A stretch of DNA of 61,542 nt, the filler included. It is 5 parts of 5 records of this genome, joined end to end, with 100 filler letters (N's around TTAATTAATTAA, not from the genome) between each part and the next. Parts side by side here need not be neighbours in the genome. Positions count along the whole stretch, not along the records: positions 28,683 to 44,992 come from SRR31156797_17871; 4 more parts are not named here. One strand, 5' to 3'. The position numbers and the translations under genes were made by a program. Shown here piece after piece: positions 1 to 61,542 of this stretch. A model generated the notes under the pieces. That model ran no database searches. It was not told the DNA's origin and worked only from the letters and a program-made list of their open reading frames with translations. Each line of letters opens with the position of its first letter. Positions within the stretch are counted from its first letter, which is position 1.

Positions 1-671
1 GCCAATACCCGTTCATAGGCGGCGATGGCATCCGTCTCGCGGCCCATCAGGATCAGCAGATTGGCCAGGTTCAGCCAGGCACCGATATGCCCCGGCCGGG
101 AATCGACGGCGCCCCTGAAGGCCGCTTCGGCTTCGTCTGGGCGCCCCATCGCCTTCAATACGATGCCAAGCCCATTCAGCGCCACGGCGTCGTCCGGGGC
201 CAGTTGCAAGGATCGCCGGAATGCCGGCTCGGCCTCTTCGTGGCGTCCCAGGCGCCGCAGGGCCTGTCCCAGGTTGTAATGCGCTTCGGCCATGCCCGGC
301 GCCAGATCGGCGGCCCGTGCAAACGCCGTTGCCGCTTCTTCGATGCGGCCGAGGGAGGTCAGTGCGTTGCCGAGGTTGTTTTGGATGTCGGGACGGTCCG
401 GCGCCGCCCGGATCGCCGTTTTCAGGTGCTTCAGGGCGATCGCGCCGTTCCCCGATCGAAGCGCCAATACGGCCAGAAGGTGATGGACTTCCGGATTTTC
501 CGGATCATTGTCGAGCGCCCGACGGCACAACGATTGGGCTTCGGGCAGGTTGCCGCTTGCCAACGCCTGCGCCGCCATCGCAAGAAGTCGTTCGCCGGCG
601 GAGCGGTCGGGCGGCGTTCCCTGACCCTTGCGGCCGAGTTTCTGCTGACGGCGGCGTTCCTTACGGCTCAT
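1..671 (-). CDS. TPR-repeat protein, N-terminal part (runs off window start; absent from ORF track)
   Basis: ATG at 671 overlaps the end of the upstream gene; MSRKERRRQQKLGRK... followed by TPR repeats (IQNNLGNALTSLGRIEEA, AHYNLGQALRRLGRHEEA); no stop before base 1. Confidence 0.85.
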   Translation of the reverse strand, partial: MSRKERRRQQKLGRKGQGTPPDRSAGERLLAMAAQALASGNLPEAQSLCRRALDNDPENPEVHHLLAVLALRSGNGAIALKHLKTAIRAAPDRPDIQNNLGNALTSLGRIEEAATAFARAADLAPGMAEAHYNLGQALRRLGRHEEAEPAFRRSLQLAPDDAVALNGLGIVLKAMGRPDEAEAAFRGAVDSRPGHIGAWLNLANLLILMGRETDAIAAYERVL

Positions 672-2835
672 TGCCGTGCTCCACCTCGACCCCGCAGCTT
701 TCAAGGGCATCTTTCAGCGGCCCGAGATGCGTTTCGAATTGGCGCCAGCGCCCGACCGACGAGGAATAGACCGGTTGACGGACCTGCCATTTGCTGGCCG
801 TCCGCACGCTGCGCCGGGCTTCGTGAAATCGCAGACAGTCCTCGTCCCAGTCGAGGCGACAGTATTCGAGCAATTGACGGATCGCCCCTTCGGTATTGGC
901 GACTACGTCTTCGTAGTCGATTTCGAGCATGGTAATCGGGCTGGCCCGCCGCCAATGATCCATCAGACGCACATACTCGCCATAAAAATGGGCCAGGTTT
1001 TCCATGTCGTAGGCGTAGGGGTGCGCGTCGGCAAAGGATTCGGCAAAGATAGAAAAACAGGTATCCATTGCATTGCGTCGGCAATGAATCACCTGAGCGC
1101 GGGGGAACAAAAGGGCGATCAGGCCAAGATGCCTGAAATTGACCGGCAATTTGTCGGTGTACCGGCGGGATTCCGGGAAGCGGCGGGCCAGCCGTCCCAG
1201 ATAGGTACGGGCCAGCGACTTGACGTTGGCATCCGATAGTCGCCGGACGCATTCCGGAAATTCTTCGCCGCCGCCCAGCATCCCCGGAAGGTCTTCGGAT
1301 ATGACTTCGAATTCCTGTAGTTCGCTACCGTCGCCGACCCAACGGTGGCTGGCGATAATCTGTTCGATCAGCGACGTCCCCGAACGCATCATGCCGACGA
1401 TGAAGATCGGGCGGTCGTCGGCAACGCCCTGATCGGCGCGTTCGGAGAAGAATTGCCCGTCGAAGGTTTGGATCAAACGATCGGTTGCGGCGCTGACGGA
1501 CTCGCGATCGTATTCGCATGTCTTGTTGCGCACCCGGTTTCCCTTGAGAAGCAGGGAAAAGGCTTCGTCGTGCCGTTCTTTGCGTTCCAGCACCCGGGCC
1601 AGCGAAAAGCAAAGATCGGCGCGCTTGGTGTCGGGTGTGTCGGCCCGGTCGATAGCGGTGGCGACGGCGTCCAGTTCGCCGTCGCCGATTTCGGCCCCGC
1701 CGTCGACGGCCAATCGACGGAAATAGACTGCCGGATCGGGATTGATTTCGCGCAGGATGTCGATGACGTCGCGGGCGTGCCCGAAATCGCCTTCGGTTTG
1801 AAGCAGCTTGGCATGCCGGAGGAAAGCCTCGGCGAAGTCGGGGAACTCCTGCTCGATGCTTTCGTAGATGGTCTGGGCCTCGTTGGCGCGGCCGGCCTCG
1901 GCCAGGATATTGCCGAGGTTGAGGCGGAAATCGCGATTCCGTTGTTCCAGGGAAACCGCCTTGCGGGCGTGCTCGATGGCTTCTTCGGCGCGGCCGCGAC
2001 GGGTCATCAGGATGGCCAGGTTGTTATGGGCGGCGGCCAGCGAATCGTCGATGGTGATGGCTTGGCCGTAGGCTTGCACAGCTTGGCGAGGGCGGTTCAG
2101 ACGGTCGAGTGCCCGGCCCCGTTCCAGATGAACGGGCGCCGCGTTTGGCTCGATCGCCAGGGCGGCGTCGAATTCGGCCAGGGCCGCAGCGAAATCGCCC
2201 CGATCCATCAGTGCCGTGCCGAGATTGACGCGGCCGATTGCATAGTTGGGAGCCAGTTCAACGGCCTGGCGCAGGCAATCCAATCCCTGTCGGCCGTCAC
2301 CCGAGCGGTCCAGGGCAATTCCCAGGTTGGTCAGTGCCGCCGGATTCTTCGGCATCAACCGTGCCGCGTCGTGGAACGAATCGACCGATTCCGCTTCAAG
2401 CCCGGCCCGTCGCAGGGCCAAACCCAGGTTCAGATGCGCATTGCCGTGATCGCCGTCGATTTCAATGGCCCGGCGGGAATCGGCGATCGCCTCGTCGTTG
2501 CGCCCGAGTGCCATCAGGGCGCTGCCGCGATTGACCAGATGGTCGGGATTGTCCGGCTGGGCGCCGAGAATCCGCGAAAACAGATCGACGGCTTCGCCGA
2601 ATTTTCCCGTCTGCAGGGAGATAATACCAAGAAGTTCCGTCGCGTCCGGATCTTCCGGCCGTTTTTCCAGAACCCGGCGGCACAGGTCGCCGGCCGCGTT
2701 GAACCGGCCTCGGCGCATTTGGCCGACGGCCTGGCGGATCATCGTTTCCGGGCTGGGGTTGCCGAAGGATGCCATCGGGCCGCCGGCAAATCCGGCCCCG
2801 ACCCGTCCCGACATTCCAATGGGTTTTTGTGCCAT
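661..2835 (-). CDS. TPR-repeat + sulfotransferase-family protein
   Basis: Many TPRs, then sulfotransferase PAPS-binding motif IFIVGMMRSGTSLIEQIIASH, TDKLPVNF and C-terminal VRTASKWQVRQPVYSSSVGRW. Confidence 0.9.
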   Translation of the reverse strand: MAQKPIGMSGRVGAGFAGGPMASFGNPSPETMIRQAVGQMRRGRFNAAGDLCRRVLEKRPEDPDATELLGIISLQTGKFGEAVDLFSRILGAQPDNPDHLVNRGSALMALGRNDEAIADSRRAIEIDGDHGNAHLNLGLALRRAGLEAESVDSFHDAARLMPKNPAALTNLGIALDRSGDGRQGLDCLRQAVELAPNYAIGRVNLGTALMDRGDFAAALAEFDAALAIEPNAAPVHLERGRALDRLNRPRQAVQAYGQAITIDDSLAAAHNNLAILMTRRGRAEEAIEHARKAVSLEQRNRDFRLNLGNILAEAGRANEAQTIYESIEQEFPDFAEAFLRHAKLLQTEGDFGHARDVIDILREINPDPAVYFRRLAVDGGAEIGDGELDAVATAIDRADTPDTKRADLCFSLARVLERKERHDEAFSLLLKGNRVRNKTCEYDRESVSAATDRLIQTFDGQFFSERADQGVADDRPIFIVGMMRSGTSLIEQIIASHRWVGDGSELQEFEVISEDLPGMLGGGEEFPECVRRLSDANVKSLARTYLGRLARRFPESRRYTDKLPVNFRHLGLIALLFPRAQVIHCRRNAMDTCFSIFAESFADAHPYAYDMENLAHFYGEYVRLMDHWRRASPITMLEIDYEDVVANTEGAIRQLLEYCRLDWDEDCLRFHEARRSVRTASKWQVRQPVYSSSVGRWRQFETHLGPLKDALESCGVEVEHGNEP

Positions 2836-2875
2836 GGGTTTCCTGAAATTCTATTTTGCGGCCGGTTTATCAGGC

Positions 2876-3508
2876 TTAGGGATGGGCCTCAAGCCCGGCA
2901 AGACCTCCGACTCCGGCAATTCCGGCCAGTCCGGTGCCGGCCAATCGCGATGCCGTTTGCGGATTGATGCCGCCGAGCGCATAGACCGGCAAAGCGGAAT
3001 TGCGGCAATGCAGCGCGAAACGCAGCGGCCCCAGGGTGGCGGCGCCGGGATGGCTGGCGGTAGAAAAGATCGGCGACAGTAGGACGGCATCGGCGCCGGC
3101 CCGGGCGGCCCGGGCGATCGCCGTTCCCGAATGAGCCGCCGCGGTGACCAGGAAGCCGGCGGTCCGGGTTGCCGGCGCCCCCCATGCGCGCGGTCCCCGC
3201 CGCGCTAGTCCCTCCGGCAGATGGACGCCGTCGGCGCCGACCGATAGGGCCAGGCGCCAATCGGCGGCGATCAGAAAAACCAGGCCGCGCCGACGGCAGA
3301 CGGCGGCCAGTTTCCGGGCCAGATCGGCCCGTCCCGGATCGGTGTAATGGCGCAGGATAACGGCGTTTCCGCGCGGCAGCATTCGCGCCGCGGCCAACGG
3401 GTCGGGGCCGCGGACTTCGTCGGTCATCAGAACCAGCGGCGGCAGGACCGTCTTTCCCGTTTTTGCGGGTTTGTGTCGGAAACCGGGTTTTGCTAGGCTC
3501 GCGGGCAC
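2876..3508 (-). CDS. thiamine-phosphate synthase (TenI/ThiE-like TIM barrel); start uncertain
   Basis: GADGVHLPE, AAAHS, LSPIFSTASHP and ALGGI motifs; GTG at 3508 chosen to avoid overlap with yggS. Confidence 0.75.
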   Translation of the reverse strand: MPASLAKPGFRHKPAKTGKTVLPPLVLMTDEVRGPDPLAAARMLPRGNAVILRHYTDPGRADLARKLAAVCRRRGLVFLIAADWRLALSVGADGVHLPEGLARRGPRAWGAPATRTAGFLVTAAAHSGTAIARAARAGADAVLLSPIFSTASHPGAATLGPLRFALHCRNSALPVYALGGINPQTASRLAGTGLAGIAGVGGLAGLEAHP

Positions 3509-3558
3509 GTAAATAATATCCTTTTCAGGCCGCTTCCCGGCCGCCACTGGTTTCGCCG

Positions 3559-4254
3559 ATGACACAGACACCTGATATCGCCGCCAATCTCGCCGCGGTC
3601 AAAGACCGAATCGCCGATGCCGCGAAAAGCGCCGGCCGCGACCCGTTGGCGGTCAACCTTGTCGCCGTCAGCAAAACCAAACCGGTCGACATGATACAGG
3701 CCGCGATCGTCGCAGGGCAGCGGATTTTCGGCGAAAACCGCGTCCAGGAGGCGGCCGACAAGTGGCCCGGGTTAAAAGCCGAACATCCCGACGTCCGCCT
3801 TCACCTGGTCGGCCCGCTGCAAAGCAACAAGGTGAAGCGGGCGACCGCCTTTTGCGATGCGATCGAATCGGTGGACCGGGAAAAACTGGTCAGGGCACTG
3901 GTCGAGGACATGTCGCGGACCGGCCGCGCCATAGACTGTTTCATCCAGGTTAATACCGGCGAAGAACCGCAAAAGGCGGGCATCCTTCCCGACTGGATCG
4001 ATGCATTTCTGGCCAAATGCCGCGATGTTTACGAATTGCCGGTGGCCGGCCTCATGTGCATTCCGCCGATCGACGACGAAGCCGCCCTGCATTTCGGCCT
4101 GCTGGCCGAGATGGCGCGACGCAACGGATTGGCGGGCCTTTCCATGGGCATGACCGGCGATTTCGAAACCGCCATTCGCTTCGGCGCCACCCATGTCCGC
4201 ATCGGCACCGCCATATTCGGCGCCCGCCCGCCGATCAAATCTCCGGCGCCATAA
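3559..4254 (+). CDS. yggS: PLP homeostasis protein YggS
   Basis: VAVSKT (PLP lysine), FGENRVQE, GPLQSNK, LSMGMTGDFE, VRIGTAIFG. Confidence 0.95.
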   Translation: MTQTPDIAANLAAVKDRIADAAKSAGRDPLAVNLVAVSKTKPVDMIQAAIVAGQRIFGENRVQEAADKWPGLKAEHPDVRLHLVGPLQSNKVKRATAFCDAIESVDREKLVRALVEDMSRTGRAIDCFIQVNTGEEPQKAGILPDWIDAFLAKCRDVYELPVAGLMCIPPIDDEAALHFGLLAEMARRNGLAGLSMGMTGDFETAIRFGATHVRIGTAIFGARPPIKSPAP

Positions 4255-4741
4255 CCGTCACGAAATCGGCGCCGTCACAGGCGGCGATCAGATCCCGCAA
4301 ATCCGACAGCATCAAGGCGACGCAGCCTTCGGTCGGGGCCCAGTCGGGCGCCGCCACATGGATGAAGACGGCGCTTCCTTTTCCGGCCACAGACGGATCG
4401 TCGTTGTGGCCGATGACGACGACAAGATCGTACAGGCCGTCGTCGCGCCACATGTGTTCGTGACGGCCGGCATGGGGAAGCGCGACCGGGCGGTTATAGT
4501 CCGGATCGTCGGGGTCGTCGCACCAGCCGTCGGCCGGCGACAGGGCCGTGGCCGGCAACACCGTTTGCGGAACCCCGACGCGATCTTCGCGGTAAAGAAC
4601 CCGGCGCAGGGCAAAGCGGCCGGCCGGGGTTGTCCCGTCGCCTTCCGATTTTTGTTCGGCGATGCCGCCACGGCCGAGGGCGCAGCGTACACGGCGATCC
4701 TTCCAGGCTATGGTGGCGTCCGGTCGAACGATGATTTCCAT
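4235..4741 (-). CDS. L,D-transpeptidase (YkuD) family protein
   Basis: EGDGTTPAG, GSAVFIH...PTEGCVAL (His/Cys catalytic motif). Confidence 0.85.
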   Translation of the reverse strand: MEIIVRPDATIAWKDRRVRCALGRGGIAEQKSEGDGTTPAGRFALRRVLYREDRVGVPQTVLPATALSPADGWCDDPDDPDYNRPVALPHAGRHEHMWRDDGLYDLVVVIGHNDDPSVAGKGSAVFIHVAAPDWAPTEGCVALMLSDLRDLIAACDGADFVTVMAPEI

Positions 4742-4778
4742 GGGGTAAGACTAGGGCAAAGGCGCGGCGCTTGCAGCC

Positions 4779-5666
4779 TTATCGTTGCAGAACCGGGCCG
4801 GTTGCCGCCGCGTCGCCGCCCGTCAGGCGAGCCGCCGCGTCGTATTTGCCGGTGGCTTCGAACTGTTCGAGGGCGGCCAGCATGACCTCGGTGAACCAAC
4901 CGCCTTCCGATGCCATCGCTCCCGGCGGCGGGGTTGAAGGCGCCGCGGATTCGGGTTCGTCGTCAGTGGCCGCGGATTGCACCGGAACTTCGCCGACGGC
5001 GGCAATTTGGTTTTGCGCCACCCGCGCCGCCTGCAGGGTCGACCGGACGGAGGCCAGGATTTCGGGTGCCGCCATGGCAGCGGGCAGGGGCGCCAGGGCG
5101 GCCAGTTCGATGGGCTGTTGCGGCACCGTTGCGGGTGACTCCGGAACGGCGGACGGCAGCGGCGCCAGGGCGCTCAATTCGGGAACCGGCGACGGGCCGC
5201 CGGCGGCCGTCACGAACGCTGCGTCCGGAAATCCGTCCTCGGCCGATGCGACCATGACCTCGCCCGAATCGGGCGACGGCGACGAAGGCCCGGTTCGTTC
5301 GAACAGGGCCATGACGTGTCCGCCCAGGTCCTTTCCGGTGCCTTCCTCGATCGAGGCGTTGAGGGTGGCAACCGCGGCGCCGATCGGTCCGCCGAAAAGG
5401 GCGCCGCCGGCAATCCGCGGGCCGGCCGCGATTTCATCGCCGGTAACGGACCGGTAAATGGCCGAAACGACCGGAATATGCTGTAACGGGTTGATGACAT
5501 CGATCAGGTCGTCAAAGGAGAAACCGTCCCTGCCGAACAATTCGAAGCTTCCGTTGTCATCGGAATCTTCCTTAACGGCATTGTTGGATCGCGCCGCGAC
5601 CGGTTCCGGCGGCGGTGCCGGAAGCGGCGGCGGTATCCAGACCGCATCGGTTTTCTGAATCGCCAT
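4779..5666 (-). CDS. conserved hypothetical protein (Rhodospirillales-type)
   Basis: Conserved-looking block FDDLIDVINPLQHIPVVSAIYR...GGALFGGPIG followed by Pro/Ala-rich low-complexity region; host-like codon usage. Confidence 0.7.
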   Translation of the reverse strand: MAIQKTDAVWIPPPLPAPPPEPVAARSNNAVKEDSDDNGSFELFGRDGFSFDDLIDVINPLQHIPVVSAIYRSVTGDEIAAGPRIAGGALFGGPIGAAVATLNASIEEGTGKDLGGHVMALFERTGPSSPSPDSGEVMVASAEDGFPDAAFVTAAGGPSPVPELSALAPLPSAVPESPATVPQQPIELAALAPLPAAMAAPEILASVRSTLQAARVAQNQIAAVGEVPVQSAATDDEPESAAPSTPPPGAMASEGGWFTEVMLAALEQFEATGKYDAAARLTGGDAAATGPVLQR

Positions 5667-5834
5667 GTTCTTTTCGTTCCCACAAAAGCCCGCACAATGA
5701 GACGCAAGGCCTGTGCCAGGTGGAAACGCAACGATATCAGTAAGTTAGCTGATCGAGAGGGGGAAGGAACGGCCCCGCCGGAAGGAATTGCCCAGCCGCT
5801 TCGGGCGGCACGGAAAATGAGCGGCCGGAACAAG

Positions 5835-6989
5835 TTAGATCAGGTGGCCGCTTTTGATCCGTTTGGTCCGAAGATAGGCCTCGTTGTGCGCATTCGACGG
5901 GAAACTGTGGGGGACGCGCTCGGTCACCTCGATTCCGCAGCCGGCAAGGGCATCGACCTTGTCGGGATTGTTGGTCAACAGGCGGACTCGTTCGACGCCC
6001 AGGTGCCGCAGCATCTGGGCGGCCGGCAGATAGACCCGTTCGTCGGCGTCATAGCCCAGCTGTTCGTTGGCTTCGATGGTATCGAAACCCCGGTCCTGCA
6101 GCTCGTACGCCCGCAATTTGTTGACCAGGCCGATGCCACGCCCTTCCTGCGCCAGATACAGAAGAACGCCGCTGCCGGCCTTGCCGATGGCGACAATGGC
6201 GGCGCGCAGCTGTTCGCCGCAATCGCAGCGCAGGCTGCCCAGCAGGTCGCCGGTGAAACACTCGGAATGAAGCCGGGTCAAAACCGGCGATTGCCAGTCC
6301 GGTTCGCCGATGATGACGGCCAGATGCTCAAGCCCGCCGTCGAGCGGCCGGAACGACAGGATGCGGGTGTCATCGGCCCCTTCCAGCGGTACCCGCGCCT
6401 CGCTGACCATGCGCAGGGTCCGGGCCGCCGTGTGCTCGTATTGGAAGACATCGCCGGCGTCGACCAGAAGAAGGCCGTGCCGCTCGGCCCAGGCCGCCAG
6501 GTCGCCGGCTTCCGGGTCCTCGATGCGGGCGACCAGGGCCGCCGGCAACAAACGCGCCACCTTGGTCAAGCCGACGGCGGCGCTTTCGCAGCCATAGGCC
6601 GTCGCGTCGACGACGGTGAAATCCCGTTTCTCGGGAAAGCCTTCCGGCATGCCGGACAGGGGATCGGACAGGTCGCGCAAGGTTTGGGGATTCCCGGCGT
6701 CCGCCGCCGACAGGACGACAACCTTGGCGTCACTGTGTCCCAGCCCCAATACCTCGGCCCGGCGGGCGGTAATCGCCAGATTGACGGCGCCCTGGCTGGT
6801 TCGGCGCAATTGTTCGACGCCCTCGTCGGTCGACGCTTCGGTGGCGAGCGCCAATGCCGCTTCGCCGCCGCCGGCCTTGATGGCGACCGGAAAGCCGCGC
6901 CGCAACTCGGCGACGGCCCGATCGACGGCCAACAGGGATACCGGTTCACGCGATGCCGGCATGGGCACGGAAGAATAACGATGGGGCAT
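5835..6989 (-). CDS. ribA: GTP cyclohydrolase II with degenerate N-terminal DHBP-synthase-like domain
   Basis: RLHSECFTGDLLGSLRCDCGEQL, QEGRGIGL, LLTNNPDK. Confidence 0.93.
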   Translation of the reverse strand: MPHRYSSVPMPASREPVSLLAVDRAVAELRRGFPVAIKAGGGEAALALATEASTDEGVEQLRRTSQGAVNLAITARRAEVLGLGHSDAKVVVLSAADAGNPQTLRDLSDPLSGMPEGFPEKRDFTVVDATAYGCESAAVGLTKVARLLPAALVARIEDPEAGDLAAWAERHGLLLVDAGDVFQYEHTAARTLRMVSEARVPLEGADDTRILSFRPLDGGLEHLAVIIGEPDWQSPVLTRLHSECFTGDLLGSLRCDCGEQLRAAIVAIGKAGSGVLLYLAQEGRGIGLVNKLRAYELQDRGFDTIEANEQLGYDADERVYLPAAQMLRHLGVERVRLLTNNPDKVDALAGCGIEVTERVPHSFPSNAHNEAYLRTKRIKSGHLI

Positions 6990-7240
6990 CAGACCTGTTT
7001 CATCGTTTTCGGCACCGGGTTCCGATCCGGTGCCAAGCCGAACAAAAACGGTTTACCGCCGCTGCCGCGGCGCGGGGTCGGGACCATAGCGCCAAAGCCA
7101 TCTCCTGCAAAGCGCCGATTCGGAAGCGCCGTCTTGCATCTTGAAATTCGGCGCGAACTCCCGGAAATATATGGGATGGCGATGCGGTTCTTTAACCGTC
7201 ACAATTGAATACGGTGATACGGTGCCCGAAAGGGGTGAAC

Positions 7241-7948
7241 ATGAGCAACGGCAAACGCATTCTGATCGTCGATGACGACGAGACCCTTCTGCAGATGCTC
7301 GCCGAGCAGTTGCAGCTTCATGAGGAATTCGACACCACCTGTGTCGTATCGGGCGCCCAGGCCCTGGAGGCCACAAAGGGCGACTATTTCGATATCATCA
7401 TATTGGACGTCGGCCTTCCCGACATGGACGGCCGCGAGGCCTGCCGCCTGATGCGCCGGGCCGGCGTCAAATCGCCGATCATCATGCTGACCGGCGCCGA
7501 TACCGACGCCGACACCATTCTCGGGCTCGACTCGGGCGCCAACGACTACATCACCAAGCCGTTCCGCCTCGGCGTGCTCCTGGCCCGCCTCAGGGCCCAT
7601 ATCCGCCAGCACGAACGAAGCGACGACGCCGTTTTCTCGATCGGGCCCTATACGTTCCAGCCCAGCGCCAAGATGCTGGTCGACGAGGACCGCAACAAAA
7701 AGATCCGGCTGACCGACAAGGAGGCCGCCATCCTGAAATACCTGTACCGGACCGGCGATCGCGTCGTCAGCCGCGACGTGCTGTTGGACGAGGTGTGGGG
7801 CTACAACGCCGGCGTCACGACCCACACCCTGGAAACCCACGTATACCGGTTGCGCCAGAAGATCGAGCGCGATCCCTCGAACGCCCAGCTTCTGGTTACC
7901 GAACCGGGCGGCTACCGGCTGGTTGCGAAGGCGGTCGAGGCAACCTGA
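7241..7948 (+). CDS. OmpR/PhoB-family DNA-binding response regulator (no adjacent kinase)
   Basis: ILIVDDD, ILDVGLPDMDG (phospho-Asp), DYITKPF, winged-helix THTLETHVYRLRQKIE. Confidence 0.93.
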   Translation: MSNGKRILIVDDDETLLQMLAEQLQLHEEFDTTCVVSGAQALEATKGDYFDIIILDVGLPDMDGREACRLMRRAGVKSPIIMLTGADTDADTILGLDSGANDYITKPFRLGVLLARLRAHIRQHERSDDAVFSIGPYTFQPSAKMLVDEDRNKKIRLTDKEAAILKYLYRTGDRVVSRDVLLDEVWGYNAGVTTHTLETHVYRLRQKIERDPSNAQLLVTEPGGYRLVAKAVEAT

Positions 7949-7960
7949 TCGGAAAGTGCT

Positions 7961-8806
7961 CTAGGATTTCAGGGAAACCGCCACCGGCACATGGTCGGAC
8001 GGTTTGTCCCAGGCGCGCGCCTCGCTCAAGACCTTGGCGCCGGTCAGGTATTCGGTCAGCGGCGGCGATGTCCAGATATGATCGAGTCGGCGTCCGCGGT
8101 CGACCTCCTGCCAATCGCGGGCCCGATAGCTCCACCAGGTATAAAGCCGTTCCCGCGGCGGAATGAAGTGGCGCACGGCATCGGTCCACGATCCGGCGAG
8201 CATGGCGTTGTTCAAACGCACGACCTCGACCGGCGTGTGGGAAACCACGTGCAGCAGCTGTTGATGCGACCAGACATCGGTTTCCAGCGGTGCCACGTTG
8301 AAATCGCCGGCGACCAATATTTTTTTGTTGGCCGTATCCTGCGCCACCGACCATTCCCGGAACTCGTCCAGGAATTCGAGCTTATGCCTGAACTTGGGGT
8401 TGATCGCCGGGTCCGGTTCGTTGCCGCCGGACGGAACGTAAAGACTGTGGACCTCGATTTCGCCCAACTCGCCGCCGGCATCGATACGGGCATGGGCATG
8501 GCGGCCGTCGGCGCGCTCGCACCATTCCCGGGATCCCGCGTCGATCAGCGGGAAATGCGACAGAATGGCGACGCCGCCATGGGCTTTGATGCCGTGAACG
8601 TAGACATTCTCGAAACCCAGCTTCCAGACCGCCTCTTCCGGAAACGCCTCGTCCATGACCTTGGTTTCCTGCAGAAGGACGATATCCGGCGCCAACGCCT
8701 CGCACATCTTGGCCAGGCCGGCCAGACGCGAGCGGATGGAATTGACGTTCCAGGTCACGACATTCAACGGCACCGGGTTCACCCCATGCTTTTTCGAACT
8801 GGACAT
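7961..8806 (-). CDS. xth: exodeoxyribonuclease III
   Basis: TWNVNSIR, LQETK, GDFNVAP, YTWWSYR, RLDHIW, SDHVPV. Confidence 0.93.
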   Translation of the reverse strand: MSSSKKHGVNPVPLNVVTWNVNSIRSRLAGLAKMCEALAPDIVLLQETKVMDEAFPEEAVWKLGFENVYVHGIKAHGGVAILSHFPLIDAGSREWCERADGRHAHARIDAGGELGEIEVHSLYVPSGGNEPDPAINPKFRHKLEFLDEFREWSVAQDTANKKILVAGDFNVAPLETDVWSHQQLLHVVSHTPVEVVRLNNAMLAGSWTDAVRHFIPPRERLYTWWSYRARDWQEVDRGRRLDHIWTSPPLTEYLTGAKVLSEARAWDKPSDHVPVAVSLKS

Positions 8807-8819
8807 GTGGTTTTAGAAC

Positions 8820-8861
8820 AAAAAAAAGCGCCCGGTAAGGGGGGAAGGAACCGGGCGCTTT
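8820..8861 (-). terminator. rho-independent terminator between lolA and xth
   Basis: 9-bp GC stem (8828-8836/8850-8858), extendable by A/T pairs, followed by 8 T on the minus strand. Confidence 0.8.
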
Positions 8862-8934
8862 GGGGCTCTCTCAAAAGCCTTCGGGCGATCGATGAAACCG
8901 CCCTTCGGATTCCATTGCGGAACCCTTGGCTCAT
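8820..8934 (-). ncRNA. candidate sRNA/leader with C/U-rich (anti-SD-like) loop and intrinsic terminator
   Basis: TTGTTT-17bp-CATTTT promoter-like element at 8969-8941; several short hairpins; terminal stem GCGCCCGGT/ACCGGGCGC with loop UCCUUCCCCCCUU and U8 tail. Confidence 0.45.
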
Positions 8935-8985
8935 GGTTCTAAAATGGGTGATCCCCGCCGTAAAAACAACCGGTGAGTCGATTCT

Positions 8986-9630
8986 TTAACGGTCCGGTCC
9001 GCGATTGGCGTAGGGATTGCGGAAGACAAACACTTCGGGATCGATTTCGACGCCGAAACGACTTCCCATCAGCGATACCGTCGTCATGATGCCCTGGGCG
9101 TCCAGGATCTCCCACTTCTTGAGCTGCAGCGGCTTGTCGGTCAGCACCAGGGTCATGCTGCCCTCGAGCGGATCGTCGGCGCGGGCCAGGGTCAGGCGGA
9201 ATGTGTGCGCGCCGTGTTCGAATCCGGTGATGATCAGCTGGTCCGAAAAAAACGAGATATTTTCGCTGACCAGAAGCCCGGCCGGCGTATCGTCGAGATC
9301 GAGCCAGCTGACCTGCTCGAGGCTTTTGTCGTGATAGATCAGGCGGCCCTTGGCGCCGATGATCTCGATCGGCGACGGCGGGTCGTAGGTGAGCTTCAGC
9401 TTGCCGGGCCGCCACAGGTGGATCTTGCCCTCGGCATAGCTGCCGTTGGTCGATACCTGCAGGAATCGGGCCTCCAGGCTCTGGATGGAATTGAGGTATT
9501 GCTCGATCTGTCCGATCGCGGCGCGATCGGAATCGCTTAAGGTCACCGGCTTGACGTCCTGGGCGGCGGCGCCGGCGGCCGTCATCCAGACGAAAACAAA
9601 CCCGAGCAGACAGGCGAGAATCGACCTCAT
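8986..9630 (-). CDS. lolA: outer-membrane lipoprotein carrier LolA
   Basis: Signal peptide; LEARFLQ..., RPGKLKLTY; conserved position downstream of ftsK. Confidence 0.88.
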   Translation of the reverse strand: MRSILACLLGFVFVWMTAAGAAAQDVKPVTLSDSDRAAIGQIEQYLNSIQSLEARFLQVSTNGSYAEGKIHLWRPGKLKLTYDPPSPIEIIGAKGRLIYHDKSLEQVSWLDLDDTPAGLLVSENISFFSDQLIITGFEHGAHTFRLTLARADDPLEGSMTLVLTDKPLQLKKWEILDAQGIMTTVSLMGSRFGVEIDPEVFVFRNPYANRGPDR

Positions 9631-9667
9631 GGCCCGGCCTATGGACGGTCTAGTGGAAAAACTGCGT

Positions 9668-12022
9668 TCAGGGTGCACGGTCGGCGGCGCCCACGAGTAC
9701 CTCGCGGCGACCGACCCGGTCGGCTTTGCTGACAATGCCTTCGGCCTCCATGCGTTCGATGATCCGCGCGGCGCGGTTATACCCGATTTGCAGGTGCCGT
9801 TGAACGAAACTTGTCGAAGCCTTGCCTTCGCGTGCGATCAGGGCGACCGCCTGATCGTAGAGCTCGTCGCCGGAATTGCCGCCGCCCAGCATGTCGAAGG
9901 GCGCGTCCTCGTCTTCCTCGGTGACCGATTCGACGTATTCCGGTTCGCCCTGCGAGCGCAGGAACTTGACCACGTCCTCGACCTCCTCGTCGCAGACGAA
10001 GGGACCGTGGACGCGGGTGATGCGGCCGCCGCCGGCCATATACAGCATGTCGCCCTGGCCCAACAGTTGTTCGGCGCCCTGTTCGCCCAAAATGGTGCGG
10101 CTGTCGATCTTGGACGTTACCTGGAAGCTGACGCGGGTCGGGAAATTGGCCTTGATGGTGCCGGTGATGACATCGACCGAGGGGCGCTGCGTCGCCATGA
10201 TCAGGTGGATGCCGGCGGCCCGCGCCATCTGCGCCAGGCGCTGCACGGCGGCCTCGATGTCCTTGCCGGCGACCAGCATCAAATCGGCCATCTCGTCGAC
10301 GACGACGACGATATAGGGCAGCGGGTCCATCGACAGGGGCTGTTCCTCGAAAACGGGGCGGCCGTCATCGTCGAATCCGGTCTGTACCTTGCGGCTCAGG
10401 GTTTCGCCCTTCTTGCGGGCTTCGGCCAGGCGCGAGTTGTAGTTGTCGATGTTGCGCACGCCCAGCTGCGACATGGCGCGGTAGCGCTCCTCCATCTCGC
10501 GGACGGTCCATTTGAGGGCCACCACCGCCTTGCCCGGTTCCGTCACCACCGGCGCCAGAAGGTGCGGAATGCCTTCATAGACCGACAGTTCCAGCATCTT
10601 CGGGTCGATCATGATGAATTTGCAGGCTTCCGGCGGCAGCTGATAAAGCAGCGACAGGATCATCGTATTGATCGCCACCGACTTGCCGGAACCGGTGGTG
10701 CCGGCGATCAGCAGGTGCGGCATGCGGGCCAGATCGACGATCACCGGGGCGCCGCCGATATCCTTGCCCAGGGCCAGCTTCAGCTTGGTGCCGCGTTTCT
10801 CGTAGGGTTCCGAGCTTAAAAGCTCGCGCAGTTGCACGATCTCACGGCGGACGTTCGGCAATTCGATACCGATGACGTTGCGCCCGGGAATGACCGCGGC
10901 GCGTACGCTTACGGCGCTCATCGAGCGCGCGATGTCGTCCGACAGGCCGATGACGCGGGACGTCTTGGTGCCCGGCGCCGGTTCCAGTTCATAGAGCGTC
11001 ACCACCGGACCGGGGCGGACCTTGACGATCTCGCCGTGGACGCCGAAATCCTCGAGCACCGACTCCAGCATCTTGGCGTTCTGGGTCAGGGCCTGCTGGC
11101 TGACGCTGTTGTTGCGGCTTTGCGGCGGTGCTTCCAACAGATCCAAAGGCGGGAACTGGAATTGATCGCCCGGCTCGAGGGCCAGCTTGCCCTGGCGGGC
11201 GGCCTGGGCGCGTCGGCCGGTCTTCGCCTTTTTCTTCGGTTCGACCAGGCCGGTCGCCATTTCCTCCGGCGCCGGCGGTTTCGGGACGATGCGCTTGCGT
11301 GTCTTGCTGCCGGGCGTTTCCAGGCTGGGTTCGGCGCGCTCCGATTGGCCCGGGCCCGATATGCCGAGGCCGCTGATCGTCTCGCGGACCCGAATAGAGG
11401 CGCCATACATGGCCTGTGCGGCCGTCGCCAGACCGCGCCAGAGGCGCAGGCAATCGGTCCAGGTCAATCCAAGCGCGAAAATCAGCGCCGGCGTTCCCAC
11501 CGTCGCGGCCAGTGCCGCCACCATCCAGGGTTCGGCGCCGATGCGGGCGGCCTGAGATACCGCCGGTTCCAGCAGAAGACTTCCCAGGAAGCCGCCGAAG
11601 CCGGCCGTCAGCGGCCAGAAATCGGGGGCGGCGAGCGGCGACAGCGCCATCGCCAGCAGGACAATCGCGAAAACCAGGGCGAAAAGCCGCCGGCCCGGAT
11701 GCCGGACCGCCTGTTTCGAAAAAAGCCGCCATCCCCAGGCCGCAAGAATAAGCGCCGGCAGCAGGCTGACGACGCCCATGGATTGGACCAAAACATCGGC
11801 GGCATAGGCGCCGGCATGGCCCAGCAGGTTGCGGATATGGCCGTCGGAAGCGCTATTGAGCGAGGGATCGCCCGGCGAATAGGTGGCGACGGCGACAAGA
11901 ACGGCGCCGGCGCCCGCGAACAGCACAAGGCCGGCGGTTTCGGCCAACCGCCGTTTCAAAAACTCGATGGCACCCGCGGGCAAGAGGGCGCCGCTGCCGC
12001 CAGACAGAAGCGTTCGCGCCAT
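9668..12022 (-). CDS. ftsK: DNA translocase FtsK
   Basis: N-terminal TM region, Walker A GTTGSGKS, VDEMADL, ATQRPS, gamma domain LQIGYNRAARI. Confidence 0.97.
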   Translation of the reverse strand: MARTLLSGGSGALLPAGAIEFLKRRLAETAGLVLFAGAGAVLVAVATYSPGDPSLNSASDGHIRNLLGHAGAYAADVLVQSMGVVSLLPALILAAWGWRLFSKQAVRHPGRRLFALVFAIVLLAMALSPLAAPDFWPLTAGFGGFLGSLLLEPAVSQAARIGAEPWMVAALAATVGTPALIFALGLTWTDCLRLWRGLATAAQAMYGASIRVRETISGLGISGPGQSERAEPSLETPGSKTRKRIVPKPPAPEEMATGLVEPKKKAKTGRRAQAARQGKLALEPGDQFQFPPLDLLEAPPQSRNNSVSQQALTQNAKMLESVLEDFGVHGEIVKVRPGPVVTLYELEPAPGTKTSRVIGLSDDIARSMSAVSVRAAVIPGRNVIGIELPNVRREIVQLRELLSSEPYEKRGTKLKLALGKDIGGAPVIVDLARMPHLLIAGTTGSGKSVAINTMILSLLYQLPPEACKFIMIDPKMLELSVYEGIPHLLAPVVTEPGKAVVALKWTVREMEERYRAMSQLGVRNIDNYNSRLAEARKKGETLSRKVQTGFDDDGRPVFEEQPLSMDPLPYIVVVVDEMADLMLVAGKDIEAAVQRLAQMARAAGIHLIMATQRPSVDVITGTIKANFPTRVSFQVTSKIDSRTILGEQGAEQLLGQGDMLYMAGGGRITRVHGPFVCDEEVEDVVKFLRSQGEPEYVESVTEEDEDAPFDMLGGGNSGDELYDQAVALIAREGKASTSFVQRHLQIGYNRAARIIERMEAEGIVSKADRVGRREVLVGAADRAP

Positions 12023-12344
12023 ATATCGGTTCTACGATCTTTAGATTTACAAGACCTTAACGATGCGCTCCGGGGCCGCGGTGGTGGTGATCGGATCGGG
12101 GACCGGGGCGACGCGGACAATAACGGTTGAAGGGAAAACCGCTCAAGCCTTCCGGTAACGGATCGAGCATGGACTTTTCGGCGCGCATCCGGCCGAATAA
12201 AGGGCCGAAAGGGTACCGAAAGTAGCCCCGGCCCACCCCGCCCTTCAACAAATTGCGCCGCGTTTCACGATTGCGCCCTGGACAGCGGCGGACAAATGCC
12301 CGAAATCTAACGGATATCATTGAACGGATTGGCGGCGGGGCACC

Positions 12345-13580
12345 ATGGCCACACGCGGAAAGAACCGAAAAGCGATCGAGGCGGACGCTTTAATCGTCGG
12401 CGGCGGACTGGTCGGCGGCGTTTCGGCAATCGCGCTCGCCTCGGCCGGCATTTCCTCGGTGGTGGTCGAACGCGGCAATCCGGCCGAGCAGATGGACGTC
12501 GCCTTCGATGGGCGCGCCTTTGCCATTGCCTACGCCACCCGGCGCATGCTGCAAACCCTTGGAATCTGGGAAGGGATCGCCGATCCGTCGCCGATCCTCG
12601 ATATCCGCGTTTCCGAAAAAGGCTCGCGCCATTTCCTGCATTTCAACGACGGCGAGGGCGGCGACGAACCCTTCGGCCATATGGTCGAGGCCCGCCACAT
12701 GCGCCGCGCCATCCATGCCCGCCTCAAGGATATGGGCGAAATCCAAATGCTCGCCCCGACCGAACTGACCGGGCTGATACGCGGCGAATCGGGCGTTCGC
12801 GCCTTTTTGGCCGACGGCCGCGAGATTTCGGCCCGCCTGGTCATCGCCGCCGACGGCCGCAATTCGAAGGTCCGCAAGGACGCCGGCATCCGCACCACCG
12901 GCTGGTCCTACGGCCAGCATGGCATCGTCTGCACGGTCGAAACCGAAAAACACCACCAGAATGTGGCCCACGAACGCTTCATCCCGTCGGGCCCTTTCGC
13001 AATCCTGCCGCTGACGCAAAACCGCTGTTCCCTGGTCTGGGTTGAAAAATCGCGCCTGGCCGGACGTCAGATGGGGCTGGACGATGCCGAATTCCTGAAA
13101 GAACTCGGCCGCCGCTTCGGCGATTTCCTGGGCGAGCTCCGACTTACCGGCCCGCGCTGGTCCTATCCCTTGGGTCTGCAGTTCGCGCAAGCCGCCCACA
13201 AACCGCGTCTGGTGTTGATCGGCGATGCCCTGCACGCCATGCATCCGATCGCCGGCCAGGGGCTCAACATGGGTCTGCGCGATGTTGCGACATTGGCCGA
13301 GATCCTGGCCGAATCGGGGCGTCTCGGCCTCGATATCGCCGACGGCGTCGGTCTCGCCCGTTACGAGCGCTGGCGCCGCTTCGACAATTTAATGATGCTG
13401 GCGGCGACCGATACCATGGTCCGGACATTCTCCAACGATATCCGGCCGCTGCGCGCCGCCCGCGATCTCGGCCTGTCGGTGATCGGCGGCATCAAGCCGC
13501 TGAAGCGCCTGGCCATGCGCCATCACATGGGGACATTGGGCGACCTGCCGCGGCTTCTGCGCGGACAGCCGGTTTTGTAA
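12345..13580 (+). CDS. UbiH/UbiF/COQ6-family FAD-dependent ubiquinone hydroxylase
   Basis: GGGLVG Rossmann fold, ADGRNS, GDALHAMHPIAGQGLNMGLRD. Confidence 0.92.
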   Translation: MATRGKNRKAIEADALIVGGGLVGGVSAIALASAGISSVVVERGNPAEQMDVAFDGRAFAIAYATRRMLQTLGIWEGIADPSPILDIRVSEKGSRHFLHFNDGEGGDEPFGHMVEARHMRRAIHARLKDMGEIQMLAPTELTGLIRGESGVRAFLADGREISARLVIAADGRNSKVRKDAGIRTTGWSYGQHGIVCTVETEKHHQNVAHERFIPSGPFAILPLTQNRCSLVWVEKSRLAGRQMGLDDAEFLKELGRRFGDFLGELRLTGPRWSYPLGLQFAQAAHKPRLVLIGDALHAMHPIAGQGLNMGLRDVATLAEILAESGRLGLDIADGVGLARYERWRRFDNLMMLAATDTMVRTFSNDIRPLRAARDLGLSVIGGIKPLKRLAMRHHMGTLGDLPRLLRGQPVL

Positions 13581-13651
13581 AGAAAGTTGGATTGTAACCG
13601 TTCTCGGCGAGAAACCCGGCTGAAGGGAAAAGGAATGGAAAAATCGTCTAT

Positions 13652-14140
13652 CTATGGATTGCCAAAGCCTTTTGCCGCTGCCAACAGCCACCCTTGAGCC
13701 CGTTCGATTGCACGCAAACGGTCACCCAAGATCAGATCTTCCCGGATCATTCCTCTTGTGGTCCAGATGGCCGAAATTCCTCCGACGACACTGATCCCGA
13801 GAGAAATCGTCGCAACAACGGAACCAATCACTGGTCCCGTAAACGATACCGCCAGACCCCCGACGGCCAGGGCATTGGCGGCTGCTGCTCCCAAATAGCC
13901 ACCGATTGACGTCGCGTGCATGAGTTCAAAATCTCGGGCGTCATCGAGAATATCGACCCACTTCTTGATTTCGTCATCAGACAATTTGGAACTGGTGGGT
14001 GACGCCGGATCGAATCCGGCGAGACGTATGGCGAGCAAGGGGTCCTCGCACAATGCATCGACCAGATTTTGCAGTTTTTTAGGTGGTAGTGAAGTGCGCT
14101 CACCCGAAAGAAGGAGAGAGAGTTGATTCGCGGGAGACAT
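13652..14140 (-). CDS. hypothetical membrane protein (Gly/Ala-rich TM hairpin)
   Basis: 162-aa ORF 3 bp downstream of the preceding ORF; long hydrophobic GxxxG-rich stretch; lower GC than flanks. Confidence 0.6.
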   Translation of the reverse strand: MSPANQLSLLLSGERTSLPPKKLQNLVDALCEDPLLAIRLAGFDPASPTSSKLSDDEIKKWVDILDDARDFELMHATSIGGYLGAAAANALAVGGLAVSFTGPVIGSVVATISLGISVVGGISAIWTTRGMIREDLILGDRLRAIERAQGWLLAAAKGFGNP

Positions 14141-14143
14141 TGA

Positions 14144-14584
14144 TTAGACGCCGCCGGCCCGCTCTGAGGTTCCTTTGTCGGAAGTCGCGCTTTGGTCGCT
14201 GATCAATCGATCTAAAAGAAGCGAGGCGTCGATCTCATGGGCCTGCGCGTAACCATTTGGCGAGCGTGCGGCAAGGATTTCTCTGATCTGGTTTGACGTT
14301 TCTGTCGACATACTGGCGTGGCGTCGGATCTCTCGGTGGAGCGACATGGCCTCAAATAAACGCATTAACCCGACAGCAACGACGCATGATACAGCGAGAA
14401 CGGAGAGATTACCGGCCAATTCCCAAATACCCGGCAATGGCCTGAATTCGCCGCCAAGATAGCCACCAATCCACGCAACCGCTGCAACAATACCGATGAG
14501 TTGGAATCGGCCGGAATCGAAAAACCGCCATTCGGTTTTGGACTTGGTTTTTTCATGGTGCGGATTGATCAAAAATTCAGACAC
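14144..14584 (-). CDS. hypothetical membrane protein (2 TM + soluble tail)
   Basis: GTG start after GGAGAG; two hydrophobic segments; lower GC than flanks. Confidence 0.6.
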   Translation of the reverse strand: MSEFLINPHHEKTKSKTEWRFFDSGRFQLIGIVAAVAWIGGYLGGEFRPLPGIWELAGNLSVLAVSCVVAVGLMRLFEAMSLHREIRRHASMSTETSNQIREILAARSPNGYAQAHEIDASLLLDRLISDQSATSDKGTSERAGGV

Positions 14585-14811
14585 GATTTTAGCTCTCTCC
14601 GGAAATCAACCTGCCATACAGTAATTATATGGTGCCCGGAGGCTATGGAGCAAACCTTAACACCTGGCCGACGACACACTTCCAATTTGCGCAAATGATT
14701 GGTTGGATCGGTCCCAAACAGTCCGTCGGCGATTTGTCCTTTTCCTAAGTCAATTCGCTTGCTCTAATGGCGCGGTGTTTCCTGACGAATGAAAAAGGGG
14801 AGGAAAGCTTT

Positions 14812-15651
14812 ATGCCCGGACTCGACGGACAGGTCTGGTTCATCACCGGTGCCAGCACCGGTTTCGGCAAGTCACTGGCTTTGGCCGTTCTGGCGCGTCA
14901 GGGCCGCGTCGTCGCAACGGCCCGCAACACGGCCCAGATCGATCCCGCGATCGCGCAATCGGACCGGGCGGTCTGCCTGGCCCTGGACGTCACCGACACG
15001 GCCCAGTGCGAAAGCGCCGTCGAAGGCGCCGTCGCCGCCTTCGGGCGCATCGACGTCTTGGTCAACAATGCCGGTTTCGGCCTGATGGGTGCCGTTGAGG
15101 AAGTCAGCGACGCCGAAGCCCGCGCCGTTTTCGACACCAACGTCTTCGGGCTGCTCAAGATGCTGCGCGCCGCCCTGCCGTCGATGCGCAAGGCCGGCTC
15201 CGGCCATGTGGTCAATATCGGTTCGGTCGGCGGCCTGCTGGCCCGCGCCGGCTCCGGCATCTACGCCGCCACCAAGTTCGCCCTCGAAGGCATTTCCGAA
15301 GGTCTCTATCACGAACTGAAACCACTTGGCATCAAGGTTACCGTCGTCGAGCCGGGCCCCTTCCGCACCGATTTCGGCGGCCGGTCGCTGAATGTGGCCG
15401 AGGCCGAGTTCGACGACTATGCCGAGACCGCGGGCGCCTGGCGCAAACAGCTCAGGGCCAACAGCGGCAAGCAGCAGGGCGATCCCGACAAGGGGGCGCA
15501 CGCCATCATCGACGCCGTCACCGCTCCCGAACCGCCCCTGCATTTCGTGCTCGGCGGGCCGGCCATGGAGCGCGCCGAGGAAAAGCTGCATGCCATCCTC
15601 GGCGAGATCGAACGCTGGCGGAAATTGAGCGTGGCGACCGATTTCGACTAG
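14812..15651 (+). CDS. short-chain dehydrogenase/reductase
   Basis: RBS GGGGAGG; TGASTGFG, NNAG, YAATK catalytic motif. Confidence 0.93.
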   Translation: MPGLDGQVWFITGASTGFGKSLALAVLARQGRVVATARNTAQIDPAIAQSDRAVCLALDVTDTAQCESAVEGAVAAFGRIDVLVNNAGFGLMGAVEEVSDAEARAVFDTNVFGLLKMLRAALPSMRKAGSGHVVNIGSVGGLLARAGSGIYAATKFALEGISEGLYHELKPLGIKVTVVEPGPFRTDFGGRSLNVAEAEFDDYAETAGAWRKQLRANSGKQQGDPDKGAHAIIDAVTAPEPPLHFVLGGPAMERAEEKLHAILGEIERWRKLSVATDFD

Positions 15652-15820
15652 GCGGCATTCGCCGCCCTGCCATATCCGAAATTAATTGCCGGGCATTGAG
15701 AACATGCCGGCGGCGCATGTGATTTTCCGGCGGCCGCGTTTGGGCGTATAATAACGGTCGTTTGGAAGGGTTGTCCGAACCATGGGCCGGTACCGGCCCG
15801 GATATGTCAGGAGGGATGCC

Positions 15821-16168
15821 ATGCCGCACTATCTCCTCCAATGGACCTACAAAGATCCTCAGATCAAGGCTTTGGTGGAAACGCCCCAGGACCGGATGGC
15901 GGAATTGCAGAGGGTCGTCGAATCGCACCACGGCACCTTGCATGATTTTTATTTCGCCTTCGGCAAATTCGACGGCATTGCCATTGTCGAATTCCCCGAG
16001 GTCGAAAGCTGTGCCGCCTGCGTTCTGACGTTGGAGGCGGCCGGCACCAATTCGGTCCTCGAGACGACGGTGCTGATGACCGCTGACGAGGGCCGCCGCG
16101 CCATGGTCAGGGCCAGTTCGACGGTCGCCGCCTACCAATCGCCGAGTGGATACGCCAGCATCGGCTGA
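15821..16168 (+). CDS. GYD-domain protein
   Basis: RBS AGGAGG; FYFAFGKFDGIAIVEFP...ETTVLMT pattern. Confidence 0.8.
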   Translation: MPHYLLQWTYKDPQIKALVETPQDRMAELQRVVESHHGTLHDFYFAFGKFDGIAIVEFPEVESCAACVLTLEAAGTNSVLETTVLMTADEGRRAMVRASSTVAAYQSPSGYASIG

Positions 16169-16213
16169 AGCGGCCGGGATGAGCGGAAAATTGGGTCTTC
16201 GAGCAGGTTGTTC

Positions 16214-16585
16214 TTAAGGATCGCGGCTCAGGCCGTTCGCCTCCAGCGCGTCGAGATAGATCTGCCAGATCTCTTCCTGATGTTCGCCCAGGTTATAGAG
16301 CACGTCCCAGCTGTAAATGCCGGTGTCGTGCAGATCGTCGAAGCGGATCTTGATGGCGTAGTTGCCGACCGCATCGATGCCCATGATGCCGACATGTTTG
16401 CGCCCCGGCACGATGCGCTTGTCCTGGCCGTGGCCCTGGACTTCTGCGGACGGACTTTCGACACGAAGATATTCGGCCGGAAGGCGAAAGGTACGACCGT
16501 CCTCGAAATCCACTTCCAGCAGTTTTTCTTCTTTTTTAAGCCGGATTTCCTGCGGACGGTGCTTGATGGTTGGCGAAGAACTCAT
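16214..16585 (-). CDS. DUF971 / GBBH-like N-terminal domain protein
   Basis: LPAEYLRVESPSAEVQGH, VGNYAI, FDDLHDTGIYSW. Confidence 0.9.
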   Translation of the reverse strand: MSSSPTIKHRPQEIRLKKEEKLLEVDFEDGRTFRLPAEYLRVESPSAEVQGHGQDKRIVPGRKHVGIMGIDAVGNYAIKIRFDDLHDTGIYSWDVLYNLGEHQEEIWQIYLDALEANGLSRDP

Positions 16586-16597
16586 GAGGCGCTTCCT

Positions 16598-16795
16598 TTA
16601 TGATTTTGTGCCCGGCTCGTCGAGCGGCCGGGCTTCGTCCGCCAGCATGATCGGAATGCCGTCGCGGATGGGATAGGCAAGATGAGCCTGCGGGCTGATC
16701 AGTTCCTGGGCCTCGGCATCGTAGCGCAGCGGCCCCTTGGTGACCGGACAGACCAGGATTTCCAGCAATTTCGGATCGACTCGGCGTTCGCTCAT
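16598..16795 (-). CDS. Trm112/YcaR-family protein
   Basis: [14 protein letters not shown]...[11 protein letters not shown]. Confidence 0.92.
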
Positions 16796-16827
16796 GATGG
16801 GTTCTCCCGGGACCTTCTGCTTCTCGG

Positions 16828-17496
16828 TCAATGGCGCGGCAGCGACGTCTCGGCGTCGCCGGCGCGGGAGTGAAATTCCAGCAGATCGGTCAAAAACGCG
16901 CCCCTTTCCGACACCCCGGAACATTCCAGAAGGGCCTGCTTGTCGCGCGCCTCGAGCGGACAGACCATGGCCAGCGCCGTCACCAGGGTTTCGTCCGGCA
17001 CCGCTTCCATGGATTCCCAGTCGGCTTCCATTCCGGTTGCCTGGAAATAATCGCCGACGGCTGACATCAAGCGGTTGCGATCCGCCAGTTGGCCCGAGTC
17101 CTCTTCGCGGTCGCCGGTGAAGGCGTCGTAATTGACGGCAAAACGCCGATAACCGTTCATGGGTTCGAGTTCCCCGGCAATGGTAAACCGGCTGATCCCG
17201 GTCAGCGTGATCATGTAGCGCCCGTCGTCGGTTTCGGTGAACGACGTCAGCTTGCCGAGGCAGCCGATGGCAAACACCGGCGCATCGTCGGGGACCGGCT
17301 GGTCCGCCTCTTCGCGCGTTTGCACCATGCCGATCAGACGGTCTCGGCTCAGGGCGTCCTCGACCATGTTGAGGTACCGCGGTTCGAAAATATTCAGCGG
17401 CAGCTGCCCGCGCGGCAGCAACAGGGCCCCGTCCAGGGGAAAAACGGCCAATTGATCGGGAAGGACCATGGCAACGCCGTGGACGTTGGGGCTCAT
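16828..17496 (-). CDS. Lon substrate-binding (N-terminal) domain protein
   Basis: [31 protein letters not shown] overlap with the upstream stop. Confidence 0.9.
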
Positions 17497-18287
17497 GAGA
17501 ACAGAATCGATGACAGTTGACGCCGGCCCTGGACCGTCAGCGGATGGGTCGGACCGAGGGCTTCGAAGATTTTGACCAACTGCTTGCGGGCGGCTTCTTC
17601 GTTCCATTCCCGATTTCGCCGGACGATTTCGATCAATTGTTCGATGGCCTCTTCCGAACTGCCGGTGCCGTAAAGGGCGACGGCCAGTTCGAAGCGGGCT
17701 TCGTGGTCGTCGGCATTGGCGGCCAATTTATTCTCGAATTCCGCGGTGTCGACGGCCGCGCCGCCCTGCTGGGCCAGTTCCAGGGCCGATACGGCGGCGG
17801 CGATGTCGGTATTTTTCAGAAGCTCGGGCGGCAACCGGCCGATCACCTCTTGCGCCTGCTCGGTATCGCCGGTGGCGATGAAGCAGCGCAGCATTCCGGC
17901 GATGGCGCCCGGATGTGCCGGGTCCTGCGACAGAACCTCGGCGAACATGCGGCTGGCAAGGCCCGGATCGTCGGCGTCCAAAGCCTGCCGGCCGGCTTCC
18001 ACGGCCTCGTCCATCGGCGGCTTGGCGCCACCGGTCAACCGTTCGATGAAGCTTTTGATCTGGCTTTCCTGGACGGCGCCGGTGAAACCGTCGACGGGCC
18101 GGCCCTGGACGAAGCCGAAGACGGCCGGAATCGACTGGACGTTCATCTGCATGGCCAGTTCGCGGTTTTCGTCGACATTGACCTTAACCAGCCGGACCAG
18201 GCCGCCGACGTTGCGGACCAGTTTCTCGATCAGGGGTCCGAGCGTTTTGCACGGGCCGCACCAGGGCGCCCAGAAATCGACGATGAC
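17493..18287 (-). CDS. cnoX: thioredoxin-TPR chaperedoxin CnoX/YbbN, 5' truncated by contig end
   Basis: Open frame to the spacer: [16 protein letters not shown]..., then TPRs and C-terminal [10 protein letters not shown]. Confidence 0.9.
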
Positions 18288-18288
18288 C

Positions 18289-18388
18289 NNNNNNNNNNNN
18301 NNNNNNNNNNNNNNNNNNNNNNNNNNNNNNNNTTAATTAATTAANNNNNNNNNNNNNNNNNNNNNNNNNNNNNNNNNNNNNNNNNNNN
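18289..18388. other. artificial contig-join spacer
   Basis: 44 N + TTAATTAATTAA (stops in all six frames) + 44 N. Confidence 0.99.
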
Positions 18389-18836
18389 GCTTATAGGCAT
18401 TTCCTTTCATGAACGAAGGGGCATGAAAATTCAGTCAAAAAATGCAAAAAAAGAATTGAGGACAACATATTCTGATTGCTACAAAAATTCATTGCCAAAC
18501 AAATAACAATGCAATCATCCGCCGCAGGCGGCGCGTTCCATCAATGCCAATCAGAAGATTATTGAAATAATACAGTTGTTTAGAATTACCGGGGTCAAAG
18601 TTTTAATTCACGGAAATAACATGGTGCTGTGGGAAAAGTTTGGACGTAGAAAAAACGTGAAAGCAAACAATAATATAATGCACTTTTTTGGGTTGCGCCG
18701 GCTTCGCCGGACCCTTCGGGATGACTTTAGTTATTCATGACTTTGATTTGTCAGGCGTTGTAGGGACAAATAAAATATTGCAGTAATTGAAAATTGCTGA
18801 GTCAATGTTGCAATTTACGGGATTTCTACATGCCTG
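18389..18836. repeat. putative non-coding repeat/MITE-like element at contig start
   Basis: No ORF; GC hairpins CCGCC-GCA-GGCGG (18519-18531), CCGGC-TTC-GCCGG and CCCTTCGGG (18698-18720) in AT-rich DNA; the assembly breaks within it. Confidence 0.35.
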
Positions 18837-18910
18837 AAAAAGAAAAGCAAAAACAAAAAAGGAAAGTTGTACGAAATATATGGTCAAAAATTGAAAAAAG
18901 AAATCCAGAA

Positions 18911-19555
18911 TCATTCAGTAATCTGGTGTTCAGTGTCACTTGCGTCAAGCTCCATGTCTGAGGAATTAGCATCAAAGACTATCATGCCTGTTTTCAGGTG
19001 ACTGGCTTGTTCCTGGTCCAGTGCGGAGGATTTTGCCTTGTCAGATATGATGGCACTGTTGCCGAAGGGGTCTTCAATTATGACTGTGAGGTTTCTTTTG
19101 CCTTCCATGGCTTCTTCGAGGTACTTCTGTACTTCAAGTCCCTTTGCGTGTTTTTCCTCGTCATCATCTTCTTTTGCCCATTTGGTTGCAGTGATGACTA
19201 CCTTGTATATCCTGTCGAGTATACCTTCGATATTAGTTATGTATGAATCTGATACTGAGCCGGGCTCAACATCAATTCCAAGTTCGGGTATCCTGATGGT
19301 ACCTGAGGTGGAGCGCACAACCCTGCTGTTTAAGTCCTCAAGACCTTCTACCTGAAGCTCATACCGCATTGGCTCTTTCTGTGAAAGGATAAGGGTATCA
19401 GCAAACCTGAAACTACAATTACATGCCGCAGTTATGTACATCACTTCGCCAAAATAGGGGATTTCATCACCCTGCCAGCTGATAACCAGCTCCTCGTGGC
19501 AGAGTGGGCATGATGTTAACGTTTGAAAGCTACGGCACGATTCTTCTTCGCTCAA
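18911..19555 (-). CDS. archaeal ZPR1 zinc-finger protein
   Basis: CPLC...IPYFGEVM...CNC, RVVRSTSGTIRIPELG, EDPFGNSAI. Confidence 0.92.
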   Translation of the reverse strand: MSEEESCRSFQTLTSCPLCHEELVISWQGDEIPYFGEVMYITAACNCSFRFADTLILSQKEPMRYELQVEGLEDLNSRVVRSTSGTIRIPELGIDVEPGSVSDSYITNIEGILDRIYKVVITATKWAKEDDDEEKHAKGLEVQKYLEEAMEGKRNLTVIIEDPFGNSAIISDKAKSSALDQEQASHLKTGMIVFDANSSDMELDASDTEHQITE

Positions 19556-19932
19556 TATCTTCCACCAGTTAGCTTTGATCTGTCGATCTTAATTCCTGTT
19601 GGTGTTACAAGGACCTGGTCATCCTTGATACCTGCGATATCGCCATGTACATCGATCACTACGTCTTTAAGGTCCTTCAAAGCGCGGTCAAGTAGTAACT
19701 TGTCCACCTTTATGTTGGATATGTCGATCATCACGATATTACCGTCGTAGATCTCTTTCTTGAGTGATGTCAGTTCATTGAGGTTTGTAAGCTCTGCAAC
19801 CCTGATATAGGTCTCTGCCGGCTCATCATCAATTACCTCTTCATACCTTGTAAGGTCCAGTTCAGTGTATTCATCCTCTAAGGTTGAGCTCTTGCTGCTG
19901 CCACCAAATAATTTGTTCACGATATTTGCCAT
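19552..19932 (-). CDS. sepF: archaeal cell-division protein SepF
   Basis: IYDGNIVMIDI...GDIAGI...VLVTPTGIKIDR; archaeal PUA-sepF-ZPR1 synteny. Confidence 0.88.
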   Translation of the reverse strand: MANIVNKLFGGSSKSSTLEDEYTELDLTRYEEVIDDEPAETYIRVAELTNLNELTSLKKEIYDGNIVMIDISNIKVDKLLLDRALKDLKDVVIDVHGDIAGIKDDQVLVTPTGIKIDRSKLTGGRY

Positions 19933-20086
19933 AATTCGCCCTCATGTATTCAAAAGCATTGTTATATATTAATATTATTCCTACTTAATATGTTACTGGA
20001 TATTTAATATGAACTGTTGAAGCTATTTGCTGATATTTGATATCTTGATATTTATATTTAAACTCATCCTATTTTAATGATTTCTT

Positions 20087-20569
20087 TTAGATGTCAAGGT
20101 TCCAGAGTTTATCCCCTACGTAATGGATGGATTTTACTCCTTTTCCTTTATTTCCTTTCATCTCTGCACCTGGTATGAGGGCAGTTCCGATTGCCAGGGG
20201 TTTACCATGAGCTTCTTCAATAATAATCACAGGATCATTCTCTTTTATCTCCGGGTCAGCATTAACTATTCCAGGGCACATGATATCAGCACCGTTCACC
20301 ACAAAGCGTACGGCTCCTGAATCCACTGTTACCACATTTTTCTTCAGGTTCAGTTTAAGAGCACCTTTTACAGTAGGGAAATAAAAACCGTTAATCTGGA
20401 ACAGCAGTGGTTCACTGTCAACAAGTACTAGAGACAGGTCATCTATGTTTGCCGTTTCAAACTTGCTTTTTGAAAGTTGCTTTACCGCTTCACCAAAAAT
20501 AGACTCAATATCACTCAAAAGCTGGTTTTTTGCTGATTTTCTTAGCTGGACTCTGGATTTTATTTTCAA
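20087..20569 (-). CDS. pre-PUA/PUA RNA-binding protein
   Basis: VDSGAVRFVVNGADIMCPGI, HYVGDKLW; SD AGGTGA before TTG. Confidence 0.9.
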   Translation of the reverse strand: MKIKSRVQLRKSAKNQLLSDIESIFGEAVKQLSKSKFETANIDDLSLVLVDSEPLLFQINGFYFPTVKGALKLNLKKNVVTVDSGAVRFVVNGADIMCPGIVNADPEIKENDPVIIIEEAHGKPLAIGTALIPGAEMKGNKGKGVKSIHYVGDKLWNLDI

Positions 20570-20724
20570 CTAATCACCTGTCAGACAGATATGTGTTTGT
20601 TGATCGTTATTGGATTATTAATGATACCTTCGCAGTAATAAAATAAGCTGCGGATGCTTTTAAAGTTTGTGTGGTTAGCACCTGTAAAGCATCCGTACAT
20701 ATTAGCTTACACTTACACCTATAC

Positions 20725-23316
20725 TTATCTTACAATAACAACCGGTACTCCGCCAATATCAAGAACATCAACAGCTCTTCCTGCAGAGACAACTTCCTTT
20801 TCGACTTCCACGCATTCAGGTTCAAGTTCAAGGGTTTCGCCATTAACGCTTACAGTAATCTTACCCTTTGAAATCTCATCTGCGATCTTCTTTGGATTCT
20901 CTTCTGTCAGCGCGTTGATTATATCCTTTGCCTGTCCTCTGAATTTAGGACCGATTATTCCCATGTTTGGTTTAACATTTACAGGAACGTGTTCAAAGTC
21001 AGGCTCACCGGCAATAACCTCTACTGGGGAGTTAGTAGCTCCAAGCACATCTGTTATGTCTGCAAGGGTGCCATAAATCTCTATTTTTTCAAGCGGAGCG
21101 TTAAGTGCCATGCCATGCTCGGACTTATATCTCCTGACATTGCTTGCAATTTCTTTTATGAACTCTCCGGCTTTCTCGATATCATCACTTATGAGAGCCT
21201 CTGAAGCCTCTGGCCATGACTGCACGTGTACACTGCCCTCTCCTATGCGGGAATACATTTCCTCTGTAAAGAACGGCGCAAATGGTGCAAGCATACGTGA
21301 AAGTGCATCAATAGCCATGTGTAATGTATACCTTGCAGCTTTCTTTCCAGTCTCGTCATCACCATAGAGACGTGCCTTTACAAGTTCGATATAGTTGTCT
21401 GCAAGGACATCCCACGTAAATCCTCTTACAGCCTTGAATGCCTCATCAAACTGGTATGCTTCCATTGATTCGGTCACTGATTTTATAAGCCTGTTAAGAT
21501 TACTGAGCAACCATCTGTCAACGATCTTAAGCTCATTGACATCCATATCGCTGTGTTCATATTCCTCAAGATGGGACATGCTGAACCTGTAGATACTCCA
21601 CATCTTTGCGAAGAATCTGGATGCGGAAACCACATCTTTCCAGCGGAACATTACGTCAGATCCTGGTGAACCGCCAATGGCAGCCCATTGCCTGAATGAG
21701 TCGGCGCTGTAGTCCTTGATGACCTCTTCCGGTGAGATAACGTTACCAAGTGATTTGCTCATCTTGTGACCGTCCTCACCAAGAACCATACCATTGATCA
21801 GTATGGAATCCCATGGCCTCTTACCCTGGATTGCCATGGATCTGAGTATTGTGTAGAATGACCATGTTCTGATAATATCATGGCCCTGTGGACGAAGCTG
21901 GGTTGGCAGCCTCATCTCATGATCGGTAAGCCAGCCGGATACGTGCAGGGCGGTGATGGATGAGTCCATCCATGTATCAAGGACATCTTCCTCTGCCTCA
22001 AATTCAGTGCATCCGCAGGTACATGCTTCCGGAGGTTGCTGTGTTGTCGGGTCTATTGGCATCCATTCTTCCTTTGCCACCATTACCTTGTCACATTCCT
22101 TGCAGTACCAGACAGGTATCGGGGTTGCAAAGAGTCTCTGGCGGGATATGCACCAGTCCCATTCCATTGTATTGTTCCAGTTGTCAAGCCTGACCTTCAT
22201 GTACTCAGGCAGCCATTCGATTTCATTTGCAGCCTTTGCTATCTCGTCATTATCAATTTTGATGAACCACTGGCGTTCGGAAAGAATCTCAATTGGAGTA
22301 TCACATCTCCAGCATTTACCAACATTCTGTTCGAGTGGTTTCTGCTCAATGAGATGGCCTTCTGTTTTCAAGTCTTCGATGATCGCCTGCTTACATTCCG
22401 GAATGCTCATTCCCTTGTACTTGCCTGCAATCTCGGTCATCTTACCGTTCTTATCAATAGCCTTGCGCAGTGGGAGGCCATGTTCTATCCACCATCTGAC
22501 ATCCTGCTTATCACCGAAAGTACAGATCATTACCGCGCCGGTACCAAACTCGGGATCTACATCCTTGTCGCCGATTACTTTTACATCGTGTCCGAAAAGA
22601 GGCACCTTAACGCTTGAACCAAGAGTTTCTTTATAGCGCTCGTCCTCCGGGTTAATGGCAACAGCGACACATGCTGCAAGCAATTCAGGTCTGCTTGTCG
22701 CGATCTCAAGCCCGTCAAAATGGAGATAATTGAGCTTTGTTTCTCTGGAATCGTATTCAACCTCTGCAAAAGCAATGGCAGTTTCACATCTTGGGCACCA
22801 GTTAACAGGATGTTCGGATTGGTAGAGGCGATCCATATCGTACATTTTCCTGAAAGATATCTGTGTCTTGGAATAGTATTCAGGTTCCATTGTTACAAAC
22901 TCGTTACTCCAGTCAGTGGAGAAACCGAGGTTTAACATGGTCTGTCTCATTTTTTCGATGTTACCGACTGTAAGTTCACGACACATGTTCCTGAATTCTT
23001 CCCTTGGAACTTCGTTCTTGGTTATGCCGTGAATCTCCTCTACTTTTACTTCAGTAGGAAGGCCGTGACAGTCCCAGCCCTGTGGGAACATCACATTAAA
23101 TCCGCACATACGCTTGTATCTTGCAACAAAATCAATGTAACACCAGTTAAGTGAGTTACCGATATGGAAATTTCCTGTAGGATATGGTGGTGGAGTATCT
23201 ATTATGTACTGGGGTCTGCTATTATCTTTCCAGTCAAAATGATACATGGACATATTCCATGAATCACGCCATTTAGGCTCTATTATATGTGGGTCATATT
23301 CTTTTGGAACGGTCAT
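20725..23316 (-). CDS. valS: valine--tRNA ligase (archaeal type)
   Basis: [13 protein letters not shown] (HIGH), [20 protein letters not shown]. Confidence 0.95.
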
Positions 23317-23846
23317 CGTGACTCTCCCGATAAGTATAATGCATTAATATAGTGATTGTGTTTTTATCCTAAGTGGTGTTAGGTTATATAAAGTATCTGG
23401 TTAGGTGTAATAAAGGCTACAGGAAAGCTGATACGGTTGTAAGATACAGGTGAAAATGTCGGGTAAAAGCAGGTTTATTTATTATTGCTATAAGAGAGGC
23501 TGTCCCTGTACAAAGAGTATCTTGCAGAAAACTCTTTTCGGAATAGGAGTCATTGGTGTACGATTGAAAGCAAACATTTCCTTGACGAATGGGTGATGAT
23601 ACCGTCGGGAACATATGCCACTACCCCGTCCGACTTGTGCCATGGAACAGCCAATTTAGGTGACGGGAAATTACTATATCAACTTTACGATTTGATCTTC
23701 TGATAGTGATTTTATATTAATAAAAAGATTATAACAGTATTTCCATATTCCCAATAAAAATATCAGGAAACCGAAAACACTTTATACAAATCTACGCCAT
23801 TTTATGAAGGGGAGGCAGACGAGTAGTCGTTAAGGTGAGGTGAATA

Positions 23847-24197
23847 ATGACCAGGAAAGTAGCTGTTTTTGCATTTAACGGAGAAGAGATGTGTTTTGTC
23901 CACTCCCTGATGAATGCACTTGACATGAAAGAGAAAGGTTATGATGTAAAACTGGTGATCGAAGGTTCTGCAACCCGCCTTGTTAAAGAGGCAGAGGGCG
24001 AGAAACGACCCTTCACCAGCCTTTATGAAAAAGCAAAGGATGCCGGACTGATAGATTGCGTCTGTAGAGCATGTGCATCCAAAATGGAAAGTCTTGAAAG
24101 CGCAAAGCAACAGGATCTACCATTATGTGATGAGATGTTCGGACATCCCAGCATGGCAAGATATATTGATGAAGGCTACGAGATCATCGTAGTCTGA
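23847..24197 (+). CDS. DsrE-family protein
   Basis: SD GAGGTGA; AFNGEEMCFVH...IEG...CVCRAC...GHPS. Confidence 0.8.
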   Translation: MTRKVAVFAFNGEEMCFVHSLMNALDMKEKGYDVKLVIEGSATRLVKEAEGEKRPFTSLYEKAKDAGLIDCVCRACASKMESLESAKQQDLPLCDEMFGHPSMARYIDEGYEIIVV

Positions 24198-24224
24198 TCA
24201 CCAAAACAAGAATGGAGAAATGAA

Positions 24225-24737
24225 ATGATAAGTGAGAAGATGACAGAAGCCCTAAACGGGCAGATCAACAAAGAGATGTATTCTGCATATCTCTACATGG
24301 ACATGTCCGCCCACTGTACCTACACAGGACTCAATGGCTTTGCTAACTGGTTCATGGTACAGTATGAGGAAGAGATGAGCCATGCCATGAAGATATACAA
24401 CTACGTTAACGATCAGGGTGAAAAGGTCATCCTTGATGCCATCGAGAAACCACCGGAAGACTTCGGTACTCCATTAGAGATGTTCGAGGCAACATTGAAA
24501 CATGAACAGTTCATCACAAAGTCCATCCATGAACTGGTAGACCTTGCAAATGAAGAAAAGGATTATGCAACCCAGATATTCCTCCAGTGGTTTGTTACAG
24601 AACAGATCGAGGAAGAAGCAAATGATAATGAACTGATAGCCAAGCTCAAACTTGTCGGTGAAGATGGAAATGGTCTTTTCATGCTTGACAAGGAACTTGA
24701 AGCAAGAGCATTTACTCCTCCTGCAAAGGAAGAGTAA
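24225..24737 (+). CDS. ftnA: non-heme ferritin
   Basis: QINKEMYSAYLY, EEEMSHA, HEQFIT, LQWFVTEQIEEE ferroxidase residues. Confidence 0.95.
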   Translation: MISEKMTEALNGQINKEMYSAYLYMDMSAHCTYTGLNGFANWFMVQYEEEMSHAMKIYNYVNDQGEKVILDAIEKPPEDFGTPLEMFEATLKHEQFITKSIHELVDLANEEKDYATQIFLQWFVTEQIEEEANDNELIAKLKLVGEDGNGLFMLDKELEARAFTPPAKEE

Positions 24738-24767
24738 TTTAAACCAACTAACTTACAAGGTGAAAAT

Positions 24768-25118
24768 ATGGAATTCGGCGAAATACTCAAAGGAAAGGAT
24801 GTTGAAGGTAAAGAAAAGCATGTTCCTGTAATAGACATTATCAGGGCACATGGGCATGCAAAGGAAGACTATGTACGTGTAATTGTAGGAAAGGAAGTGC
24901 CACATCCAAACACTGTGGAGCATCATATCTCATGGGTAGAACTCTATGGTACTACTAAGGAAGGAAAAGTTATTAACCTCGGAAAAATGACATTTGAGCC
25001 GGTGCACACTAATCCGACTGCCAGTTTCCACGTTAACAACATTGGTGACTTCAAGTCATTCTGCGCACTTGAATATTGTAATGTTCACGGTGTCTGGCAA
25101 AACTGTCTGGAAGTCTGA
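24768..25118 (+). CDS. sor: superoxide reductase (neelaredoxin / 1Fe-SOR)
   Basis: EKHVP, HPNTVEHHISW and CNVHG iron ligands. Confidence 0.93.
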   Translation: MEFGEILKGKDVEGKEKHVPVIDIIRAHGHAKEDYVRVIVGKEVPHPNTVEHHISWVELYGTTKEGKVINLGKMTFEPVHTNPTASFHVNNIGDFKSFCALEYCNVHGVWQNCLEV

Positions 25119-25143
25119 AAGCAATAATTAAAAATATCTAATT

Positions 25144-25170
25144 TGTGGCACCTGTTGCCACATCTCTTTT
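25144..25170 (+). terminator. hairpin + T-rich tract ending the dsrE-ftn-sor operon
   Basis: TGTGGCA-CCTGT-TGCCACA followed by TCTCTTTT. Confidence 0.55.
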
Positions 25171-25236
25171 ATACGTGTTCATTTTCACCTCTATTATGGT
25201 ATCGTACAATCCTGTAAAAATAATGAGGTGATCTTA

Positions 25237-25338
25237 ATGTTAGCAAAGCTTGTAGCCAAACTGGCATTTCTTACTCTGATAGCCGGGTTTATGGCTTATA
25301 CAATGTTGACTTTCATAGTGCCGTACATGTCCACTTGA
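25237..25338 (+). CDS. 33-aa single-TM small protein (not in ORF track)
   Basis: Strong archaeal SD GAGGTGA just upstream; MLAKLVAKLAFLTLIAGFMAYTMLTFIVPYMST*. Confidence 0.6.
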   Translation: MLAKLVAKLAFLTLIAGFMAYTMLTFIVPYMST

Positions 25339-25377
25339 GCATGAACAAAAGAGAAGAAGAAAAATAAAAAACGAAGG

Positions 25378-26580
25378 TTACTCGAATTCGTCGTAACCTA
25401 TCTCTTCCTTGCTAAGGTAGCATGCCGGGTCATCAGCCCAGACATTTCCATAGACAGATTCGGCTCTTACACGGAAGTTTCCGTTACAGACGTCAAACCA
25501 TTTGCATCTGGCACATCTGTCGGCATTTTCCTTGATAAGTGGCTTGCGATCTTTCAGACCTGCCATAAGTTCATCGTTTATATCTCTCCATATCTCGCTG
25601 AACTTGCGGTCTTTTACGTTTCCGAATGAGTAATGTCTCCAGAACTGGTCCGGATGCACAGATCCATCCCATGAAACACAACCAAAGCCAATTCCTGTTG
25701 AATTACCTCTGTTCATGTTCAGAAGTTCAAGTACCTCTGCAGCTCTTTGCGGGTCTTCTTTGAGAAGACGCAAGTAAATGTAGGGACCATCGCAGTGGTT
25801 ATCCACCGTCAGAACCTCAACCATTTTACCTTTGCTGTGAAGTTCTCTTGTTCTATCTATAAGAAGGTCCACTGTCTGACGACTTTCCTCAAGGGAAAGA
25901 TCCTCATCGATCATTTCCGAGCCACGGCCGGAATATACAAGATGGTAGAAACAGATACGTGGAATGTTCTCTTCTTCCATCAGGTCAAATATTGCAGGGA
26001 TATCCTGAACATTGTGCTTATTGATCGTAAACCTGAGTCCTACTTTGATACCTTCTTTCTGGCAATTATGAAGACCTTCCATTGCCCTGTCAAAGGAACC
26101 TTCTATACCACGGAACTTATCGTTTGTTTCGCGGGTGCCGTCAAGGGATATGCCTACGTAAGAAAGTCCTATCTCCTTGAGTTTTTTTGCCATTTCCGGT
26201 GTGATCATTGTTCCGTTGGTTGAGATCACAGCCCTGATGCCTTTGGATGTGGCATAACCTGCCAGTTCAGGAAGGTCTTTTCTCATAAGAGGTTCTCCTC
26301 CTGAGAACAATATGACCGGGGATCCAAAATCTGCAAGGTTGTCTATGAGCGCTTTACCCTCTTCAAGGGTTAGCTCATTATCATATTCTATATCCTTTGA
26401 ATGTGCATAACAGTGAACACAGCGAAGGTTGCAGCGCTTAGTAACATTCCAGACTACAACTGGTTTTTTATCTTTTGAGAATTGGAGCAGGTGGGATGGA
26501 AGTTTTTTTGAGTCACGCCCGTAGCGAAGTGCATCCGAAGGCTCCACGGTTCTGCAATAGAGTTTTGAAATACCTATCAT
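25378..26580 (-). CDS. ahbC: radical SAM 12,18-didecarboxysiroheme deacetylase (alternative heme b pathway)
   Basis: Characteristic N-terminus MIGISKLYC...HLLQFSKDKKPVVVWN, CNLRCVHC, SPASM cysteines; follows cobA-hemD. Confidence 0.9.
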   Translation of the reverse strand: MIGISKLYCRTVEPSDALRYGRDSKKLPSHLLQFSKDKKPVVVWNVTKRCNLRCVHCYAHSKDIEYDNELTLEEGKALIDNLADFGSPVILFSGGEPLMRKDLPELAGYATSKGIRAVISTNGTMITPEMAKKLKEIGLSYVGISLDGTRETNDKFRGIEGSFDRAMEGLHNCQKEGIKVGLRFTINKHNVQDIPAIFDLMEEENIPRICFYHLVYSGRGSEMIDEDLSLEESRQTVDLLIDRTRELHSKGKMVEVLTVDNHCDGPYIYLRLLKEDPQRAAEVLELLNMNRGNSTGIGFGCVSWDGSVHPDQFWRHYSFGNVKDRKFSEIWRDINDELMAGLKDRKPLIKENADRCARCKWFDVCNGNFRVRAESVYGNVWADDPACYLSKEEIGYDEFE

Positions 26581-26709
26581 TATAAGGACTCCGAAATAAA
26601 AGATTAAAAGAAACTTGTTTTAGTATATGCGAACACCTATACTATCATCCTATATTAGACTATGGTAGTCAGTAATGTTCCATTATTAAAAAATATTCAG
26701 GAATCTTCA

Positions 26710-27498
26710 TTAAAGAATTTCCTGCACTTTTTTAAGTATATCCTCAAATGTAAATTTGCCGGGAGTTACCGATACATCCACCCCATACTCTTCAATGGTT
26801 CGAGCTGTCGGTATGCCTATGGCAGCAACTATGGATTTGTTCATGAGAGCTTTGACTTCTTCCTTAGAGGCCTGTTCTTCAGCAAGCTCAAAGAAGTTGC
26901 GTACCATCATGGAACTTGTAAATGCGAACACATCTATCTCGCCTGCAAGGACTCTTCTTATGAATTCTTTCTGCTCAGTACCTTCCGGTTTTGTAAGGGT
27001 GTAGACCTTAGTCTCATGAATATCAGCTCCGCAGTCCTTCAATCCCTCTATTAGCAGGGTAGAGCCGTAAAAACTCCTTGCTGTGTCGATAACCTTGCCT
27101 TTGATGTCGGGACACAGGTAATCCACAATTCCTTCGGAACTGTATACTCCGGGTATTCCCAACACGTTTATTCCCATTTTTTCCAGTGCTTTGCTGGTTG
27201 TGGGACCTATGGCTACTACCTTTGTGGCATTGAGGGCATCAATGAAGCCGTCTTTGTCATCGATCTTTTCCAGGGTGAAATCAATGCCATTTGCGCTTGT
27301 GAATATGACATAGTCTGATGAACCTGACAGAACTCTTTCAACAAAACCGTCAAAATAATCATCCTTCATTTCAGCAAGTTCAATCATGGGAACGGCCAGT
27401 GCTTCAAATCCCATGGACTCAGCAAGAGCTACGGATTTTTTTAGGTAGCTCTCAGGTCTCATTATTGCAAGTACAGGCTTTTTGACTTGTTCTGCCAT
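26710..27498 (-). CDS. hemD: uroporphyrinogen-III synthase
   Basis: IFTSANG, AIGPTT, FTSSMMV, AIGIPTA. Confidence 0.9.
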   Translation of the reverse strand: MAEQVKKPVLAIMRPESYLKKSVALAESMGFEALAVPMIELAEMKDDYFDGFVERVLSGSSDYVIFTSANGIDFTLEKIDDKDGFIDALNATKVVAIGPTTSKALEKMGINVLGIPGVYSSEGIVDYLCPDIKGKVIDTARSFYGSTLLIEGLKDCGADIHETKVYTLTKPEGTEQKEFIRRVLAGEIDVFAFTSSMMVRNFFELAEEQASKEEVKALMNKSIVAAIGIPTARTIEEYGVDVSVTPGKFTFEDILKKVQEIL

Positions 27499-27509
27499 GC
27501 TTACACCTT

Positions 27510-28277
27510 CTAGTCAAAACTGGCAGGTTTTTGCTCGCCCAGTATCTCATGGAGTGTGACGACAGTGCCAACGATGGTAATTGCAGGAGCTTTTACTCCT
27601 CTTTCCTTTGCAATATCTGCAATGTTCTCAAGTGTTCCAACAGTCACTCTCTGGTCGGGTCTTGTGCCTCTTTCAACAAGTGCAACCGGAGTCTTTGGAT
27701 CCTTGCCGTATTTCATGAGTTCTCCTACGTTTCTGCCAAGCATTTTGACACCCATGAATATTACAATGGTACCATCAAAATTTGCAAGGGTTTCCCAGTC
27801 AAGGGCACTTTCTTCTTTCGTTGGGTCCTCATGTCCTGTTATGAATGTGACCATTGATGCATGGTCCCTGTGGGTTACGGGAATTCCGGCATAAGCAGGA
27901 ACTGCAACAGCAGAGGTGATTCCAGGCACTACTTCAAATTCGATACCTTCGGCGATCAGTTCCTGGGCTTCTTCTCCCCCACGACCGAACATGTAAGGAT
28001 CTCCACCTTTAAGGCGGACTACATTTTTCCCTTCCTTTGCCTTTTGGACGATGACAGCATTAATCTCATCCTGTGTAAGTGTGTGATCACCGGCATGCTT
28101 TCCTGCATCAATTTTCTCAGCACTCTGTGGAATTGAATCAATTATTGCTTTTCCGGGAAGCTGATCGTATACCACAACTTCAACTGTATCAAGCAGCCTG
28201 CGCGCTTTAATTGTTAAGAGTTCAGGGTCCCCCGGACCTGATCCAATCAAGTAGACTTTACCATATTTCTGGGCCAT
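27510..28277 (-). CDS. cobA: uroporphyrinogen-III C-methyltransferase
   Basis: GSGPGDPELLT, RLKGGDPYMFGRGGEE, PGITSA, GIPVTHR. Confidence 0.95.
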   Translation of the reverse strand: MAQKYGKVYLIGSGPGDPELLTIKARRLLDTVEVVVYDQLPGKAIIDSIPQSAEKIDAGKHAGDHTLTQDEINAVIVQKAKEGKNVVRLKGGDPYMFGRGGEEAQELIAEGIEFEVVPGITSAVAVPAYAGIPVTHRDHASMVTFITGHEDPTKEESALDWETLANFDGTIVIFMGVKMLGRNVGELMKYGKDPKTPVALVERGTRPDQRVTVGTLENIADIAKERGVKAPAITIVGTVVTLHEILGEQKPASFD

Positions 28278-28582
28278 ATTTGTGAAATCCTGTTAATCTT
28301 TTTTTAGAATGGTAATGAACTTTCCAACTTATAAATATGCATCGTCCCGTGAATTTTAACAAGAAATTGAAAAGCACGTTGATAGGAAACTAAAGCTAAA
28401 ACAAATTTACTTTATTCCTACAAAACCAAAGCTATATATAAAAAATAAGAATGGCAGAGTAAATCTGACGATAAACCATGCCTTTATATTACGAACTATA
28501 TACGGTCTAACTTTAATACCGCACTACCCACTCACAGGAATTTATTTTTTACTTAATATATAGAACAGCATTTCCCTGTTCA

Positions 28583-28682
28583 NNNNNNNNNNNNNNNNNN
28601 NNNNNNNNNNNNNNNNNNNNNNNNNNTTAATTAATTAANNNNNNNNNNNNNNNNNNNNNNNNNNNNNNNNNNNNNNNNNNNN
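28583..28682. other. artificial contig-join spacer
   Basis: N44-TTAATTAATTAA-N44. Confidence 0.99.
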
Positions 28683-28909
28683 GAAAAATAACCATTTCTG
28701 GACAGGCACTAAATAGTGAAGGGGCTCTGCGCCCCTTCCTCAATCCATGGCGCCATCACCGGAATAATAATTCAATTTCTTCCTTTACTTTTTATCTGTT
28801 ACATGAATATCGCAATGTAATTTACAGACATCCCCTTTAGTTCATCCGTTTTATCCCTGACAGCATAATGATCTGATATTTTTAAGCAAATACACGCCGT
28901 ATAAATTGC

Positions 28910-28964
28910 TTGACACATGTTTGCAATATTTGTTAATTTCCGCCATGAATGAACCGTCATTCAT
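28910..28964 (+). promoter_or_regulatory. sigma70 promoter + FadR(TetR)-type operator of the acyl-CoA dehydrogenase gene
   Basis: TTGACA-18bp(TGn)-TAATTT, then 5 bp, then the inverted repeat ATGAATGA-ACCG-TCATTCAT (28945-28964). Confidence 0.8.
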
Positions 28965-29089
28965 TACAGGGCTGCAGCTTGATTATATAGCAGCCGCGCT
29001 ATATCCAATTTTTAAACCAACCGTATTCAGCGGTGCATACCGAATATGACCGAACGAAACGGAAATACAGAACACGTGGGGTAAGCAAC

Positions 29090-30919
29090 ATGGGAATTAA
29101 CTATTTTCGCAGAGATGACCGTGACATCAAATTTGTGCTCATGGAGCACATGGACATGGAAAAAATTCTGAGTTACGAAGCTTATCAGGATTTTTCAACT
29201 GATGATTTCGGCATGATCATTGATGAAGCTCTCAAGGTCGGCAAGGAAGTTTTGGGGCCGCATAACCAGGAAGGCGATGTTGTCGGCTGCACCTGGGAAG
29301 ACAAGCAGGTCCGCACGCCCAAGCCCTGGAAGGAAATATGGAACACAATGGCCGAAAACGGCTGGATCGGCGCATCCAACAGCCCGGAATTCGGCGGACA
29401 AGGCATGCCCGGCCTGGTCGGCGGCATGATTGGTGAAATTTTCTGCGGCGCCAACATGGCTTTCATGACCTATCCCGGCCTGGCTACGGGAAACGGCCGC
29501 CTTATTGAAAACTTCGGGTCGGATGAAGACAAGGCCCTGTTCTGCGAAAAAATGTACACGGGAGTCTGGGGCGGCACCATGTGCCTGACCGAGCCGGACG
29601 CAGGTTCCGACGTCGGCCATCTCAGGACAAAAGCCACGCCGGATCCCGATTCGGACGATCCCCGCGTTTACAAAATTGAAGGAACAAAACGCTTTATCAC
29701 CTGCGGCGAACAAGACCTGACCGAAAACATAATCCACCTGGTTTTGGCCCGCATCGAAGGCGCCCCCCAGGGCACAAAGGGCATCAGTCTCTTTATCGTT
29801 CCCAAAATCTGGGTAAATCCCGACGGCAGCATGGGTGAGCCTAACGATATGTTCTGTGAAGGCATCGAGCACAAAATGGGCATCCACGGTTCGGCCACGG
29901 CTTCGCTCAACTTTGGCGAAAACGGCAAATGCCGCGGCATCCTGCTGGGCGAGCCCAATTCCGGTATGGCCCAGATGTTCCAGATGATGAACGAAGCCCG
30001 GGTCGGCTGCGGTATGCAGGGCCTGGCTCTGGCGGCTTCAGCTTACGATACGGCCCGCTTTTACGCCAAGGAAAGGGTTCAGGGACCTCCTTTCACCGAC
30101 CGCAACGCCGACAGGGTTCCGATCATCCAGCATGAAGACGTGCGCCGCATGCTCATGAACCTGAAAGCCGGCACCGAAGCCATGCGGGCCCTGATGGCCA
30201 AAATTTTCTACGTAATGGATGTTGCTCATCACGATCCCGACGAAGAAACCAGGCAGCAGGCCAAGTATCAGGAAGAGCTTCTCACCCCTCTGGTCAAGGC
30301 GTACAACACCGACTTTAGCTACAACCTCATCCGCGACGCCATCCAGATTCTTGGCGGCGTGGGATACTGCGCCGAATTTCCGGTCGAACAGTACGCCCGC
30401 GACGTGAAGATCATTGCCATATGGGAAGGCACAAACTTCATCCAGTCCCTGGACCTCGTCGGCCGCAAGCTCAACATGGACGGCGGAAAAGTCTTCCAGA
30501 ACTGGATCCAGGAAGTCATGGATTTCACCAGCGAACACAAGGAAGATGAAGACTTCCAGAAAGATATGAAGCTTCTTTTCAAGGGCGCCCAGGCTGTAGG
30601 CGACTTCGCCATGAAATACATGCAGTATTTCCAGGAAGGGAAACTGCACCTGATACCCTTGAGTTCAACCCGCTTCCTGGACTGCTTCTCCGAAGTCGTC
30701 ATGGCCCATCTCATGCTGGAACAGGGCCTGATTGCCAGGAAAAGACTAGCGGAAGTCGACGAAGGTTCATCGGACGCCATTTTCTACCAGGGCAAGATTG
30801 CCTCGGCCAAATACTTCTGCCGCAACATCCTGGTAAACGTATTTTCGCGCCATGTCGCTCTGCAGCAGGAAGACGCTTCCGCAGTAGAAATACCCGAAGA
30901 AGCTTTCTTGTTTGTCTAA
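29090..30919 (+). CDS. acyl-CoA dehydrogenase (long FadE5-like)
   Basis: TMCLTEPDAGSD, GTKRFIT, EHKMGIHGS, IWEGTNFIQSLDL. Confidence 0.95.
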   Translation: MGINYFRRDDRDIKFVLMEHMDMEKILSYEAYQDFSTDDFGMIIDEALKVGKEVLGPHNQEGDVVGCTWEDKQVRTPKPWKEIWNTMAENGWIGASNSPEFGGQGMPGLVGGMIGEIFCGANMAFMTYPGLATGNGRLIENFGSDEDKALFCEKMYTGVWGGTMCLTEPDAGSDVGHLRTKATPDPDSDDPRVYKIEGTKRFITCGEQDLTENIIHLVLARIEGAPQGTKGISLFIVPKIWVNPDGSMGEPNDMFCEGIEHKMGIHGSATASLNFGENGKCRGILLGEPNSGMAQMFQMMNEARVGCGMQGLALAASAYDTARFYAKERVQGPPFTDRNADRVPIIQHEDVRRMLMNLKAGTEAMRALMAKIFYVMDVAHHDPDEETRQQAKYQEELLTPLVKAYNTDFSYNLIRDAIQILGGVGYCAEFPVEQYARDVKIIAIWEGTNFIQSLDLVGRKLNMDGGKVFQNWIQEVMDFTSEHKEDEDFQKDMKLLFKGAQAVGDFAMKYMQYFQEGKLHLIPLSSTRFLDCFSEVVMAHLMLEQGLIARKRLAEVDEGSSDAIFYQGKIASAKYFCRNILVNVFSRHVALQQEDASAVEIPEEAFLFV

Positions 30920-30938
30920 GAAATAGTCTTGTTACGAT

Positions 30939-30974
30939 AAAGGCCGGAGGGTTTTAAGCCCTTCGGCCTTTTTT
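30939..30974 (+). terminator. rho-independent terminator (possibly bidirectional)
   Basis: AAAGGCCGGAGGG...CCCTTCGGCCTTTTTT between convergent genes. Confidence 0.85.
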
Positions 30975-31032
30975 CTTTCGAAAGATAATATGAAGTCCCA
31001 ACGCACCAACTTTGCCAGCGCCCCGGCCGGAT

Positions 31033-31920
31033 TTATTTCCCCAATTGGTCGATTTGTCTTGTAATGGCGTGAAAATTTAGCGGTGATATCCTGGCCCCGT
31101 TCAGGTAGGTTCCATAATGCAGATGAGGCCCGGTTACCCTCCCGGTTGCGCCGACCCTGCCGATTTGCTCGCCGGGTGAAACCTCCTGCCCCTCCTTGAC
31201 GTCTATCCCGGACAAGTGGAAATACATGCTGATCAATCCCTGGCCGTGGTCTATGTAAACCGATCCGCCGGCAAAAAAATGTTCCCCGGTTAAAATCACC
31301 TTACCCACGGCTGGAGCGACCACAGGCGTCCCGGTGGTTGCATCAAGATCCACGCCCGAATGGGGCGTCTTTCTGGGTTGGCCGTTAATTACCGTTTTCC
31401 GGCCGAATGCGCTGATAACCTCGCCTTGAACCGGCCTAAAAAAGCCCCCCTGCCATAATCGATCCGACGTTCGGACCGATAATGCTTTACGCACCAGCTT
31501 CCGTTCTTTTTTCGCCCGTTCCAAATCCTTTTTTGAAAGATTGACCTGGGATTTGTTCACTTTTAAATAACGAGTGCCGGCATCGATATCATTGATCTTA
31601 ACGGCGAATTTTTTCGTCCTGTTTTTTCCTTTTCCGGAAGATACTTTCACCGACACCGCATAACTGCCCGGCTTCAGCATGACGTCCACGCCAACAAGGC
31701 CGACAATGGTCCCGGTGGAAGTTTCAAAAAAGTAAGCCGACTTTTTATTGAACCGGGCGCTGATTTTGGATCCCGGAGGAAGGCGCCCCGCTTCTATTAC
31801 CATGACCCCGCCCCTGTCCACCGGGTTAGGCCACAGCCTTATTTCATCGGCTTTTGCGTCTACCCCCAACCCTAACAACATTATTATTATCGTTAAAATA
31901 ACTGTATTCCACTTATACAT
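31033..31920 (-). CDS. M23-family metallo-endopeptidase, secreted
   Basis: Signal peptide; HSGVD, IDHG, TGPHLH zinc motifs. Confidence 0.92.
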   Translation of the reverse strand: MYKWNTVILTIIIMLLGLGVDAKADEIRLWPNPVDRGGVMVIEAGRLPPGSKISARFNKKSAYFFETSTGTIVGLVGVDVMLKPGSYAVSVKVSSGKGKNRTKKFAVKINDIDAGTRYLKVNKSQVNLSKKDLERAKKERKLVRKALSVRTSDRLWQGGFFRPVQGEVISAFGRKTVINGQPRKTPHSGVDLDATTGTPVVAPAVGKVILTGEHFFAGGSVYIDHGQGLISMYFHLSGIDVKEGQEVSPGEQIGRVGATGRVTGPHLHYGTYLNGARISPLNFHAITRQIDQLGK

Positions 31921-32047
31921 CTTCCACCTGTTACTTCCGCTTTCCAGCCTGCTTTAAGACCTTATCTTGCCTTTGAATGAATCCAATTTCAATAGCAAAC
32001 AATACTGTTCATGCCATAAACCTGATCGTCCCACCGGGTTTTACAAC

Positions 32048-32084
32048 AAAAAAACCCTCAACGGGGGATCGCCCCGATGAGGGT
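32048..32084 (-). terminator. rho-independent terminator after etfA
   Basis: ACCCTCATCGGGG/CCCCGTTGAGGGT stem followed by T-run on the minus strand. Confidence 0.8.
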
Positions 32085-32143
32085 CATTTATATACAGGGG
32101 CTCTCGACCTTGGTGCGGCCGAAAACCCACTAGGTGCGGAGCA

Positions 32144-33130
32144 TTACTCCTTGAATTTTTTGAACTCTTCGGTCATGACCGGCACTGCGTCAAACAGGTC
32201 GGCGACGACGCCATAATCAGCCTTCTGGAATATCGGCGCTTCCGCATCCTTGTTTACCGCTACGATAAACTTGGAAGAGCTCATACCGGCCAGGTGCTGG
32301 ATGGCCCCGGAAATGCCGCAGGCGATGTACAGGTTGGGGCTGACGACCTTGCCGGTCTGGCCGACCTGGTCTGTGTGCGGACGCCATCCGGCGTCGACGG
32401 CCGAGCGGGACGCACCCACAGCGGCGCCGAGCACTTCAGCCATGTCTTCGAGAATATTGTAATTCTCGGGGCCCTTCATGCCGCGGCCGCCCGAAACAAT
32501 GATATCGGCTTCGGTCAGTTCGATCTTTCCGCTTTCATCCTTGAATACTTCCGCGACCTTGGTTTTAAAGGCGGAATCATCAATGCTCAGGGGAACGCTG
32601 ACCACTTCGGGCTTTTTGCTCTCATCCGCCTCGACCAGGGGGATGACGTTAGGCCTGGTGGTTACCATCTGGGGGTCGCCGGCCGGAAGAAGTTCAGCCA
32701 TGGCTTTACCGGCGTAAATTGGCCTCTTGGCTGTAACTTTTTTATCCGCGTTCAAGGACAGTTCAACGCAGTCCATGGCCAGACCGACGCCGAGTTTGGC
32801 GGCCAGGCGGGCCGCCAGGTCCTTGCCTGTCACGGAAGCGGACATAATGATAACGGCCGGATCGTTTTCCTTGACCAGGCCGGCTATTACGGCTGAAAAA
32901 GCGCTGGGCTCATAGTTTTTGACTTTTTCATCGTCAATTACAAATACCTTGTCAGCGCCGTAAGCGCCGAGCTTTTCCGCTTCGGCGGCGACGCCGGACC
33001 CGATGAGAACGCCGGTTACGCTGGAGCCGGCCTCATCAGCCAGACGCCGGGCCGCACTTGCAACCTCAAACGAGACTTTTCTTAATTCGCCGTCTCTCTG
33101 TTCAGCGACAAACCAAATTCCGTCTGCCAT
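32144..33130 (-). CDS. etfA: electron transfer flavoprotein alpha subunit
   Basis: [28 protein letters not shown]. Confidence 0.96.
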
Positions 33131-33156
33131 TTATCTATCTCCTTTCCCTTCCCGGC

Positions 33157-33930
33157 CTAAACAACCTTGGCTTCCTCATGGAGCAAGCGGACCAGTTCAA
33201 CGGCCTTTTCTTCAGTGGTTTCTCCCTCAATGATCTTTCCGGCGGCGCGCTCGGGCGGCGGAGTGATCGCGACAACTTCCAGCCTGGATCCCAGAGTGAC
33301 TCCAAGGCCGGCCGGGTCTTTCTTGTCGAGGGGCTTCTTTTTGGCTTTCATGATGCCGGGCAGGGATGCATACCGGGGTTCATTAAGACCTTTCTGTGTG
33401 GTCAGGACCGCCGGCAGGCTGGCTTCATAAACCATGGTCTGGCCTTCGACCGGACGATCGGCTTTCATGCTCTTGCCGTCTTCGGCTACTTCAACCTTAA
33501 CGGCCAGGGCGACGTGGGCGACATCGAGCAGTTCGGCCAGGGCGGCGCCAACCTGGGCCTGGTCGTTATCAACGGCCCTCTGTCCGCAAAAACAAATGTC
33601 GCAGGAAATTTCCTTGATGGCCGCGGCCAACAGTTCGGCGGTTGTAATCGGATCCAGTTCCGTGGTTTCGGTTTCAATGTGCACGGCCTTGTCGGCGCCC
33701 ATGGCCAGGGCGGTACGCAGGCTCTCAACAACACGGGCCGGCCCCACGCTGACGACCGTAACGGATCCTCCGAATTTTTCCTTGATTCTTAGAGCTTCTT
33801 CAACCCCGAATTCACAATAAGGGTTCATGATCCATTTGATATCGGCGGTGTCGATGGACTTTCCATCACCCCCGACCTTGATCTGGGTTTCCGTATCCGG
33901 AACCTGTTTCAGACAAGCGACGATTTCCAC
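33157..33930 (-). CDS. etfB: electron transfer flavoprotein beta subunit
   Basis: KQVPDT, ALAMGAD, NEPRYASL; GTG start after AGGAGGAG. Confidence 0.96.
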   Translation of the reverse strand: MEIVACLKQVPDTETQIKVGGDGKSIDTADIKWIMNPYCEFGVEEALRIKEKFGGSVTVVSVGPARVVESLRTALAMGADKAVHIETETTELDPITTAELLAAAIKEISCDICFCGQRAVDNDQAQVGAALAELLDVAHVALAVKVEVAEDGKSMKADRPVEGQTMVYEASLPAVLTTQKGLNEPRYASLPGIMKAKKKPLDKKDPAGLGVTLGSRLEVVAITPPPERAAGKIIEGETTEEKAVELVRLLHEEAKVV

Positions 33931-34016
33931 ATTCTCCTCCTTTCATCGGCACACGCCGGCAGCCGGTCGGACCGACATAAACATTAGTATCAATGGAATA
34001 TCGGGGCTTTTTTTAC

Positions 34017-34619
34017 TCAGGCCGCTATCCCTTTGATAAAAAAATTACTAATCTGTTCAGCGGCAGTGTTTATACTGTACTTTTTCTTTGTTGACAAGAC
34101 CCAGAATCGACTCATTTCATCAAGGGCGCCGAAAAGGGCCCTTTTTACGATGCCGGGCTCAACATCCGCGCGGATTAAACCCTGCTCCTTGCCTTCTCTG
34201 ACAATGGCGGAAATAATGTCAAGATATTCGTAAAATTTCTCGTTTCGATACTCTTTCATAAATTTTGTGGACTGACGCAATTCGACTTGTATAACTTCCG
34301 CCATATCCTTGTCGCTCTCAATCAAAGAAAGGTGGGCGACTGCAAAACGATGTAATTTTTCTAGCGCATTCGCGCCTTTTTCAACTTCCCTCTGGACATT
34401 ATCTATAACGATCTTCATCCCGTCTTCAAACAACTTGATGAGTATATCGTCCTTGTTCTGAAAATAAAGATAAATAGTGCCGTCCGCGACGCCGGCTTCC
34501 TTGGCGATTTCCGATACCCTGGCCTGATAAAAGCCCTTGCGGGCAAATACCCTGATGGCGGCTTCGAGTATACACCGGTATTTTTCCGGTTTTTTTTCTT
34601 TAAGATCGTTCAGACTCAC
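34017..34619 (-). CDS. fadR: TetR-family regulator, Bacillus FadR/YsiA-like
   Basis: IAKEAGVADGTIYLYFQNKDDIL, VIQVELRQS and FGALDE match B. subtilis FadR as recalled; upstream of etfBA. Confidence 0.82.
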   Translation of the reverse strand: MSLNDLKEKKPEKYRCILEAAIRVFARKGFYQARVSEIAKEAGVADGTIYLYFQNKDDILIKLFEDGMKIVIDNVQREVEKGANALEKLHRFAVAHLSLIESDKDMAEVIQVELRQSTKFMKEYRNEKFYEYLDIISAIVREGKEQGLIRADVEPGIVKRALFGALDEMSRFWVLSTKKKYSINTAAEQISNFFIKGIAA

Positions 34620-34644
34620 TTGTCACGCTCTACATCTGGTCTTG

Positions 34645-34699
34645 ATGAATGACGGTTCATTCAAAAAAGTAGTTAGCAGATCAATAAACAATATGTCAA
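34645..34699 (-). promoter_or_regulatory. sigma70 promoter + FadR-type operator of fadR-etfB-etfA
   Basis: TTGACA (34699-34694)-18bp(TGn)-TAACTA, then 5 bp, then TTGAATGA-ACCG-TCATTCAT (34664-34645). Confidence 0.8.
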
Positions 34700-34892
34700 G
34701 ACATTTCATTATTTAACAAACTTCTTGACCTGCTGTATGTTCACCGCCCTTTTATATGACATTATTAAGACAATTTCATTTTTATGTAAATCATTTCCAT
34801 GGAATTTGGTATACCTGTAAAGTCTGAAAAGATCAAGCAGCCATGCGCCGGCCGCCGTCGTCGTATACCGGCTGTGCAAGGAAGATTAACAA

Positions 34893-35726
34893 ATGGAAAT
34901 CTTTATTCGCAACCAGCTTTATAAAGGCCTACTAAAAGCCGCGGTCCTCGATTGGGCGGGAACCGTGGTCGATTACGGATGTATCGGACCCGTGGCGGTT
35001 TTTATCGAAATATTCCGAAAATACGGCGTCGAAGTCAGCCTGGCCGAAGCCAGGGGTCCCATGGGTCTGGCCAAAAAAGACCACATCAGGGCGATGTGCG
35101 CCATGGATGACGTCGCCCGAAAGTGGGAAGAAGCCCATGGGCGAAGGCCGAATGAATCGGATGTGGAAAAAATGTACCCCGAAACCGAACAGATGATGGT
35201 TGAAAGCCTGTCGAAATATGCGGATCCAATCCCCGGAGCGGTCGAAACTATAAAAGCTTTCAGGTCCATGGGTCTGAAAATAGGCACTACCACAGGGTAC
35301 ACCCGGCCCATGGTTGAAATACTGGCCCCGGCCGCGGCTAAAAAAGGATACATCCCGGACGAAGTCATCTGTTCTTCAGACGCCCCCAAGGGCAGGCCTT
35401 ATCCATTCATGTGCTACCTGAATGCAATCAAACTCGAAACATACCCTTTTGAAGCTATGGTCAAGATAGGCGACACCATAGCGGACATCCAGGAGGGCCT
35501 TAACGCCGGCATGTGGACCATTGGTCTGACCCGGACCGGCAACGATATCGGTCTTACCGAAGAGGAGACCATGGCCCTGCCTTCAAATGAATTAAAAGCG
35601 AGGCTGGCCGAAGTGGAAGCTTCATTCAAAAATGCCGGCGCCCACTACGTCGCTGAAGGAATCTGGGATTGCCCTCTGATCATCGCCCGCATAAACGAAA
35701 GACTCGCCGCCGGCGAAAGGCCCTGA
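34893..35726 (+). CDS. phnX: phosphonoacetaldehyde hydrolase (phosphonatase)
   Basis: HAD motif DWAGTVVDYG, PMGLAKKDHI (Schiff-base Lys), GRPYP, KIGDT..DI.EGLNAGMW. Confidence 0.92.
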   Translation: MEIFIRNQLYKGLLKAAVLDWAGTVVDYGCIGPVAVFIEIFRKYGVEVSLAEARGPMGLAKKDHIRAMCAMDDVARKWEEAHGRRPNESDVEKMYPETEQMMVESLSKYADPIPGAVETIKAFRSMGLKIGTTTGYTRPMVEILAPAAAKKGYIPDEVICSSDAPKGRPYPFMCYLNAIKLETYPFEAMVKIGDTIADIQEGLNAGMWTIGLTRTGNDIGLTEEETMALPSNELKARLAEVEASFKNAGAHYVAEGIWDCPLIIARINERLAAGERP

Positions 35727-36007
35727 CAGGCTTCATTCTTTATCTTCAATATTCATTATCTTTATCTTCATGTAATGCGGGGGTGCTCCCCCTCGCCTGC
35801 GGCCTATTTATTTCTTTATTTAATTCTTTAATAAAGACACCCAAGTTTCAAAAAAATAAGATGAAGGGCCGGCCGGCAAAAGACGTTTAAATATATTTTT
35901 TTTGCTGTTCCTCCTTACTTATATTGAATAAAAAATGGGTGTCAAAATATATTTCTTAATTCCCATGTCCTACTTTTACTATGATTATTGCTTGCATTCT
36001 TCTTGAT

Positions 36008-36023
36008 TGTTTGCTATCAAACA
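36008..36023. promoter_or_regulatory. putative MarR operator
   Basis: Inverted repeat TGTTTG-CTAT-CAAACA 5 bp before the probable marR ATG. Confidence 0.5.
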
Positions 36024-36028
36024 TTCGC

Positions 36029-36466
36029 ATGCGAACAAAATCTTCGAAACCCAAATACTTAATTTGCTCACTAACCTCGCTTGCGGCCAGAAAAATGGCG
36101 GCTCATTACTCACAAGTGCTAGCCCCATTTGGTTTGACCGCTCAACAGGTTATGGCCATGAACGTATTATGGGGCGAAGAAGGCCTAAGCCTGGGGGAAT
36201 TCGCCCGCAGAGCCGAAATAGGCAAGGCCGCGGCCACGGCCATGATCAAGCGCCTTGAAGGCATGGGACTCGTCGTCACCGGTCCCCACCCGGGCGACGC
36301 CCGTCTCAACGTCATAAAAGTCACCCCCATAGCCCGGGAACTGGCCCCGGAAGTCAGGGGAATCCTGGACGATATGGAAAAAAAGATCAGAGAAGCCATA
36401 GGCGAAGAAGACCTTAAAATAATGCTCCGAGGTCTTTCCGCCATATGCAAGCTCGATTTGAAATAG
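36029..36466 (+). CDS. MarR-family transcriptional regulator
   Basis: GLTAQQ..., IKRLEGMGLV...DARL winged helix. Confidence 0.88.
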   Translation: MRTKSSKPKYLICSLTSLAARKMAAHYSQVLAPFGLTAQQVMAMNVLWGEEGLSLGEFARRAEIGKAAATAMIKRLEGMGLVVTGPHPGDARLNVIKVTPIARELAPEVRGILDDMEKKIREAIGEEDLKIMLRGLSAICKLDLK

Positions 36467-36501
36467 GACTGATTGGATTAAGAATTATTGAGGTGAATCA
36501 C

Positions 36502-37185
36502 ATGCAAGCTGAAAAAATTCTGTCGGCGGCCCGGCAAAAAAAACAGGCCGCCTTATCCGAATATGAGTCAAAGTTGCTGCTGGCCGAATACGGAATCCCG
36601 GTAACCCGCGAAGGGTTGGCCCGCAGCAAGGACGAAGCAATGGCGCTGGCCCGCGAAATAGGTTTTCCCTTGGCCGTCAAAGCGTGTTCTCCAGAACTCA
36701 TGCATAAGAGCGAAGGAGGCTGGATTGAGCTTAACATAAAGAATGAAGCTGAATTAACCCAGGCTTTTGAAAACATAATCAGTAAAGCCGGAGACGCCAT
36801 TGACGGGGTTTTGATTCAGGAAATGGTCTCGGGGCAGCGTGAACTTGTTGCGGGATTAAACCGCGACCCCCAGTTCGGACCATGCATAATGCTCGGCCTG
36901 GGCGGAGTAATGACCGAAGTATTAAAAGACACAGCGTTTCGAATGGCGCCCATTGACAAAATAGAGGCCCGGGACATGGCGGACCAACTGCGCTGTCGCT
37001 CAATGTTGGATGAATTCCGCGGCCAGGCGCCGGCCGACATGGACGCGGTCTGCCGCACCCTGGAAGCGATCGGCCGAATCGGCCTTGAACACGAAACCGT
37101 TGCGGAAATAGACGTTAACCCATTGATAATCGGGAAAGACGGCCGCGTGGTCGCTGTAGACGCGCTCGTCGTTTTAGACGGCTAA
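36502..37185 (+). CDS. acdB: ADP-forming acyl-CoA synthetase beta subunit (stand-alone ATP-grasp)
   Basis: RBS GAGGTG; LSEYESKLLLAEYGIP, HKSEGG (phospho-His), DPQFGP, EIDVNPL. Confidence 0.9.
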   Translation: MQAEKILSAARQKKQAALSEYESKLLLAEYGIPVTREGLARSKDEAMALAREIGFPLAVKACSPELMHKSEGGWIELNIKNEAELTQAFENIISKAGDAIDGVLIQEMVSGQRELVAGLNRDPQFGPCIMLGLGGVMTEVLKDTAFRMAPIDKIEARDMADQLRCRSMLDEFRGQAPADMDAVCRTLEAIGRIGLEHETVAEIDVNPLIIGKDGRVVAVDALVVLDG

Positions 37186-37306
37186 CACCAGGCCATTCAG
37201 GGTGAATTTCAGACCGGTCATTACCGGTAGTATTAACTATATTTTGGGGGACAGTCGCCGGCCGACGCTCATTCCCATGCAATATTCGAAAGGCTATCAC
37301 TTCAAA

Positions 37307-38770
37307 ATGATTACAAATATAGAAGAAAGCCCGCTTTATCGCATTGCCGATCCCAGAAACCTCGCCTTTTACGGCGCTTCCAACAGCGCCCGTTCCATGG
37401 GCTCCAATTTATTAATGTCCACACTGGAAATGGGATACAAGGGGACCATTTACCCGATCCATCCCAAGGAAAAAGAAGTTCAGGGATTCAAAGCCTATAC
37501 CAGCATTCTGGACGCCCCGGAAATACCGGATGCAGCCGTTATGGTCCTGCCGACCAAACTGGTCAACAGCGCCCTGGATGAATGCGGCAGAAAAGGGATT
37601 AAATCCGTAATTATCGTCACCGCTGGCTTCAAGGAAGTCGGCGGCGACGGCCCCCGACTACAGAAGGAAATTGAAGAAACCGCTGACAAATATGGAATTC
37701 GCATCTTAGGCCCGAACTGTATTGGAGTAGCCAATCCCCATAAAAGCCTGAACACCACTTTTGTACCCTATGAAGGCAAACCCGGCTTCATCGGCCTGGC
37801 TTCACAGAGCGGCAGCTTTGTAACCCAGATGTTCAACTACCTGTCTCGTTACGGCCTTGGGTTCAGCACTGCCTTCAGCGTCGGCAATGAAGCCAACGTA
37901 GATATCGTGGACGGAATGGAATACCTGGCGCTCTGCCCGAATACAAAAGTAATCGGGCTTTATATAGAAGGCATCAAGCGGGGCCGGGAATTTGTTGAGG
38001 CGGCCAGGGCCATTGCCCCAGACAAGCCGATTGTGGCCCTGTATGTGGGCGGCAGTGAAACCGGAAAAAAAGCGGGATTTTCCCACACCGGATCCCTGGC
38101 CGGTCCGGATGAATTATATGAAGGCGTCTTCCGGCAGAGCGGAATCATCAGGGCGCATTCAATCAACGAACTTTTTGATTATTGCTGGGTGCTGGGATCG
38201 CTTCCGCTCCCGCGCGGCAATAGAGCAGTCGTCCAGACTCATTCCGGCGGCCCCGGCGCCGCGGCCGCGGATTCATGCGGCCGGGCAGGCCTTGACCTTC
38301 CGCCTCTTTCCGCGGAAACAAAAGAAAAACTGTCTGATCTCGTTCCCCATACCGGCAGCCTTAACAACCCGGTGGATGTGACTTTTTCTAGAAACCCGCA
38401 GGATTTTTACACTACGATTCCGGAGATTCTGCTCCAGGATCCGAATGTAGACATGCTTATGGCCTACTACATGACCCCGGATGCCGTCGTCCAAAGAAAC
38501 ATCGAACAAATGGGGGTGTCCGGCGATAAGGCGGTCGCCGAAGCAAAAAAAGTCATGCAGGCATTCGCCGCTTCTGTATTGAAAATGGTTAAAGAACAGG
38601 ACAAGCCCATAATCGGGTATACCTGGCGGGACCTGAACGAGAGTTTCACAAAGGAACTCATTGACGGCGGCTTTCCGGTTTTTCCCGACGCCCAAAGGGC
38701 CGCCAGGGCCATGGGGGCCATGGTCCATTATAAAAAACTGCGCGACAAGATCCTTTCCGCCGATAAATAA
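37307..38770 (+). CDS. acdA: ADP-forming acyl-CoA synthetase alpha subunit, paralog 1
   Basis: CoA-binding domain, GPNCIG, SQSGS, GNEA, SHTGSLAG (phospho-His), NPVD. Confidence 0.9.
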   Translation: MITNIEESPLYRIADPRNLAFYGASNSARSMGSNLLMSTLEMGYKGTIYPIHPKEKEVQGFKAYTSILDAPEIPDAAVMVLPTKLVNSALDECGRKGIKSVIIVTAGFKEVGGDGPRLQKEIEETADKYGIRILGPNCIGVANPHKSLNTTFVPYEGKPGFIGLASQSGSFVTQMFNYLSRYGLGFSTAFSVGNEANVDIVDGMEYLALCPNTKVIGLYIEGIKRGREFVEAARAIAPDKPIVALYVGGSETGKKAGFSHTGSLAGPDELYEGVFRQSGIIRAHSINELFDYCWVLGSLPLPRGNRAVVQTHSGGPGAAAADSCGRAGLDLPPLSAETKEKLSDLVPHTGSLNNPVDVTFSRNPQDFYTTIPEILLQDPNVDMLMAYYMTPDAVVQRNIEQMGVSGDKAVAEAKKVMQAFAASVLKMVKEQDKPIIGYTWRDLNESFTKELIDGGFPVFPDAQRAARAMGAMVHYKKLRDKILSADK

Positions 38771-38801
38771 CGACCTGAAGCACTAAGCGGAGATTGGAGC
38801 C

Positions 38802-39290
38802 ATGAACACTTTTTCTTCATTTACAGATTTTTTTAAAAGACTGTTCGATCTTTTTCGCGGCCCGACTTTTTACATGACTTTCAGGCGAACAGATCCAAAA
38901 TTCAGGGAAAAAGTAATCCTGACCGTTTCCATGGCCAACAACTGCGGGGCCTGAACATCCCATCACCTCGCCGAGGGTCGGCGTTTGGGGTTGACGAGTG
39001 AAAACATGGAAGATCTCAACCTTCTCGATCCATCCAGGTTTGAGCACAAGGAATGGGTCGCTCTCAGGTACGCCCGTGATTACACCTATTTGGGAGGTCA
39101 TGAGCCTGCCGGCCAGGTTCGGGACGACTTTATCAGGCTCTACAGCCGGCAAGAACGGGAAGACATTCTCAAACTGATTCGCATGATGAGGTTTGCCAAT
39201 TATTTCAGCAATCTCGTATTCAAGCGCCCCTGGCGCCGGAACAAAGATGATGCGGAAGCCTGTTCGATTGGGAATTTTGAAGGCCGATAA
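38802..39290 (+). CDS. AhpD/carboxymuconolactone-decarboxylase-like protein with in-frame UGA (probable selenoprotein, CxxU)
   Basis: RBS GGAG + ATG 38802; REKVILTVSMANNCGA-UGA(38952-38954)-TSHH...LGLT...ALRYA...FANYFSN; 162 aa on read-through; SECIS-like hairpin right after UGA. Confidence 0.82.
38955..38993 (+). promoter_or_regulatory. bacterial SECIS-like hairpin
   Basis: CGCCGA-GGG-TCGGCG (38969-38983), G-leading loop 20 nt after UGA; lower pairing ATCCC/GGGGT. Confidence 0.7.
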
Positions 39291-39299
39291 ACAGGCGCC

Positions 39300-40793
39300 A
39301 TGAAAACAGAAAGGCCCAGCATGTTGAACTCAATCGAAGAAAGCCCTCTGCACGACATCGTCTCCCCTAAAAGCATAGCCTTGATGGGCGCCTCAACCGG
39401 TTTTTCCATGGGTACTGTCATCCTCAACCGGCTTCAGGAAATCGGTTTTGAAGGAAACATATATCCGGTTCATCCCAAAGCGGATGAAATTCGGGGTCTG
39501 AAGGCCTATGCAAGCATCCTGGATGTGCCGGAACCGCCGGACCTGGCCGTTATGGTGCTCCCCGCGCCCACAGCAGTTCAAACATTGGAAGAATGCGGCC
39601 GCCGGGGAGTTAAAAACGCGGTCGTGGTCTCGGGAGGATTCAGGGAAGTCAAGGGAGTAGGGGAAGACCTGGAAAAGGATCTGCTTGAAACAGCCGGGCG
39701 GCACAACATGCGGCTAGTCGGGCCGAATTGCCTGGGCGTGGCCGCTCCTCGTTATAAAATGAACACCACCACTTTCCCCTTGTTCAGCAAGCCCGGTTCC
39801 GTCGGCCTGATTTCCCAGAGCGGCAGTTTTGTAACCCAGATGTTTCAACAGGTTGAAAGCCTGGGCATCGGGCTAAGCGCGGCCTTCAGCACAGGTAATG
39901 AATCCGACCTCGACCTGGTGGACTGCCTGGAATACTTAGGCGCCTGCCCCCATACCAAAGTCATCGGCCTATACCTTGAAGGCATAAGGCGGGGACGCGA
40001 CTTTGTCCGAGTCGCCCGATCAATAGTCCCTGACAAGCCCGTGGTCGCTTATTATGTCGGCGGCAGCGAAACCGGCAGACGGGCCGGTTATTCACATACC
40101 GGCGCCCTGGCAGGCCCGGACGGTCTTTATGAAGGCGTATTCAGGCAGGCCGGAATAGTCCGGGCCCGGTCCGTAATGGAATTATTCGACTTTTGCGCCG
40201 GCCTCAGCCTGATGTCCCCGCCGGCCGGATCGAGGGTTGCCGTGCTGACCGATTCCGGAGGCCCGGGAGCGGCGGCCGCCGACGCCTGCGGCCGGACCGG
40301 CCTTGAACTCCCCGGCTTCTCGCCTGAAACCGGGGAAAAACTTTCCCCTTTCATTCCCGCAACCGGAAGCGTAAATAATCCGGTCGACCTGACTTTTTAT
40401 AAAAATCCGGATGATTATACGACCAACATTCCGGAAATACTTTTGCAGGATCCGAACGTCGACATGCTGCTCATGTATTTTCTAATGCCTCGTGAAATAG
40501 TATCCATAGCCATGAAAAGTATGGGCGTGCCTGCGGACCAGGCCGAAGCGGAAAGCGACAACATGTTGAAAAACCAATACAAGTCGATTGCCGATTTGAT
40601 TAAAAACAACCCAAAGCCCATTATCGGGTACACATTTCGCAGCCAGGAAGATCCGGGTATTAAAGTGCTGACCGAATGCGGACTCCCTGTTTTTCAGGGC
40701 GCTGAAAGAGCGGCCCGGGCAACGTACGCCCTGGCCGCTTATACCGATTTAAGAAATAAGGTTGCTAAATCATGGAACGCAAGCAACACCTGA
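39300..40793 (+). CDS. acdA: ADP-forming acyl-CoA synthetase alpha subunit, paralog 2
   Basis: Clearly homologous to 37307-38770 (IEESPL, GPNCLG, SQSGSFVTQMF, SHTGALAG, IPEILLQDPNVDML). Confidence 0.9.
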   Translation: MKTERPSMLNSIEESPLHDIVSPKSIALMGASTGFSMGTVILNRLQEIGFEGNIYPVHPKADEIRGLKAYASILDVPEPPDLAVMVLPAPTAVQTLEECGRRGVKNAVVVSGGFREVKGVGEDLEKDLLETAGRHNMRLVGPNCLGVAAPRYKMNTTTFPLFSKPGSVGLISQSGSFVTQMFQQVESLGIGLSAAFSTGNESDLDLVDCLEYLGACPHTKVIGLYLEGIRRGRDFVRVARSIVPDKPVVAYYVGGSETGRRAGYSHTGALAGPDGLYEGVFRQAGIVRARSVMELFDFCAGLSLMSPPAGSRVAVLTDSGGPGAAAADACGRTGLELPGFSPETGEKLSPFIPATGSVNNPVDLTFYKNPDDYTTNIPEILLQDPNVDMLLMYFLMPREIVSIAMKSMGVPADQAEAESDNMLKNQYKSIADLIKNNPKPIIGYTFRSQEDPGIKVLTECGLPVFQGAERAARATYALAAYTDLRNKVAKSWNASNT

Positions 40794-40814
40794 GTTGATT
40801 ACTTAACCTAACGA

Positions 40815-41558
40815 TCAAATTATTGCATTATCAGGATTTAACAAGCTTTTATCATGCATGGTGAGAATCCGGCCTGATTTTTCCTTTAGCAAAACCGCGC
40901 TGTTGTAAGCCTGTTCCACATCCAGGTGGATGCCGGGCGGTATGACCACAGGCGCCTTGCTGGAAACCCAGGCCCCTCCGCCGGCGTCGGTAAAATTTTC
41001 ATCAATGCAGCAAAATCCGGCAATACCGACCGTTCCCTGTTCCGTTTCCACCAAAACCGACTGGCAGCCGCGGCTGTGTCCGGGCGTGAATAAAGTCGTC
41101 ACGCCCGGCGCTGCTTCGACAGTTCCCTGGACAAGTTCGATATTCAAATCCTTGTATAGGTTTTGGTGATAGGCGCCTGCGAACAGGGGATGGGGATCTT
41201 CGGCGTATTCCATTTCACTTTTTTGAACGATAAACCTGGCATTGGGAAGCAGCTTCCCATTGGCGCAATGGTCGTACATCAGGTGAGTGACGACGACGTC
41301 CTTTATTTCGTGGAGTTCGGAGTCAACTTCGCGCAAGGCCGTTTCCAGACTCTTTACATTTCTTACCGGCTCGCTGCGCAAAGGCCCCATGTCTTCAGCC
41401 GTTCCGCTGGTATCCACCAGTATTTTATTTCGGCCCGACTTTAATAAAAAGCACGGGCAGGGCAGCCATTCCGATTTTCCGTAGTTGCGAAGATATGTCA
41501 TGCGCCCCAGGTCGATAACCAGTTCGGAGCAGACCAGGGGATGAATTGTCCATTTCAT
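40815..41558 (-). CDS. metallo-beta-lactamase-fold hydrolase (AHL-lactonase-like)
   Basis: RBS GAGG; LVDTS, THLMYDH (HxHxDH variant), VQKSE, TPGHSRG, terminal H-D. Confidence 0.85.
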   Translation of the reverse strand: MKWTIHPLVCSELVIDLGRMTYLRNYGKSEWLPCPCFLLKSGRNKILVDTSGTAEDMGPLRSEPVRNVKSLETALREVDSELHEIKDVVVTHLMYDHCANGKLLPNARFIVQKSEMEYAEDPHPLFAGAYHQNLYKDLNIELVQGTVEAAPGVTTLFTPGHSRGCQSVLVETEQGTVGIAGFCCIDENFTDAGGGAWVSSKAPVVIPPGIHLDVEQAYNSAVLLKEKSGRILTMHDKSLLNPDNAII

Positions 41559-41578
41559 AATTACCTCTTCAGGATAGT

Positions 41579-42964
41579 CTACTTGTAAGCAATTGAAGGC
41601 AGCCAGGTTACCAGTTCCGGCCAAAATAAGACCGCGCATAATCCGATAAGTTGTATTATTACGAACGGTATGACCCCGGCGTAAATGTGGTTGAGCTTTA
41701 CTTCCTTTGGCGAGGCTCCCTGGACAAAAAAGATGGCGAATCCGACCGGAGGGGTCAAAAACGATGTTTGCAGGGTTACGGCCATTAGAATCGCAAACCA
41801 GACCAGGCTTGCATTTTCCACAACTCCGTAACCCGGTATATTCAGCCCCATATTTTGAACCGCGGGCGCCAAAAGCGGAAGAATGATCAGGCTTATTTCT
41901 ATCCAATCCAGGAAAAATCCCAGCAGGAAAACCACGAACAATACTACTCCGATTACGCCGATTGGCCCGAAAGGCAGCGAAGTAAGCTGCTGTTCGATGA
42001 ATTCGTCGCCGCCGAGCATTCTCAGGACCATGGCGAAAAAAGTGGCCCCGATGAAGATTCCGAAAACGTACCCTGAAGTTTTAAAAGTGTCGCGCCCCAC
42101 CTGGATTATGGTTTTAAGGTCGAGTTTTCTTGACCGCCAGGCCAGCAGCATGGCCCCGACGGCGCCAATGCCCGAGGCCTCGGTGGGAGTGGCCAACCCC
42201 ATGAAGATTGATCCCAGCACCACAAAGATGAGCAGGGCCGCCGGGACGACCGCCTTCATTATTTCCCAGATAATCCCTGATGTAAGCGGTTCGTAATTCG
42301 GAGCTATCGGCGCTCCGCCGGGTCTTATAAGACCGTAGGCCAAAATGTAAAATATATAAAGCGCCCCGATAAGGACGCCGGGTATAAGGGCGCCCATAAA
42401 CAGGTCGCCCACGGACAGGGACAACTGGTCGGCCATGATAACCAGCATAATGGAAGGAGGTATGAGAATGCCGAGGGTGCCGGATGCTGCCACAACACCC
42501 GTGGCCAGTGGTTTGCTGTATCCCTGGTTGATCATGGTCGGCAAAGCCAGGACGGACAGCAAGACTACGGATGCACCGATAATGCCCGTAGACGCGGCCA
42601 GTATTATTCCGATGGCCGCCACTGTAATGGCCAGGCCGCCGCGCACCTTTCCAAACAGCTTTTGCATGCTGCCCATCAAACGCTCGGCAATACCGGCCTG
42701 GTCCAGCATCAGGCCCATAAAAATAAACATGGGCACCGCAACCATGACCCAATTGCTCATTAATTGAAAAATCCGGCCGACAACCATGCCGACCGCGTTA
42801 AAGTCGATGCCGGTGGCGGTATTAAGATAGAGGTCGGCCAGGTATCCGATCACGGCAAACAGGCAGGCCGTTCCCCCCAACACAAATGCTATGGGATACC
42901 CCGTGAAAAGAAGCGCAATAAAGGTCCCAAGCATGGCGATGACTAATATATTTTCGGTAAGCAT
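41579..42964 (-). CDS. dctM: TRAP transporter large permease
   Basis: Many TMs; AASTGIIGASV, GTLGILIPPSI, ATPTE, TSFLTPP. Confidence 0.93.
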   Translation of the reverse strand: MLTENILVIAMLGTFIALLFTGYPIAFVLGGTACLFAVIGYLADLYLNTATGIDFNAVGMVVGRIFQLMSNWVMVAVPMFIFMGLMLDQAGIAERLMGSMQKLFGKVRGGLAITVAAIGIILAASTGIIGASVVLLSVLALPTMINQGYSKPLATGVVAASGTLGILIPPSIMLVIMADQLSLSVGDLFMGALIPGVLIGALYIFYILAYGLIRPGGAPIAPNYEPLTSGIIWEIMKAVVPAALLIFVVLGSIFMGLATPTEASGIGAVGAMLLAWRSRKLDLKTIIQVGRDTFKTSGYVFGIFIGATFFAMVLRMLGGDEFIEQQLTSLPFGPIGVIGVVLFVVFLLGFFLDWIEISLIILPLLAPAVQNMGLNIPGYGVVENASLVWFAILMAVTLQTSFLTPPVGFAIFFVQGASPKEVKLNHIYAGVIPFVIIQLIGLCAVLFWPELVTWLPSIAYK

Positions 42965-43491
42965 TACTTGTGTTCTCTTACTTTGGCGATAATCAAAATG
43001 TTTTTCAGGACGGAAGAAAAAGCGGCCGCCAGGGCGACGACCATGCTGATCGGAATGACGGACTTTAATATCCATCTGTAGGGAAGGCCAAGGGGCGATG
43101 AAGAACTTTCGTTCAAGACCATCGCACTATAGGCGTAGTCAATCCCGTGATACAAAACGATTACGAGCATCGGCGTCAGAAGAAAAATAGTTCCGGTAAG
43201 ATTTATGTAAGCCTTCAGTCCGGGCGACATTCGTTGATAAAGGACATCCAGTCTTACGTGGGAGTCGTTCGTTATACAATAGGACAAGCCAAACATGATC
43301 ATAACCCCGAAAAGATGCCACTGAAGCTCTTCCAGGGCGACCGAACCATGGCTGAAGGCGTAACGCAGAACGACTTGAATAACGATTATGGCCACCAGCA
43401 ACATGTTCAGGGTCGACAACAGATTTCCCAGTTTCATAATGATCGAGTCCAGTTTGTCAGCGGCGGATTCCAAAAAATTAGCAGGCTTCAT
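42964..43491 (-). CDS. dctQ: TRAP transporter small permease
   Basis: 4 TM; VVLRY...EELQWH...HVRLD. Confidence 0.92.
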   Translation of the reverse strand: MKPANFLESAADKLDSIIMKLGNLLSTLNMLLVAIIVIQVVLRYAFSHGSVALEELQWHLFGVMIMFGLSYCITNDSHVRLDVLYQRMSPGLKAYINLTGTIFLLTPMLVIVLYHGIDYAYSAMVLNESSSSPLGLPYRWILKSVIPISMVVALAAAFSSVLKNILIIAKVREHK

Positions 43492-43571
43492 TTCAAGCAG
43501 GCTCCTTTCACAACCAAGCGCCGCGCCAATCCGTCAGGAATTGACGCAACGCCTTAAAATAATGAAGATTG

Positions 43572-44651
43572 TTATTCTTCAGCGCCCGCTTTTCTGGGAA
43601 GAAAGGCGTGTTGAGACCAGTATGAATAGTCTTTGCGGAATTTGGTCAGGTCTTCGTAGACCTTTTTAAAGAATTCATCATTGGCCGCCTGTTCGGTCGC
43701 GACTTCTTCCCATGCCGCTCGGAAAGTCTCAATCATTTCATTGGAAAAATATTTGTTGGCGACCTGGCGCTTTTCAGCATTCTCCTTGAGAATTTGAGCC
43801 TGTTTGGCCTCGCCTTCGGCCAGGGCGTTCAAAACCGTGGCCATGGCGCACATTTCAATCAATGACCGTTCGGCGGGGCTAAGCTTATTTTCCCAATAAT
43901 CCTTGTTGATAAGAAGCTCGTTAATGGTGGCCTGCTGGTGCCAACCGGGAAAATAATTGAATTTACAGACCTTATGAAACCCCAGGTTTTTGTCCACCAA
44001 GGGCATGGAAAACTCGGTCGCATCCAAAGCGCCTTTTTCCAAAGCCGGGAAAATTTCACCCGGAGGAAGCAGGGAAACAGAAGCTCCCAGCTTCTGCATT
44101 ACTTCACCACCCAGACCGAAAAACCTGATCTTGATTCCCTTGATGTCGGCCGGGGAGTTGATTTCCTTTGAATACCAACCCGCGGTTTCAGGAGGCACGA
44201 TGTTGATCGGCAACACTTTCACATTAAAACCGGCCCGGTCATACATTTCCTGGTAAAGTTTGAGTCCGTTGCCGTGATACATCCAGGCCAGAAACTCGGG
44301 CGCTTCAGGACCAAAAGGAATGCTTGAAAAAAGCGGACCCGCCGGCAGTTTTCCCGCCCAAAAGCCCGGGTTGCTGTAACCGGCCTGGATGCGCCCCTTG
44401 GAAACCGATTCCAGTATTTCAACCGCCGGAACGAGCTTTCCGGGTTCGTAAAGCTTAAAAATCAATTCTTTGCCTGACGCTTCAGCCACTTTATCGGAAA
44501 AGAATTTTATTGTTTCGCCCAATATCGGCAAGTTCGAGGAATACAAGAGCTGTGTTTTAGCAATGTTCTTGGCGGCCGCGGGCGCGGCAAGCGCCGCCAC
44601 CATGCATGTAACAGCAATAAAAATTTTAATTTTTAAGATTCGATTTCCCAT
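43572..44651 (-). CDS. dctP: TRAP substrate-binding protein (TakP/2-oxo-acid-like clade)
   Basis: RBS AAGGAG; signal peptide; PFG, GW.SKEI, KGIKIRFFG, DATEFSMP, YFPGWHQ. Confidence 0.9.
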   Translation of the reverse strand: MGNRILKIKIFIAVTCMVAALAAPAAAKNIAKTQLLYSSNLPILGETIKFFSDKVAEASGKELIFKLYEPGKLVPAVEILESVSKGRIQAGYSNPGFWAGKLPAGPLFSSIPFGPEAPEFLAWMYHGNGLKLYQEMYDRAGFNVKVLPINIVPPETAGWYSKEINSPADIKGIKIRFFGLGGEVMQKLGASVSLLPPGEIFPALEKGALDATEFSMPLVDKNLGFHKVCKFNYFPGWHQQATINELLINKDYWENKLSPAERSLIEMCAMATVLNALAEGEAKQAQILKENAEKRQVANKYFSNEMIETFRAAWEEVATEQAANDEFFKKVYEDLTKFRKDYSYWSQHAFLPRKAGAEE

Positions 44652-44992
44652 TTTCAACTCCTTTTTTGCTTGTCAATAATTTGAGTTTCGGTTAATTTCT
44701 TGTCAATTAATTATATTATTGTATGACAACATGCCATACTACTATTATTCAACAATCTCCTTGTCAAGAAAAAAAAAGTTAAAAAATGGATGCGATGGGC
44801 TTTTTGGAGTAAGGGAATTTTGTAGCGATGGTCAAGAGAGTTGGCTGGAATCATATCGATGATATTTTCAGTTCCTAAACAAAAGCAATCACCGGTTTCC
44901 AGCACTTACCAACGCATTCAATATACTGAAATATCAATTTATAGTGGTTCTCAAAAGTATTATCCAATTAACCAGGGCATAAGAAGGGCACG

Positions 44993-45092
44993 NNNNNNNN
45001 NNNNNNNNNNNNNNNNNNNNNNNNNNNNNNNNNNNNTTAATTAATTAANNNNNNNNNNNNNNNNNNNNNNNNNNNNNNNNNNNNNNNNNNNN
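44993..45092. other. artificial contig-join spacer
   Basis: N44-TTAATTAATTAA-N44. Confidence 0.99.
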
Positions 45093-45713
45093 CAGGTCGA
45101 AATCGTCGTCGGCCCGGCCCATCAGTTGGCCGCGGAAGCTTTCCATCGGGAACGCCGGCCCCGGATCCCATTTGCGTTCCGGCGCGATGTCCTCGTGGCC
45201 GAGCACGTCGAGCAGCGGATAGGCGGCGGCAATCGCCGAGGCCGCCTCGAGGGCGGCGGCGAGCTGCGGTTCGGTGTAGCGGTGCCAGCCGCGCTCGACC
45301 GTGTCGAACTTGTGGACGGCAACCATGACCTCGTCGTCCGGGTAAGCGCGCCCGAACCAGGCGGTCCAGCCGCCCGGACCGCCGTCGAGGACGCCGGCAT
45401 TGTCGAGCTCGATGCCGATGGAATGTTTGTTCAGGCCGATCAGACCGTGCCAGCGGCTGCGCCCGGCATGCCAGGCAACCCGGTTGAACGGCACCAGTTG
45501 GGTGATCGCGCCGTCGCGGCCGATGACCAGGTGGGCCGAGGCCTTGGCCCCCGGCGTGATCAGGTGGCGGATCGAGCTTTCGGCCGAGGCGCCGGCCGTG
45601 TAGTGCATGATCAGGTATCGGGGCGCCAGATCGCCGCCGATGTTCGGGCTTTCGGCGAAGGCGACCGGATCGCCGTCGTCGCCGAGACAAAGCCGGTGGT
45701 TATTGATGTGCAT
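45093..45713 (-). CDS. N-acetylmuramoyl-L-alanine amidase (Amidase_2), 3' truncated
   Basis: RBS GGGAGG; IMHYT, SAH, AWHAG, SIGIEL, GHEDIAP.RKWDPG. Confidence 0.92.
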
Positions 45714-45914
45714 GGCCTCCCCCATTTCGGCAATCACATCGATGGCGAATCGCTTCGGAGCGTAAATGCCCGAAGAGCCTGTACGCTCACAGAGAATGAC
45801 TCGCAGTCGCGTAATTGGCAACCGAAGATCGCAGCAAACGGATATTTTTCGCCGCCAGGCAATGCCCATCGGCACCGGGCGGCGGCCGGGCGGGCGGCGG
45901 ATCGGCCGAGCCGA

Positions 45915-46751
45915 TTATCCCATCGCCTCGATGACCGACGCGGTCGAGCGGGCATCGGTTTCGGAATCGCGGATCAGCCGGTCGAAATGCTCGGTCAGGG
46001 CCCGGACCTGGCGGGTTTCGCGGAAAACCATGTAGTAGCGGCCGATATAGACGGCGGCGAGCAGGGCGCCGAAAATGGTGACCGGAGCCGAATAGACCTT
46101 CTTGGTGTCGTAGAGATAGAGCCGCAGCGACGGATACAGTTCGCGGCAGCAGGTGGCCATGTGATCGATCTGTTCGCGCCGGTCGGCCTTCGGCAGGCCG
46201 CGCCAGTAGCCTTCGCCGCGGGCCAGGGATTCGACCCGTTCGAGCGGCACGCAGATTTCATAGTCCGAGCCCGGCCGGCGCAGCCATTCGGCCTTGTCGC
46301 GCACCGCCAGGCCGGCCTGGACCGGGGTTTTTTCGACGAAATCGGAATATTCGAAATGGATGACGGCGTCGGTCTTGAGGATGTCCGGCAGGGTCGTCGG
46401 CACGTGACGGATCTTGTAGCCGGCGGCCTCGCGGTGCCAGTCGTCGATCTGGGCGTCGGCCGGGGTGCGTTCGGCCTCGGTCAGGCGGAACGAGGTGGCG
46501 ACCAGGTCGGCCGCGGTTTCGCTGCGCTCGGCCAGGGCCAGCAGCCAGTCGGCGCTGACCCCCAGCGCCGAGGCGCATTCGGCCGCCAGGTGGGCGTTCG
46601 GCAGGCGGGTTTCGTCCTCGGCCAGCAATTGCGCGATGGTCGAACGGTCGACGCCGCAGGCGCGGGCCAGGGCGCTGCGGGAAATCCCGTTGCCGGTCAT
46701 GCGCTCGCCCAGGCGGCTGCGGAAGATGAGGGCGCGTTCGCGTTTATCCAT
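45915..46751 (-). CDS. XRE-family HTH regulator with C-terminal domain
   Basis: SRSALARACGVDRSTIAQLL...LGVSADWLL. Confidence 0.85.
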   Translation of the reverse strand: MDKRERALIFRSRLGERMTGNGISRSALARACGVDRSTIAQLLAEDETRLPNAHLAAECASALGVSADWLLALAERSETAADLVATSFRLTEAERTPADAQIDDWHREAAGYKIRHVPTTLPDILKTDAVIHFEYSDFVEKTPVQAGLAVRDKAEWLRRPGSDYEICVPLERVESLARGEGYWRGLPKADRREQIDHMATCCRELYPSLRLYLYDTKKVYSAPVTIFGALLAAVYIGRYYMVFRETRQVRALTEHFDRLIRDSETDARSTASVIEAMG

Positions 46752-46889
46752 GGGGAGAATTTATCACGTTTGTTTATTTTATTCGACGATGTTGAGTTAT
46801 CGTCGCGTTAATGCGGAATTCCCGCGGGCGGCGTCATCTGATATTTCCGGTGTTCAAACAAACCCGACGAAGAAACCGCATCCCGACCC

Positions 46890-47105
46890 ATGGACAGCCG
46901 ACGCCGAACCTTCGTAAAGGCCATCACCTGGCAGGCCCTGGGCCTCGTCACCGTATCGGCGTTGAGCTATCCGCACACCCATTCCCTGATCGCGGCGCTG
47001 TCGCTGGCGGCCAGCGCGTCGGCCAGCGGGTTTGTCTTTTTCCTGCTGCACGAACGGATCTGGAACGCGGTTAGTTGGGGCCGCAAGCCGCCGACCGGCC
47101 GATAA
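46890..47105 (+). CDS. DUF2061 small membrane protein
   Basis: DSRRRTFVKAITWQ...LHERIWNAVSWG. Confidence 0.85.
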   Translation: MDSRRRTFVKAITWQALGLVTVSALSYPHTHSLIAALSLAASASASGFVFFLLHERIWNAVSWGRKPPTGR

Positions 47106-47259
47106 ATCACATAACGGCGCACTTGCCGACGTCGACGTCGATCGCCACTTCCACGGCGCCCCTCCGGCGGGCTTTAACCTGCCGGCAACGGCAAAGCTGG
47201 TATAGTGATGGACGCGCGGGTAAAATTGTTGTCATAAAAATGTAATATTTGGAGCCTCG

Positions 47260-49095
47260 ATGATCCAACGGATCGTTCTGCCGGTCATTCTCGCCGTGCT
47301 CGCCTGGGGGTTCTGGGTCAGCCCGCAGTTCAAGGAAATCGCCGCCGGGGTGGCGATTTTCCTGTTCGGCATGATGGCGCTGGAACAAGGCTTCAAGGCG
47401 TTTACCGGCGGCGTCCTGGAAAAGCTGCTGAACGCCAGCACCGACAAGCTGTGGAAGAGCCTCGGCTTCGGCTTCGTATCGACGGCGGTGATGCAGTCGA
47501 GCTCCCTGGTCTCGGTCATCACGATATCTTTCCTCAGCGCCGGACTGATCGGGCTGACGGCCGGCATCGGCATCATTTTCGGGGCCAATATCGGCACGAC
47601 GACGGGGGCCTGGCTGGTCGCCGGCATCGGGCTCAATATCAAGATCTCGGCCTATGCCATGCCGATGATCGTGTTCGGCGTCGTGCTCGTCTTCCAGAAA
47701 GCCAAAACACTGAAAGGCATCGGCTACGTGCTGGCCGGGATCGGCTTTTTGTTCCTGGGCATCCACTACATGAAGACCGGATTCGCCAGCTTCCAGGAAG
47801 GCTTCGATTTATCGCGCTATGCCCTGACCGGGTTCGGCGGCCTGCTGGTCTATACCGGCATCGGCGTGCTCGCCACCGTCATCATGCAATCGAGCCACGC
47901 CACGTTGATTCTCGGCATCACGGCGCTGGCGGCCGGGCAGATCACCTATGAGAACAGCCTGGCCATCGCCATCGGGGCGAATGTCGGCACCACCATTACC
48001 GCCATTCTGGGAGCGCTCAGCGCCAACGTTCCCGGCAAGCGGCTGGCGGCGGCGCATCTGATCTTCAACCTGATCACCGGCGCCATCGCCATTGTCTTCA
48101 TCGACCTGCTGGCCCAGGCGGTCGACATCGTCAGCGAAGCCGTCGGCATCGCGGACGACAACTACACGCTGAAATTCGCCGTTTTCCATACGCTGTTCAA
48201 CGTCATCGGCGTCGTCGTCATGACGCCTTTGATCGGGCGCCTGGTGACTTGGCTGGAACGCATCATCCCGGAACAGGTGCGCCGTATTTCCGAACCGCAT
48301 TTCCTCAACGAGGCGGCGCTGGCCCTGCCCGACACGGCGTTGCGCGCCATCGTCCTGGAAGCCGGCCACCTGTATGACAACGCCTATGAATTCATCGCCA
48401 TCGGGCTGGGTCTCGACGCCGACCGGTTGCGCGGCAACGAAAAGATCAAATCCGTCATCGCCGGCGCCGGGCCGCCGGCCGACATCGACATCGACGACTT
48501 GTACGAACGGCGCATCAAAAGCCTGTTGGGGGCGATTTTCGAATTCGGCGCGCGGGCGCAGGCATCGATGACTCCGAACCAGACGCGGCTGATTCTCAAT
48601 GTGAAGGCGGCGGTGCGAGACGTTTCGCAGGCGATCAAGGACGTCAAGCACCTGAACAAGAATCTGCGGCGTTACGCCAATTCCGATCACGCCGAGATCC
48701 GCACCCAGTACAACGCCATGCGGCTTCGCATCGCCCGCATCCTGCGCGAGACCGAACATCTGCGCCAGGATCCCGAATCCTCGGGCGACAAGCTGAAGAA
48801 GCTGCGCAAGAAAATCGAAGAATCGGACATCCTGGAGGATGGCACGCTCGATACCCTGGTCCGCGACGGTCTGATCAGCCAGAAAAAGGCGTCGTCGCTG
48901 ATCAACGACAACGGTTACGCCCGCGACATCGGGCTCAGGCTGATTCAGGCCGGACGGACCATTTTCAGGGGCAAGGTCTACGACCTGATGCGCGAAGCCG
49001 GGGCCGATACCGGCGCCGAGGACGCCGACATTGAAAACGGCCCCGATCCCGAAACCGCTTCGAAAACCGAAGGCAAGGCGAAAGCGGCCGAGTGA
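47260..49095 (+). CDS. Na/Pi cotransporter family protein
   Basis: Duplicated QSSS/QSSH and GANIGTT/GANVGTT motifs; helical PhoU-like tail. Confidence 0.9.
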   Translation: MIQRIVLPVILAVLAWGFWVSPQFKEIAAGVAIFLFGMMALEQGFKAFTGGVLEKLLNASTDKLWKSLGFGFVSTAVMQSSSLVSVITISFLSAGLIGLTAGIGIIFGANIGTTTGAWLVAGIGLNIKISAYAMPMIVFGVVLVFQKAKTLKGIGYVLAGIGFLFLGIHYMKTGFASFQEGFDLSRYALTGFGGLLVYTGIGVLATVIMQSSHATLILGITALAAGQITYENSLAIAIGANVGTTITAILGALSANVPGKRLAAAHLIFNLITGAIAIVFIDLLAQAVDIVSEAVGIADDNYTLKFAVFHTLFNVIGVVVMTPLIGRLVTWLERIIPEQVRRISEPHFLNEAALALPDTALRAIVLEAGHLYDNAYEFIAIGLGLDADRLRGNEKIKSVIAGAGPPADIDIDDLYERRIKSLLGAIFEFGARAQASMTPNQTRLILNVKAAVRDVSQAIKDVKHLNKNLRRYANSDHAEIRTQYNAMRLRIARILRETEHLRQDPESSGDKLKKLRKKIEESDILEDGTLDTLVRDGLISQKKASSLINDNGYARDIGLRLIQAGRTIFRGKVYDLMREAGADTGAEDADIENGPDPETASKTEGKAKAAE

Positions 49096-49102
49096 CGGAG
49101 CC

Positions 49103-50278
49103 CTATCCGTCAAACAAGGCGTCCGCGTTCGGCGCGAACGCCGCGATTTTTTGCGGATCGATCTGAATGCCCAGACCCGGCAAACGCGGGATTTCCAGCA
49201 GACCGTCGGCATCGAGCGCGAAGGGTTTCGCCAGGATGCCGTCGACATAGGGGCTGCCGCCGATATATTCGACCAAGTCCGTGTCCAGCGCAGCGGCCAG
49301 TTGCAGATCGGCCGCCAGGCCCAGCGCCGTGTTCCAACCGTGGCCGATGTATTTGACCCCGAAGTCGTGCGCCATCCAGGCGATGCGGCGCTGTTCGCTG
49401 ATACCGCCGACCTTGGTGACGTCGGGCTGGACGATATCGAGCGCGCCTGACGCCAGCCACGGCTGGAAGGCCTGACGGCGGGTCAGGACCTCGCCGCCGG
49501 CAATCGCCACCGGGCTTGAGAGCCGCAACTGTCGGTGGCCTTCGAGATCGTCCGGGACGAGGGCTTCCTCGAACCATTCGACGCCGTAATCGTCCAGCAT
49601 GTCGGCGGTGCGCATGGCCCATTTCAGGCCGTTCGGCCAGTGGCCGTCGCTGGCGCCGGCGTCGACCATCAGGCGCGCGTCATCGCCGGCCGCGTCCCGC
49701 GCCGCCGCCACGATGGCTTCATCCAGGGCCGGATCGTTCCGGCGGCCGAACGGCCCCCAGCCGATCTTGAAAGCGGTAAACCCGGCGTCACGGTAGGGCG
49801 CGATGACATCGCCCATCCGATCGGGTTCCTCCATCAGCAAGGAGCAATAGGGCTGGACCTTTTCCCGGTAATTGCCGCCCAGAAGCTGGCCCACCGGCAG
49901 ACCGGTGACTTTTCCCAAAATGTCCCACAGCGCGATGTCGATGCCCGATATGGTGTGGGTCAGGGTGCCGCCGCGGCCCATCCAGAATGTGTGCTGGTGC
50001 ATCTTTTCGGTGATCCGTTCCGGCTCCAGCGCGTTCTCCTCCCGAAACAATGGTTCCAGCACCTTGAGACCGGCGGTGACCAGATCGCCGTTGGAAAAAA
50101 CGCTGCCATGGCCGGTGACACCGCCGTCGGTATGCACGGCGATGACCGTGTGGATGGAATCCTCCGGCTTGATTTCCTCCGACCAGCCGCCCTTCGGGCT
50201 TTCGCCGATGAGCGGCGCGGCGACAACGGATGTGATGCGCAAGGGTTCCAGGGCCGAATTCTTTTGAGTGGACTTCAT
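49103..50278 (-). CDS. mandelate racemase/muconate-lactonizing (enolase superfamily) enzyme
   Basis: ISGIDIALWDILGK...LLGG, MVDAG, WFEE, GGE, QPD..KVGG. Confidence 0.9.
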   Translation of the reverse strand: MKSTQKNSALEPLRITSVVAAPLIGESPKGGWSEEIKPEDSIHTVIAVHTDGGVTGHGSVFSNGDLVTAGLKVLEPLFREENALEPERITEKMHQHTFWMGRGGTLTHTISGIDIALWDILGKVTGLPVGQLLGGNYREKVQPYCSLLMEEPDRMGDVIAPYRDAGFTAFKIGWGPFGRRNDPALDEAIVAAARDAAGDDARLMVDAGASDGHWPNGLKWAMRTADMLDDYGVEWFEEALVPDDLEGHRQLRLSSPVAIAGGEVLTRRQAFQPWLASGALDIVQPDVTKVGGISEQRRIAWMAHDFGVKYIGHGWNTALGLAADLQLAAALDTDLVEYIGGSPYVDGILAKPFALDADGLLEIPRLPGLGIQIDPQKIAAFAPNADALFDG

Positions 50279-50465
50279 GATGGGCCGCCTCCTGCCGGAT
50301 CGGATTTTGTTTTTTACGGCGCGATCATAGCGCGGCCGAATGTCGGACACATTAAATTCATCGGCCCGGTTCACCACCCGGAAACGTCGAATTCCTTTCA
50401 TACCCCCTACCATCAGGCGGTATCATGGATGCCGCGACGTCATGCTTGATCGGGAGGGAAAGCCA

Positions 50466-50855
50466 ATGACCACCGCGCATTTGATCGCCCAGGTTCTGGG
50501 GCCGTTGTATCTGGTCGCCGCCATCGCGCTGTTCATCAATCCGGAGGCCATCGGCAAGACGGTCGAGGAGTTCGGGGCAAACCAAGCGCAGGCTTTCCTG
50601 TGGGGATTCATCACCCTGGCCCTGGGGCTGGTCATCCTGGCGCTCTACGACGCCTGGGTCGCCGACTGGACGGTGATTATCACCCTGTTCGGCTGGTTGG
50701 CCGTGCTCAAGGGCGTGATCCTGATGCTGGCGCCCGGGATGGCAATCGGCCTGTCGCGTTTCTTCGTCTCGCCGCCGGCGCGATTGAAGGTCTGGGCCGT
50801 CGGCCCGCTGGCCTTGGGCGTCTTCCTGTGCGTGAAGGGGTTTGGGCTGGCCTAG
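50466..50855 (+). CDS. 4-TM hypothetical membrane protein
   Basis: RBS GGAGG; hydrophobic segments; WTVIITLFGW..LKG..L. Confidence 0.75.
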   Translation: MTTAHLIAQVLGPLYLVAAIALFINPEAIGKTVEEFGANQAQAFLWGFITLALGLVILALYDAWVADWTVIITLFGWLAVLKGVILMLAPGMAIGLSRFFVSPPARLKVWAVGPLALGVFLCVKGFGLA

Positions 50856-50871
50856 GCCTAAACGACTTGCA

Positions 50872-51798
50872 ATGACGAGCGAAGCGCAAAAACAGGGTGA
50901 GTCGAAAGCCCGGATCGGGCTGGCGCTGGGTGGCGGCGCGGCCCGCGGCTGGGCCCATATCGGCGTCATCGAAGTATTGGGCGAAAACGGCATCGCGCCC
51001 GACATCGTCTGTGGCTGTTCAATGGGATCGCTGGTCGGCGCCGCTTATGTGACGGGCCGCATCGGCAATCTGTCGGACTGGGTGAAAAAACTGGCCTGGC
51101 CGGAAATCCTGAGCCTGATCGACATCGGCTTTTCCGGCGGCGGCCTGATCAGGGGCGAAAAGCTGCTGCGTTTCCTGCGTGAGACCCTGGCCGACATCGA
51201 GATCGAGAACTCGCCCATCCCCTATGCGGCCATCGCCACCGACCTTGAAACCGGGACCGAGGTGTGGCTGCAGGAAGGCTCGTTGTTCGACGCCGTGCAC
51301 GCCTCCATCGCCATTCCCGGCGTTTTCGATCCGGTACGCCTGAACGGCCGCTGGCTGGTCGACGGCGGGCTGGTCGACCCGGTGCCGGTGTCGCCGTGCC
51401 GGGCGCTCGGCGCCGACTATGTGATCGCGGTCAACATCAACGGCGAAATGCCGCGTCGGGCCAGGAACCAGAACAACGCCATGACCGGCGAGCTGCCGGC
51501 CCGCCTGCGCGGCCTGTTCGGCCGGGACAATGGCAATTCTGGCGCCGGCAACCGGCCGGCCCGGCCCGGCTATCTGTCGACCGCCTCGGCCGCCCTTTAC
51601 ATCATGCAGGACCGCATCGCCCGGGCCCGCCTGGCCGGCGATCCGCCGAACATCGTCCTGACGCCGCCCCTGGGCCATATCGGGTTGCACGAATTCGACC
51701 GCGCCGCCGAGGCCATCGAGGTCGGCCGGAAATGCGCACTCGACATGCTGCCGGCGCTCAAAGACGGCTTGGCGGCGATGGCCGGGGGGCGGGGTTGA
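50872..51798 (+). CDS. patatin-like phospholipase (RssA/NTE family)
   Basis: GGGAARG, GCSMG nucleophile, ASIAIPG, DGG. Confidence 0.92.
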   Translation: MTSEAQKQGESKARIGLALGGGAARGWAHIGVIEVLGENGIAPDIVCGCSMGSLVGAAYVTGRIGNLSDWVKKLAWPEILSLIDIGFSGGGLIRGEKLLRFLRETLADIEIENSPIPYAAIATDLETGTEVWLQEGSLFDAVHASIAIPGVFDPVRLNGRWLVDGGLVDPVPVSPCRALGADYVIAVNINGEMPRRARNQNNAMTGELPARLRGLFGRDNGNSGAGNRPARPGYLSTASAALYIMQDRIARARLAGDPPNIVLTPPLGHIGLHEFDRAAEAIEVGRKCALDMLPALKDGLAAMAGGRG

Positions 51799-51829
51799 TG
51801 CCATGTCCCCCGAATCCAATTGAATGCAC

Positions 51830-51935
51830 TGTCACCGTAATTCTGTCCCTGTTATTCCGTAATTTCGTAATTCCCAAAGATTCCTGGATCCCCGCTTCGC
51901 GTCACCTGCGGTTCCCTGCTTGTGCTGGAATGACG
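51830..51935. repeat. degenerate alphaproteobacterial palindromic repeat (RPE/REP-like)
   Basis: CGTAATTCCC...CTGGATCCCCGCTTCGCG...GGAATGACG resembles the 'WIPAFAGMT'-type repeat; lies between convergent genes. Confidence 0.55.
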
Positions 51936-51965
51936 AATTAGGAGAGGTGCGGTCGCCCTTCCTCC

Positions 51966-52970
51966 TTACCGTGCTTCGATCCGGTCAAGAAGATCGGAAA
52001 CGCCCATTTCCCGGGCCGCTGTCCGCCGGAAGCGATGGGTTGCCTCCGCGAACGCCTCCCGGTCGACGTCGCTGATGATTTGTCCGTTTCCCGCGCGAAT
52101 GCGGGCATATGCTTCAGCCTCTCGTTCCAACCACCGGGTCCGCTGCTCCATCACGGCGGCACGTGCCGCCCGGCGTATCATATCTCGGTCGCCGTCTTCC
52201 AAACGTTTCCAGATCTCTCTCGAAAAAACCAGAATCCCCAGCATTGGCAGATGTTCCGTACGGGAAAAATAGGGAGCACTCTTTTGGAACCCCCGCGCTT
52301 CATAGCCAAAGGGACCGTATTCGGCTCCCGCGATTTGTGCCCCCTGCAAGGCGCTTCCCCATTCTAGCGAGGACATCTCCACCGGTTCCGCCCCCATGGC
52401 GGCCAACATGCGCTGGGAGAGTTCTCCCAGACCGGCGGACATCCTGAGTCCCTTCAAATCCTTCGGCGACCGGACGGGACCGGAATTCGTAAAGACCGAA
52501 CTGACGCCCTCATCCATGAAACCAAGGCCGATTAAACCGCCCGATTCCAACGTTCCCAAGATTTCTTTGCCGAGATCGCCATCAAGCACGGCGAACATCT
52601 CTGCGCGATCACGGAAGAGATAAGGCAAATTGAAGATCTTAAGGTCGCAGGAAATGCCTTCGAAAAGGTATATGGAATCCCCGGTGATTGCGATCTTGCC
52701 ATGCTGTGTATTACGGATAATCTCCTTAGGCGATTCCAATTTCACGGACGTGTCGACCGTGATTGTCAAACGGCCGTCCGACCATGTTTCAAGACGTTCA
52801 GCCATGCGGTGCAGGACTCTAGCCTGCGGATGACGGGGTGGAAACACCGTGGCGGCCAAAAAATTCCAGGACGCCTTTTTGGCATCGGCGCGCCGGGTCG
52901 GCCGGTCCGACGTTTCACAAGCCCCGAGCAAGAGCGCCGCCATCCCGAGCAGGACTGCAATGGTTCGCAT
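51966..52970 (-). CDS. orphan TRAP DctP-family binding protein with lipoprotein signal
   Basis: RBS GGAGG; lipobox LLLGAC; FNLPYLF, PVRSPKDLKGL, TEH. Confidence 0.85.
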   Translation of the reverse strand: MRTIAVLLGMAALLLGACETSDRPTRRADAKKASWNFLAATVFPPRHPQARVLHRMAERLETWSDGRLTITVDTSVKLESPKEIIRNTQHGKIAITGDSIYLFEGISCDLKIFNLPYLFRDRAEMFAVLDGDLGKEILGTLESGGLIGLGFMDEGVSSVFTNSGPVRSPKDLKGLRMSAGLGELSQRMLAAMGAEPVEMSSLEWGSALQGAQIAGAEYGPFGYEARGFQKSAPYFSRTEHLPMLGILVFSREIWKRLEDGDRDMIRRAARAAVMEQRTRWLEREAEAYARIRAGNGQIISDVDREAFAEATHRFRRTAAREMGVSDLLDRIEAR

Positions 52971-53113
52971 GCCTTCCTCCGCCTCGTCTTATGGTTGCCG
53001 TTTTTTCTGCGGGTACAATTTAAACAAAATGGAGAGAATGAAGCAACTGCCGGCAGGACAGGCTTCGAGACCGGATAGAATTCCGTTGCGCCGTCAGTGA
53101 AAAAGGGATGGCG

Positions 53114-53623
<510 letters not shown>

Positions 53624-53624
53624 C

Positions 53625-53724
53625 NNNNNNNNNNNNNNNNNNNNNNNNNNNNNNNNNNNNNNNNNNNNTTAATTAATTAANNNNNNNNNNNNNNNNNNNN
53701 NNNNNNNNNNNNNNNNNNNNNNNN
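53625..53724. other. artificial contig-join spacer
   Basis: N44-TTAATTAATTAA-N44. Confidence 0.99.
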
Positions 53725-53944
53725 TAAACGGGTCTACAGCCAGGGGCCGGTCTTCAACCGCGCCAGGATACCAGATATCAATGGTCGTCCAGGCAGGATC
53801 GATCAAGCCTGTTTCGACACCGGCACCAACCTCAATGGTTCTGTTGGGTATAGGGATTCTTGGACTTACAGGCATTGCCCGGAAAAGATAATTTCACCTG
53901 GTTCCAAAACCCGGCAGCCGGATGTTTGTCCTGAATGATATGTG

Positions 53945-53970
53945 CGCGGATCTGTACCATCAGATCCGCG
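53945..53970. other. perfect 10-bp hairpin downstream of the ack fusion
   Basis: CGCGGATCTG-TACCAT-CAGATCCGCG; no poly-T tail. Confidence 0.5.
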
Positions 53971-54034
53971 ATCAGTCAGTTGCAAATACATAAATTGGCT
54001 TTTCAAAACAGAAACATCAAATTACATTGTTGTA

Positions 54035-54195
54035 TTATTTCAGGTAGATTTTTTTTATCTTCTCGCAGGTTCCGTCCTTTTTCATATGTTCCAAAGCGTT
54101 CTGCAGAAGGTTCACGATTTCATCGGAAATGTCTCTATTCAAGGCAATATAATAATCGTATCTGTCGTCGAGCTTTACCACCTTTTCCAGCAGAC
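54035..54195 (-). pseudogene. C-terminal remnant of a family-3 solute-binding protein
   Basis: YYIALNRDISDEIVNLLQNALEHMKKDGTCEKIKKIYLK* is a typical SBP_bac_3 C-terminus; the remaining ~200 aa are absent. Confidence 0.55.
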
Positions 54196-54262
54196 CGAGA
54201 CCTTTGCCCTGATTCTGTCCAGGACCTCCTGCCATCTTTTCTTTTCCACCCGGCGATCCTGA

Positions 54263-56575
54263 TTACTGCACGCTGACCAGGGTTCCTTCCATGCCGGTCT
54301 TGATGTTGGCCGCATTGGCTTCGTCCGTATCGATATGCATGGCCAGACGATAATCCGGATGGACCCGCACCAGGACATCACCGAAGATGAGCGTTCGTTC
54401 CCCTTCCACCCGGACCATTACCAGATCCCCATCCTTCAGCCCGAACGAAAGGGCATCTTCAGGGGGCATATGTATGTGACGGAAGGAGCAGATGACGCCC
54501 TTGGGAATCGAACACGCCCCCTGGGTTCCTTCGAGTTTCAATCCGGGACTGCCTTCTATGGATCCGGATGCCCGGATCGGGGCTTTCACCCCTAATTTGA
54601 ATTCTTCCGTCATGGAGATCTCGACCTGGGTTTCTTTTCTTCTGGGCCCCAGCACCCTGACCCGGTCAACCCGTCCCTTGGGCCCCACCAGATTGACGGT
54701 CTCCTGGCAGGCGAATTGGCCCGGCTGGGAAAGATCGGAGCGGTGGGTCAGCTGAACGTCATCCCCAAATAACATCGCGATTTCCTCTTCGGCCAGATGA
54801 ACGTGATGGGCTGAGACCTCGATGGGGAATTTTTTTTCTTTTTTCTTTTGAATCACCTGGGAAACATTTTCCCGTCCCAGGGCACGAATTGTCTCCCGGG
54901 CGATCATTCGGCCTTCGTCCGCCGGAACCACCAGCACTTTTATCCCGGCGTCCTTTTCTGAGATCTCAACCGGTCCATCCAATTCAGATGGTACAGCGTT
55001 ATTCTTTTTGTCATCGAGCTCGACCCCCATGGGAAACAGTCCCTGGCAGGCCAGCCCCCTCACCCAGGCGCTTTTTTCGGCAGTTCGGCCGGTGAAAACC
55101 AAGGCATCCAGTCCTCCCAGGGCCGAGGTATAGGCCCCGATATATTTTCTTATCCGGTAACAGAATGCCTGGATCGTGAGCTGCGCCCGTGAATCACCTT
55201 TATTGGCGGCCACTTCAATATCATTGAGGTCACTGGAAATCCCGGACAGTCCCTTCAATCCGCTCTGAAGGTTGAGCAGCTCATCCACTTCATCCAGGGA
55301 CAACCCTTTCTCCCGGCACAGATGGATAACGATGGAAGGATCCATATCCCCGCACCGGGTATCCATCATCAAGCCGGCCAAAGGGGTCATCCCCATGCTG
55401 GTGTCAACCGAACGGCCGTGATCAATCGCGCACAGGGAGGCGCCATGATCCAGATGACACGTCACCAGTTTCAATTCGCGATAATCTTCTTTCAGATACG
55501 CGGCGGCTTGGAGCATTGCGTAGTTATGCGAAATGCCATGAAATCCGAATCGCCGGATTTTATCATTCTCAAAATATTCATGGGGAAGCCCGTAAACGCA
55601 GGCATGGGGCGGCATTTTTTGATGAAAAGCGGTATCAAAGACAGCCACCTGGGGAACATTGGAAAAACACCGCTGACTCATTTTAATAACCATAAGGTTC
55701 GGCGGATTGTGCAGGGGGGCCAGCCTCGCATATTCATCAATATCACTTAAGACACGGTCATCAATAAGCACGGCATGACCGTACTTGTCCCCTCCATGCA
55801 CGACCCTGTGACCGATTGCGCTGAGGTCATCCATGTCCCGGATAACCCCATGCACGGGATCGACCAGCACACCGATCAGGCCTTTAAAGGCGTCTTCATA
55901 ACCGACCAGCCCCAGCTCCTTTTTAATCACACCTTTGGGAGTCACCGCGGTGATATAATACGTCTTGTCACCGGACCTTTCGATGACTCCGGTCGTATTC
56001 CCGGATTTATCCCCCGTATTGAAAAAACTGTACTCAATGGATGACAGGCCACAATTGAGTACCAGGATCTTCTGGGGAGTCGTTGTGGACAACGCCAGGC
56101 CATAGGGATCTGTTTGGCTTTTCCAGGCATCACTCACCCGGGCTTGTTCTTCCTCATTCTCCTGACGGCTTTTCAAACGGGCGGTTATGGTTTGCGCAAG
56201 CACTTTCACCGCCTGAACATTAACCGCCACAAAAGAGGAAAACACATCCTGGGGAATAAGAAAAAGATGACATTTACTAATGGCCAGGACATCGGCACTG
56301 GTGGGTTCGCCGGTAAGCAGGGACATTTCGCCCAGAATATCCCCCGGCTTCAGCAGACCGAGCCGAATACGCTTTTCCGCTTCTCCGGAAATGACAGCTT
56401 CGGCTTCGCCATCCAGCATCACACCTAAAAACTTCCCCGGCTGGCCGAACTGTATGATAACGTCTCCGGAAGCATATGACCGCAGATGAGACGCCTCGAT
56501 CAACCGGTTTAGTTCTTCCTGAGAGAATCCGCCGAACAACGGAATCCCGGCTAAAAATTCAGCTATCTGTTCCAT
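54263..56575 (-). CDS. cNMP-binding domain + acetate-kinase-like domain + PduL phosphotransacylase fusion (770 aa)
   Basis: RBS GGAGG, ATG 56575; GDILGEMSLLTGEPTSADV (cNMP); HRVVHGG, APLHN, DTAFH, GFHGISH (AckA); SAHHVHL, LSQPGQFA, RHIHM, MHIDTDEANAA (PduL). Confidence 0.92.
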   Translation of the reverse strand: MEQIAEFLAGIPLFGGFSQEELNRLIEASHLRSYASGDVIIQFGQPGKFLGVMLDGEAEAVISGEAEKRIRLGLLKPGDILGEMSLLTGEPTSADVLAISKCHLFLIPQDVFSSFVAVNVQAVKVLAQTITARLKSRQENEEEQARVSDAWKSQTDPYGLALSTTTPQKILVLNCGLSSIEYSFFNTGDKSGNTTGVIERSGDKTYYITAVTPKGVIKKELGLVGYEDAFKGLIGVLVDPVHGVIRDMDDLSAIGHRVVHGGDKYGHAVLIDDRVLSDIDEYARLAPLHNPPNLMVIKMSQRCFSNVPQVAVFDTAFHQKMPPHACVYGLPHEYFENDKIRRFGFHGISHNYAMLQAAAYLKEDYRELKLVTCHLDHGASLCAIDHGRSVDTSMGMTPLAGLMMDTRCGDMDPSIVIHLCREKGLSLDEVDELLNLQSGLKGLSGISSDLNDIEVAANKGDSRAQLTIQAFCYRIRKYIGAYTSALGGLDALVFTGRTAEKSAWVRGLACQGLFPMGVELDDKKNNAVPSELDGPVEISEKDAGIKVLVVPADEGRMIARETIRALGRENVSQVIQKKKEKKFPIEVSAHHVHLAEEEIAMLFGDDVQLTHRSDLSQPGQFACQETVNLVGPKGRVDRVRVLGPRRKETQVEISMTEEFKLGVKAPIRASGSIEGSPGLKLEGTQGACSIPKGVICSFRHIHMPPEDALSFGLKDGDLVMVRVEGERTLIFGDVLVRVHPDYRLAMHIDTDEANAANIKTGMEGTLVSVQ

Positions 56576-57263
56576 GGATACTACCTCCCAAAGAAGTAAT
56601 TCATATATTAAAAACAAACGACATGGGAGACACTTTGATATCATTCGGATGACCTGAACGATTCACTGATATGACGTGGGATATCGACATCATTTTTGAA
56701 TCATTCAGGATAAATATATCAAATTCATCATCGGCATTCAAGGATCTGTCGAAACGCTTAGTTCAATTCCCGTTCACTGGGGCAACGGGGAAGATTATCC
56801 ACGGGCATCCCATTCAGTCTGTCCTGTGGGCTTATTCTTGGCAAAAAAACGGATAAACAAAAGGTCAGTTATGCCCACGTCACAGAGTGGATTGAGCGGG
56901 GGATGCTCTTTCTTCGCAACATATTTTTCTATATCCCTGTCTTGATTACTAAAATAGAGCCAAAGAGGAAGCATCATGGAAACCGTTCCAGAAGCTGCAT
57001 GAAATACCACATCATGCTTTTGAAAGGCGTCTTTTCAGCTTTTCCGCCCTGGATGTTATCTTCATCATTGAAACCCCAGGTAATTTGCTTTATAAAAAGA
57101 GGATAGCCTTTTGCAACGGGATGAAGCAGCCCCGGGATTACCAGAACTAATTTCCAGCACGCCTGACGCCATTTTGAAACAACCATGTCACAATCACCTT
57201 TGGAACCCTGGTGGCTGAGGTTAACAGAAGAATATCAGAAAGGATCGAGGGCTGGATCATATC

Positions 57264-57791
57264 ATGGGTAAACCAGGAAAAGAACCTTCAAAAACCCAAT
57301 TGATTCTGGATGCCGTCCGGAACAAGGCTGTGGCAGAAAGCTCCCCGGATATGCAGGAAGAAACGGTGGAGCTTGTCATCTTCACCATGGCCCATCGCTA
57401 TTTTGCCTTTCAGGGAAGAGAGGTGAGAGAAATTCTGCCGTTTTCACCCATCACCGAGGTGCCGGGGTGTCCCCGGACCATCCGGGGGATTATCAATGTG
57501 CGCGGGGAGATTGAATCGGTGATAAACCTCCATACCCTTCTTGAACTGGATGAAATGCCGGTCTCCCCCACAACACGGTTTATTCTTGGACGATCCGGGG
57601 AGCTGACGTCCGGTATCCAGGTGGAGCATGTGGCGGATGTGATCTCCATTGAAAGGACGAGGATAAAGCCTGCCATCTCCACATTGTCCCCCGCCATAAG
57701 GAACTATGCCCATGGAGGTGAGGAATTGTATAAAGGGCACTATGTCATTATGCTCAGTATGGAACATGTGTTTAAAAACCTGTTGAACTGA
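57264..57791 (+). CDS. cheW: chemotaxis coupling protein CheW
   Basis: VREIL...ITEVPG...GIINVRGEIESVINL. Confidence 0.9.
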   Translation: MGKPGKEPSKTQLILDAVRNKAVAESSPDMQEETVELVIFTMAHRYFAFQGREVREILPFSPITEVPGCPRTIRGIINVRGEIESVINLHTLLELDEMPVSPTTRFILGRSGELTSGIQVEHVADVISIERTRIKPAISTLSPAIRNYAHGGEELYKGHYVIMLSMEHVFKNLLN

Positions 57792-57827
57792 TCCAGCCAT
57801 GTACGAAATAAAAGGGGAAACTTTTCC

Positions 57828-58211
57828 ATGAAAAGTGACTTGACCCTTCTTTTATTCAATATCATGGACATTGACTTTGGGATGGATGTGACGCCGGTCA
57901 AAGCCATGGACCATGTGGAAGGCCTTCCGGACGGAGAATCCGGGGTTGTCTGGTTCCATGAAAAAATTGATTTCCCCCGCACCCCTGTGCTATATAATTT
58001 GCCAAGGGCGCTGCGCATTGAAACAGAAAAAAAACGGTTTCACCTGGTTATTGATAATCCCCGGGATATGCCCCTTGTTATTCCCATTGAGAAGATAAAA
58101 CCTTTTCCTGTACTGGTTGAACAGTTCCTCCCAGCCTCACCGCTTTGGGCCGTATGTCCTCACGAAGAGCGTATTTTGCTATTGGTGGATCCCCTTGAAA
58201 TGTACCGGTGA
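57828..58211 (+). CDS. short divergent CheW-like protein
   Basis: LLLFNIMDIDFGMDV..V...IKPFP...ILLLVDP; lacks the NxRG core. Confidence 0.65.
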   Translation: MKSDLTLLLFNIMDIDFGMDVTPVKAMDHVEGLPDGESGVVWFHEKIDFPRTPVLYNLPRALRIETEKKRFHLVIDNPRDMPLVIPIEKIKPFPVLVEQFLPASPLWAVCPHEERILLLVDPLEMYR

Positions 58212-58297
58212 ATCTCCCCGATGCCCCCCGGAAGAATGGAATTCCCGGGGTGCAGACTTAAAACTCGGGTGTCTAACCTTAAATTTGAGGATTGACC

Positions 58298-60319
58298 ATG
58301 AATTTAAGACAGAAGAACACCATTCCCTCTTTCATTATCATGATCGCCATTTTCGCCGTAGGATCGTTGGTAACGGTGAATAAGCTGAACGAATTAAAGA
58401 AGAACATCGTCTCCAGGCCAATGGAAAATTCCATGGAGGTGCTTTTGCGAAGCGTGGAATTCACCGCCCAGCAGACCCTGGAAAAATCGTCGCTTTTCTC
58501 CCGGTTGCCCCAGGTGATCAAGGCCTTTGAACTTGCCCATTCCGGCGACATCGATGATCCCCGGGACGAGCAGGGCCAACGGGCACGGGAAATGCTCAGG
58601 CGGGAACTCAGGACCGCCATGGACGGTTATGAGATCGTCACCGGCAACGGCCCGATGAAGCTTCATTTTCACCTGCCCAACGGCCGAAGCCTGGTTCGCA
58701 TGTGGCGACAGCGGCAGATCAGGATCAATGGTAAGTGGGAAGACAGGTCCGATGATATTTCCGACTTCCGCCATACGGTTCTGGACGTCAACACCACGGG
58801 GAAACCGGTCAGGGGAATTGAACTTGGCCGGGGCGGATTTGTGATCCGGGGACTTTCTCCCATTGTGAATTCCCAGGGACGCCCCCTTGGATCAGTGGAG
58901 GTGCTGTTTGATTTTGCCCCCCTGGTGAAAACCCTGTTCGCGGATGATCATTATTTTGCCCGGCTATACATGAACAAGCAGTTTCTCTCCATTACCCACC
59001 GGCTCCAGAACACGGGAAAATACCCCGTTGTTGAAAATCGCTATGTCCAGGTCATGGGAAAGCAAATAGAGGATGGACCCGACGGGAAATGGGCTCTCTC
59101 CCTCATGAATCAGGGAAAGGCCGATTTCGCCATTCAAATGAACGGAAAAAAAGCCATGGCTGCTTTTCCAATCAAAGATTACAAGGCGACCCAGATCGGT
59201 GTGATGACCCTGGAAACGGATATGACGGAAGAGTATGCCCTGGTTCGAAATATTATTGTATTCCAGGTGGTGATGCTTTTTCTGGTTATCATCGCCCTGG
59301 GCGTGCTCAGTTCCCTGTTCCTGTCCCGAACCGTTTTAAAACCGGTGGCCGGCATAATGGCCATATCCAGGCAATTGTCCAAAGGGGACTTGAGGAATAC
59401 CGTTGAAGTGACCTCAAAGGATGAAATCGGGGTCTTGTCGGAAACCATCAATTTCATGGTCCGGTCGGTCCGGGAGGTGGTGAGCAAGCTCGTCGAGGTG
59501 GTGACCCGTCTGACCACCAACAGCGACCAGATCAACAAGGCCCTCCAGGACCAGATATCCAGCGCTTCGGAACAGTCGGCATCGGTGTCTGAAATCACCT
59601 CCACCATGGCTGAATTTTCCGCATCCTCCAGACAGATTGCCGAACATGCCGATACGGTTCTCACCATTGCCGAAGAGGCCCTTAACCACGCCAATGAAGG
59701 GGAACAATCCGTTTCACGGGTGACGGATAAGATGGAAGAGATTCACACCGGCAATGAGAATACGGTAAAGGGAATCCATGAGCTGGGAAACAAAACCCGT
59801 GAAATTGCCAAAATCATGGAGATCATCAACAACATTGCGGACCAGACAAAGCTGATTGCCTTTAATGCCGCCCTGGAGGCCTCCAGCGCCGGTGAAGCCG
59901 GAAAACGGTTTGGCGTGGTCGCCATTGAGATCAGGCGCCTGGCCGAAAATGTGGAAGCCTCCACCCGTGAGACGGAAAAAAGGGTAAACGAAATACAGGA
60001 TGCGGTGGACAACATGATGCTGGCTTCGGAACAAAATACCCGTTGCATCAATGAAGGGTTGAGTTTTACCTCCCACACCCGGGAAACACTTGCCAATATT
60101 GTCGGCAGGTCCCAGGATACCCGGGATGCGGCTCAACAGATCACCCTGTCCACCCAGCAGCAGAAAACCGCCAGTGACCAGGTGGTCCAGGCCCTGCGGG
60201 AGATCGATGAGAGTGGACGGCATACCACCCGGGCCATCAAACAGATCGGGGATAACGGGGAAACATTGAACCAGCTGGCAGAACAGCTGGATACACTAAT
60301 TCATGGATTTAAGCTTTGA
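58298..60319 (+). CDS. methyl-accepting chemotaxis protein (TM-Cache-TM-HAMP-MA)
   Basis: [15 protein letters not shown]...DDISDFR...GIELGRGG (Cache), DEIG (HAMP), [30 protein letters not shown]. Confidence 0.95.
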
Positions 60320-60343
60320 TTTTTTACGTCTAGGAACAATGCC

Positions 60344-61369
60344 ATGAAACCGGTACGGGTTTTGATTGTGGATGACAGCTCCCTGGTTCGGGATTTCCTG
60401 ACGGAGATTCTGGCATCGGACAAGGAGATCGAGGTGGTGGGCAAGGCCGGCAACGGCCTTGAAGCCCTGGAAAAGATTGCCGCGCTCAAGCCGGATATTG
60501 TCACCATGGACATTAAAATGCCTGAAATGGATGGGATGATGGCCATTGAACAGATCATGGGCGGAGAAAATTCACTGCCCATTCTGGTGGTAACCTCCCT
60601 GGATGATTCCGGCACCGCATATGACGCGATCTCAAGGGGAGCACTGGAAGTGATTCCCAAACCGAATATGAGGCGATTGAACGCCGAATCCTTTGCCCAA
60701 AGGATCAAACTGCTTTCCAAGGTAAAAGTGGTGCGTCATATTCGAAGCCGGACCTACAAAAAAAATAATACTGAAAACAGGTGTTCTGCCAGGACAATCC
60801 CTCAAATCATTGCCATTGCAAGCTCCACAGGGGGGCCCGGGGTGTTGGCCTGTCTGTTTGGCAGGCTTGAACATTGTCTGGATGTACCGGTGGTGGTGGC
60901 CCAGCACATTGCCAGGGGATTTGATACCGGCCTGGTGAAATGGCTGAACCGCAAGGCCCCCAATGCCCACGTAAAAAAGGGGGTTCCAGGGGAACGGCTC
61001 AAGCCGGGGGTCATCTATATTTCACCCTCCTACGGCCACATGGAGATCACCCCCCGGAACACCATTGAGGTCTTTCCTCCCGGGCCGAGGGATATTTATA
61101 CGCCCTCCTGCGATCGGCTGCTGACTTCCGTTGCCAGGACACATGGGCAATTTTCCATGGCCCTTGTATTGACGGGGATGGGCAATGACGGAACAGCAGG
61201 CGCCCAGGCCGTCAAACAGGCCGGAGGCACAACCATTGCCCAGGATAAAGCCTCGTCCGTTGTGTATGGCATGCCCCGGGCAGCCGTGGAAAAAGGCTGC
61301 ATAGATCGGGTGATGTCCCTCAATGAAATAAGCAAATGCCTGAACGGCATGATCAGGGAAAGATCATGA
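60344..61369 (+). CDS. cheB: chemotaxis methylesterase CheB (REC + catalytic domain)
   Basis: IVDDS, MDIKMP, ASSTGGP, QHI, TGMGNDG, VYGMP. Confidence 0.95.
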   Translation: MKPVRVLIVDDSSLVRDFLTEILASDKEIEVVGKAGNGLEALEKIAALKPDIVTMDIKMPEMDGMMAIEQIMGGENSLPILVVTSLDDSGTAYDAISRGALEVIPKPNMRRLNAESFAQRIKLLSKVKVVRHIRSRTYKKNNTENRCSARTIPQIIAIASSTGGPGVLACLFGRLEHCLDVPVVVAQHIARGFDTGLVKWLNRKAPNAHVKKGVPGERLKPGVIYISPSYGHMEITPRNTIEVFPPGPRDIYTPSCDRLLTSVARTHGQFSMALVLTGMGNDGTAGAQAVKQAGGTTIAQDKASSVVYGMPRAAVEKGCIDRVMSLNEISKCLNGMIRERS

Positions 61370-61542
61370 GCTTTTCCTGTATTAAAAAATTTGTTTACCA
61401 GCGAACCGGCCTTACCTTTGACGCCTATCGCACCATGATACTCAAGGAGAAGATTTCCCGGCACATGGCGGCATTGGAGATGGATGACATGAAAACCTAT
61501 TGGTATGAAATCCGTCATGACCAAACACTCTTTGATAACCTT
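61366..61542 (+). CDS. cheR: chemotaxis methyltransferase CheR, N-terminal part (runs off window; absent from ORF track)
   Basis: ATGA overlap with the cheB stop; MSFSCIKKFVYQRTGLTFD...LKEKISRHM...TYW resembles CheR_N. Confidence 0.8.
   Translation, partial: MSFSCIKKFVYQRTGLTFDAYRTMILKEKISRHMAALEMDDMKTYWYEIRHDQTLFDNL

Follow-up and report, generated by a model that had tools for sequence, protein, structure and literature searches.

Introduction

Selenoproteins of the AhpD/CMD fold with a CxxU motif have been catalogued since 2005 and, as far as the accessible portions of these reports go, are abundant in the surveys made since then (PMC1088965, PMC2398784, PMC13188914); the original prediction for the locus described here, which took AhpD-like selenoproteins to be a known class, agrees with this literature. 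The "AhpD-like 2"/CMD selenoproteins of the Sargasso Sea and GOS surveys have the PF02627 domain, the CxxU motif and a SECIS apical-loop G in common with our gene and, as in the family of this gene, Cys homologues are reported to be the majority. These survey proteins are defined by domain and motif alone and are compared here by their description, not by sequence; the available parts of the survey papers mention neither a tail Cys nor a PEMT fusion. Among curated families, NCBIfam NF053654 ("YciW-related (seleno)protein") and NF041047 ("GSU3128 family (seleno)protein") are of AhpD type and show Sec/Cys alternation. Weak matches to them were found in 40/44 and 31/44, respectively, of the aligned members of our family, and the window protein scores 25.2 bits against a cut-off of 310 for NF053654 and 16.2 against 110 for NF041047, far enough below both for it to be a member of neither. 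Here and below, the window is the whole stretch of DNA that was analysed (61,542 nt, filler included).

Of the structurally characterized relatives, PA0269 from Pseudomonas aeruginosa (2O4D, 2IJC, 7XW1) is the best PDB match to the window protein in both fold and sequence. Its relay residues Glu36, Cys48, Cys51 and His55, as described in the part of the source available to us, correspond to E36, C48, U51 and H55 with the same numbers (PMC3141380), and both proteins have the catalytic two-helix motif close to their N-terminus. However, PA0269 has Cys51 and Tyr50 and no tail Cys, whereas the window protein has Sec51, Ala50 and Cys154, and the PA0269-type structures are only 16-20% identical to it in sequence. 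The same partial source reports only a weak peroxidase activity of PA0269 in vitro (PMC3141380). In AhpD from Mycobacterium tuberculosis (1KNC, 1GU9), which has the same logic of a five-residue relay, the equivalent residues are Glu118, Cys130, Cys133 and His137 (PMC3141380, seen in part), and Cys133, second of the two motif cysteines, is described in the accessible text as the exposed residue that attacks AhpC (PMC6626918). That protein differs in chain topology, its motif being C-terminal, and its fold match to the window protein is weak (E 0.4-0.8, TM about 0.47); besides, ahpC adjoins ahpD in M. tuberculosis, whereas no ahpC was found among the 47 window ORFs scanned. For B. thailandensis AhpD, the first Cys has been reported as the more important one, according to a source seen in part. 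The debrominase Bmp8 (6OHI, 6OHJ) likewise has the CMD fold, with a catalytic Cys pair (profile E 2.5e-11, TMq 0.61-0.63); it is a Cys enzyme of a bromopyrrole pathway, and no genes of such a pathway lie near the window gene.

Against this background, we analysed positions 38802-39290 (+ strand) of the window. Our results make it very probable that this is one intact gene whose product, a selenoprotein of 162 residues, belongs to the CMD superfamily (AhpD-like branch, PA0269 type) and is a thiol/selenol-disulfide oxidoreductase with SECIS-directed Sec51.

Results and discussion

A reading frame interrupted by a single TGA

Standard ORF calling (table 11) splits the locus into two ORFs in the same frame, 38802..38954 (50 aa, ATG) and 38985..39290 (101 aa, TTG), the second being the fragment that had been noted originally. 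Translation with TGA as U gives a single 162-aa product with one recoded codon, U51, in the context ...SMANNCGAUTSHH.... The features of the gene are:

38789-38792 and 38796-38799, + strand: two GGAG Shine-Dalgarno-like motifs, with spacers to the ATG of 9 nt and 2 nt, respectively
38802..39290, + strand: putative selenoprotein ORF of 162 codons, then a TAA stop; predicted AhpD/CMD-fold oxidoreductase
38952..38954, + strand: TGA read as Sec51, the presumed nucleophile

The GGAG-preceded ATG, the lone in-frame TGA at codon 51 and the 162-aa read-through product thus lie exactly where they had been proposed. With the preceding gene ending at 38770 and the next one beginning at 39300, the ORF fills the gap between them, as had been claimed for the two flanking acdA genes. 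A mechanical search yielded 50 other TGA read-through candidates in the window, and in none except the codon 51 gene did the TGA stand in a redox-motif context; two of the others were examined and turned out to be ordinary adjacent or extended ORFs.

Conservation of the TGA among homologues

Out of 57 sources examined, 55 carried a Sec-type gene, comprising 47 distinct sequences (the metagenome scan used the closer 5-sequence alignment as query), and all 55 loci have a TGA at exactly the position of codon 51. When the window was counted together with 24 loci, leaving out L033, which is frameshifted, and L034, which is cut at a contig end, the codon at the site was always TGA and never TAA or TAG. 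A sample of 401 Spirochaetota genomes yielded orthologues in 31 of them (E <= 4e-29), each with exactly one TGA inside the gene. Protein identity amounts to 39-54% over residues 1 to ~156 and thus extends to both sides of the TGA.

The search proposed originally, for Cys or TGA at residue 51 in homologues, bore out the prediction. Within the best 150 of 231 HMMER matches, 83 have CxxC, 16 are N-terminal fragments, every one ending at residue 50, and 40 are C-terminal fragments, every one starting at residue 52 or later. The UGA had been placed at the second Cys of the AhpD/CMD core, and it is indeed Cys that aligns there in the remoter homologues. Two library homologues, known as protein sequence alone, have W printed at the site; W is what a gene caller using code 4 or code 25 prints for TGA.

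That this might be an ordinary CxxC AhpD-like gene with a nonsense mutation, either a pseudogene or a product of assembly or sequencing error, has in its favor that gene callers split the ORF and that the related locus L033 has a frameshift. Against this stand the presence of TGA at the same codon in all loci, from at least two phyla, and the independent assembly X2 from another study, ~96% identical and with a depth of ~49, in which TGA and hairpin are unchanged, in line with the expectation that the TGA is no sequencing error. Compared with this strain, the window shows 13 synonymous and 5 non-synonymous codon changes, those upstream of the TGA being 4 synonymous changes and one Thr to Ser substitution, a pattern indicative of purifying selection on both sides of the TGA, as judged from the codon changes. 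With this, the possibility of a pseudogene or an error is effectively refuted, and we regard it as exceedingly improbable.

A genome-wide reassignment of TGA (code 4 or 25, to Trp or Gly), or a read-through without Sec, would agree with the W printed in the two library homologues. In the window, however, TGA is an ordinary stop that terminates 13/36 Pfam-supported genes, several of them with long open extensions beyond it, and the Spirochaetota orthologues use TGA as their own terminator as well as at codon 51. Furthermore, the site is that of the catalytic Cys of CxxC, where homologues carry Cys, and the full Sec machinery is present in the orthologue-bearing genomes that were tested (3/3), with selA, selB, selD and tRNA-Sec all above cut-offs. 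Taken together, these observations leave reassignment or Sec-free read-through very unlikely. In those genomes, selD is itself a gene with one TGA.

Scans of the window itself revealed neither a sel gene nor a tRNA, nor any further candidate selenoprotein; Sec decoding in the window's own organism is what we infer from the family. This organism is unlikely to be a spirochaete, judging from the class-I aminoacyl-tRNA synthetase of the window, which is 30-38% identical to its best match in 149/151 Spirochaetota genomes; its place among the Desulfobacterota, presumed originally, is tentative. On present sequences the Sec-type family appears to span at least two phyla.

A conserved hairpin downstream of the TGA

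The predicted hairpin was located at the expected site:

38969..38983, + strand: SECIS-like hairpin with a 6-bp stem (CGCCGA/UCGGCG) and a GGG loop, on structure and comparative data

Its parts are CGCCGA (38969-74), GGG (38975-77) and TCGGCG (38978-83); from the A of TGA to the first loop G there are 20 nt, the distance originally given for the G-leading loop. In the minimum free energy fold a lower stem lengthens the hairpin, over about 38956-38987. A stem-loop directly 3' of the UGA whose apical loop contains a G has the features of a bacterial SECIS, and we consider it a putative one. Compared with dinucleotide shuffles, the 66-nt region of the window gave z +1.37, and 185/200 shuffles fold at least as well; since the window hairpin alone is no better than the shuffles, its significance comes from the comparative data.

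A hairpin of 5 bp or more, whose loop begins with G at a distance of 18-28 nt from the U, follows the TGA in 43/47 sequences, compared with 564/5781 (9.8%) of the remaining in-frame codons in these genes; both this definition and the three register groups used below were chosen post hoc, and the sequences are related, so that these counts are not independent. The family contains 30 distinct hairpin sequences. Their mean minimum free energy is -12.1 kcal/mol versus -9.8 kcal/mol for synonymous recodings, the observed mean being reached by 0/200 recoded sets, although in the test on each sequence separately the fraction was <=0.05 in only 8/47. In the hairpin stems 87-90% of the cells are paired, versus 22-71% after sliding of the partner strand. 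For the register group that includes the window the values are 89.8% versus 41-71%, with GC<->UA and GC<->CG swaps. Compensatory swaps in the hairpin are CG<->UA 9:9, AU<->CG 11:5, GC<->UA 4:3 and GC<->CG 4:3. The hairpin was found in 0/5 of the Cys paralogues, all of which have TGC at the site. An Rfam scan of the window gave no family at gathering scores, and when 38880-39080 was scanned permissively, a chance match to an lncRNA (E 3.3) was all that appeared. It may also be mentioned that the conserved A-x-G-x-R peptide encoded in this region by itself favors GC-rich pairing.

These data bear on the alternative that the locus encodes two small proteins, a 50-aa N-terminal peptide and a 101-aa C-terminal protein from the TTG at 38985, with the hairpin as a by-product of coding. 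The TTG start exists, the hairpin region of the window is no stabler than its shuffles and the peptide favors pairing, all of which would fit. Yet the split would run through the catalytic helix hairpin of AhpD, separating Cys48 from His55, with loss of the nucleophile; the starts called for C-terminal fragments in homologues are scattered over residues 52 to 88, which leaves no conserved internal start; and neither the compensatory changes nor the missing hairpin of the Cys paralogues is what a coding by-product would give. Two separate proteins are therefore a highly improbable reading.

Fold and catalytic signature

The match to Pfam CMD (PF02627), a check suggested with the original prediction, covers residues 28-72 of the read-through protein, across the TGA, with 35.2 bits (gathering score 23). 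The AF2 model (pLDDT 92.9) predicts an all-helical AhpD-like fold with the catalytic two-helix hairpin, and the top Foldseek matches are the PA0269-type AhpD structures 7xw1, 2ijc and 2o4d (probability 1.00, TM 0.61-0.73). The family profile likewise matches PA0269-type AhpD structures in the PDB, at E about 1e-14. The relay of the window protein reads E36-x11-C48-x2-U51-x3-H55, and its residues other than U51, together with a further Cys in the tail, are encoded at the following positions:

38907..38909, + strand: Glu36 (GAA), proton-relay glutamate; invariant in alignment A2, >=90% in alignment A4
38943..38945, + strand: Cys48 (TGC), first residue of CxxU and presumed resolving Cys; invariant in A2 and A4
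38964..38966, + strand: His55 (CAC), proton-relay histidine; invariant in A2, >=90% in A4
39261..39263, + strand: Cys154 (TGT), in a flexible C-terminal tail of low pLDDT

In alignment A4, C/U51 is also invariant; the position of His55 is occupied by Arg in the L030/L032 subgroup. In the model, helix 49-61 would carry Sec51 in its first turn. The window protein falls just below the cut-off of NCBIfam TIGR00778 (ahpD_dom; 26.2 versus 27.8 bits), a family matched at E <= 0.01 by 42/44 family members, and gave no match at E <= 0.01 to TIGR01926, NF041238 or NF041537, three further curated models for AhpD-type selenoproteins. The family members taken together gave no more than weak E-values with these curated selenoprotein models. 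The gamma-CMD family is described, in the portion of the source at hand, as having no CxxC relay (PMC3141380), and the CxxU motif argues against membership in the gamma-carboxymuconolactone decarboxylases of PcaC type. Altogether, the proposed Sec-containing thiol oxidoreductase is supported by the conserved TGA, the Cys homologues and the hairpin, as well as by fold and catalytic signature.

Genomic neighbourhood

The gene appears to belong to an operon, 35981..40793 (+ strand), that runs from a MarR gene to a second acdA-like gene. Its other members, all assigned by domain match, are:

35981-36466, + strand: MarR
36445-37185, + strand: acd beta/ATP-grasp, overlapping the MarR gene
37202-38770, + strand: acdA-like alpha
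39300-40793, + strand: second acdA-like alpha

The intergenic gaps after acd beta, the first acdA-like alpha and the Sec gene are 17, 31 and 9 nt, respectively. No terminator-like site was found on the + strand from 35733 to 40332, and a promoter and terminator scan of 35700-41000 gave counts not above those of shuffles. The MarR protein has OhrR as top match, but with 43.8 bits against a cut-off of 200 it was rejected as an OhrR. Across 46 loci there is no conserved neighbour gene, and the acd context of the window matches no other locus. No AhpC-TSA/peroxiredoxin domain was detected in the 47 window ORFs scanned.

Proposed mechanism and possible substrates

In the selenoprotein that we favor, the TGA at 38952-54 would be decoded as Sec by SelB and tRNA-Sec, with the hairpin at 38969-83, 15 nt downstream of the TGA, acting as a bacterial SECIS within the coding region. 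We infer the direction of electron flow as follows. Sec51, which takes the place of the exposed Cys with which AhpD attacks, would attack an oxidised partner, either a peroxiredoxin-type disulfide or sulfenate or a small oxidised substrate; Cys48 would resolve the mixed intermediate, leaving an intramolecular Se-S bond; and an upstream reductant would recycle the enzyme. The invariant Cys154 of the tail is a candidate third residue of this relay.

A different function for a genuine selenoprotein can also be considered, in which the protein is not a peroxiredoxin-reducing AhpD and CxxU, His, Glu and the tail Cys act on a small molecule or metalloid, either in a reductive dehalogenation similar to that of Bmp8 or as a module that prepares or carries the chalcogen or metalloid substrate of a methyltransferase. 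Several observations point in this direction: Bmp8, a thiol-dependent debrominase, belongs to the closest relatives of solved structure; neither an ahpC gene nearby (47 window ORFs) nor a conserved neighbour (46 loci) was found; a Cys follows at a distance of 97-106 residues from the Sec in 47/47 Sec-forms versus 2/11 Cys-forms; in the clade L020-L031 a membrane methyltransferase of PEMT/ICMT type (PF04191, E 1e-10 to 4e-12) is fused to the module; and family members show weak matches to the ArsM/AhpD and MduS methyltransferase selenoproteins. Fusions of AhpD and methyltransferase among selenoproteins are already catalogued. On the other hand, the full proton relay of AhpD is kept, the PA0269-type AhpD is the best match in both fold and sequence, and the fusion to PF04191 is confined to one clade, while the window protein stands alone among acyl-CoA synthetase genes. 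We therefore see this function as possible, though less likely than not by a clear distance.

A Sec-only subfamily

Among its close relatives the subfamily is Sec-only, with an invariant tail Cys, and it is apparently uncurated, to judge from the family models compared here. These properties, together with the one methyltransferase-fused clade, are unusual among AhpD-like proteins and provide handles on what AhpD-like selenoproteins do, while the principles of Sec decoding are unchanged by the gene. A literature search for PEMT/ICMT-selenoprotein fusions returned no relevant paper. It is tempting to speculate, with considerable doubt, that this is a distinct, uncurated and obligately Sec family of at least two phyla, in which E-x11-C-x-x-U-x3-H and the tail Cys would form an S-Se-S relay. 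The PEMT/ICMT fusion would then hint at a sulfur, selenium or metalloid substrate that is reduced or handed over for methylation, and not at peroxide defence. In the lineage of the window, the protein might have been recruited to an acyl-CoA synthetase operon under a MarR regulator (OhrR-like?), where it would perhaps keep CoA or an enzyme thiol reduced.

Representation in protein databases

The expectation that standard annotation would truncate the gene proved right: the closest relative is present in public protein sets as the 101-aa C-terminal fragment alone, and this was the one match obtained in a word-indexed protein search with the single window protein as query. Annotation pipelines are without a model for the window subfamily. 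The gene and dozens of its orthologues are stored in those sets only as fragments of 55 aa and ~100 aa, and consequently redox inventories of these anaerobes, including the 31/401 sampled Spirochaetota genomes, miss a selenoprotein.

Identification of the gene

In the window's ORF list, two ORFs share one frame, 38802..38954 (50 aa, ATG start) and 38985..39290 (101 aa, TTG start), and are parted by a sole TGA at 38952-38954. When this TGA is translated as U, a single 162-residue product results, in which codon 51 is U within the sequence SMANN-C-G-A-U-TSHH. The ATG at 38802 is preceded by GGAG motifs at 9 nt and 2 nt. With the preceding gene ending at 38770 and the next one starting at 39300, the space between them is taken up by the read-through ORF. 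At 38969-38983 lies the hairpin CGCCGA-GGG-TCGGCG, with 20 nt from the UGA to the first G of its loop. The ORF, in-frame TGA, GGAG, gap fit and hairpin of the original prediction are therefore all present in the sequence and ORF list, and its reading of them as a selenoprotein gene proved right in view of the conserved TGA, the Cys homologues and the comparative hairpin evidence described here. We consider it very probable that 38802-39290 is a genuine, mis-called selenoprotein gene, both as to its identity and as to its general redox mechanism.

The proposed AhpD/CMD-like identity is borne out by PF02627 (CMD), whose match (35.2 bits; gathering score 23) covers residues 28-72 of the read-through protein and spans the TGA. 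The NCBIfam search of the same protein gave sub-threshold matches alone: ahpD_dom (26.2 bits, cut-off 27.8), "YciW-related (seleno)protein" (25.2 bits, cut-off 310) and "GSU3128 family (seleno)protein" (16.2 bits, cut-off 110). Neither the window protein nor its 44 aligned relatives reached the cut-offs of the curated selenoprotein models, and public names exist for Cys relatives only ("AhpD family alkylhydroperoxidase" or "carboxymuconolactone decarboxylase family protein").

The CxxU AhpD/CMD kind is itself already known, as had been stated, from the accessible text of earlier surveys, reviews and a database. The 2005 Sargasso Sea survey reported as new families an "AhpD-like protein" (COG2128, CxxU, 27 sequences) and a "CMD domain-containing protein" (PF02627, CxxU, 4 sequences) (PMC1088965), and 299 "AhpD-like 1" and 70 "AhpD-like 2" selenoproteins (pfam02627, CxxU) were found in the GOS survey (PMC2398784). 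Reviews of 2022 and 2026 list five families, AhpD-like (TIGR01926), CMD-like (PF02627), a distant AhpD homologue (NF041047), AhpD-related (NF041238) and an ArsM/AhpD fusion (NF041537) (PMC9312934; PMC13188914), and BSepDB has a page for the AhpD-like family (PMC13326102). Judging from these sources, the window protein is an added member of this kind.

Conservation of the in-frame TGA

A scan with one genome per species returned three Spirochaetota MAG loci with 53-55% identity over residues 1-156, all three with TGA at codon 51, and a metagenome scan returned 23 further loci. After leaving out L033 (frameshifted) and L034 (whose contig begins past the site), the aligned codon was TGA in the window and all 24 remaining loci, and TAA or TAG in none. 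L033, a metagenome contig matching at 182-535, loses the frame just before CxxU; the copy may be a frameshifted pseudogene, or the assembly may be in error. A stop-aware search found an orthologue in 31 of 401 sampled Spirochaetota genomes (E ≤ 4e-29), each with exactly one internal TGA; of the six stop-free matches, five were distant paralogues (28-32% identity) and one was a short, incomplete copy. In the pooled set, a Sec-type gene was present in 55 of 57 sources, with 47 distinct sequences.

Genome-wide reassignment of TGA is excluded because TGA is an ordinary stop both in the window, where 13 of 36 Pfam-supported genes terminate in it, and in the Spirochaetota orthologues, which carry TGA at codon 51 and also as their own terminator. 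A sequencing error or recent decay is likewise excluded. A relative with ~96% identity was recovered from X2, a run of another study, on a single 16,950-nt contig at a depth of ~49, and the 24 differences from the window in 651 bases compared include none in the TGA or the hairpin; X2 is the independent comparison here, whereas run X1, probably the source of the window, does not count as one. Codon changes in the ORF were 13 synonymous and 5 non-synonymous, those 5' of the TGA being 4 synonymous and one Thr to Ser, and this synonymous excess indicates that both halves of the ORF are under purifying selection as protein.

An exhaustive HMMER search of 1.84 billion representatives gave 231 matches (E ≤ 0.001), and the residue at the site was classified for the best 150.

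Residue at the Sec site in the best 150 of 231 HMMER matches
CxxC spanning the site: 83
C-terminal fragments, earliest start at or after residue 52: 40
N-terminal fragments, every one ending at residue 50 with ...C-x-x: 16
Other residues, in distant CMD proteins: 9
CxxW: 2

Position 51 is thus TGA in the close loci and Cys in 83 of these best 150 matches. The fragments among them agree with the expectation that standard annotation would truncate the protein, and their pattern is the usual debris left in selenoprotein families by ordinary gene callers. Trp stands at the Sec position in two stored library proteins, P0007 (NNCYAW) and P0027 (NDCGKW). A gene caller using code 4 or code 25 prints TGA as W, and the source pipeline likely read TGA under one of these codes.

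In L030:3843-4313 and L032:1398-1868, Arg replaces the relay His55 (C-L-L-U-G-N-K-R), with CxxU and hairpin kept. Library protein P0006 is a 4538-aa prediction in which 28 separate CMD-like stretches match the query (E 4e-68); it could be a genuine and extraordinary repeat protein, or else an artefact of assembly or gene calling.

A SECIS-like hairpin

Taken alone, the hairpin region of the window is unremarkable (z +1.37 against shuffles) and matches no Rfam family. The comparative evidence comes from the 47 distinct sequences, which all align without gaps from the TGA onward. A criterion set post hoc asked for at least 5 consecutive pairs, a 3-6-nt loop with G in loop positions 1-2, and 18-28 nt between U and the start of the loop. 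Of the 47 sequences, 43 have such a hairpin at the true TGA, in 30 different sequence versions; elsewhere in these genes it occurs at 564 of 5781 in-frame codons (9.8%). For the +9..+45 segment, the mean MFE was -12.11 kcal/mol, versus -9.84 for synonymous recodings, and was matched by none of 200 recoded sets (lowest set mean -11.03). The per-sequence fraction was ≤0.05 in just 8 of 47, since pairing is already favoured by the conserved peptide A-x-G-x-R. Three codon registers of the hairpin were each counted on a gapless sub-alignment.

Pairing by register group; as register was the basis for choosing the groups, and as the sequences share ancestry, the figures are support, not probabilities
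A6, n=18: paired cells 90.5% vs 44-57% with the partner strand slid; CG<->UA swaps 9:9
A7, n=17: paired cells 87.4% vs 22-59% slid; AU<->CG swaps 11:5
A8, n=7, window included: paired cells 89.8% vs 41-71% slid; GC<->UA swaps 4:3, GC<->CG swaps 4:3

Some compensatory swaps combine a synonymous change in one arm with an amino-acid change in the other. The cleanest control is given by the Cys-type Spirochaetota paralogues, with TGC at the site in 5/5 and the hairpin in 0/5. Together with the 43/47 score and the swaps, this absence upholds the claim of a SECIS-like hairpin.

Sec machinery

All four Sec components exceed curated cut-offs in each of the three orthologue-bearing genomes examined: selA, selB (300-310 bits), tRNA-Sec (72-74 bits) and selD, whose one in-frame TGA indicates that SelD is itself a selenoprotein in these Spirochaetota. 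tRNA-Sec, selA and selB are clustered head to tail in Spirochaetota genomes (G003:C2:1682640-1685998, L035/L004; G002:C72:3963-7326). The window was scanned for a tRNA, sel genes and a second convincing read-through candidate, and none was found; the conserved TGA, the hairpin and purifying selection suggest that its organism is Sec-competent.

Predicted structure and mechanism

AlphaFold2, run with a 44-sequence alignment, gave a confident all-helical model (pLDDT 92.9, pTM 0.86) in which Cys48 is the N-cap and residue 51 lies in the first turn of helix 49-61; the final ~17 residues are of low confidence. The best PDB matches by Foldseek were PA0269-type AhpD structures (7xw1, 2ijc, 2o4d; probability 1.00, TM 0.61-0.73), followed by other "peroxidase-related" CMD proteins, S. 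pneumoniae AhpD and the debrominase Bmp8, with M. tuberculosis AhpD (MtAhpD) a weak match. A PDB profile search was in agreement.

As described in the accessible text, the PA0269 proton relay comprises Glu36, Cys48, Tyr50, Cys51 and His55, equivalent to Glu118, Cys130, His132, Cys133 and His137 of MtAhpD (PMC3141380). The window protein has E36, C48, U51 and H55 at identical numbers, with U51 where PA0269 has Cys51; C48 and C/U51 do not vary across the family alignments, where at least 90% of rows have E36 and H55. The second Cys of MtAhpD, Cys133, is reportedly exposed and cross-links with AhpC, Cys130 being partly buried, and greater importance of the first Cys is described for B. thailandensis AhpD (PMC6626918, available text). 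The second motif position of Sec, compared with the exposed Cys133, would fit a nucleophile role for Sec51, with Cys48 as putative resolving residue.

A tail Cys and methyltransferase fusions

A Cys located 97-106 residues past Sec is found in 47/47 Sec-forms versus 2/11 full-length Cys-forms examined. In the window it is

39261-39263, + strand: Cys154 ("EACSIG"), in the low-confidence, probably flexible tail

and may be a third redox residue. In addition, the metagenomic clade L020-L031 encodes proteins of ~330 aa in which the CMD-Sec module, with its tail Cys, is joined to a membrane methyltransferase domain of the PEMT/ICMT type (PF04191, E 1e-10 to 4e-12).

L020, L021, L023-L029, L031: fusion loci (example L021:3983-4972)

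The L027 fusion frame ends early, at 266 aa. Literature searches for a CMD(CxxU)-PEMT/ICMT fusion found nothing relevant in the search listings. Worth following up are the restriction of the family to Sec-forms, the tail Cys that all of these share and the fusion to a methyltransferase, which slightly raise its interest for a specialist.

Genomic context

The flanking genes encode an NDP-forming acyl-CoA synthetase, with two acdA-like alpha subunits and one ATP-grasp beta subunit, and a MarR regulator stands at their head.

35981-36466, + strand: MarR regulator, head of the apparent operon (top NCBIfam match OhrR, 43.8 bits, cut-off 200)
36445-40793, + strand: acyl-CoA synthetase set, one beta and two paralogous alphas, with the selenoprotein gene between the alphas

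OhrR is an organic-peroxide sensor. The synthetase subunits all score under the acetate-CoA ligase equivalog cut-off, and no peroxiredoxin gene was found among the 47 window ORFs scanned. Across 46 loci, neighbourhoods are clade-specific, with MutS2 upstream in 9 and, on the downstream side, an acyl-CoA-dehydrogenase-like gene in 8 and a DnaJ-like one in 5; the acd genes of the window match none of them. In 149 of 151 Spirochaetota genomes, the best match to the class-I tRNA synthetase of the window has just 30-38% identity; on this low identity, the window very probably comes from another phylum, and the family would thus occur in at least two phyla.

Elsewhere in the window, a 793-aa ORF at 54263-56644 (- strand) joins cyclic-nucleotide-binding, full acetate/propionate kinase and PTAC phosphate propanoyltransferase domains, an unusual three-part fusion.

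Follow-up and report, generated by a model that had tools for sequence, protein, structure and literature searches.

A cNMP-binding, acetate kinase-like and PduL fusion protein whose kinase domain is probably a lineage-specific pseudokinase

Gene organization and domain architecture

The window, that is the whole stretch of 61,542 nucleotides of DNA that was analysed, carries an intact open reading frame on the minus strand (54263..56644, 793 aa), which contains the complete interval 54890-56070 where a kinase domain with rewritten ATP-binding motifs had been predicted. The likely true start of the fusion gene is ATG 56575, with a GGGAGG motif 8 nt upstream, giving a product of 770 aa, which can be aligned without gaps (zero indels) to the 770-aa protein of a relative, L001. 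The product combines an N-terminal cNMP-binding-like domain, an acetate kinase (AckA)-like domain of the ASKHA fold and a C-terminal PduL domain (Table 1).

Table 1. Location of the fusion gene, its domains and motifs, and the adjacent gene cluster. Domain residue numbers refer to the 793-aa frame opening at 56644.
Feature	Positions	Strand	Evidence or remark
Whole gene, cNMP-binding + AckA-like + PduL fusion	54263..56575	-	ORF, Pfam, L001 alignment
Shine-Dalgarno sequence GGGAGG, 8 nt upstream of ATG 56575	56584..56589	-	
cNMP-binding-like domain, ORF residues 55-140	56225..56482	-	Pfam cNMP_binding, E 7.4e-18
AckA-like (ASKHA) domain, ORF residues 192-583	54896..56071	-	Pfam Acetate_kinase, E 3.5e-120
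PduL (PTAC) domain, ORF residues 607-782	54299..54826	-	Pfam, E 2.3e-74
PHOSPHATE1, NCGLSSIE (NAGSSSLK in reference)	56033..56056	-	N7 kept, S10L, K14E
GHRVVHG	55793..55813	-	R91, V93 (acyl/phosphoryl site) unchanged
DTAFH	55622..55636	-	D148 unchanged
GFHG	55535..55546	-	F179, H180 unchanged
PHOSPHATE2, HLDHG (HLGNG in reference)	55442..55456	-	G210D, N211H
LOOP3, MMDTR (MGTR in reference)	55355..55369	-	G239D, R241 kept
LOOP4, DLN (DFR in reference)	55223..55231	-	D283 kept, R285N
ADENOSINE, FTGRTAEKS (AGIGEN -> GRTAEK)	55070..55096	-	G331R, I332T, G333A, N335K
PADEG	54911..54925	-	T382A, E384 kept
Wsp-like chemosensory genes: CheW, 127-aa ORF without family, MCP (dCache_3-HAMP), CheB	57264..61369	+	divergent from fusion

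The AckA-like domain is free of frameshifts and stop codons and matches the full length of the Acetate_kinase model PF00871 (positions 1-392). On TIGR00016 it scores 403.6 bits (cut-off 293.4); no equivalog model reaches its cut-off for this domain. An AlphaFold2 model has a pLDDT of 91.5 and superimposes on the solved structures 1G99, 2IIR and 6IOY with TM-scores of 0.92-0.95.

Alignment of the PduL domain with the structure 5CUO (E 8.4e-46) revealed counterparts of all zinc ligands (HxH / E / HxH / H), of the phosphate-positioning residues Arg103 and Ser127, and of Asn211. The stretches AHHVHL, ETQVEIS, RHIHM, MHIDTDEAN, LGPRRKE and RASG are conserved throughout. According to PMC4784909, Zn1 is bound by HxH and Glu and Zn2 by HxH and His, with Arg103 and Ser127 positioning the phosphate. 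Judged from its sequence, the PduL domain is predicted to be catalytically complete.

The cNMP-like domain is recognized by PF00027 with 64.7 bits (cut-off 27.5). In cNMP domains, the cyclic phosphate is held by an arginine of the phosphate-binding cassette. Here the cassette reads GEMSLLTGEPTSAD (GEPTSAD around the arginine column), with a threonine where this arginine normally sits, and threonine occupies the arginine column in 117 of the 119 family members having a residue at this place.

Upstream of the fusion gene, a Wsp-like chemosensory cluster runs in the divergent direction. The same divergent arrangement is found in the relative L001, where the cluster continues with genes for CheR-TPR, a CheA-CheW-REC hybrid and REC-GGDEF. 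An Rfam scan of positions 53726-61542 (E <= 0.1), which include the 690-bp intergenic region between the divergent genes, gave no match and hence no riboswitch there. The genome of the 90%-identical relative (G001) encodes, apart from the fusion, two canonical ackA genes, one of which (517 bits) has a pta gene of the DRTGG-PTA_PTB type directly upstream.

Nucleotide and acyl-phosphate subsites of the AckA-like domain

Substitutions in the AckA-like domain were read from alignments made with HMMER against AckA proteins of solved structure (2IIR, E 9.3e-108; 1TUU/1G99 from M. thermophila, E 2e-105) and are given in the numbering of the M. thermophila enzyme (MtACK). Every substitution listed in the original prediction is present in these alignments. 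The same alignments reveal two further changes, E234A and T382A, that had escaped the list. Moreover, R91, D148, H180, R241, E384 and the APLHN motif are intact, as had been stated. Altogether N7, R91, V93, L122, D148, F179, H180, P232, R241 and E384 are identical to MtACK and invariant in the window protein and its two closest relatives (see below). N7, R91, D148, H180, R241 and E384 are assigned to the acyl/phosphoryl site and to Mg binding, and F179 to the pocket. V93, L122 and P232 have been named as pocket residues (PMC4390882).

The exchanged positions are among the most conserved of the family. All 120 stand-alone AckA homologues have G210, N211, G239, R285, G331 and G333; S10 is found in 117/120 and K14 in 116/120, the remainder being gaps or arginine. 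S10 and the six residues named first are likewise kept in 115-118 of 118 canonical fusions, i.e. cNMP-AckA-PduL fusions with regular ATP motifs. An exception is position 335, where the baseline of the fusion family is glycine (113/121) and not asparagine. With at least eight changes at such positions combined in one domain, the substitution pattern is far beyond chance.

The effect of single changes is known from mutagenesis of M. thermophila AckA, in which G331Q, G239S and N211S lower the specific activity ~117- to 200-fold and variants of R285 lower kcat ~7- to 9-fold, each published single substitution leaving residual activity (PMC4390882). By analogy to this enzyme, which is 43% identical to the window domain, nucleotide binding has probably been lost.

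A clustering of the changes at the nucleotide site had been proposed and is confirmed by counting the positions at which the window domain differs from the consensus of canonical fusions: 10/14 at the nucleotide site, 0/11 at the acyl/phosphoryl site and 126/372 in the rest of the domain (nucleotide versus acyl/phosphoryl site, p = 5e-4), the two position lists having been drawn up with knowledge of the predicted substitutions. Since the acyl/phosphoryl site is unaltered, the AckA-like domain may well have retained acyl-phosphate binding. On the other hand, the residues of this site might have been kept because they contribute to the structure of the cleft, and not because they bind a ligand.

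A derived clade within the fusion family

Alignment of the orthologous fusions revealed that the substitutions are not private to the window sequence but define a clade: the ATP motifs are kept in 118 of 121 cNMP-AckA-PduL fusions and rewritten in three, the window protein, L001 (88% identity) and P0003 (75%). The clade is monophyletic (support 1.0) and sits on a long stem nested in the canonical 773-aa group, in trees whose deep nodes are poorly supported (0.2-0.24). The rewritten nucleotide site is thus a derived state. The stem measures 0.40 substitutions per site in the AckA domain, 0.26 in the cNMP domain and 0.10 in PduL, and branches within the clade are also somewhat longer for AckA than for the two remaining domains. 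When columns conserved to at least 95% in the 118 canonical fusions were considered, 18 of 159 were altered in all three clade members in AckA, compared to 0/31 in the cNMP domain and 0/87 in PduL (Fisher p = 3e-5).

Searches for further members of the clade added none. A scan of genome contigs yielded L001 alone, a scan of metagenome contigs no member (best AckA-covering matches 44-59% identical), and a search for shorter proteins no clade fragments (best matches 54-56% identical). DNA reads (X2) yielded only four short pieces, all from conserved segments and below 90% identity. At the family level, a full-length fusion was found in 3 of 151 genomes, and the other two fusions are 44-46% identical and possess canonical ATP motifs.

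Despite its altered motifs, the AckA domain is under purifying selection and not decaying. The ratio dN/dS, determined for the single pair of window gene and L001 (dS ~0.31), is 0.157 for AckA, 0.153 for the cNMP domain and 0.161 for PduL. Canonical fusions with DNA sequences share only ~50% of their protein sequence with the window gene, a distance at which saturation of synonymous sites is expected. Variation among the three clade members is distributed unevenly, affecting 9 of 14 positions of the nucleotide site, 105/372 (28%) of the other AckA positions and 0/11 of the acyl/phosphoryl site (nucleotide site versus other AckA, p = 0.006), statistics that derive from three sequences, two of them ~89% identical, and hence from very few independent lineages. 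The view of the original prediction that the changes reflect selection rather than random decay therefore applies to the fold and the acyl-phosphate subsite; the nucleotide subsite, which varies more than the remainder of the domain, departs from it.

Individual positions illustrate this variability. Residue 211 is His, Gln or Lys, residue 331 is Arg in two members and Ser in P0003, residue 332 is T/I/I and residue 335 K/S/S, while Gly330 is common to all three; D239 and R331 co-occur. Since variation is frequent at the nucleotide site and absent from the acyl site, the former resembles a subsite that has been released and not one that has acquired a new specificity, and the pattern looks like relaxed constraint rather than a new, optimised pocket. 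However, L10, D210, A234, A333 and A382 are fixed in all three members, which would be just as compatible with a new pocket of partial specificity.

Possible functions of the AckA-like domain

Taken together, these observations point to the AckA-like domain probably being a lineage-specific pseudokinase within a regulated PduL enzyme. The window gene and its two known relatives would descend from a canonical cNMP-AckA-PduL enzyme whose ATP/ADP subsite was lost in their common ancestor, while the fold and the acetate/acetyl-phosphate subsite would have remained under selection. The protein would operate as a regulated phosphotransacylase of the PduL type (acyl-CoA + Pi <-> acyl-phosphate + CoA), with the AckA-like domain serving as a structural, i.e. 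dimerising or coupling, module instead of an ATP-forming catalyst, and probably as a module binding acyl-phosphate or acetate as well. In such a role as scaffold or sensor, it would leave the ATP-linked metabolism of acetate to ordinary pta-ackA genes like those in G001. Among the options considered in the original prediction, a dead kinase that binds acetyl-phosphate or acetate, with PduL as sole catalyst, is the one that fits best.

A comparable case is known from the ROK-family repressors NagC and Mlc, in which an ASKHA kinase fold has kept its small-molecule pocket and acts as sensor or scaffold without phosphorylating. The likeness is one of concept only, since NagC and Mlc belong to a different ASKHA family and the window fusion lacks a DNA-binding domain. 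Among ASKHA enzymes, acetate kinase is a textbook example whose ATP motifs are regarded as universal. A literature search found no paper describing an acetate kinase pseudokinase. A destroyed nucleotide subsite next to a kept acetyl-phosphate subsite under purifying selection would constitute a clean subsite-specific loss, and the window domain would offer a ready scaffold to ask whether an AckA fold that makes no ATP senses a ligand, acts as a scaffold or transfers to a different acceptor. The fusion proteins of the clade are currently annotated as 'acetate/propionate family kinase'; metabolic reconstructions of sulfate reducers would mistakenly assign substrate-level phosphorylation to them.

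With M. thermophila AckA (1G99, 1TUU/1TUY) and the bacterial AckA/TdcD/PduW enzymes the window domain shares homology over the full length (TM-score 0.92 to the M. thermophila structure). It differs from MtACK in the replaced ATP-contacting residues of PHOSPHATE1, PHOSPHATE2, LOOP3, LOOP4 and ADENOSINE and in its location within a larger protein, flanked by a cNMP-like domain and PduL. Proteins in which, as in the window fusion, Ack is joined to a PduL that has two PF06130 halves and lacks an encapsulation peptide are treated in a passage of Erbilgin et al. 2016, where substrate channelling between the two enzymes was proposed on the assumption of an active Ack, and where an N-terminal cNMP-like domain like the present one is not mentioned (PMC4784909). 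If the Ack half has no nucleotide site, channelling to ATP cannot be the purpose of the window fusion.

The first alternative to a pseudokinase is a domain that still acts as phosphotransferase, with acetyl-phosphate donating its phosphoryl group to Pi (forming PPi), polyphosphate, water (acyl-phosphatase) or another non-nucleotide acceptor. This is compatible with N7, R91, D148, H180, R241 and E384 being intact in all three clade members and with L10, D210 and A333 being fixed. Moreover, there is a natural precedent in the PPi-dependent enzyme of Entamoeba (EhACK, 4H0O), which according to PMC5517563 is the only known ACK not using ATP and has an occluded adenosine pocket. Like EhACK and the look-alikes from Anaerolineaceae described there, the window domain has a bulky residue in place of glycine at position 331 (an arginine, where EhACK has Gln), deviates from the canonical residues at positions 211 and 239 and preserves the acyl-phosphate site (PMC5517563). 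However, the bulky residue is restricted to two of the three clade members, P0003 having serine. Both features given in that source as common to eight putative PPi-type enzymes, an extra glycine lengthening PHOSPHATE2 and an aspartate just before position 331 (PMC5517563), are absent here: CHLDHGAS of the window domain aligns gap-free to CHLGNGSS of MtACK, and residue 330 is the glycine of FTG-R/S in all three clade members. In contrast to EhACK, the window domain has lost Ser10 and Lys14 and gained two aspartates in its phosphate-binding loops. PPi is proposed to occupy the beta- and gamma-phosphate positions in the Entamoeba enzyme (PMC5517563); the residues serving these positions are replaced, and K14E, G210D and G239D place acidic residues where PPi would sit, which disfavours an anionic acceptor. 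The window domain is only 31% identical to 4H0O, and its clade arose within the canonical fusions and has no origin in the EhACK group. Variation at 9/14 pocket positions among three close relatives is unlike a tuned site. The PPi-type enzyme envisaged in the original prediction thus finds no backing, and transfer to any alternative acceptor appears unlikely.

It is still harder to conceive the domain as an ATP- or NTP-dependent acetate/propionate kinase that works with an unusual geometry through compensating changes. The score above the TIGR00016 cut-off, the confidently predicted fold and the residual activity of the published single mutants (PMC4390882) would be in line with such an enzyme, and R331 and K335 could supply new phosphate contacts. 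However, at least eight positions invariant in 238 canonical sequences are changed simultaneously, a single exchange on its own lowering activity 100- to 200-fold (PMC4390882), and the supposed compensators are not conserved within the clade, so that persisting kinase activity is quite improbable.

The neighbouring genes offer another explanation, namely that the protein, its kinase being dead, has become a dedicated source or presenter of acetyl-phosphate for the adjacent Wsp-like receivers (CheB, CheA-REC and REC-GGDEF). Receiver domains are well known to accept phosphoryl groups from acetyl-phosphate as a small-molecule donor, the fusion gene adjoins the cluster divergently in both window and L001, and acetyl-phosphate made by an intact PduL domain would not be drained to ATP by the fusion protein. 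Since the two genomes are ~90% identical in DNA, their shared arrangement counts as one observation; moreover, the loci of canonical fusions have no conserved neighbourhood, and Che genes are absent near 9 of 9. A specific supply of these receivers is accordingly very unlikely. A broader version, in which the widespread cNMP-AckA-PduL family has repeatedly made acyl-phosphate-binding pseudokinases out of its kinase half and the window protein is a ligand-gated acetyl-phosphate generator feeding the Wsp-like receivers, thereby linking acetyl-CoA status to c-di-GMP signalling, is likewise rather far-fetched. If it were true, acetyl-CoA would be converted to acetyl-phosphate by PduL, and the dead AckA domain would hold or sense this product without spending it on ATP.

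That the AckA domain is a functionless remnant drifting to loss, with PduL and the cNMP domain alone being of importance, could account for its stem branch, 1.5- to 4-fold longer than those of the other domains, for its somewhat greater branch length within the clade and for the loss of catalytic residues in further family lineages (P0244, P0253 and P0379), but is highly improbable given a dN/dS equal to that of the other two domains, the lack of indels relative to L001, an acyl site altered in none of the clade members and a confident structural model. As a precedent within the family for the pseudokinase reading, degenerate AckA combined with intact PduL motifs was also found in other fusion-length representatives (P0242, P0264, P0312, P0356 and P0379), which are placed on other branches of the tree than the window clade. 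The persistence of full-length degenerate AckA domains in several old lineages argues for a non-catalytic role, and since either the AckA or the PduL half is degenerate in several lineages, the three-domain fusion would seem to do more than merely channel a substrate.

Gene and domain architecture of the fusion protein

The interval 54890–56070, which contains the AckA finding, lies on the last contig of the window within a single unbroken ORF. A GGGAGG motif is situated 8 nt 5′ of the ATG at 56575, and the 770-aa product starting there aligns without gaps with a 770-aa protein of a Desulfobacteraceae MAG (locus L001); 56575 is therefore taken as the start. By NCBIfam, the AckA domain matches TIGR00016 with 403.6 bits (cut-off 293.4) and lies under all equivalog cut-offs. 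The PduL domain aligns with R. palustris PduL (5CUO, E 8.4e-46) and keeps both zinc sites (HxH plus Glu; HxH plus His) as well as counterparts of Arg103, Ser127 and Asn211. Its sequence predicts a functional phosphotransacylase. Compared with the rest of the fusion family, the cNMP-like domain is intact. Its GEPT[NS]AD cassette, found in 117/119 family members, places Thr at the usual cyclic-phosphate Arg position, which makes the ligand uncertain; it may be neither cAMP nor cGMP.

Features of the last contig and their positions
Feature	Position	Strand	Basis or remark
Last contig	53726–61542		
Remainder past fusion stop	53726–54262		537 bp
36-aa ORF	53781–53891	plus	PEP-CTERM-like end, judged by eye
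66-aa ORF	54035–54235	minus	Resemblance judged by eye
Fusion ORF	54263..56644	minus	793 aa
cNMP_binding	residues 55–140 of 793-aa frame	minus	Pfam, E 7.4e-18
Acetate_kinase	residues 192–583 of 793-aa frame	minus	Pfam, E 3.5e-120, entire model covered
PTAC/PduL	residues 607–782 of 793-aa frame	minus	Pfam, E 2.3e-74
GEPT[NS]AD cassette	within 56300–56341 (ORF residues 102–115)	minus	Family alignment
CheW, 127-aa ORF, MCP, CheB	57264–61369	plus	Upstream, divergent from fusion, 690 bp away
127-aa ORF	57828–58211	plus	No Pfam or NCBIfam family

Substitutions in the AckA domain and their origin

Residues carry M. thermophila numbers, obtained from HMMER alignments with acetate kinases of known structure, 2IIR of T. 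maritima (E 9.3e-108) and 1TUU/1G99 of M. thermophila (E about 2e-105). These alignments place NCGLSSIE for NAGSSSLK in PHOSPHATE1 (S10L, K14E), HLDHG for HLGNG in PHOSPHATE2 (G210D, N211H), MDTR for MGTR in LOOP3 (G239D), DLN for DFR in LOOP4 (R285N) and GRTAEK for AGIGEN in the ADENOSINE motif (G331R, I332T, G333A, N335K). Additional substitutions are E234A and T382A. The same residues as in the reference are found at N7, R91, V93, L122, H123, D148, F179, H180, P232, R241 and E384. The alignments thus contain every substitution listed in the original prediction, and R91, D148, H180, R241 and E384 are unchanged, as it had stated, in an unbroken frame. Among 120 stand-alone AckA homologues, S10, G210, N211, G239, R285, G331 and G333 are present in 117–120, the rest being gaps.

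The nucleotide site was defined by 14 positions (S10, S11, S12, K14, G210, N211, G239, D283, R285, 330–333 and 335). For R91, H123, D148, F179, H180, R241 and E384 the site roles in AckA are presumed. PHOSPHATE1 residues N7, S10, S11, S12 and K14, together with N211, G239, G331, R285 with D283, V93, L122 and P232, were taken from PMC4390882, and 330, 331, 332 and 335 from the account of Yoshioka et al. given there; G210 and G333 were added as motif neighbors invariant among stand-alone AckAs. Departures of the window protein from the canonical consensus amount to 10/14 nucleotide-site, 126/372 other AckA and 0/11 acyl/phosphoryl-site positions (p = 5e-4, ATP site versus acyl site). The nucleotide-site substitutions are far beyond chance.

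The AckA region, searched against 5.8 billion clustered proteins, yielded 7763 matches, of which the best 120 were analyzed. PF00871 and PF06130 occur together in all 120 and PF00027 as well in 118; this shared content of the best 120 matches indicates that cNMP-AckA-PduL proteins form a large family of about 773 aa, whose record labels include Aminicenantes, Chloroflexi and Deltaproteobacteria, among others. Together with the window protein, 118/121 sequences carry the canonical motifs NCGSSSLK, HLGNG, MGTR, DxR and GGIGEG. Rewriting is found in just three: the window protein, its 88%-identical counterpart P0002, which L001 encodes, and P0003 (75%). The substitutions do define a clade, since these three proteins share them and are monophyletic with a support of 1.0; their stem, at 0.29 substitutions per site, is long beside the median branch (0.04). 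Scans of genome contigs and of metagenomes and a search among shorter proteins gave no additional member. Among 151 genomes of the relative's family, a full-length fusion occurs in three, the other two being 44–46% identical with canonical ATP motifs. In these two (L047 of genome G023 and L048 of G109) the acyl-pocket motifs are altered, with AHRGTLG or AHRNSLG for GHRVVHG and GYHG for GFHG, a sequence pattern that hints at a different acyl substrate.

Whole-protein, AckA-only, and cNMP plus PduL domain-only trees all nest the clade in the canonical 773-aa group, indicating that the canonical state is ancestral and that a single rewriting event occurred on the clade stem. Due to the weak support of deep FastTree nodes (0.2–0.24), conclusions are limited to nesting and monophyly. 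At columns where 95% or more of the 118 canonical fusions agree, all three members depart from the conserved residue at 18/159 positions in AckA, 0/31 in cNMP and 0/87 in PduL (Fisher's test, AckA versus cNMP plus PduL, p = 3e-5), and some members at 14 more, one and one, respectively. With branch lengths re-estimated on a fixed topology, the stem is 0.40 substitutions per site for AckA (2.9% of tree length), 0.26 for cNMP (1.35%) and 0.10 for PduL (0.8%).

Constraint on the AckA domain and readings of its function

Among the three members, 9/14 ATP-site positions are variable, compared with 105/372 other AckA positions (p = 0.006) and 0/11 acyl/phosphoryl-site positions. Examples of the states are H/Q/K at 211, D/D/S at 239, N/N/S at 285, R/R/S at 331, K/S/S at 335 and E/E/K at 14; the sole fixed new states across the clade are L10, D210, A234, A333 and A382. 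Pairwise, the window protein differs from P0003 at 8/14 ATP-site versus 91/372 other positions (p = 0.011) and from P0002 at 4/14 versus 43/372 (p = 0.077). The former ATP-site positions are the fastest-changing portion of the AckA domain. That positions invariant in 238 canonical sequences are now hypervariable, with the acyl-phosphate pocket unmoved, fits a nucleotide binding that has been given up, and the unmoved pocket follows the pattern expected if the protein continues to require acyl-phosphate/acetate binding or, at a minimum, that half of the cleft.

The best-supported explanation, which we hold to be reasonably probable, is a dead kinase still handling acetyl-phosphate; the clade proteins would then be currently mis-annotated as kinase. 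This branch of the original prediction is the better supported one, and its PPi-type branch is not supported. We infer all binding and activity of the fusion protein. PduL would interconvert acyl-CoA and acyl-phosphate. The AckA-like domain would have lost ADP/ATP binding and been kept as a scaffold, probably also as an acyl-phosphate/acetate-binding module, under control of the N-terminal ligand-binding domain. ATP chemistry would be left to canonical Pta-AckA elsewhere in the genome. The 7.9-Mb genome of the relative (G001) contains two further AckA genes, both with canonical motifs, one of which (517 bits) is located immediately downstream of a DRTGG-PTA_PTB pta (L023 1–2700, G001:C103), so that ATP-linked acetate metabolism there is independent of the fusion. 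The second adjoins a multi-4Fe-4S protein gene (L025). Ack-PduL fusions and acetate kinases, of which the clade protein is a variant, are already known; Erbilgin et al. (PMC4784909) note PduL-Ack fusions and propose channeling. Searches of the open-access literature, judged for most papers by their listing entries, yielded no description of a nucleotide-dead AckA.

Use of an altered acceptor by the AckA domain is unlikely, since a newly tuned site should be conserved, yet it is the ATP site that varies. For PPi, PMC5517563 describes an Entamoeba enzyme whose adenosine pocket is occluded by Gln323-Met324 and whose β/γ-phosphate positions are probably occupied by PPi, and eight putative PPi-type sequences, in all of which PHOSPHATE2 is longer by an additional Gly and an Asp directly precedes residue 331. 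In contrast, the window protein has neither of the hallmarks described there, and its β/γ-phosphate ligands have been exchanged, in three cases for acidic residues (K14E, G210D, G239D), which leaves the PPi reading unsupported.

Retained NTP-dependent activity appears improbable. According to PMC4390882, N211 of M. thermophila AckA touches the β-phosphate and hydrogen-bonds G239, and G331 contacts the α- and β-phosphates. Specific activity drops by about 117- to 200-fold with any one of N211S, G239S and G331Q, and kcat by about 7- to 9-fold in R285 variants. Several single changes being already severe in this account, the eight or more found here should together abolish ATP-dependent catalysis. 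D239 and R331 could form an ion pair plugging the nucleotide cleft.

The MCP of the divergent Che cluster has dCache_3 and HAMP domains, and in the relative the cluster (L001 3–7631; L066 1–1709) goes on with CheR-TPR, a CheA-CheW-REC hybrid and REC-GGDEF; we take it to be a Wsp-like chemosensory pathway with diguanylate-cyclase output. From the fusion stop codon through the window end, window and L001 DNA are about 90% identical; the genomes are thus very close and the adjacency is one observation. Che genes were found near 0/9 canonical-fusion loci. A dedicated acetyl-phosphate supply to neighboring receiver proteins, for which the adjacency counts once, is accordingly very unlikely, and the fusion-Che link is a lead only.

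In the single pair of the window gene and the 90%-identical L001 gene (dS about 0.31), dN/dS is 0.157 for AckA, 0.153 for cNMP and 0.161 for PduL; the AckA domain is as strongly constrained as its neighbors. Its AlphaFold2 model (mean pLDDT 91.5, pTM 0.90, lowest block at LOOP3) superimposes on 1G99, 2IIR and 6IOY with TM 0.92–0.95. Neutral decay is the least probable explanation, as equal dN/dS and a confident fold model speak against a drifting remnant.

Related fusions and sequence surroundings

A phmmer search against 1.84 billion 50%-identity representatives was evaluated for its best 150 matches. Among these, degenerate AckA motifs accompany intact PduL motifs in the fusion-length proteins P0242, P0264, P0312, P0356 and P0379, and lost PduL zinc ligands in P0249 and P0253, likewise of fusion length; in P0255 AckA is canonical and PduL degenerate. 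Judged by motifs, putative pseudo-enzyme halves recur across the family. Because the degenerate lineages lie on branches other than the window's clade, its nucleotide-site loss is independent. At least 5/9 ATP-site positions are changed in 12 other representatives among the best 150 (P0244, P0253, P0264, P0303, P0312, P0326, P0327, P0332, P0343, P0351, P0356 and P0379), only three of which (P0326, P0327 and P0351, stand-alone, about 400 aa) retain all six catalytic residues. With 8/9 ATP-site positions and 0/6 catalytic residues changed, the window protein is the most lopsided case among the representatives examined. The repeated full-length retention of kinase-dead AckA argues for a non-catalytic job in the fusion architecture.

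In P0326, P0327 and P0351, and also in P0358, PHOSPHATE1 (e.g. NCRIHSVDF), PHOSPHATE2 and LOOP3 are altered. N7, R91, D148, H180, R241 and E384 are intact in the first three, and ADENOSINE is canonical in two of them. G210D and G239D of the window protein recur in P0327, and its HLDHG in P0358.

An Rfam scan of the fusion contig gave no matches. In X3, a marine-sediment metatranscriptome, contigs at about 88% identity span 29/30 bins of the fusion gene, one piece of 1398 nt having 163 differences from it, which indicates that a further close relative exists. This relative may be transcribed, the RNA library possibly containing DNA carry-over. X1, on a contig of 34.5 kb, contains the stretch free of differences and probably represents its source.

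The similarity to L001 DNA stops exactly at the fusion stop codon. The five contigs are separated by N/TTAATTAATTAA spacers at 18333, 28627, 45037 and 53669 and have G+C contents of about 0.63, 0.42, 0.52, 0.63 and 0.52, in order; due to these jumps, they may derive from more than one source organism.

What the first reader, a model, noticed from the sequence alone, without database searches (positions are those of the whole stretch)
54263..56575. Three-domain cNMP-acetate kinase-PduL fusion: the Pta-Ack route in one regulated polypeptide
Seen: one uninterrupted 770-aa ORF with an N-terminal cyclic-nucleotide-binding domain (~56575-56150), an acetate-kinase fold (~56070-54890) and a complete PduL phosphotransacylase (~54830-54266). 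PduL retains its His metal motifs HHVHL, RHIHM and HIDTDE. No microcompartment genes are nearby in this contig. Established: PduL is the non-Pta acyl-CoA/acyl-phosphate transacylase typical of BMC loci, and AckA performs the next step. Inference: acyl-phosphate channelling under ligand control. The cNMP cassette has GE but Thr where the phosphate-binding Arg usually lies (GEPTSA), so the ligand may not be cAMP.
Basis: partly seen in the sequence, partly recalled or inferred. Interest (0 to 1): 0.78.

Follow-up and report, generated by a model that had tools for sequence, protein, structure and literature searches.

The report
Sensor-acetate kinase-PduL fusion, altered ATP site
This gene fuses a ligand-sensor domain, an acetate kinase and a PduL phosphotransacylase into one protein of a widespread but untested family, and in this copy the kinase's ATP pocket has been rebuilt, so it may not make ATP in the usual way.

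Summary
Window 54263-56575 (-) is one 770-aa ORF with a Shine-Dalgarno site. It has full-length Pfam matches to cNMP_binding, Acetate_kinase and PTAC/PduL.

It is not a chimera. All 120 of 120 listed homologues have the same three domains, some on 4.4-Mb contigs. Eight loci from several phyla confirm the architecture.

PduL keeps all six zinc ligands and Arg103 of the solved enzyme. The sensor domain has Thr at the cyclic-phosphate Arg position, as do all 121 close sequences. None of 20 wider relatives has Arg there.

Only this gene and its two nearest relatives (3 of 121) have changed the kinase's nucleotide motifs: S10L, G210D, N211H, G239D, R285N, G331R, G333A. These include the residues shown experimentally to matter for ATP use (PMC4390882). 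The acetate/acetyl-phosphate residues are kept.

The change was a burst specific to the kinase domain, followed by purifying selection.

Ack-PduL fusions were noted in print in 2016 but never characterised. I class this as a new variant of a known kind. Interest is moderate to high.

The parts
54263..56575 (-). Whole ORF: 770 aa plus stop. CNB-Ack-PduL fusion protein.
   Evidence: 120 of 120 listed homologues share the architecture.
56584..56589 (-). Shine-Dalgarno GGGAGG, 8 nt upstream of ATG 56575.
56225..56482 (-). Cyclic-nucleotide-binding-type (CNB) domain core, residues 32-117.
   Evidence: Pfam PF00027, E 7e-18. PDB sequence matches to PKA-R and PKG CNB domains. Foldseek hits include PfPKA-R, PKG, Rv0998 Pat and TbPKAR.
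56291..56332 (-). Phosphate-binding-cassette equivalent GEMSLLTGEPTSAD (residues 82-95). Gly-Glu is kept; Thr92 replaces the canonical Arg.
   Evidence: Glu83, Ser85 and Thr92 are invariant in 121 of 121 close sequences.
56117..56218 (-). Two long helices (residues 120-138 and 141-153) linking the CNB domain to the kinase.
   Evidence: AF2 model secondary structure, pLDDT 83-91 in these blocks.
54896..56071 (-). Acetate kinase (ASKHA) domain, residues 169-560.
   Evidence: PF00871 E 3.5e-120, full profile. TIGR00016 403.6 bits against a cutoff of 293.4. 2IIR and 1G99 E 1e-105 or better. Foldseek TM 0.95.
56033..56065 (-). PHOSPHATE1 motif LVLNCGLSSIE. Asn7 is kept; S10L and K14E (M. thermophila numbering).
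   Evidence: 117 of 121 have Ser and 119 of 121 have Lys.
55436..55459 (-). PHOSPHATE2 motif CHLDHGAS: G210D, N211H.
   Evidence: 118 of 121 have Gly and 116 of 121 have Asn. Role of Asn211: PMC4390882.
55349..55366 (-). LOOP3 MDTRCG: G239D, with Arg241 kept.
   Evidence: Role of Gly239.
55220..55237 (-). LOOP4 SSDLND: R285N. [quoted passage not shown]
   Evidence: Role.
55070..55096 (-). ADENOSINE motif FTGRTAEKS: G331R, I332T, G333A, and Lys at the Asn335 position.
   Evidence: Gly331 is Gly in 118 of 121 close sequences and 14 of 14 single-domain Acks. Role.
54299..54826 (-). PduL phosphotransacylase domain, residues 584-759.
   Evidence: PF06130 E 2.3e-74, full profile. 5CUO E 9e-46. Foldseek TM 0.96, rmsd 1.0.
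54791..54814 (-). PduL SAHHVHLA: equivalents of Ser45, His48 and His50 (Zn1).
   Evidence: Ligand list from PMC4784909.
54617..54661 (-). PduL VRVLGPRRKETQVEI: equivalents of Arg97, Leu99, Arg103 (phosphate contact) and Glu109 (Zn1).
54467..54484 (-). PduL FRHIHM: equivalents of His157 and His159 (Zn2).
54314..54343 (-). PduL AMHIDTDEAN: equivalents of His204 (Zn2) and Asn211.

Best explanation
The ORF is a genuine member of a widespread, experimentally uncharacterised family of single-chain CNB-AckA-PduL proteins. In this family a BMC-independent PduL takes the place of Pta and is fused behind an acetate kinase. An N-terminal CNB-type sensor domain is joined to the kinase by two long helices.

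Shown here:
- The architecture is real and conserved.
- The PduL di-zinc site is complete.
- The kinase's acetate and acetyl-phosphate residues are complete: Asn7, Arg91, Asp148, His180, Arg241, Glu384, and pocket residues Val93, Leu122, Phe179, Pro232.
- The sensor cassette lacks the cyclic-phosphate Arg in every family member examined.

Inferred for the family:
- acetyl-CoA + Pi <-> acetyl-P + CoA on PduL, then acetyl-P + ADP <-> acetate + ATP on Ack.
- The two enzymes are made in 1:1 stoichiometry and sit close together.
- A ligand that is probably not cAMP/cGMP sets activity through the helical linker.

Specific to this gene and its two nearest relatives: the kinase's nucleotide pocket was remodelled in a burst confined to that domain, and the new state has since been kept by purifying selection. 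I therefore think the PduL half works normally and the kinase half still handles acetyl phosphate, but the kinase does not act as a standard ATP/ADP acetate kinase.

My split for the kinase half:
- About 0.35: catalysis with a different phosphoryl partner.
- About 0.35: a non-catalytic acetyl-P/acetate-binding or scaffold role.
- About 0.25: residual ATP-dependent activity.
For: Architecture:
- Pfam and NCBIfam matches.
- 120 of 120 listed homologues carry all three domains at 61-90% identity, some on contigs up to 4.4 Mb.
- 8 of 8 full-length genome loci were confirmed by Pfam. Their record titles name Desulfobacteraceae, Chitinivibrionales, Elusimicrobia, Kiritimatiellae, Polyangiaceae, Myxococcales, Rhodocyclales and a 'delta proteobacterium'.
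- 16 of 44 long 50%-cluster representatives have the three domains.
- AF2 model: pLDDT 91.4, pTM 0.91.

PduL: His48, His50, Glu109, His157, His159, His204 and Arg103 all align to identical residues (roles from PMC4784909).

Kinase remodelling:
- Only 3 of 121 aligned sequences (this gene, P0002 = L001, and P0003) deviate in PHOSPHATE1, PHOSPHATE2, LOOP3 and ADENOSINE. 118 of 121 are canonical.
- 19 of 170 columns conserved at 95% or more in the kinase changed in all three. The figures are 0 of 39 for CNB and 0 of 93 for PduL.
- About half of the 19 lie in the named nucleotide-site motifs.
- In MtACK, changes at Asn211, Gly239 and Gly331 lowered activity 6- to 200-fold. Arg285 stacks on adenine. 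Gly331 contacts the alpha and beta phosphates (PMC4390882, section 3 part 1 read).
- Gly331 is 'completely conserved ... in all ATP-dependent ACKs'. The only known non-ATP enzyme, Entamoeba PPi-ACK, differs at the same positions 211, 239, 330-332 and 335 (PMC5517563, Results part 1 and Discussion read).

Burst, then constraint:
- The stem of the three-sequence clade is 0.34 substitutions/site for Ack, against 0.098 for CNB and 0.066 for PduL.
- Root-to-tip length relative to the canonical sister sequences is 2.53x for Ack, 0.67x for CNB and 1.37x for PduL.
- The clade (SH-aLRT 100) is nested (99) inside canonical sequences.
- dN/dS between the window and L001 is 0.157 for Ack, 0.161 for PduL and 0.142 for CNB.

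Recurrence: an independent clade (L007/P0129) carries S10L, N211V, G239P and G331D.
Against: - No biochemistry exists for any family member.
- The three relatives disagree with each other at several remodelled positions: 211 is H/Q/K, 239 is D/D/S, 331 is R/R/S, 335 is K/S/S. That looks more like relaxed constraint in the pocket than a newly defined site.
- Single MtACK variants keep measurable ATP-dependent activity, so a weak standard kinase is not excluded.
- Closing the MtACK adenosine pocket did not confer PPi use.
- The two sequence marks of the Entamoeba/Anaerolineaceae putative PPi-ACK group are absent: the extra Gly in PHOSPHATE2 and Asp at position 330.
- Only three sequences define the subclade, and all come from metagenome-derived assemblies.
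- I could not check whether the same genome has a separate ackA or pta.
- Channelling and allostery are inferred from fusion alone.
Confidence: 0.6

Rival explanations
1. A fully standard Pta-Ack route in one chain: PduL makes acetyl phosphate, the kinase domain makes ATP from ADP, and a cyclic-nucleotide-like ligand switches it.
For: - This is very likely the function of the canonical majority of the family (118 of 121 with intact motifs).
- This gene keeps Asn7, Arg91, Asp148, His180, Arg241, Glu384 and the acetate pocket.
- It scores above the TIGR00016 cutoff.
- Single-site MtACK variants at positions 211, 239 and 331 retain some activity.
Against: - At least nine simultaneous changes line the nucleotide site. 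They include Arg at the Gly331 position, Asp at Gly210 and Gly239, and loss of Arg285 (roles).
- The substitution burst is specific to the kinase domain.
Confidence: 0.25
2. Pseudokinase reading. The Ack domain no longer catalyses phosphoryl transfer. It serves as a dimerisation scaffold and/or an acetyl-P/acetate-sensing module for an active PduL.
For: - The remodelled positions vary among the three relatives.
- Other branches of the family show outright decay of kinase residues with PduL intact. Examples: P0143, P0133 and P0131 lose Arg91, His180 or Arg241.
- The 'degenerate' label needs 6 changes on the tree, at least 3 of them forced by well-supported branches.
- Another contig of the window encodes ADP-forming acyl-CoA synthetase-like proteins that could supply substrate-level ATP.
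Against: - All six catalytic and Mg residues and the acetate pocket are retained in all three sequences.
- Kinase dN/dS of 0.157 equals that of PduL.
- A scaffold role would not need that particular set of residues.
Confidence: 0.3
3. Assembly chimera or annotation artefact: three unrelated genes joined by mis-assembly or a lost stop codon.
For: The window is an artificial concatenation of contigs, and the source is evidently a draft assembly.
Against: - The ORF lies wholly inside one contig segment.
- The same 770-aa frame is 90% identical in an independent 90.7-kb contig.
- 120 of 120 homologues have the same order and length.
- AF2 gives pTM 0.91.
Confidence: 0.01

Closest known systems
Pta-AckA pathway (phosphotransacetylase PF01515 plus acetate kinase, e.g. 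E. coli, Methanosarcina thermophila)
   Same: The same two reactions and the same kinase fold. Catalytic residues Asn7, Arg91, Asp148, His180, Arg241 and Glu384 are present.
   Different: - Pta is replaced by the unrelated PduL fold.
- The two enzymes are one chain.
- A CNB-type domain is added.
- In this gene the ATP-site motifs are altered.
PduL of bacterial microcompartments (R. palustris 5CUO; Erbilgin et al. 2016, PMC4784909)
   Same: 44% identity, TM 0.96. All six Zn ligands and Arg103 are kept.
   Different: - There is no free N-terminus and so no encapsulation peptide.
- No shell genes were found nearby.
- The CoA-contact Lys70 is Ser here.
[quoted passage not shown] It does not mention a CNB domain in the passages I read.
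Entamoeba histolytica PPi-dependent acetate kinase (4H0O; PMC5517563, PMC4390882)
   Same: It is the only acetate kinase known not to use ATP. It deviates from the consensus at positions 211, 239, 331, 332 and 335, the same positions altered here.
   Different: - The replacement residues differ: Thr/Ser/Gln/Met/Glu there, His/Asp/Arg/Thr/Lys here.
- The extra Gly in PHOSPHATE2 and Asp330 are absent here.
- That enzyme has no fusion partners.
Mycobacterial cAMP-regulated protein acetyltransferase Pat (Rv0998, 4AVA)
   Same: An N-terminal CNB domain is fused to an enzyme of acetyl-CoA/acetate metabolism. It appears among fold matches and as a weak NCBIfam match (NF058543, E 7e-7).
   Different: The catalytic domain is a GNAT. 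That its CNB domain binds cAMP is recalled and was not checked here.
Trypanosomatid PKA regulatory subunit, a nucleoside-binding CNB (6FLO/6H4G; PMC10959531)
   Same: The cassette Arg is replaced by a polar residue (Thr318 in site A) while Gly-Glu is kept. This shows that an Arg-less CNB can be a high-affinity sensor for a non-cyclic ligand (fold hit).
   Different: The decisive Ala202-to-Glu change of that cassette is not present. This family has an invariant Ser85 at that position.

Membership tests
Acetate/propionate kinase (PF00871, TIGR00016) | Full-length profile match above the curated cutoff. | tested here: met
   PF00871 401.7 bits, profile 1-392 of 392. TIGR00016 403.6 bits against a cutoff of 293.4. 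No equivalog model reaches its cutoff.
Acetate/propionate kinase (PF00871, TIGR00016) | Catalytic and substrate residues Asn7, Arg91, Asp148, His180, Arg241, Glu384, and acetate pocket Val93, Leu122, Phe179, Pro232. The residue list is recalled from the M. thermophila literature; positions were mapped through the 1G99 alignment. | tested here: met
   All are identical in the query.
Acetate/propionate kinase (PF00871, TIGR00016) | ASKHA nucleotide-site motifs PHOSPHATE1, PHOSPHATE2, LOOP3, LOOP4 and ADENOSINE, with Asn211, Gly239, Arg285 and Gly331. | tested here: not met
   S10L, K14E, G210D, N211H, G239D, R285N, G331R, I332T, G333A. Residue roles from PMC4390882 and PMC5517563.
Acetate/propionate kinase (PF00871, TIGR00016) | ATP-dependent phosphorylation of acetate. 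| not testable with these tools
   Needs an enzyme assay.
PduL phosphotransacylase (PF06130) | Full-length PF06130 match and the PduL fold. | tested here: met
   249.4 bits, profile 1-176 of 176. NF011652 252.3 bits against a cutoff of 209. Foldseek 5CUO TM 0.96, rmsd 1.0.
PduL phosphotransacylase (PF06130) | Di-zinc ligands His48, His50, Glu109, His157, His159, His204, and the phosphate contact Arg103. | tested here: met
   All are identical in the 5CUO alignment. List from PMC4784909.
PduL phosphotransacylase (PF06130) | BMC association: an N-terminal encapsulation peptide and shell genes in the locus. | tested here: not met
   The domain is internal to the fusion. No PF00936 or PF03319 hit in the contig or in 8 related loci. 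NF040837 BMC_EutD scores 242.5 bits against a cutoff of 315.
Cyclic-nucleotide-binding domain (PF00027) | Profile and fold match. | tested here: met
   64.7 bits against a cutoff of 27.5. PDB CNB domain matches at E down to 2e-20.
Cyclic-nucleotide-binding domain (PF00027) | Phosphate-binding cassette with Gly-Glu and the Arg that binds the cyclic phosphate. | tested here: not met
   Gly82-Glu83 are present, but the Arg position is Thr92. It is Thr in 121 of 121 close sequences and Arg in 0 of 20 wider relatives. Five of those have Arg one residue earlier, in a GDRT motif.
Cyclic-nucleotide-binding domain (PF00027) | Binding of cAMP or cGMP. | not testable with these tools
   Needs ITC, DSF or a structure.
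PPi-dependent acetate kinase (Entamoeba type) | Extended PHOSPHATE2 loop with an extra Gly, and Asp at the MtACK-330 position (marks described in PMC5517563). | tested here: not met
   CHLDHGAS has the canonical length. Position 330 is Gly.
PPi-dependent acetate kinase (Entamoeba type) | Gly331-Ile332 replaced by larger residues that occlude the adenosine pocket. | tested here: inconclusive
   Arg-Thr is present at these positions.
Nucleoside-binding CNB (trypanosomatid PKAR type) | Arg replaced by a polar residue together with Ala202 replaced by Glu. | tested here: not met
   Thr92 meets the first condition. Ser85 is at the Ala202 position, not Glu.

The most novel reading that the evidence does not exclude
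In this Desulfobacteraceae-like lineage the fused kinase has switched phosphoryl partner. It would use Pi/PPi, or another non-adenylate acceptor or donor, instead of ADP/ATP. The single protein would then interconvert acetyl-CoA and acetate through acetyl phosphate while making or consuming pyrophosphate.

This would be a bacterial counterpart of the Entamoeba PPi-acetate kinase, reached by a different set of substitutions at the same positions. In a sulfate reducer it could couple the PPi released by sulfate activation to acetate activation. That physiological link is my inference; the older claims of PPi:acetate kinase in sulfate reducers are recalled, not checked here.

A second independent lineage (L007/P0129, with Asp at position 331) may have made a similar switch.
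Probability: 0.15. Interest if true: 0.85.

Novelty: new variant of a known kind. Interest (0 to 1): 0.58.

Why it matters
The Pta-Ack route is the textbook way anaerobes gain ATP from acetyl-CoA, and it sets cellular acetyl-phosphate levels. This family packs a non-homologous version of that route (PduL for Pta) and a ligand sensor into one polypeptide in many uncultured lineages. It is currently annotated only as 'acetate kinase', so metabolic reconstructions of those organisms may miss the phosphotransacylase step and its control.

The sensor domain is a conserved Arg-less CNB. It is a candidate for a new small-molecule input to central carbon flux.

The rebuilt ATP pocket in this gene offers a natural experiment on what determines phosphoryl-donor choice in acetate kinases. 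Mutagenesis of the Methanosarcina and Entamoeba enzymes left that question open.

The family also shows repeated, independent loss or change of one catalytic half. That makes it a useful system for studying how pseudoenzyme domains arise within fusions.

Tried and rejected
- Complex prediction, CNB part (residues 1-168) against Ack-PduL (169-770): no verdict, score 0.00 in both runs, controls not run. It is not used as evidence either way.
Source names of the 50%-cluster representatives stay unknown.
- Rfam scan of 53725-57400 at E up to 0.1: 0 matches.
- Promoter and terminator scan of the same stretch: 5 promoter-like sites against 3.4 expected, and 4 terminator-like sites against 4.2 expected. 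Not informative.
- Conserved gene neighbourhood: none across phyla. The divergent CheW / unknown / MCP / CheB cluster is shared only with the 90% identical L001. I draw no functional link from it.
- AF2 model geometry (distance between active sites, Arg497 in the adenosine pocket): not measurable, because no coordinate file is exposed to scripts.
- Literature, all zero hits: 'acetate kinase' + 'cyclic nucleotide-binding domain' + 'phosphotransacetylase', and 'cNMP' + 'acetate kinase' + 'domain architecture'.
- Literature: 'PduL' / 'acetate kinase' / 'Aminicenantes' gave nothing on the three-domain protein in the 15 listings shown of 61.
- Literature: a search on Desulfotomaculum, pyrophosphate and acetate kinase listed 8 papers. 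I did not open them.
- These searches cover only the held library. Subscription-only papers and all supplements were not seen.
- Entamoeba-type PPi-ACK membership and trypanosomatid nucleoside-CNB membership were considered and rejected on their signature residues (see the membership tests).
Full report
**1. The observation**

Window 54263-56575 (minus strand) is a single open frame of 770 codons. A longer frame from ATG 56644 exists (793 aa). The start at 56575 is preferred for two reasons. GGGAGG sits at 56589-56584, 8 nt upstream. Homologues of 769-779 aa align from residue 1.

Pfam finds three full domains (scored on the 793-aa form; numbering below is for the 770-aa form):
- cNMP_binding, residues 32-117, E 7e-18.
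- Acetate_kinase, residues 169-560, E 3.5e-120, the whole 392-position profile.
- PTAC/PduL, residues 584-759, E 2.3e-74, the whole 176-position profile.

NCBIfam agrees: TIGR00016 ackA and NF011652 phosphate propanoyltransferase are both above their cutoffs.

**2. A correction on context**

The window is a concatenation of contigs. They are joined by N44-TTAATTAATTAA-N44 linkers at 18289-18388, 28583-28682, 44993-45092 and 53625-53724. The contig carrying this gene is only 53725-61542.

On it, a divergent cluster follows a 688-bp spacer: CheW (57264-57791), an unknown ORF, a dCache_3-HAMP-MCP (58292-60319) and CheB (60344-61369). No microcompartment shell family was found there. None was found within about 6 kb of the gene in eight related loci either (ORFs of 80 aa or more).

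**3. Not a chimera, and not rare**

The word-indexed search scored 8000 candidates, and 7902 passed E 0.001. All 120 of the 120 listed carry PF00027 + PF00871 + PF06130 at 61-90% identity and 761-779 aa. Some lie on contigs of 4.35 and 4.43 Mb. Source names include Desulfobacteraceae, Aminicenantes and Chloroflexi MAGs, and the proteins are annotated 'acetate/propionate family kinase' or 'acetate kinase'.

Eight of them match from residue 6 or earlier through residue 770:
- L001, Desulfobacteraceae, 90% identical, on a 90.7-kb contig.
- L003, Chitinivibrionales.
- L004, Elusimicrobia.
- L005, Kiritimatiellae.
- L006, Polyangiaceae.
- L007, Rhodocyclales.
- L008, Myxococcales.
- L011, 'delta proteobacterium'.

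All eight were confirmed as three-domain proteins by Pfam. L013 (Polaromonas) is Ack-PduL without the sensor. L012 matched residues 164-769 by tblastn, but my ORF call there was in the wrong frame, so Pfam did not confirm it.

The exhaustive HMMER search of 50%-identity representatives found 4224 proteins at E 1e-30 or better. Most of these are plain acetate kinases. Of the 150 listed, 44 are 440 aa or longer. Their Pfam architectures are:
- 16 cNMP + Ack + PduL.
- 14 Ack + PduL.
- 1 PduL + Ack, in the reverse order (P0150).
- 3 cNMP + Ack.
- 2 Ack + receiver domain.
- 8 Ack alone.

The modules therefore combine freely, and the three-domain form is the commonest long form.

Neighbouring genes are not conserved between phyla. 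The gene behaves as a stand-alone unit.

**4. The PduL half**

Aligned to R. palustris PduL (5CUO, E 9e-46), the query has identical residues at:
- His48, His50 and Glu109 (Zn1).
- His157, His159 and His204 (Zn2).
- Arg103 (phosphate contact).
- Ser45, Arg97, Leu99 and Asn211 (CoA contacts).

Only Lys70 differs; it is Ser here (residue roles from PMC4784909, passages read). The AF2 model superposes on 5CUO at TM 0.96, rmsd 1.0 Å. I take this half to be an active phosphotransacylase.

It cannot carry an N-terminal encapsulation peptide because it is internal to the fusion. This matches the remark in that paper that Ack-fused PduLs lack such peptides.

**5. The sensor domain**

The cassette reads GEMSLLTGEPTSAD. 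In HMMER alignments to Plasmodium PKG and Toxoplasma CNB domains, Thr92 sits where those proteins have the Arg of the ...P-R-[ST]-A... motif. Glu83, Ser85 and Thr92 are invariant in 121 of 121 close sequences. Among 20 wider three-domain relatives the Arg position is T (8), A (7), S (3), I (1) or V (1), never Arg. Five of those have Arg one residue earlier, in a 'GDRT' motif.

The domain is under purifying selection (dN/dS 0.142), so it is not a relic.

A precedent exists for an Arg-less CNB that binds something else with high affinity. Trypanosomatid PKA-R has Thr318/Asn442 at the Arg positions and binds purine nucleosides. That specificity also needs Glu in place of Ala202 (PMC10959531, passages read). 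This family has Ser there, so it does not carry that signature. The ligand remains open.

In the AF2 model (pLDDT 91.4, pTM 0.91) two long helices (residues 120-138 and 141-153) connect the sensor to the kinase. That is the kind of element that could transmit a conformational signal. This is inference.

**6.

Mapped through the 1G99 alignment, the query keeps Asn7, Arg91, Asp148, His180, Arg241 and Glu384. It also keeps the acetate-pocket residues Val93, Leu122, Phe179 and Pro232. The residue list itself is recalled from the M. thermophila literature.

Every nucleotide-site motif is changed:
- PHOSPHATE1, NCGLSSIE: S10L, K14E.
- PHOSPHATE2, HLDHGA: G210D, N211H.
- LOOP3, MDTR: G239D.
- LOOP4: R285N.
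- ADENOSINE, FTGRTAEKS: G331R, I332T, G333A, and Lys at the Asn335 position.

In the alignment of the query with its 120 listed homologues, 118 of 121 have the canonical motifs (xNCGSSSLK, CHLGNGA, MGTRxGD, FTGGIGEGS). Only the query, P0002 (= L001) and P0003 deviate. All 14 of 14 single-domain acetate kinases sampled have Gly331, Gly210, Arg285 and Lys14.

Of the columns conserved at 95% or more in the other 118 sequences, 19 of 170 in the kinase changed in all three. The figures are 0 of 39 in the sensor and 0 of 93 in PduL. About half of the 19 fall in the five named motifs.

Published enzymology gives these positions weight.
- In M. thermophila acetate kinase, Asn211 contacts the beta-phosphate and hydrogen-bonds Gly239.
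- Gly331 contacts the alpha and beta phosphates.
- Arg285 lies planar to the adenine.
- Replacements at 211, 239 and 331 cut specific activity 6- to 200-fold (PMC4390882, section 3 part 1).
- G331Q-I332M cut kcat 50- to over 100-fold.
- Gly331 is described as completely conserved in all ATP-dependent acetate kinases.
- The only non-ATP enzyme known, the PPi-dependent Entamoeba kinase, differs from the consensus at 211 (Thr), 239 (Ser), 330 (Asp), 331 (Gln), 332 (Met) and 335 (Glu) (PMC5517563, Results part 1 and Discussion).

The query has been altered at the same places with different residues. It lacks the two marks of that group: the extra Gly in PHOSPHATE2 and Asp330.

**7. Decay or shift?**

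Three results bear on this question.

First, the Ack-domain tree places query + P0002 + P0003 as a clade (SH-aLRT 100) on a long stem. The clade is nested (99) among canonical sequences P0099, P0004, P0014 and P0027. The ancestor was therefore canonical.

Second, the stem is 0.34 substitutions/site for the kinase, but 0.098 for the sensor and 0.066 for PduL. Root-to-tip length relative to the canonical sisters is 2.53x, 0.67x and 1.37x respectively. In pairwise identity, query against P0004 is 62.5% in Ack and 84% in PduL. P0004 against P0027 is 81% and 84%.

Third, since that burst the kinase has been as constrained as the rest. Nei-Gojobori dN/dS between the window and L001 is 0.157 for Ack, 0.161 for PduL and 0.142 for CNB.

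A burst followed by constraint, with all acetyl-P and Mg residues retained, argues for a changed function and against a dying domain.

Against a sharply defined new site, the three sequences differ among themselves at positions 211 (H/Q/K), 239 (D/D/S), 331 (R/R/S) and 335 (K/S/S).

I therefore commit only to 'not a standard ATP/ADP acetate kinase'. I split the remainder about evenly between a new phosphoryl partner and a non-catalytic acetyl-P/acetate-binding role. About 0.25 is left for a weakened ordinary kinase.

**8. The family as a mosaic**

Among the wider representatives several lineages have lost or changed kinase motifs while PduL stays intact. They are P0122, P0127, P0129, P0131, P0133, P0143 and L007. 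P0140 is the reverse case, with a canonical kinase and degenerate PduL metal ligands.

On the kinase tree the 'altered' label needs 6 changes, with at least 3 forced by well-supported branches. L007/P0129 independently carry S10L, N211V, G239P and G331D. Asp at 331 is what PMC5517563 reports for the Anaerolineaceae putative non-ATP kinases.

Recurrent change at the same positions suggests a repeated functional move. It could alternatively reflect paralogue subfunctionalisation.

**9. What is known and what is new**

I found no paper in the held library on the sensor-containing form or on any assay of a fusion. No solved structure spans more than one of the three domains.

The conserved Arg-less sensor and the remodelled ATP site of this subclade are, as far as these searches go, undescribed.

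**10. Verdict**

- Observation: confirmed.
- Interpretation: partly supported.
- Novelty: a new variant of a known kind.
- Interest: 0.58.

The boldest reading that remains open is a bacterial non-ATP (Pi/PPi-type) acetate kinase fused to PduL. I give it a probability of about 0.15.

**Left unchecked**
- Metagenome contigs and viral contigs (closed).
- Model coordinates.
- All supplements.

Noticed in passing
window 18289-18388, 28583-28682, 44993-45092, 53625-53724: Paired runs of 44 N flank TTAATTAATTAA. The window is an artificial concatenation of at least five contigs, so 'neighbourhood' arguments hold only within each segment.
   Followed up: yes
window 53114-53497 (-): C-terminal fragment of a family-A DNA polymerase (PF00476 positions 255-381 of 381). 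Its upstream part is cut off by the contig end at 53624.
   Followed up: partly
window 54035-54235 (-) and 53725-54261: Nucleotide similarity to L001 (about 90%) stops exactly at the fusion gene's stop codon. Downstream, L001 has a 4'-phosphopantetheinyl transferase. The window instead has a 66-aa ORF 28 nt after the stop, with a weak sub-threshold match to the C-terminal end of SBP_bac_3 (E 0.0096). It is possibly a gene remnant.
   Followed up: partly
window 56742-57012: A stretch of about 271 bp in the 688-bp intergenic spacer between the fusion gene and cheW does not align to L001, although both flanks do.
   Followed up: no
window 36445-37185, 37202-38770, 39300-40793 (+): An ATP-grasp_5 protein and two CoA_binding_2/Succ_CoA_lig/Ligase_CoA_2 proteins preceded by a MarR gene. 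This is the domain make-up of ADP-forming acyl-CoA synthetases, an alternative acyl-CoA-to-acid route coupled to ATP. It lies on another contig of the same window.
   Followed up: no
window 57264-61369 (+) and L001 2009-7562: A divergent chemotaxis cluster: CheW, a 127-aa unknown ORF, a dCache_3-HAMP-MCP and CheB (plus CheR in L001). It is shared only with the 90% identical relative.
   Followed up: partly
P0140; P0150; P0162 and P0179 (50%-cluster representatives): - P0140 has a canonical kinase but degenerate PduL metal ligands.
- P0150 has the reverse order, PduL-Ack.
- P0162 and P0179 are acetate kinases fused to a response-regulator receiver domain, C- and N-terminal respectively.
   Followed up: no
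L013 7962-14520; L005 11357-11632: - In a Polaromonas MAG, a sensor-less Ack-PduL gene is followed by DUF3141 and PEMT-like genes, with a thiolase about 3.6 kb downstream.
- In the Kiritimatiellae locus, an acylphosphatase gene lies about 1 kb downstream of the fusion on the opposite strand.
   Followed up: no
L003, L005, L006, L007, L008 (sensor cassette): These relatives read TGDRT-x-AD, with an Arg one residue before the canonical position. This subgroup might still bind a cyclic phosphate, unlike the GEPT group.
   Followed up: no
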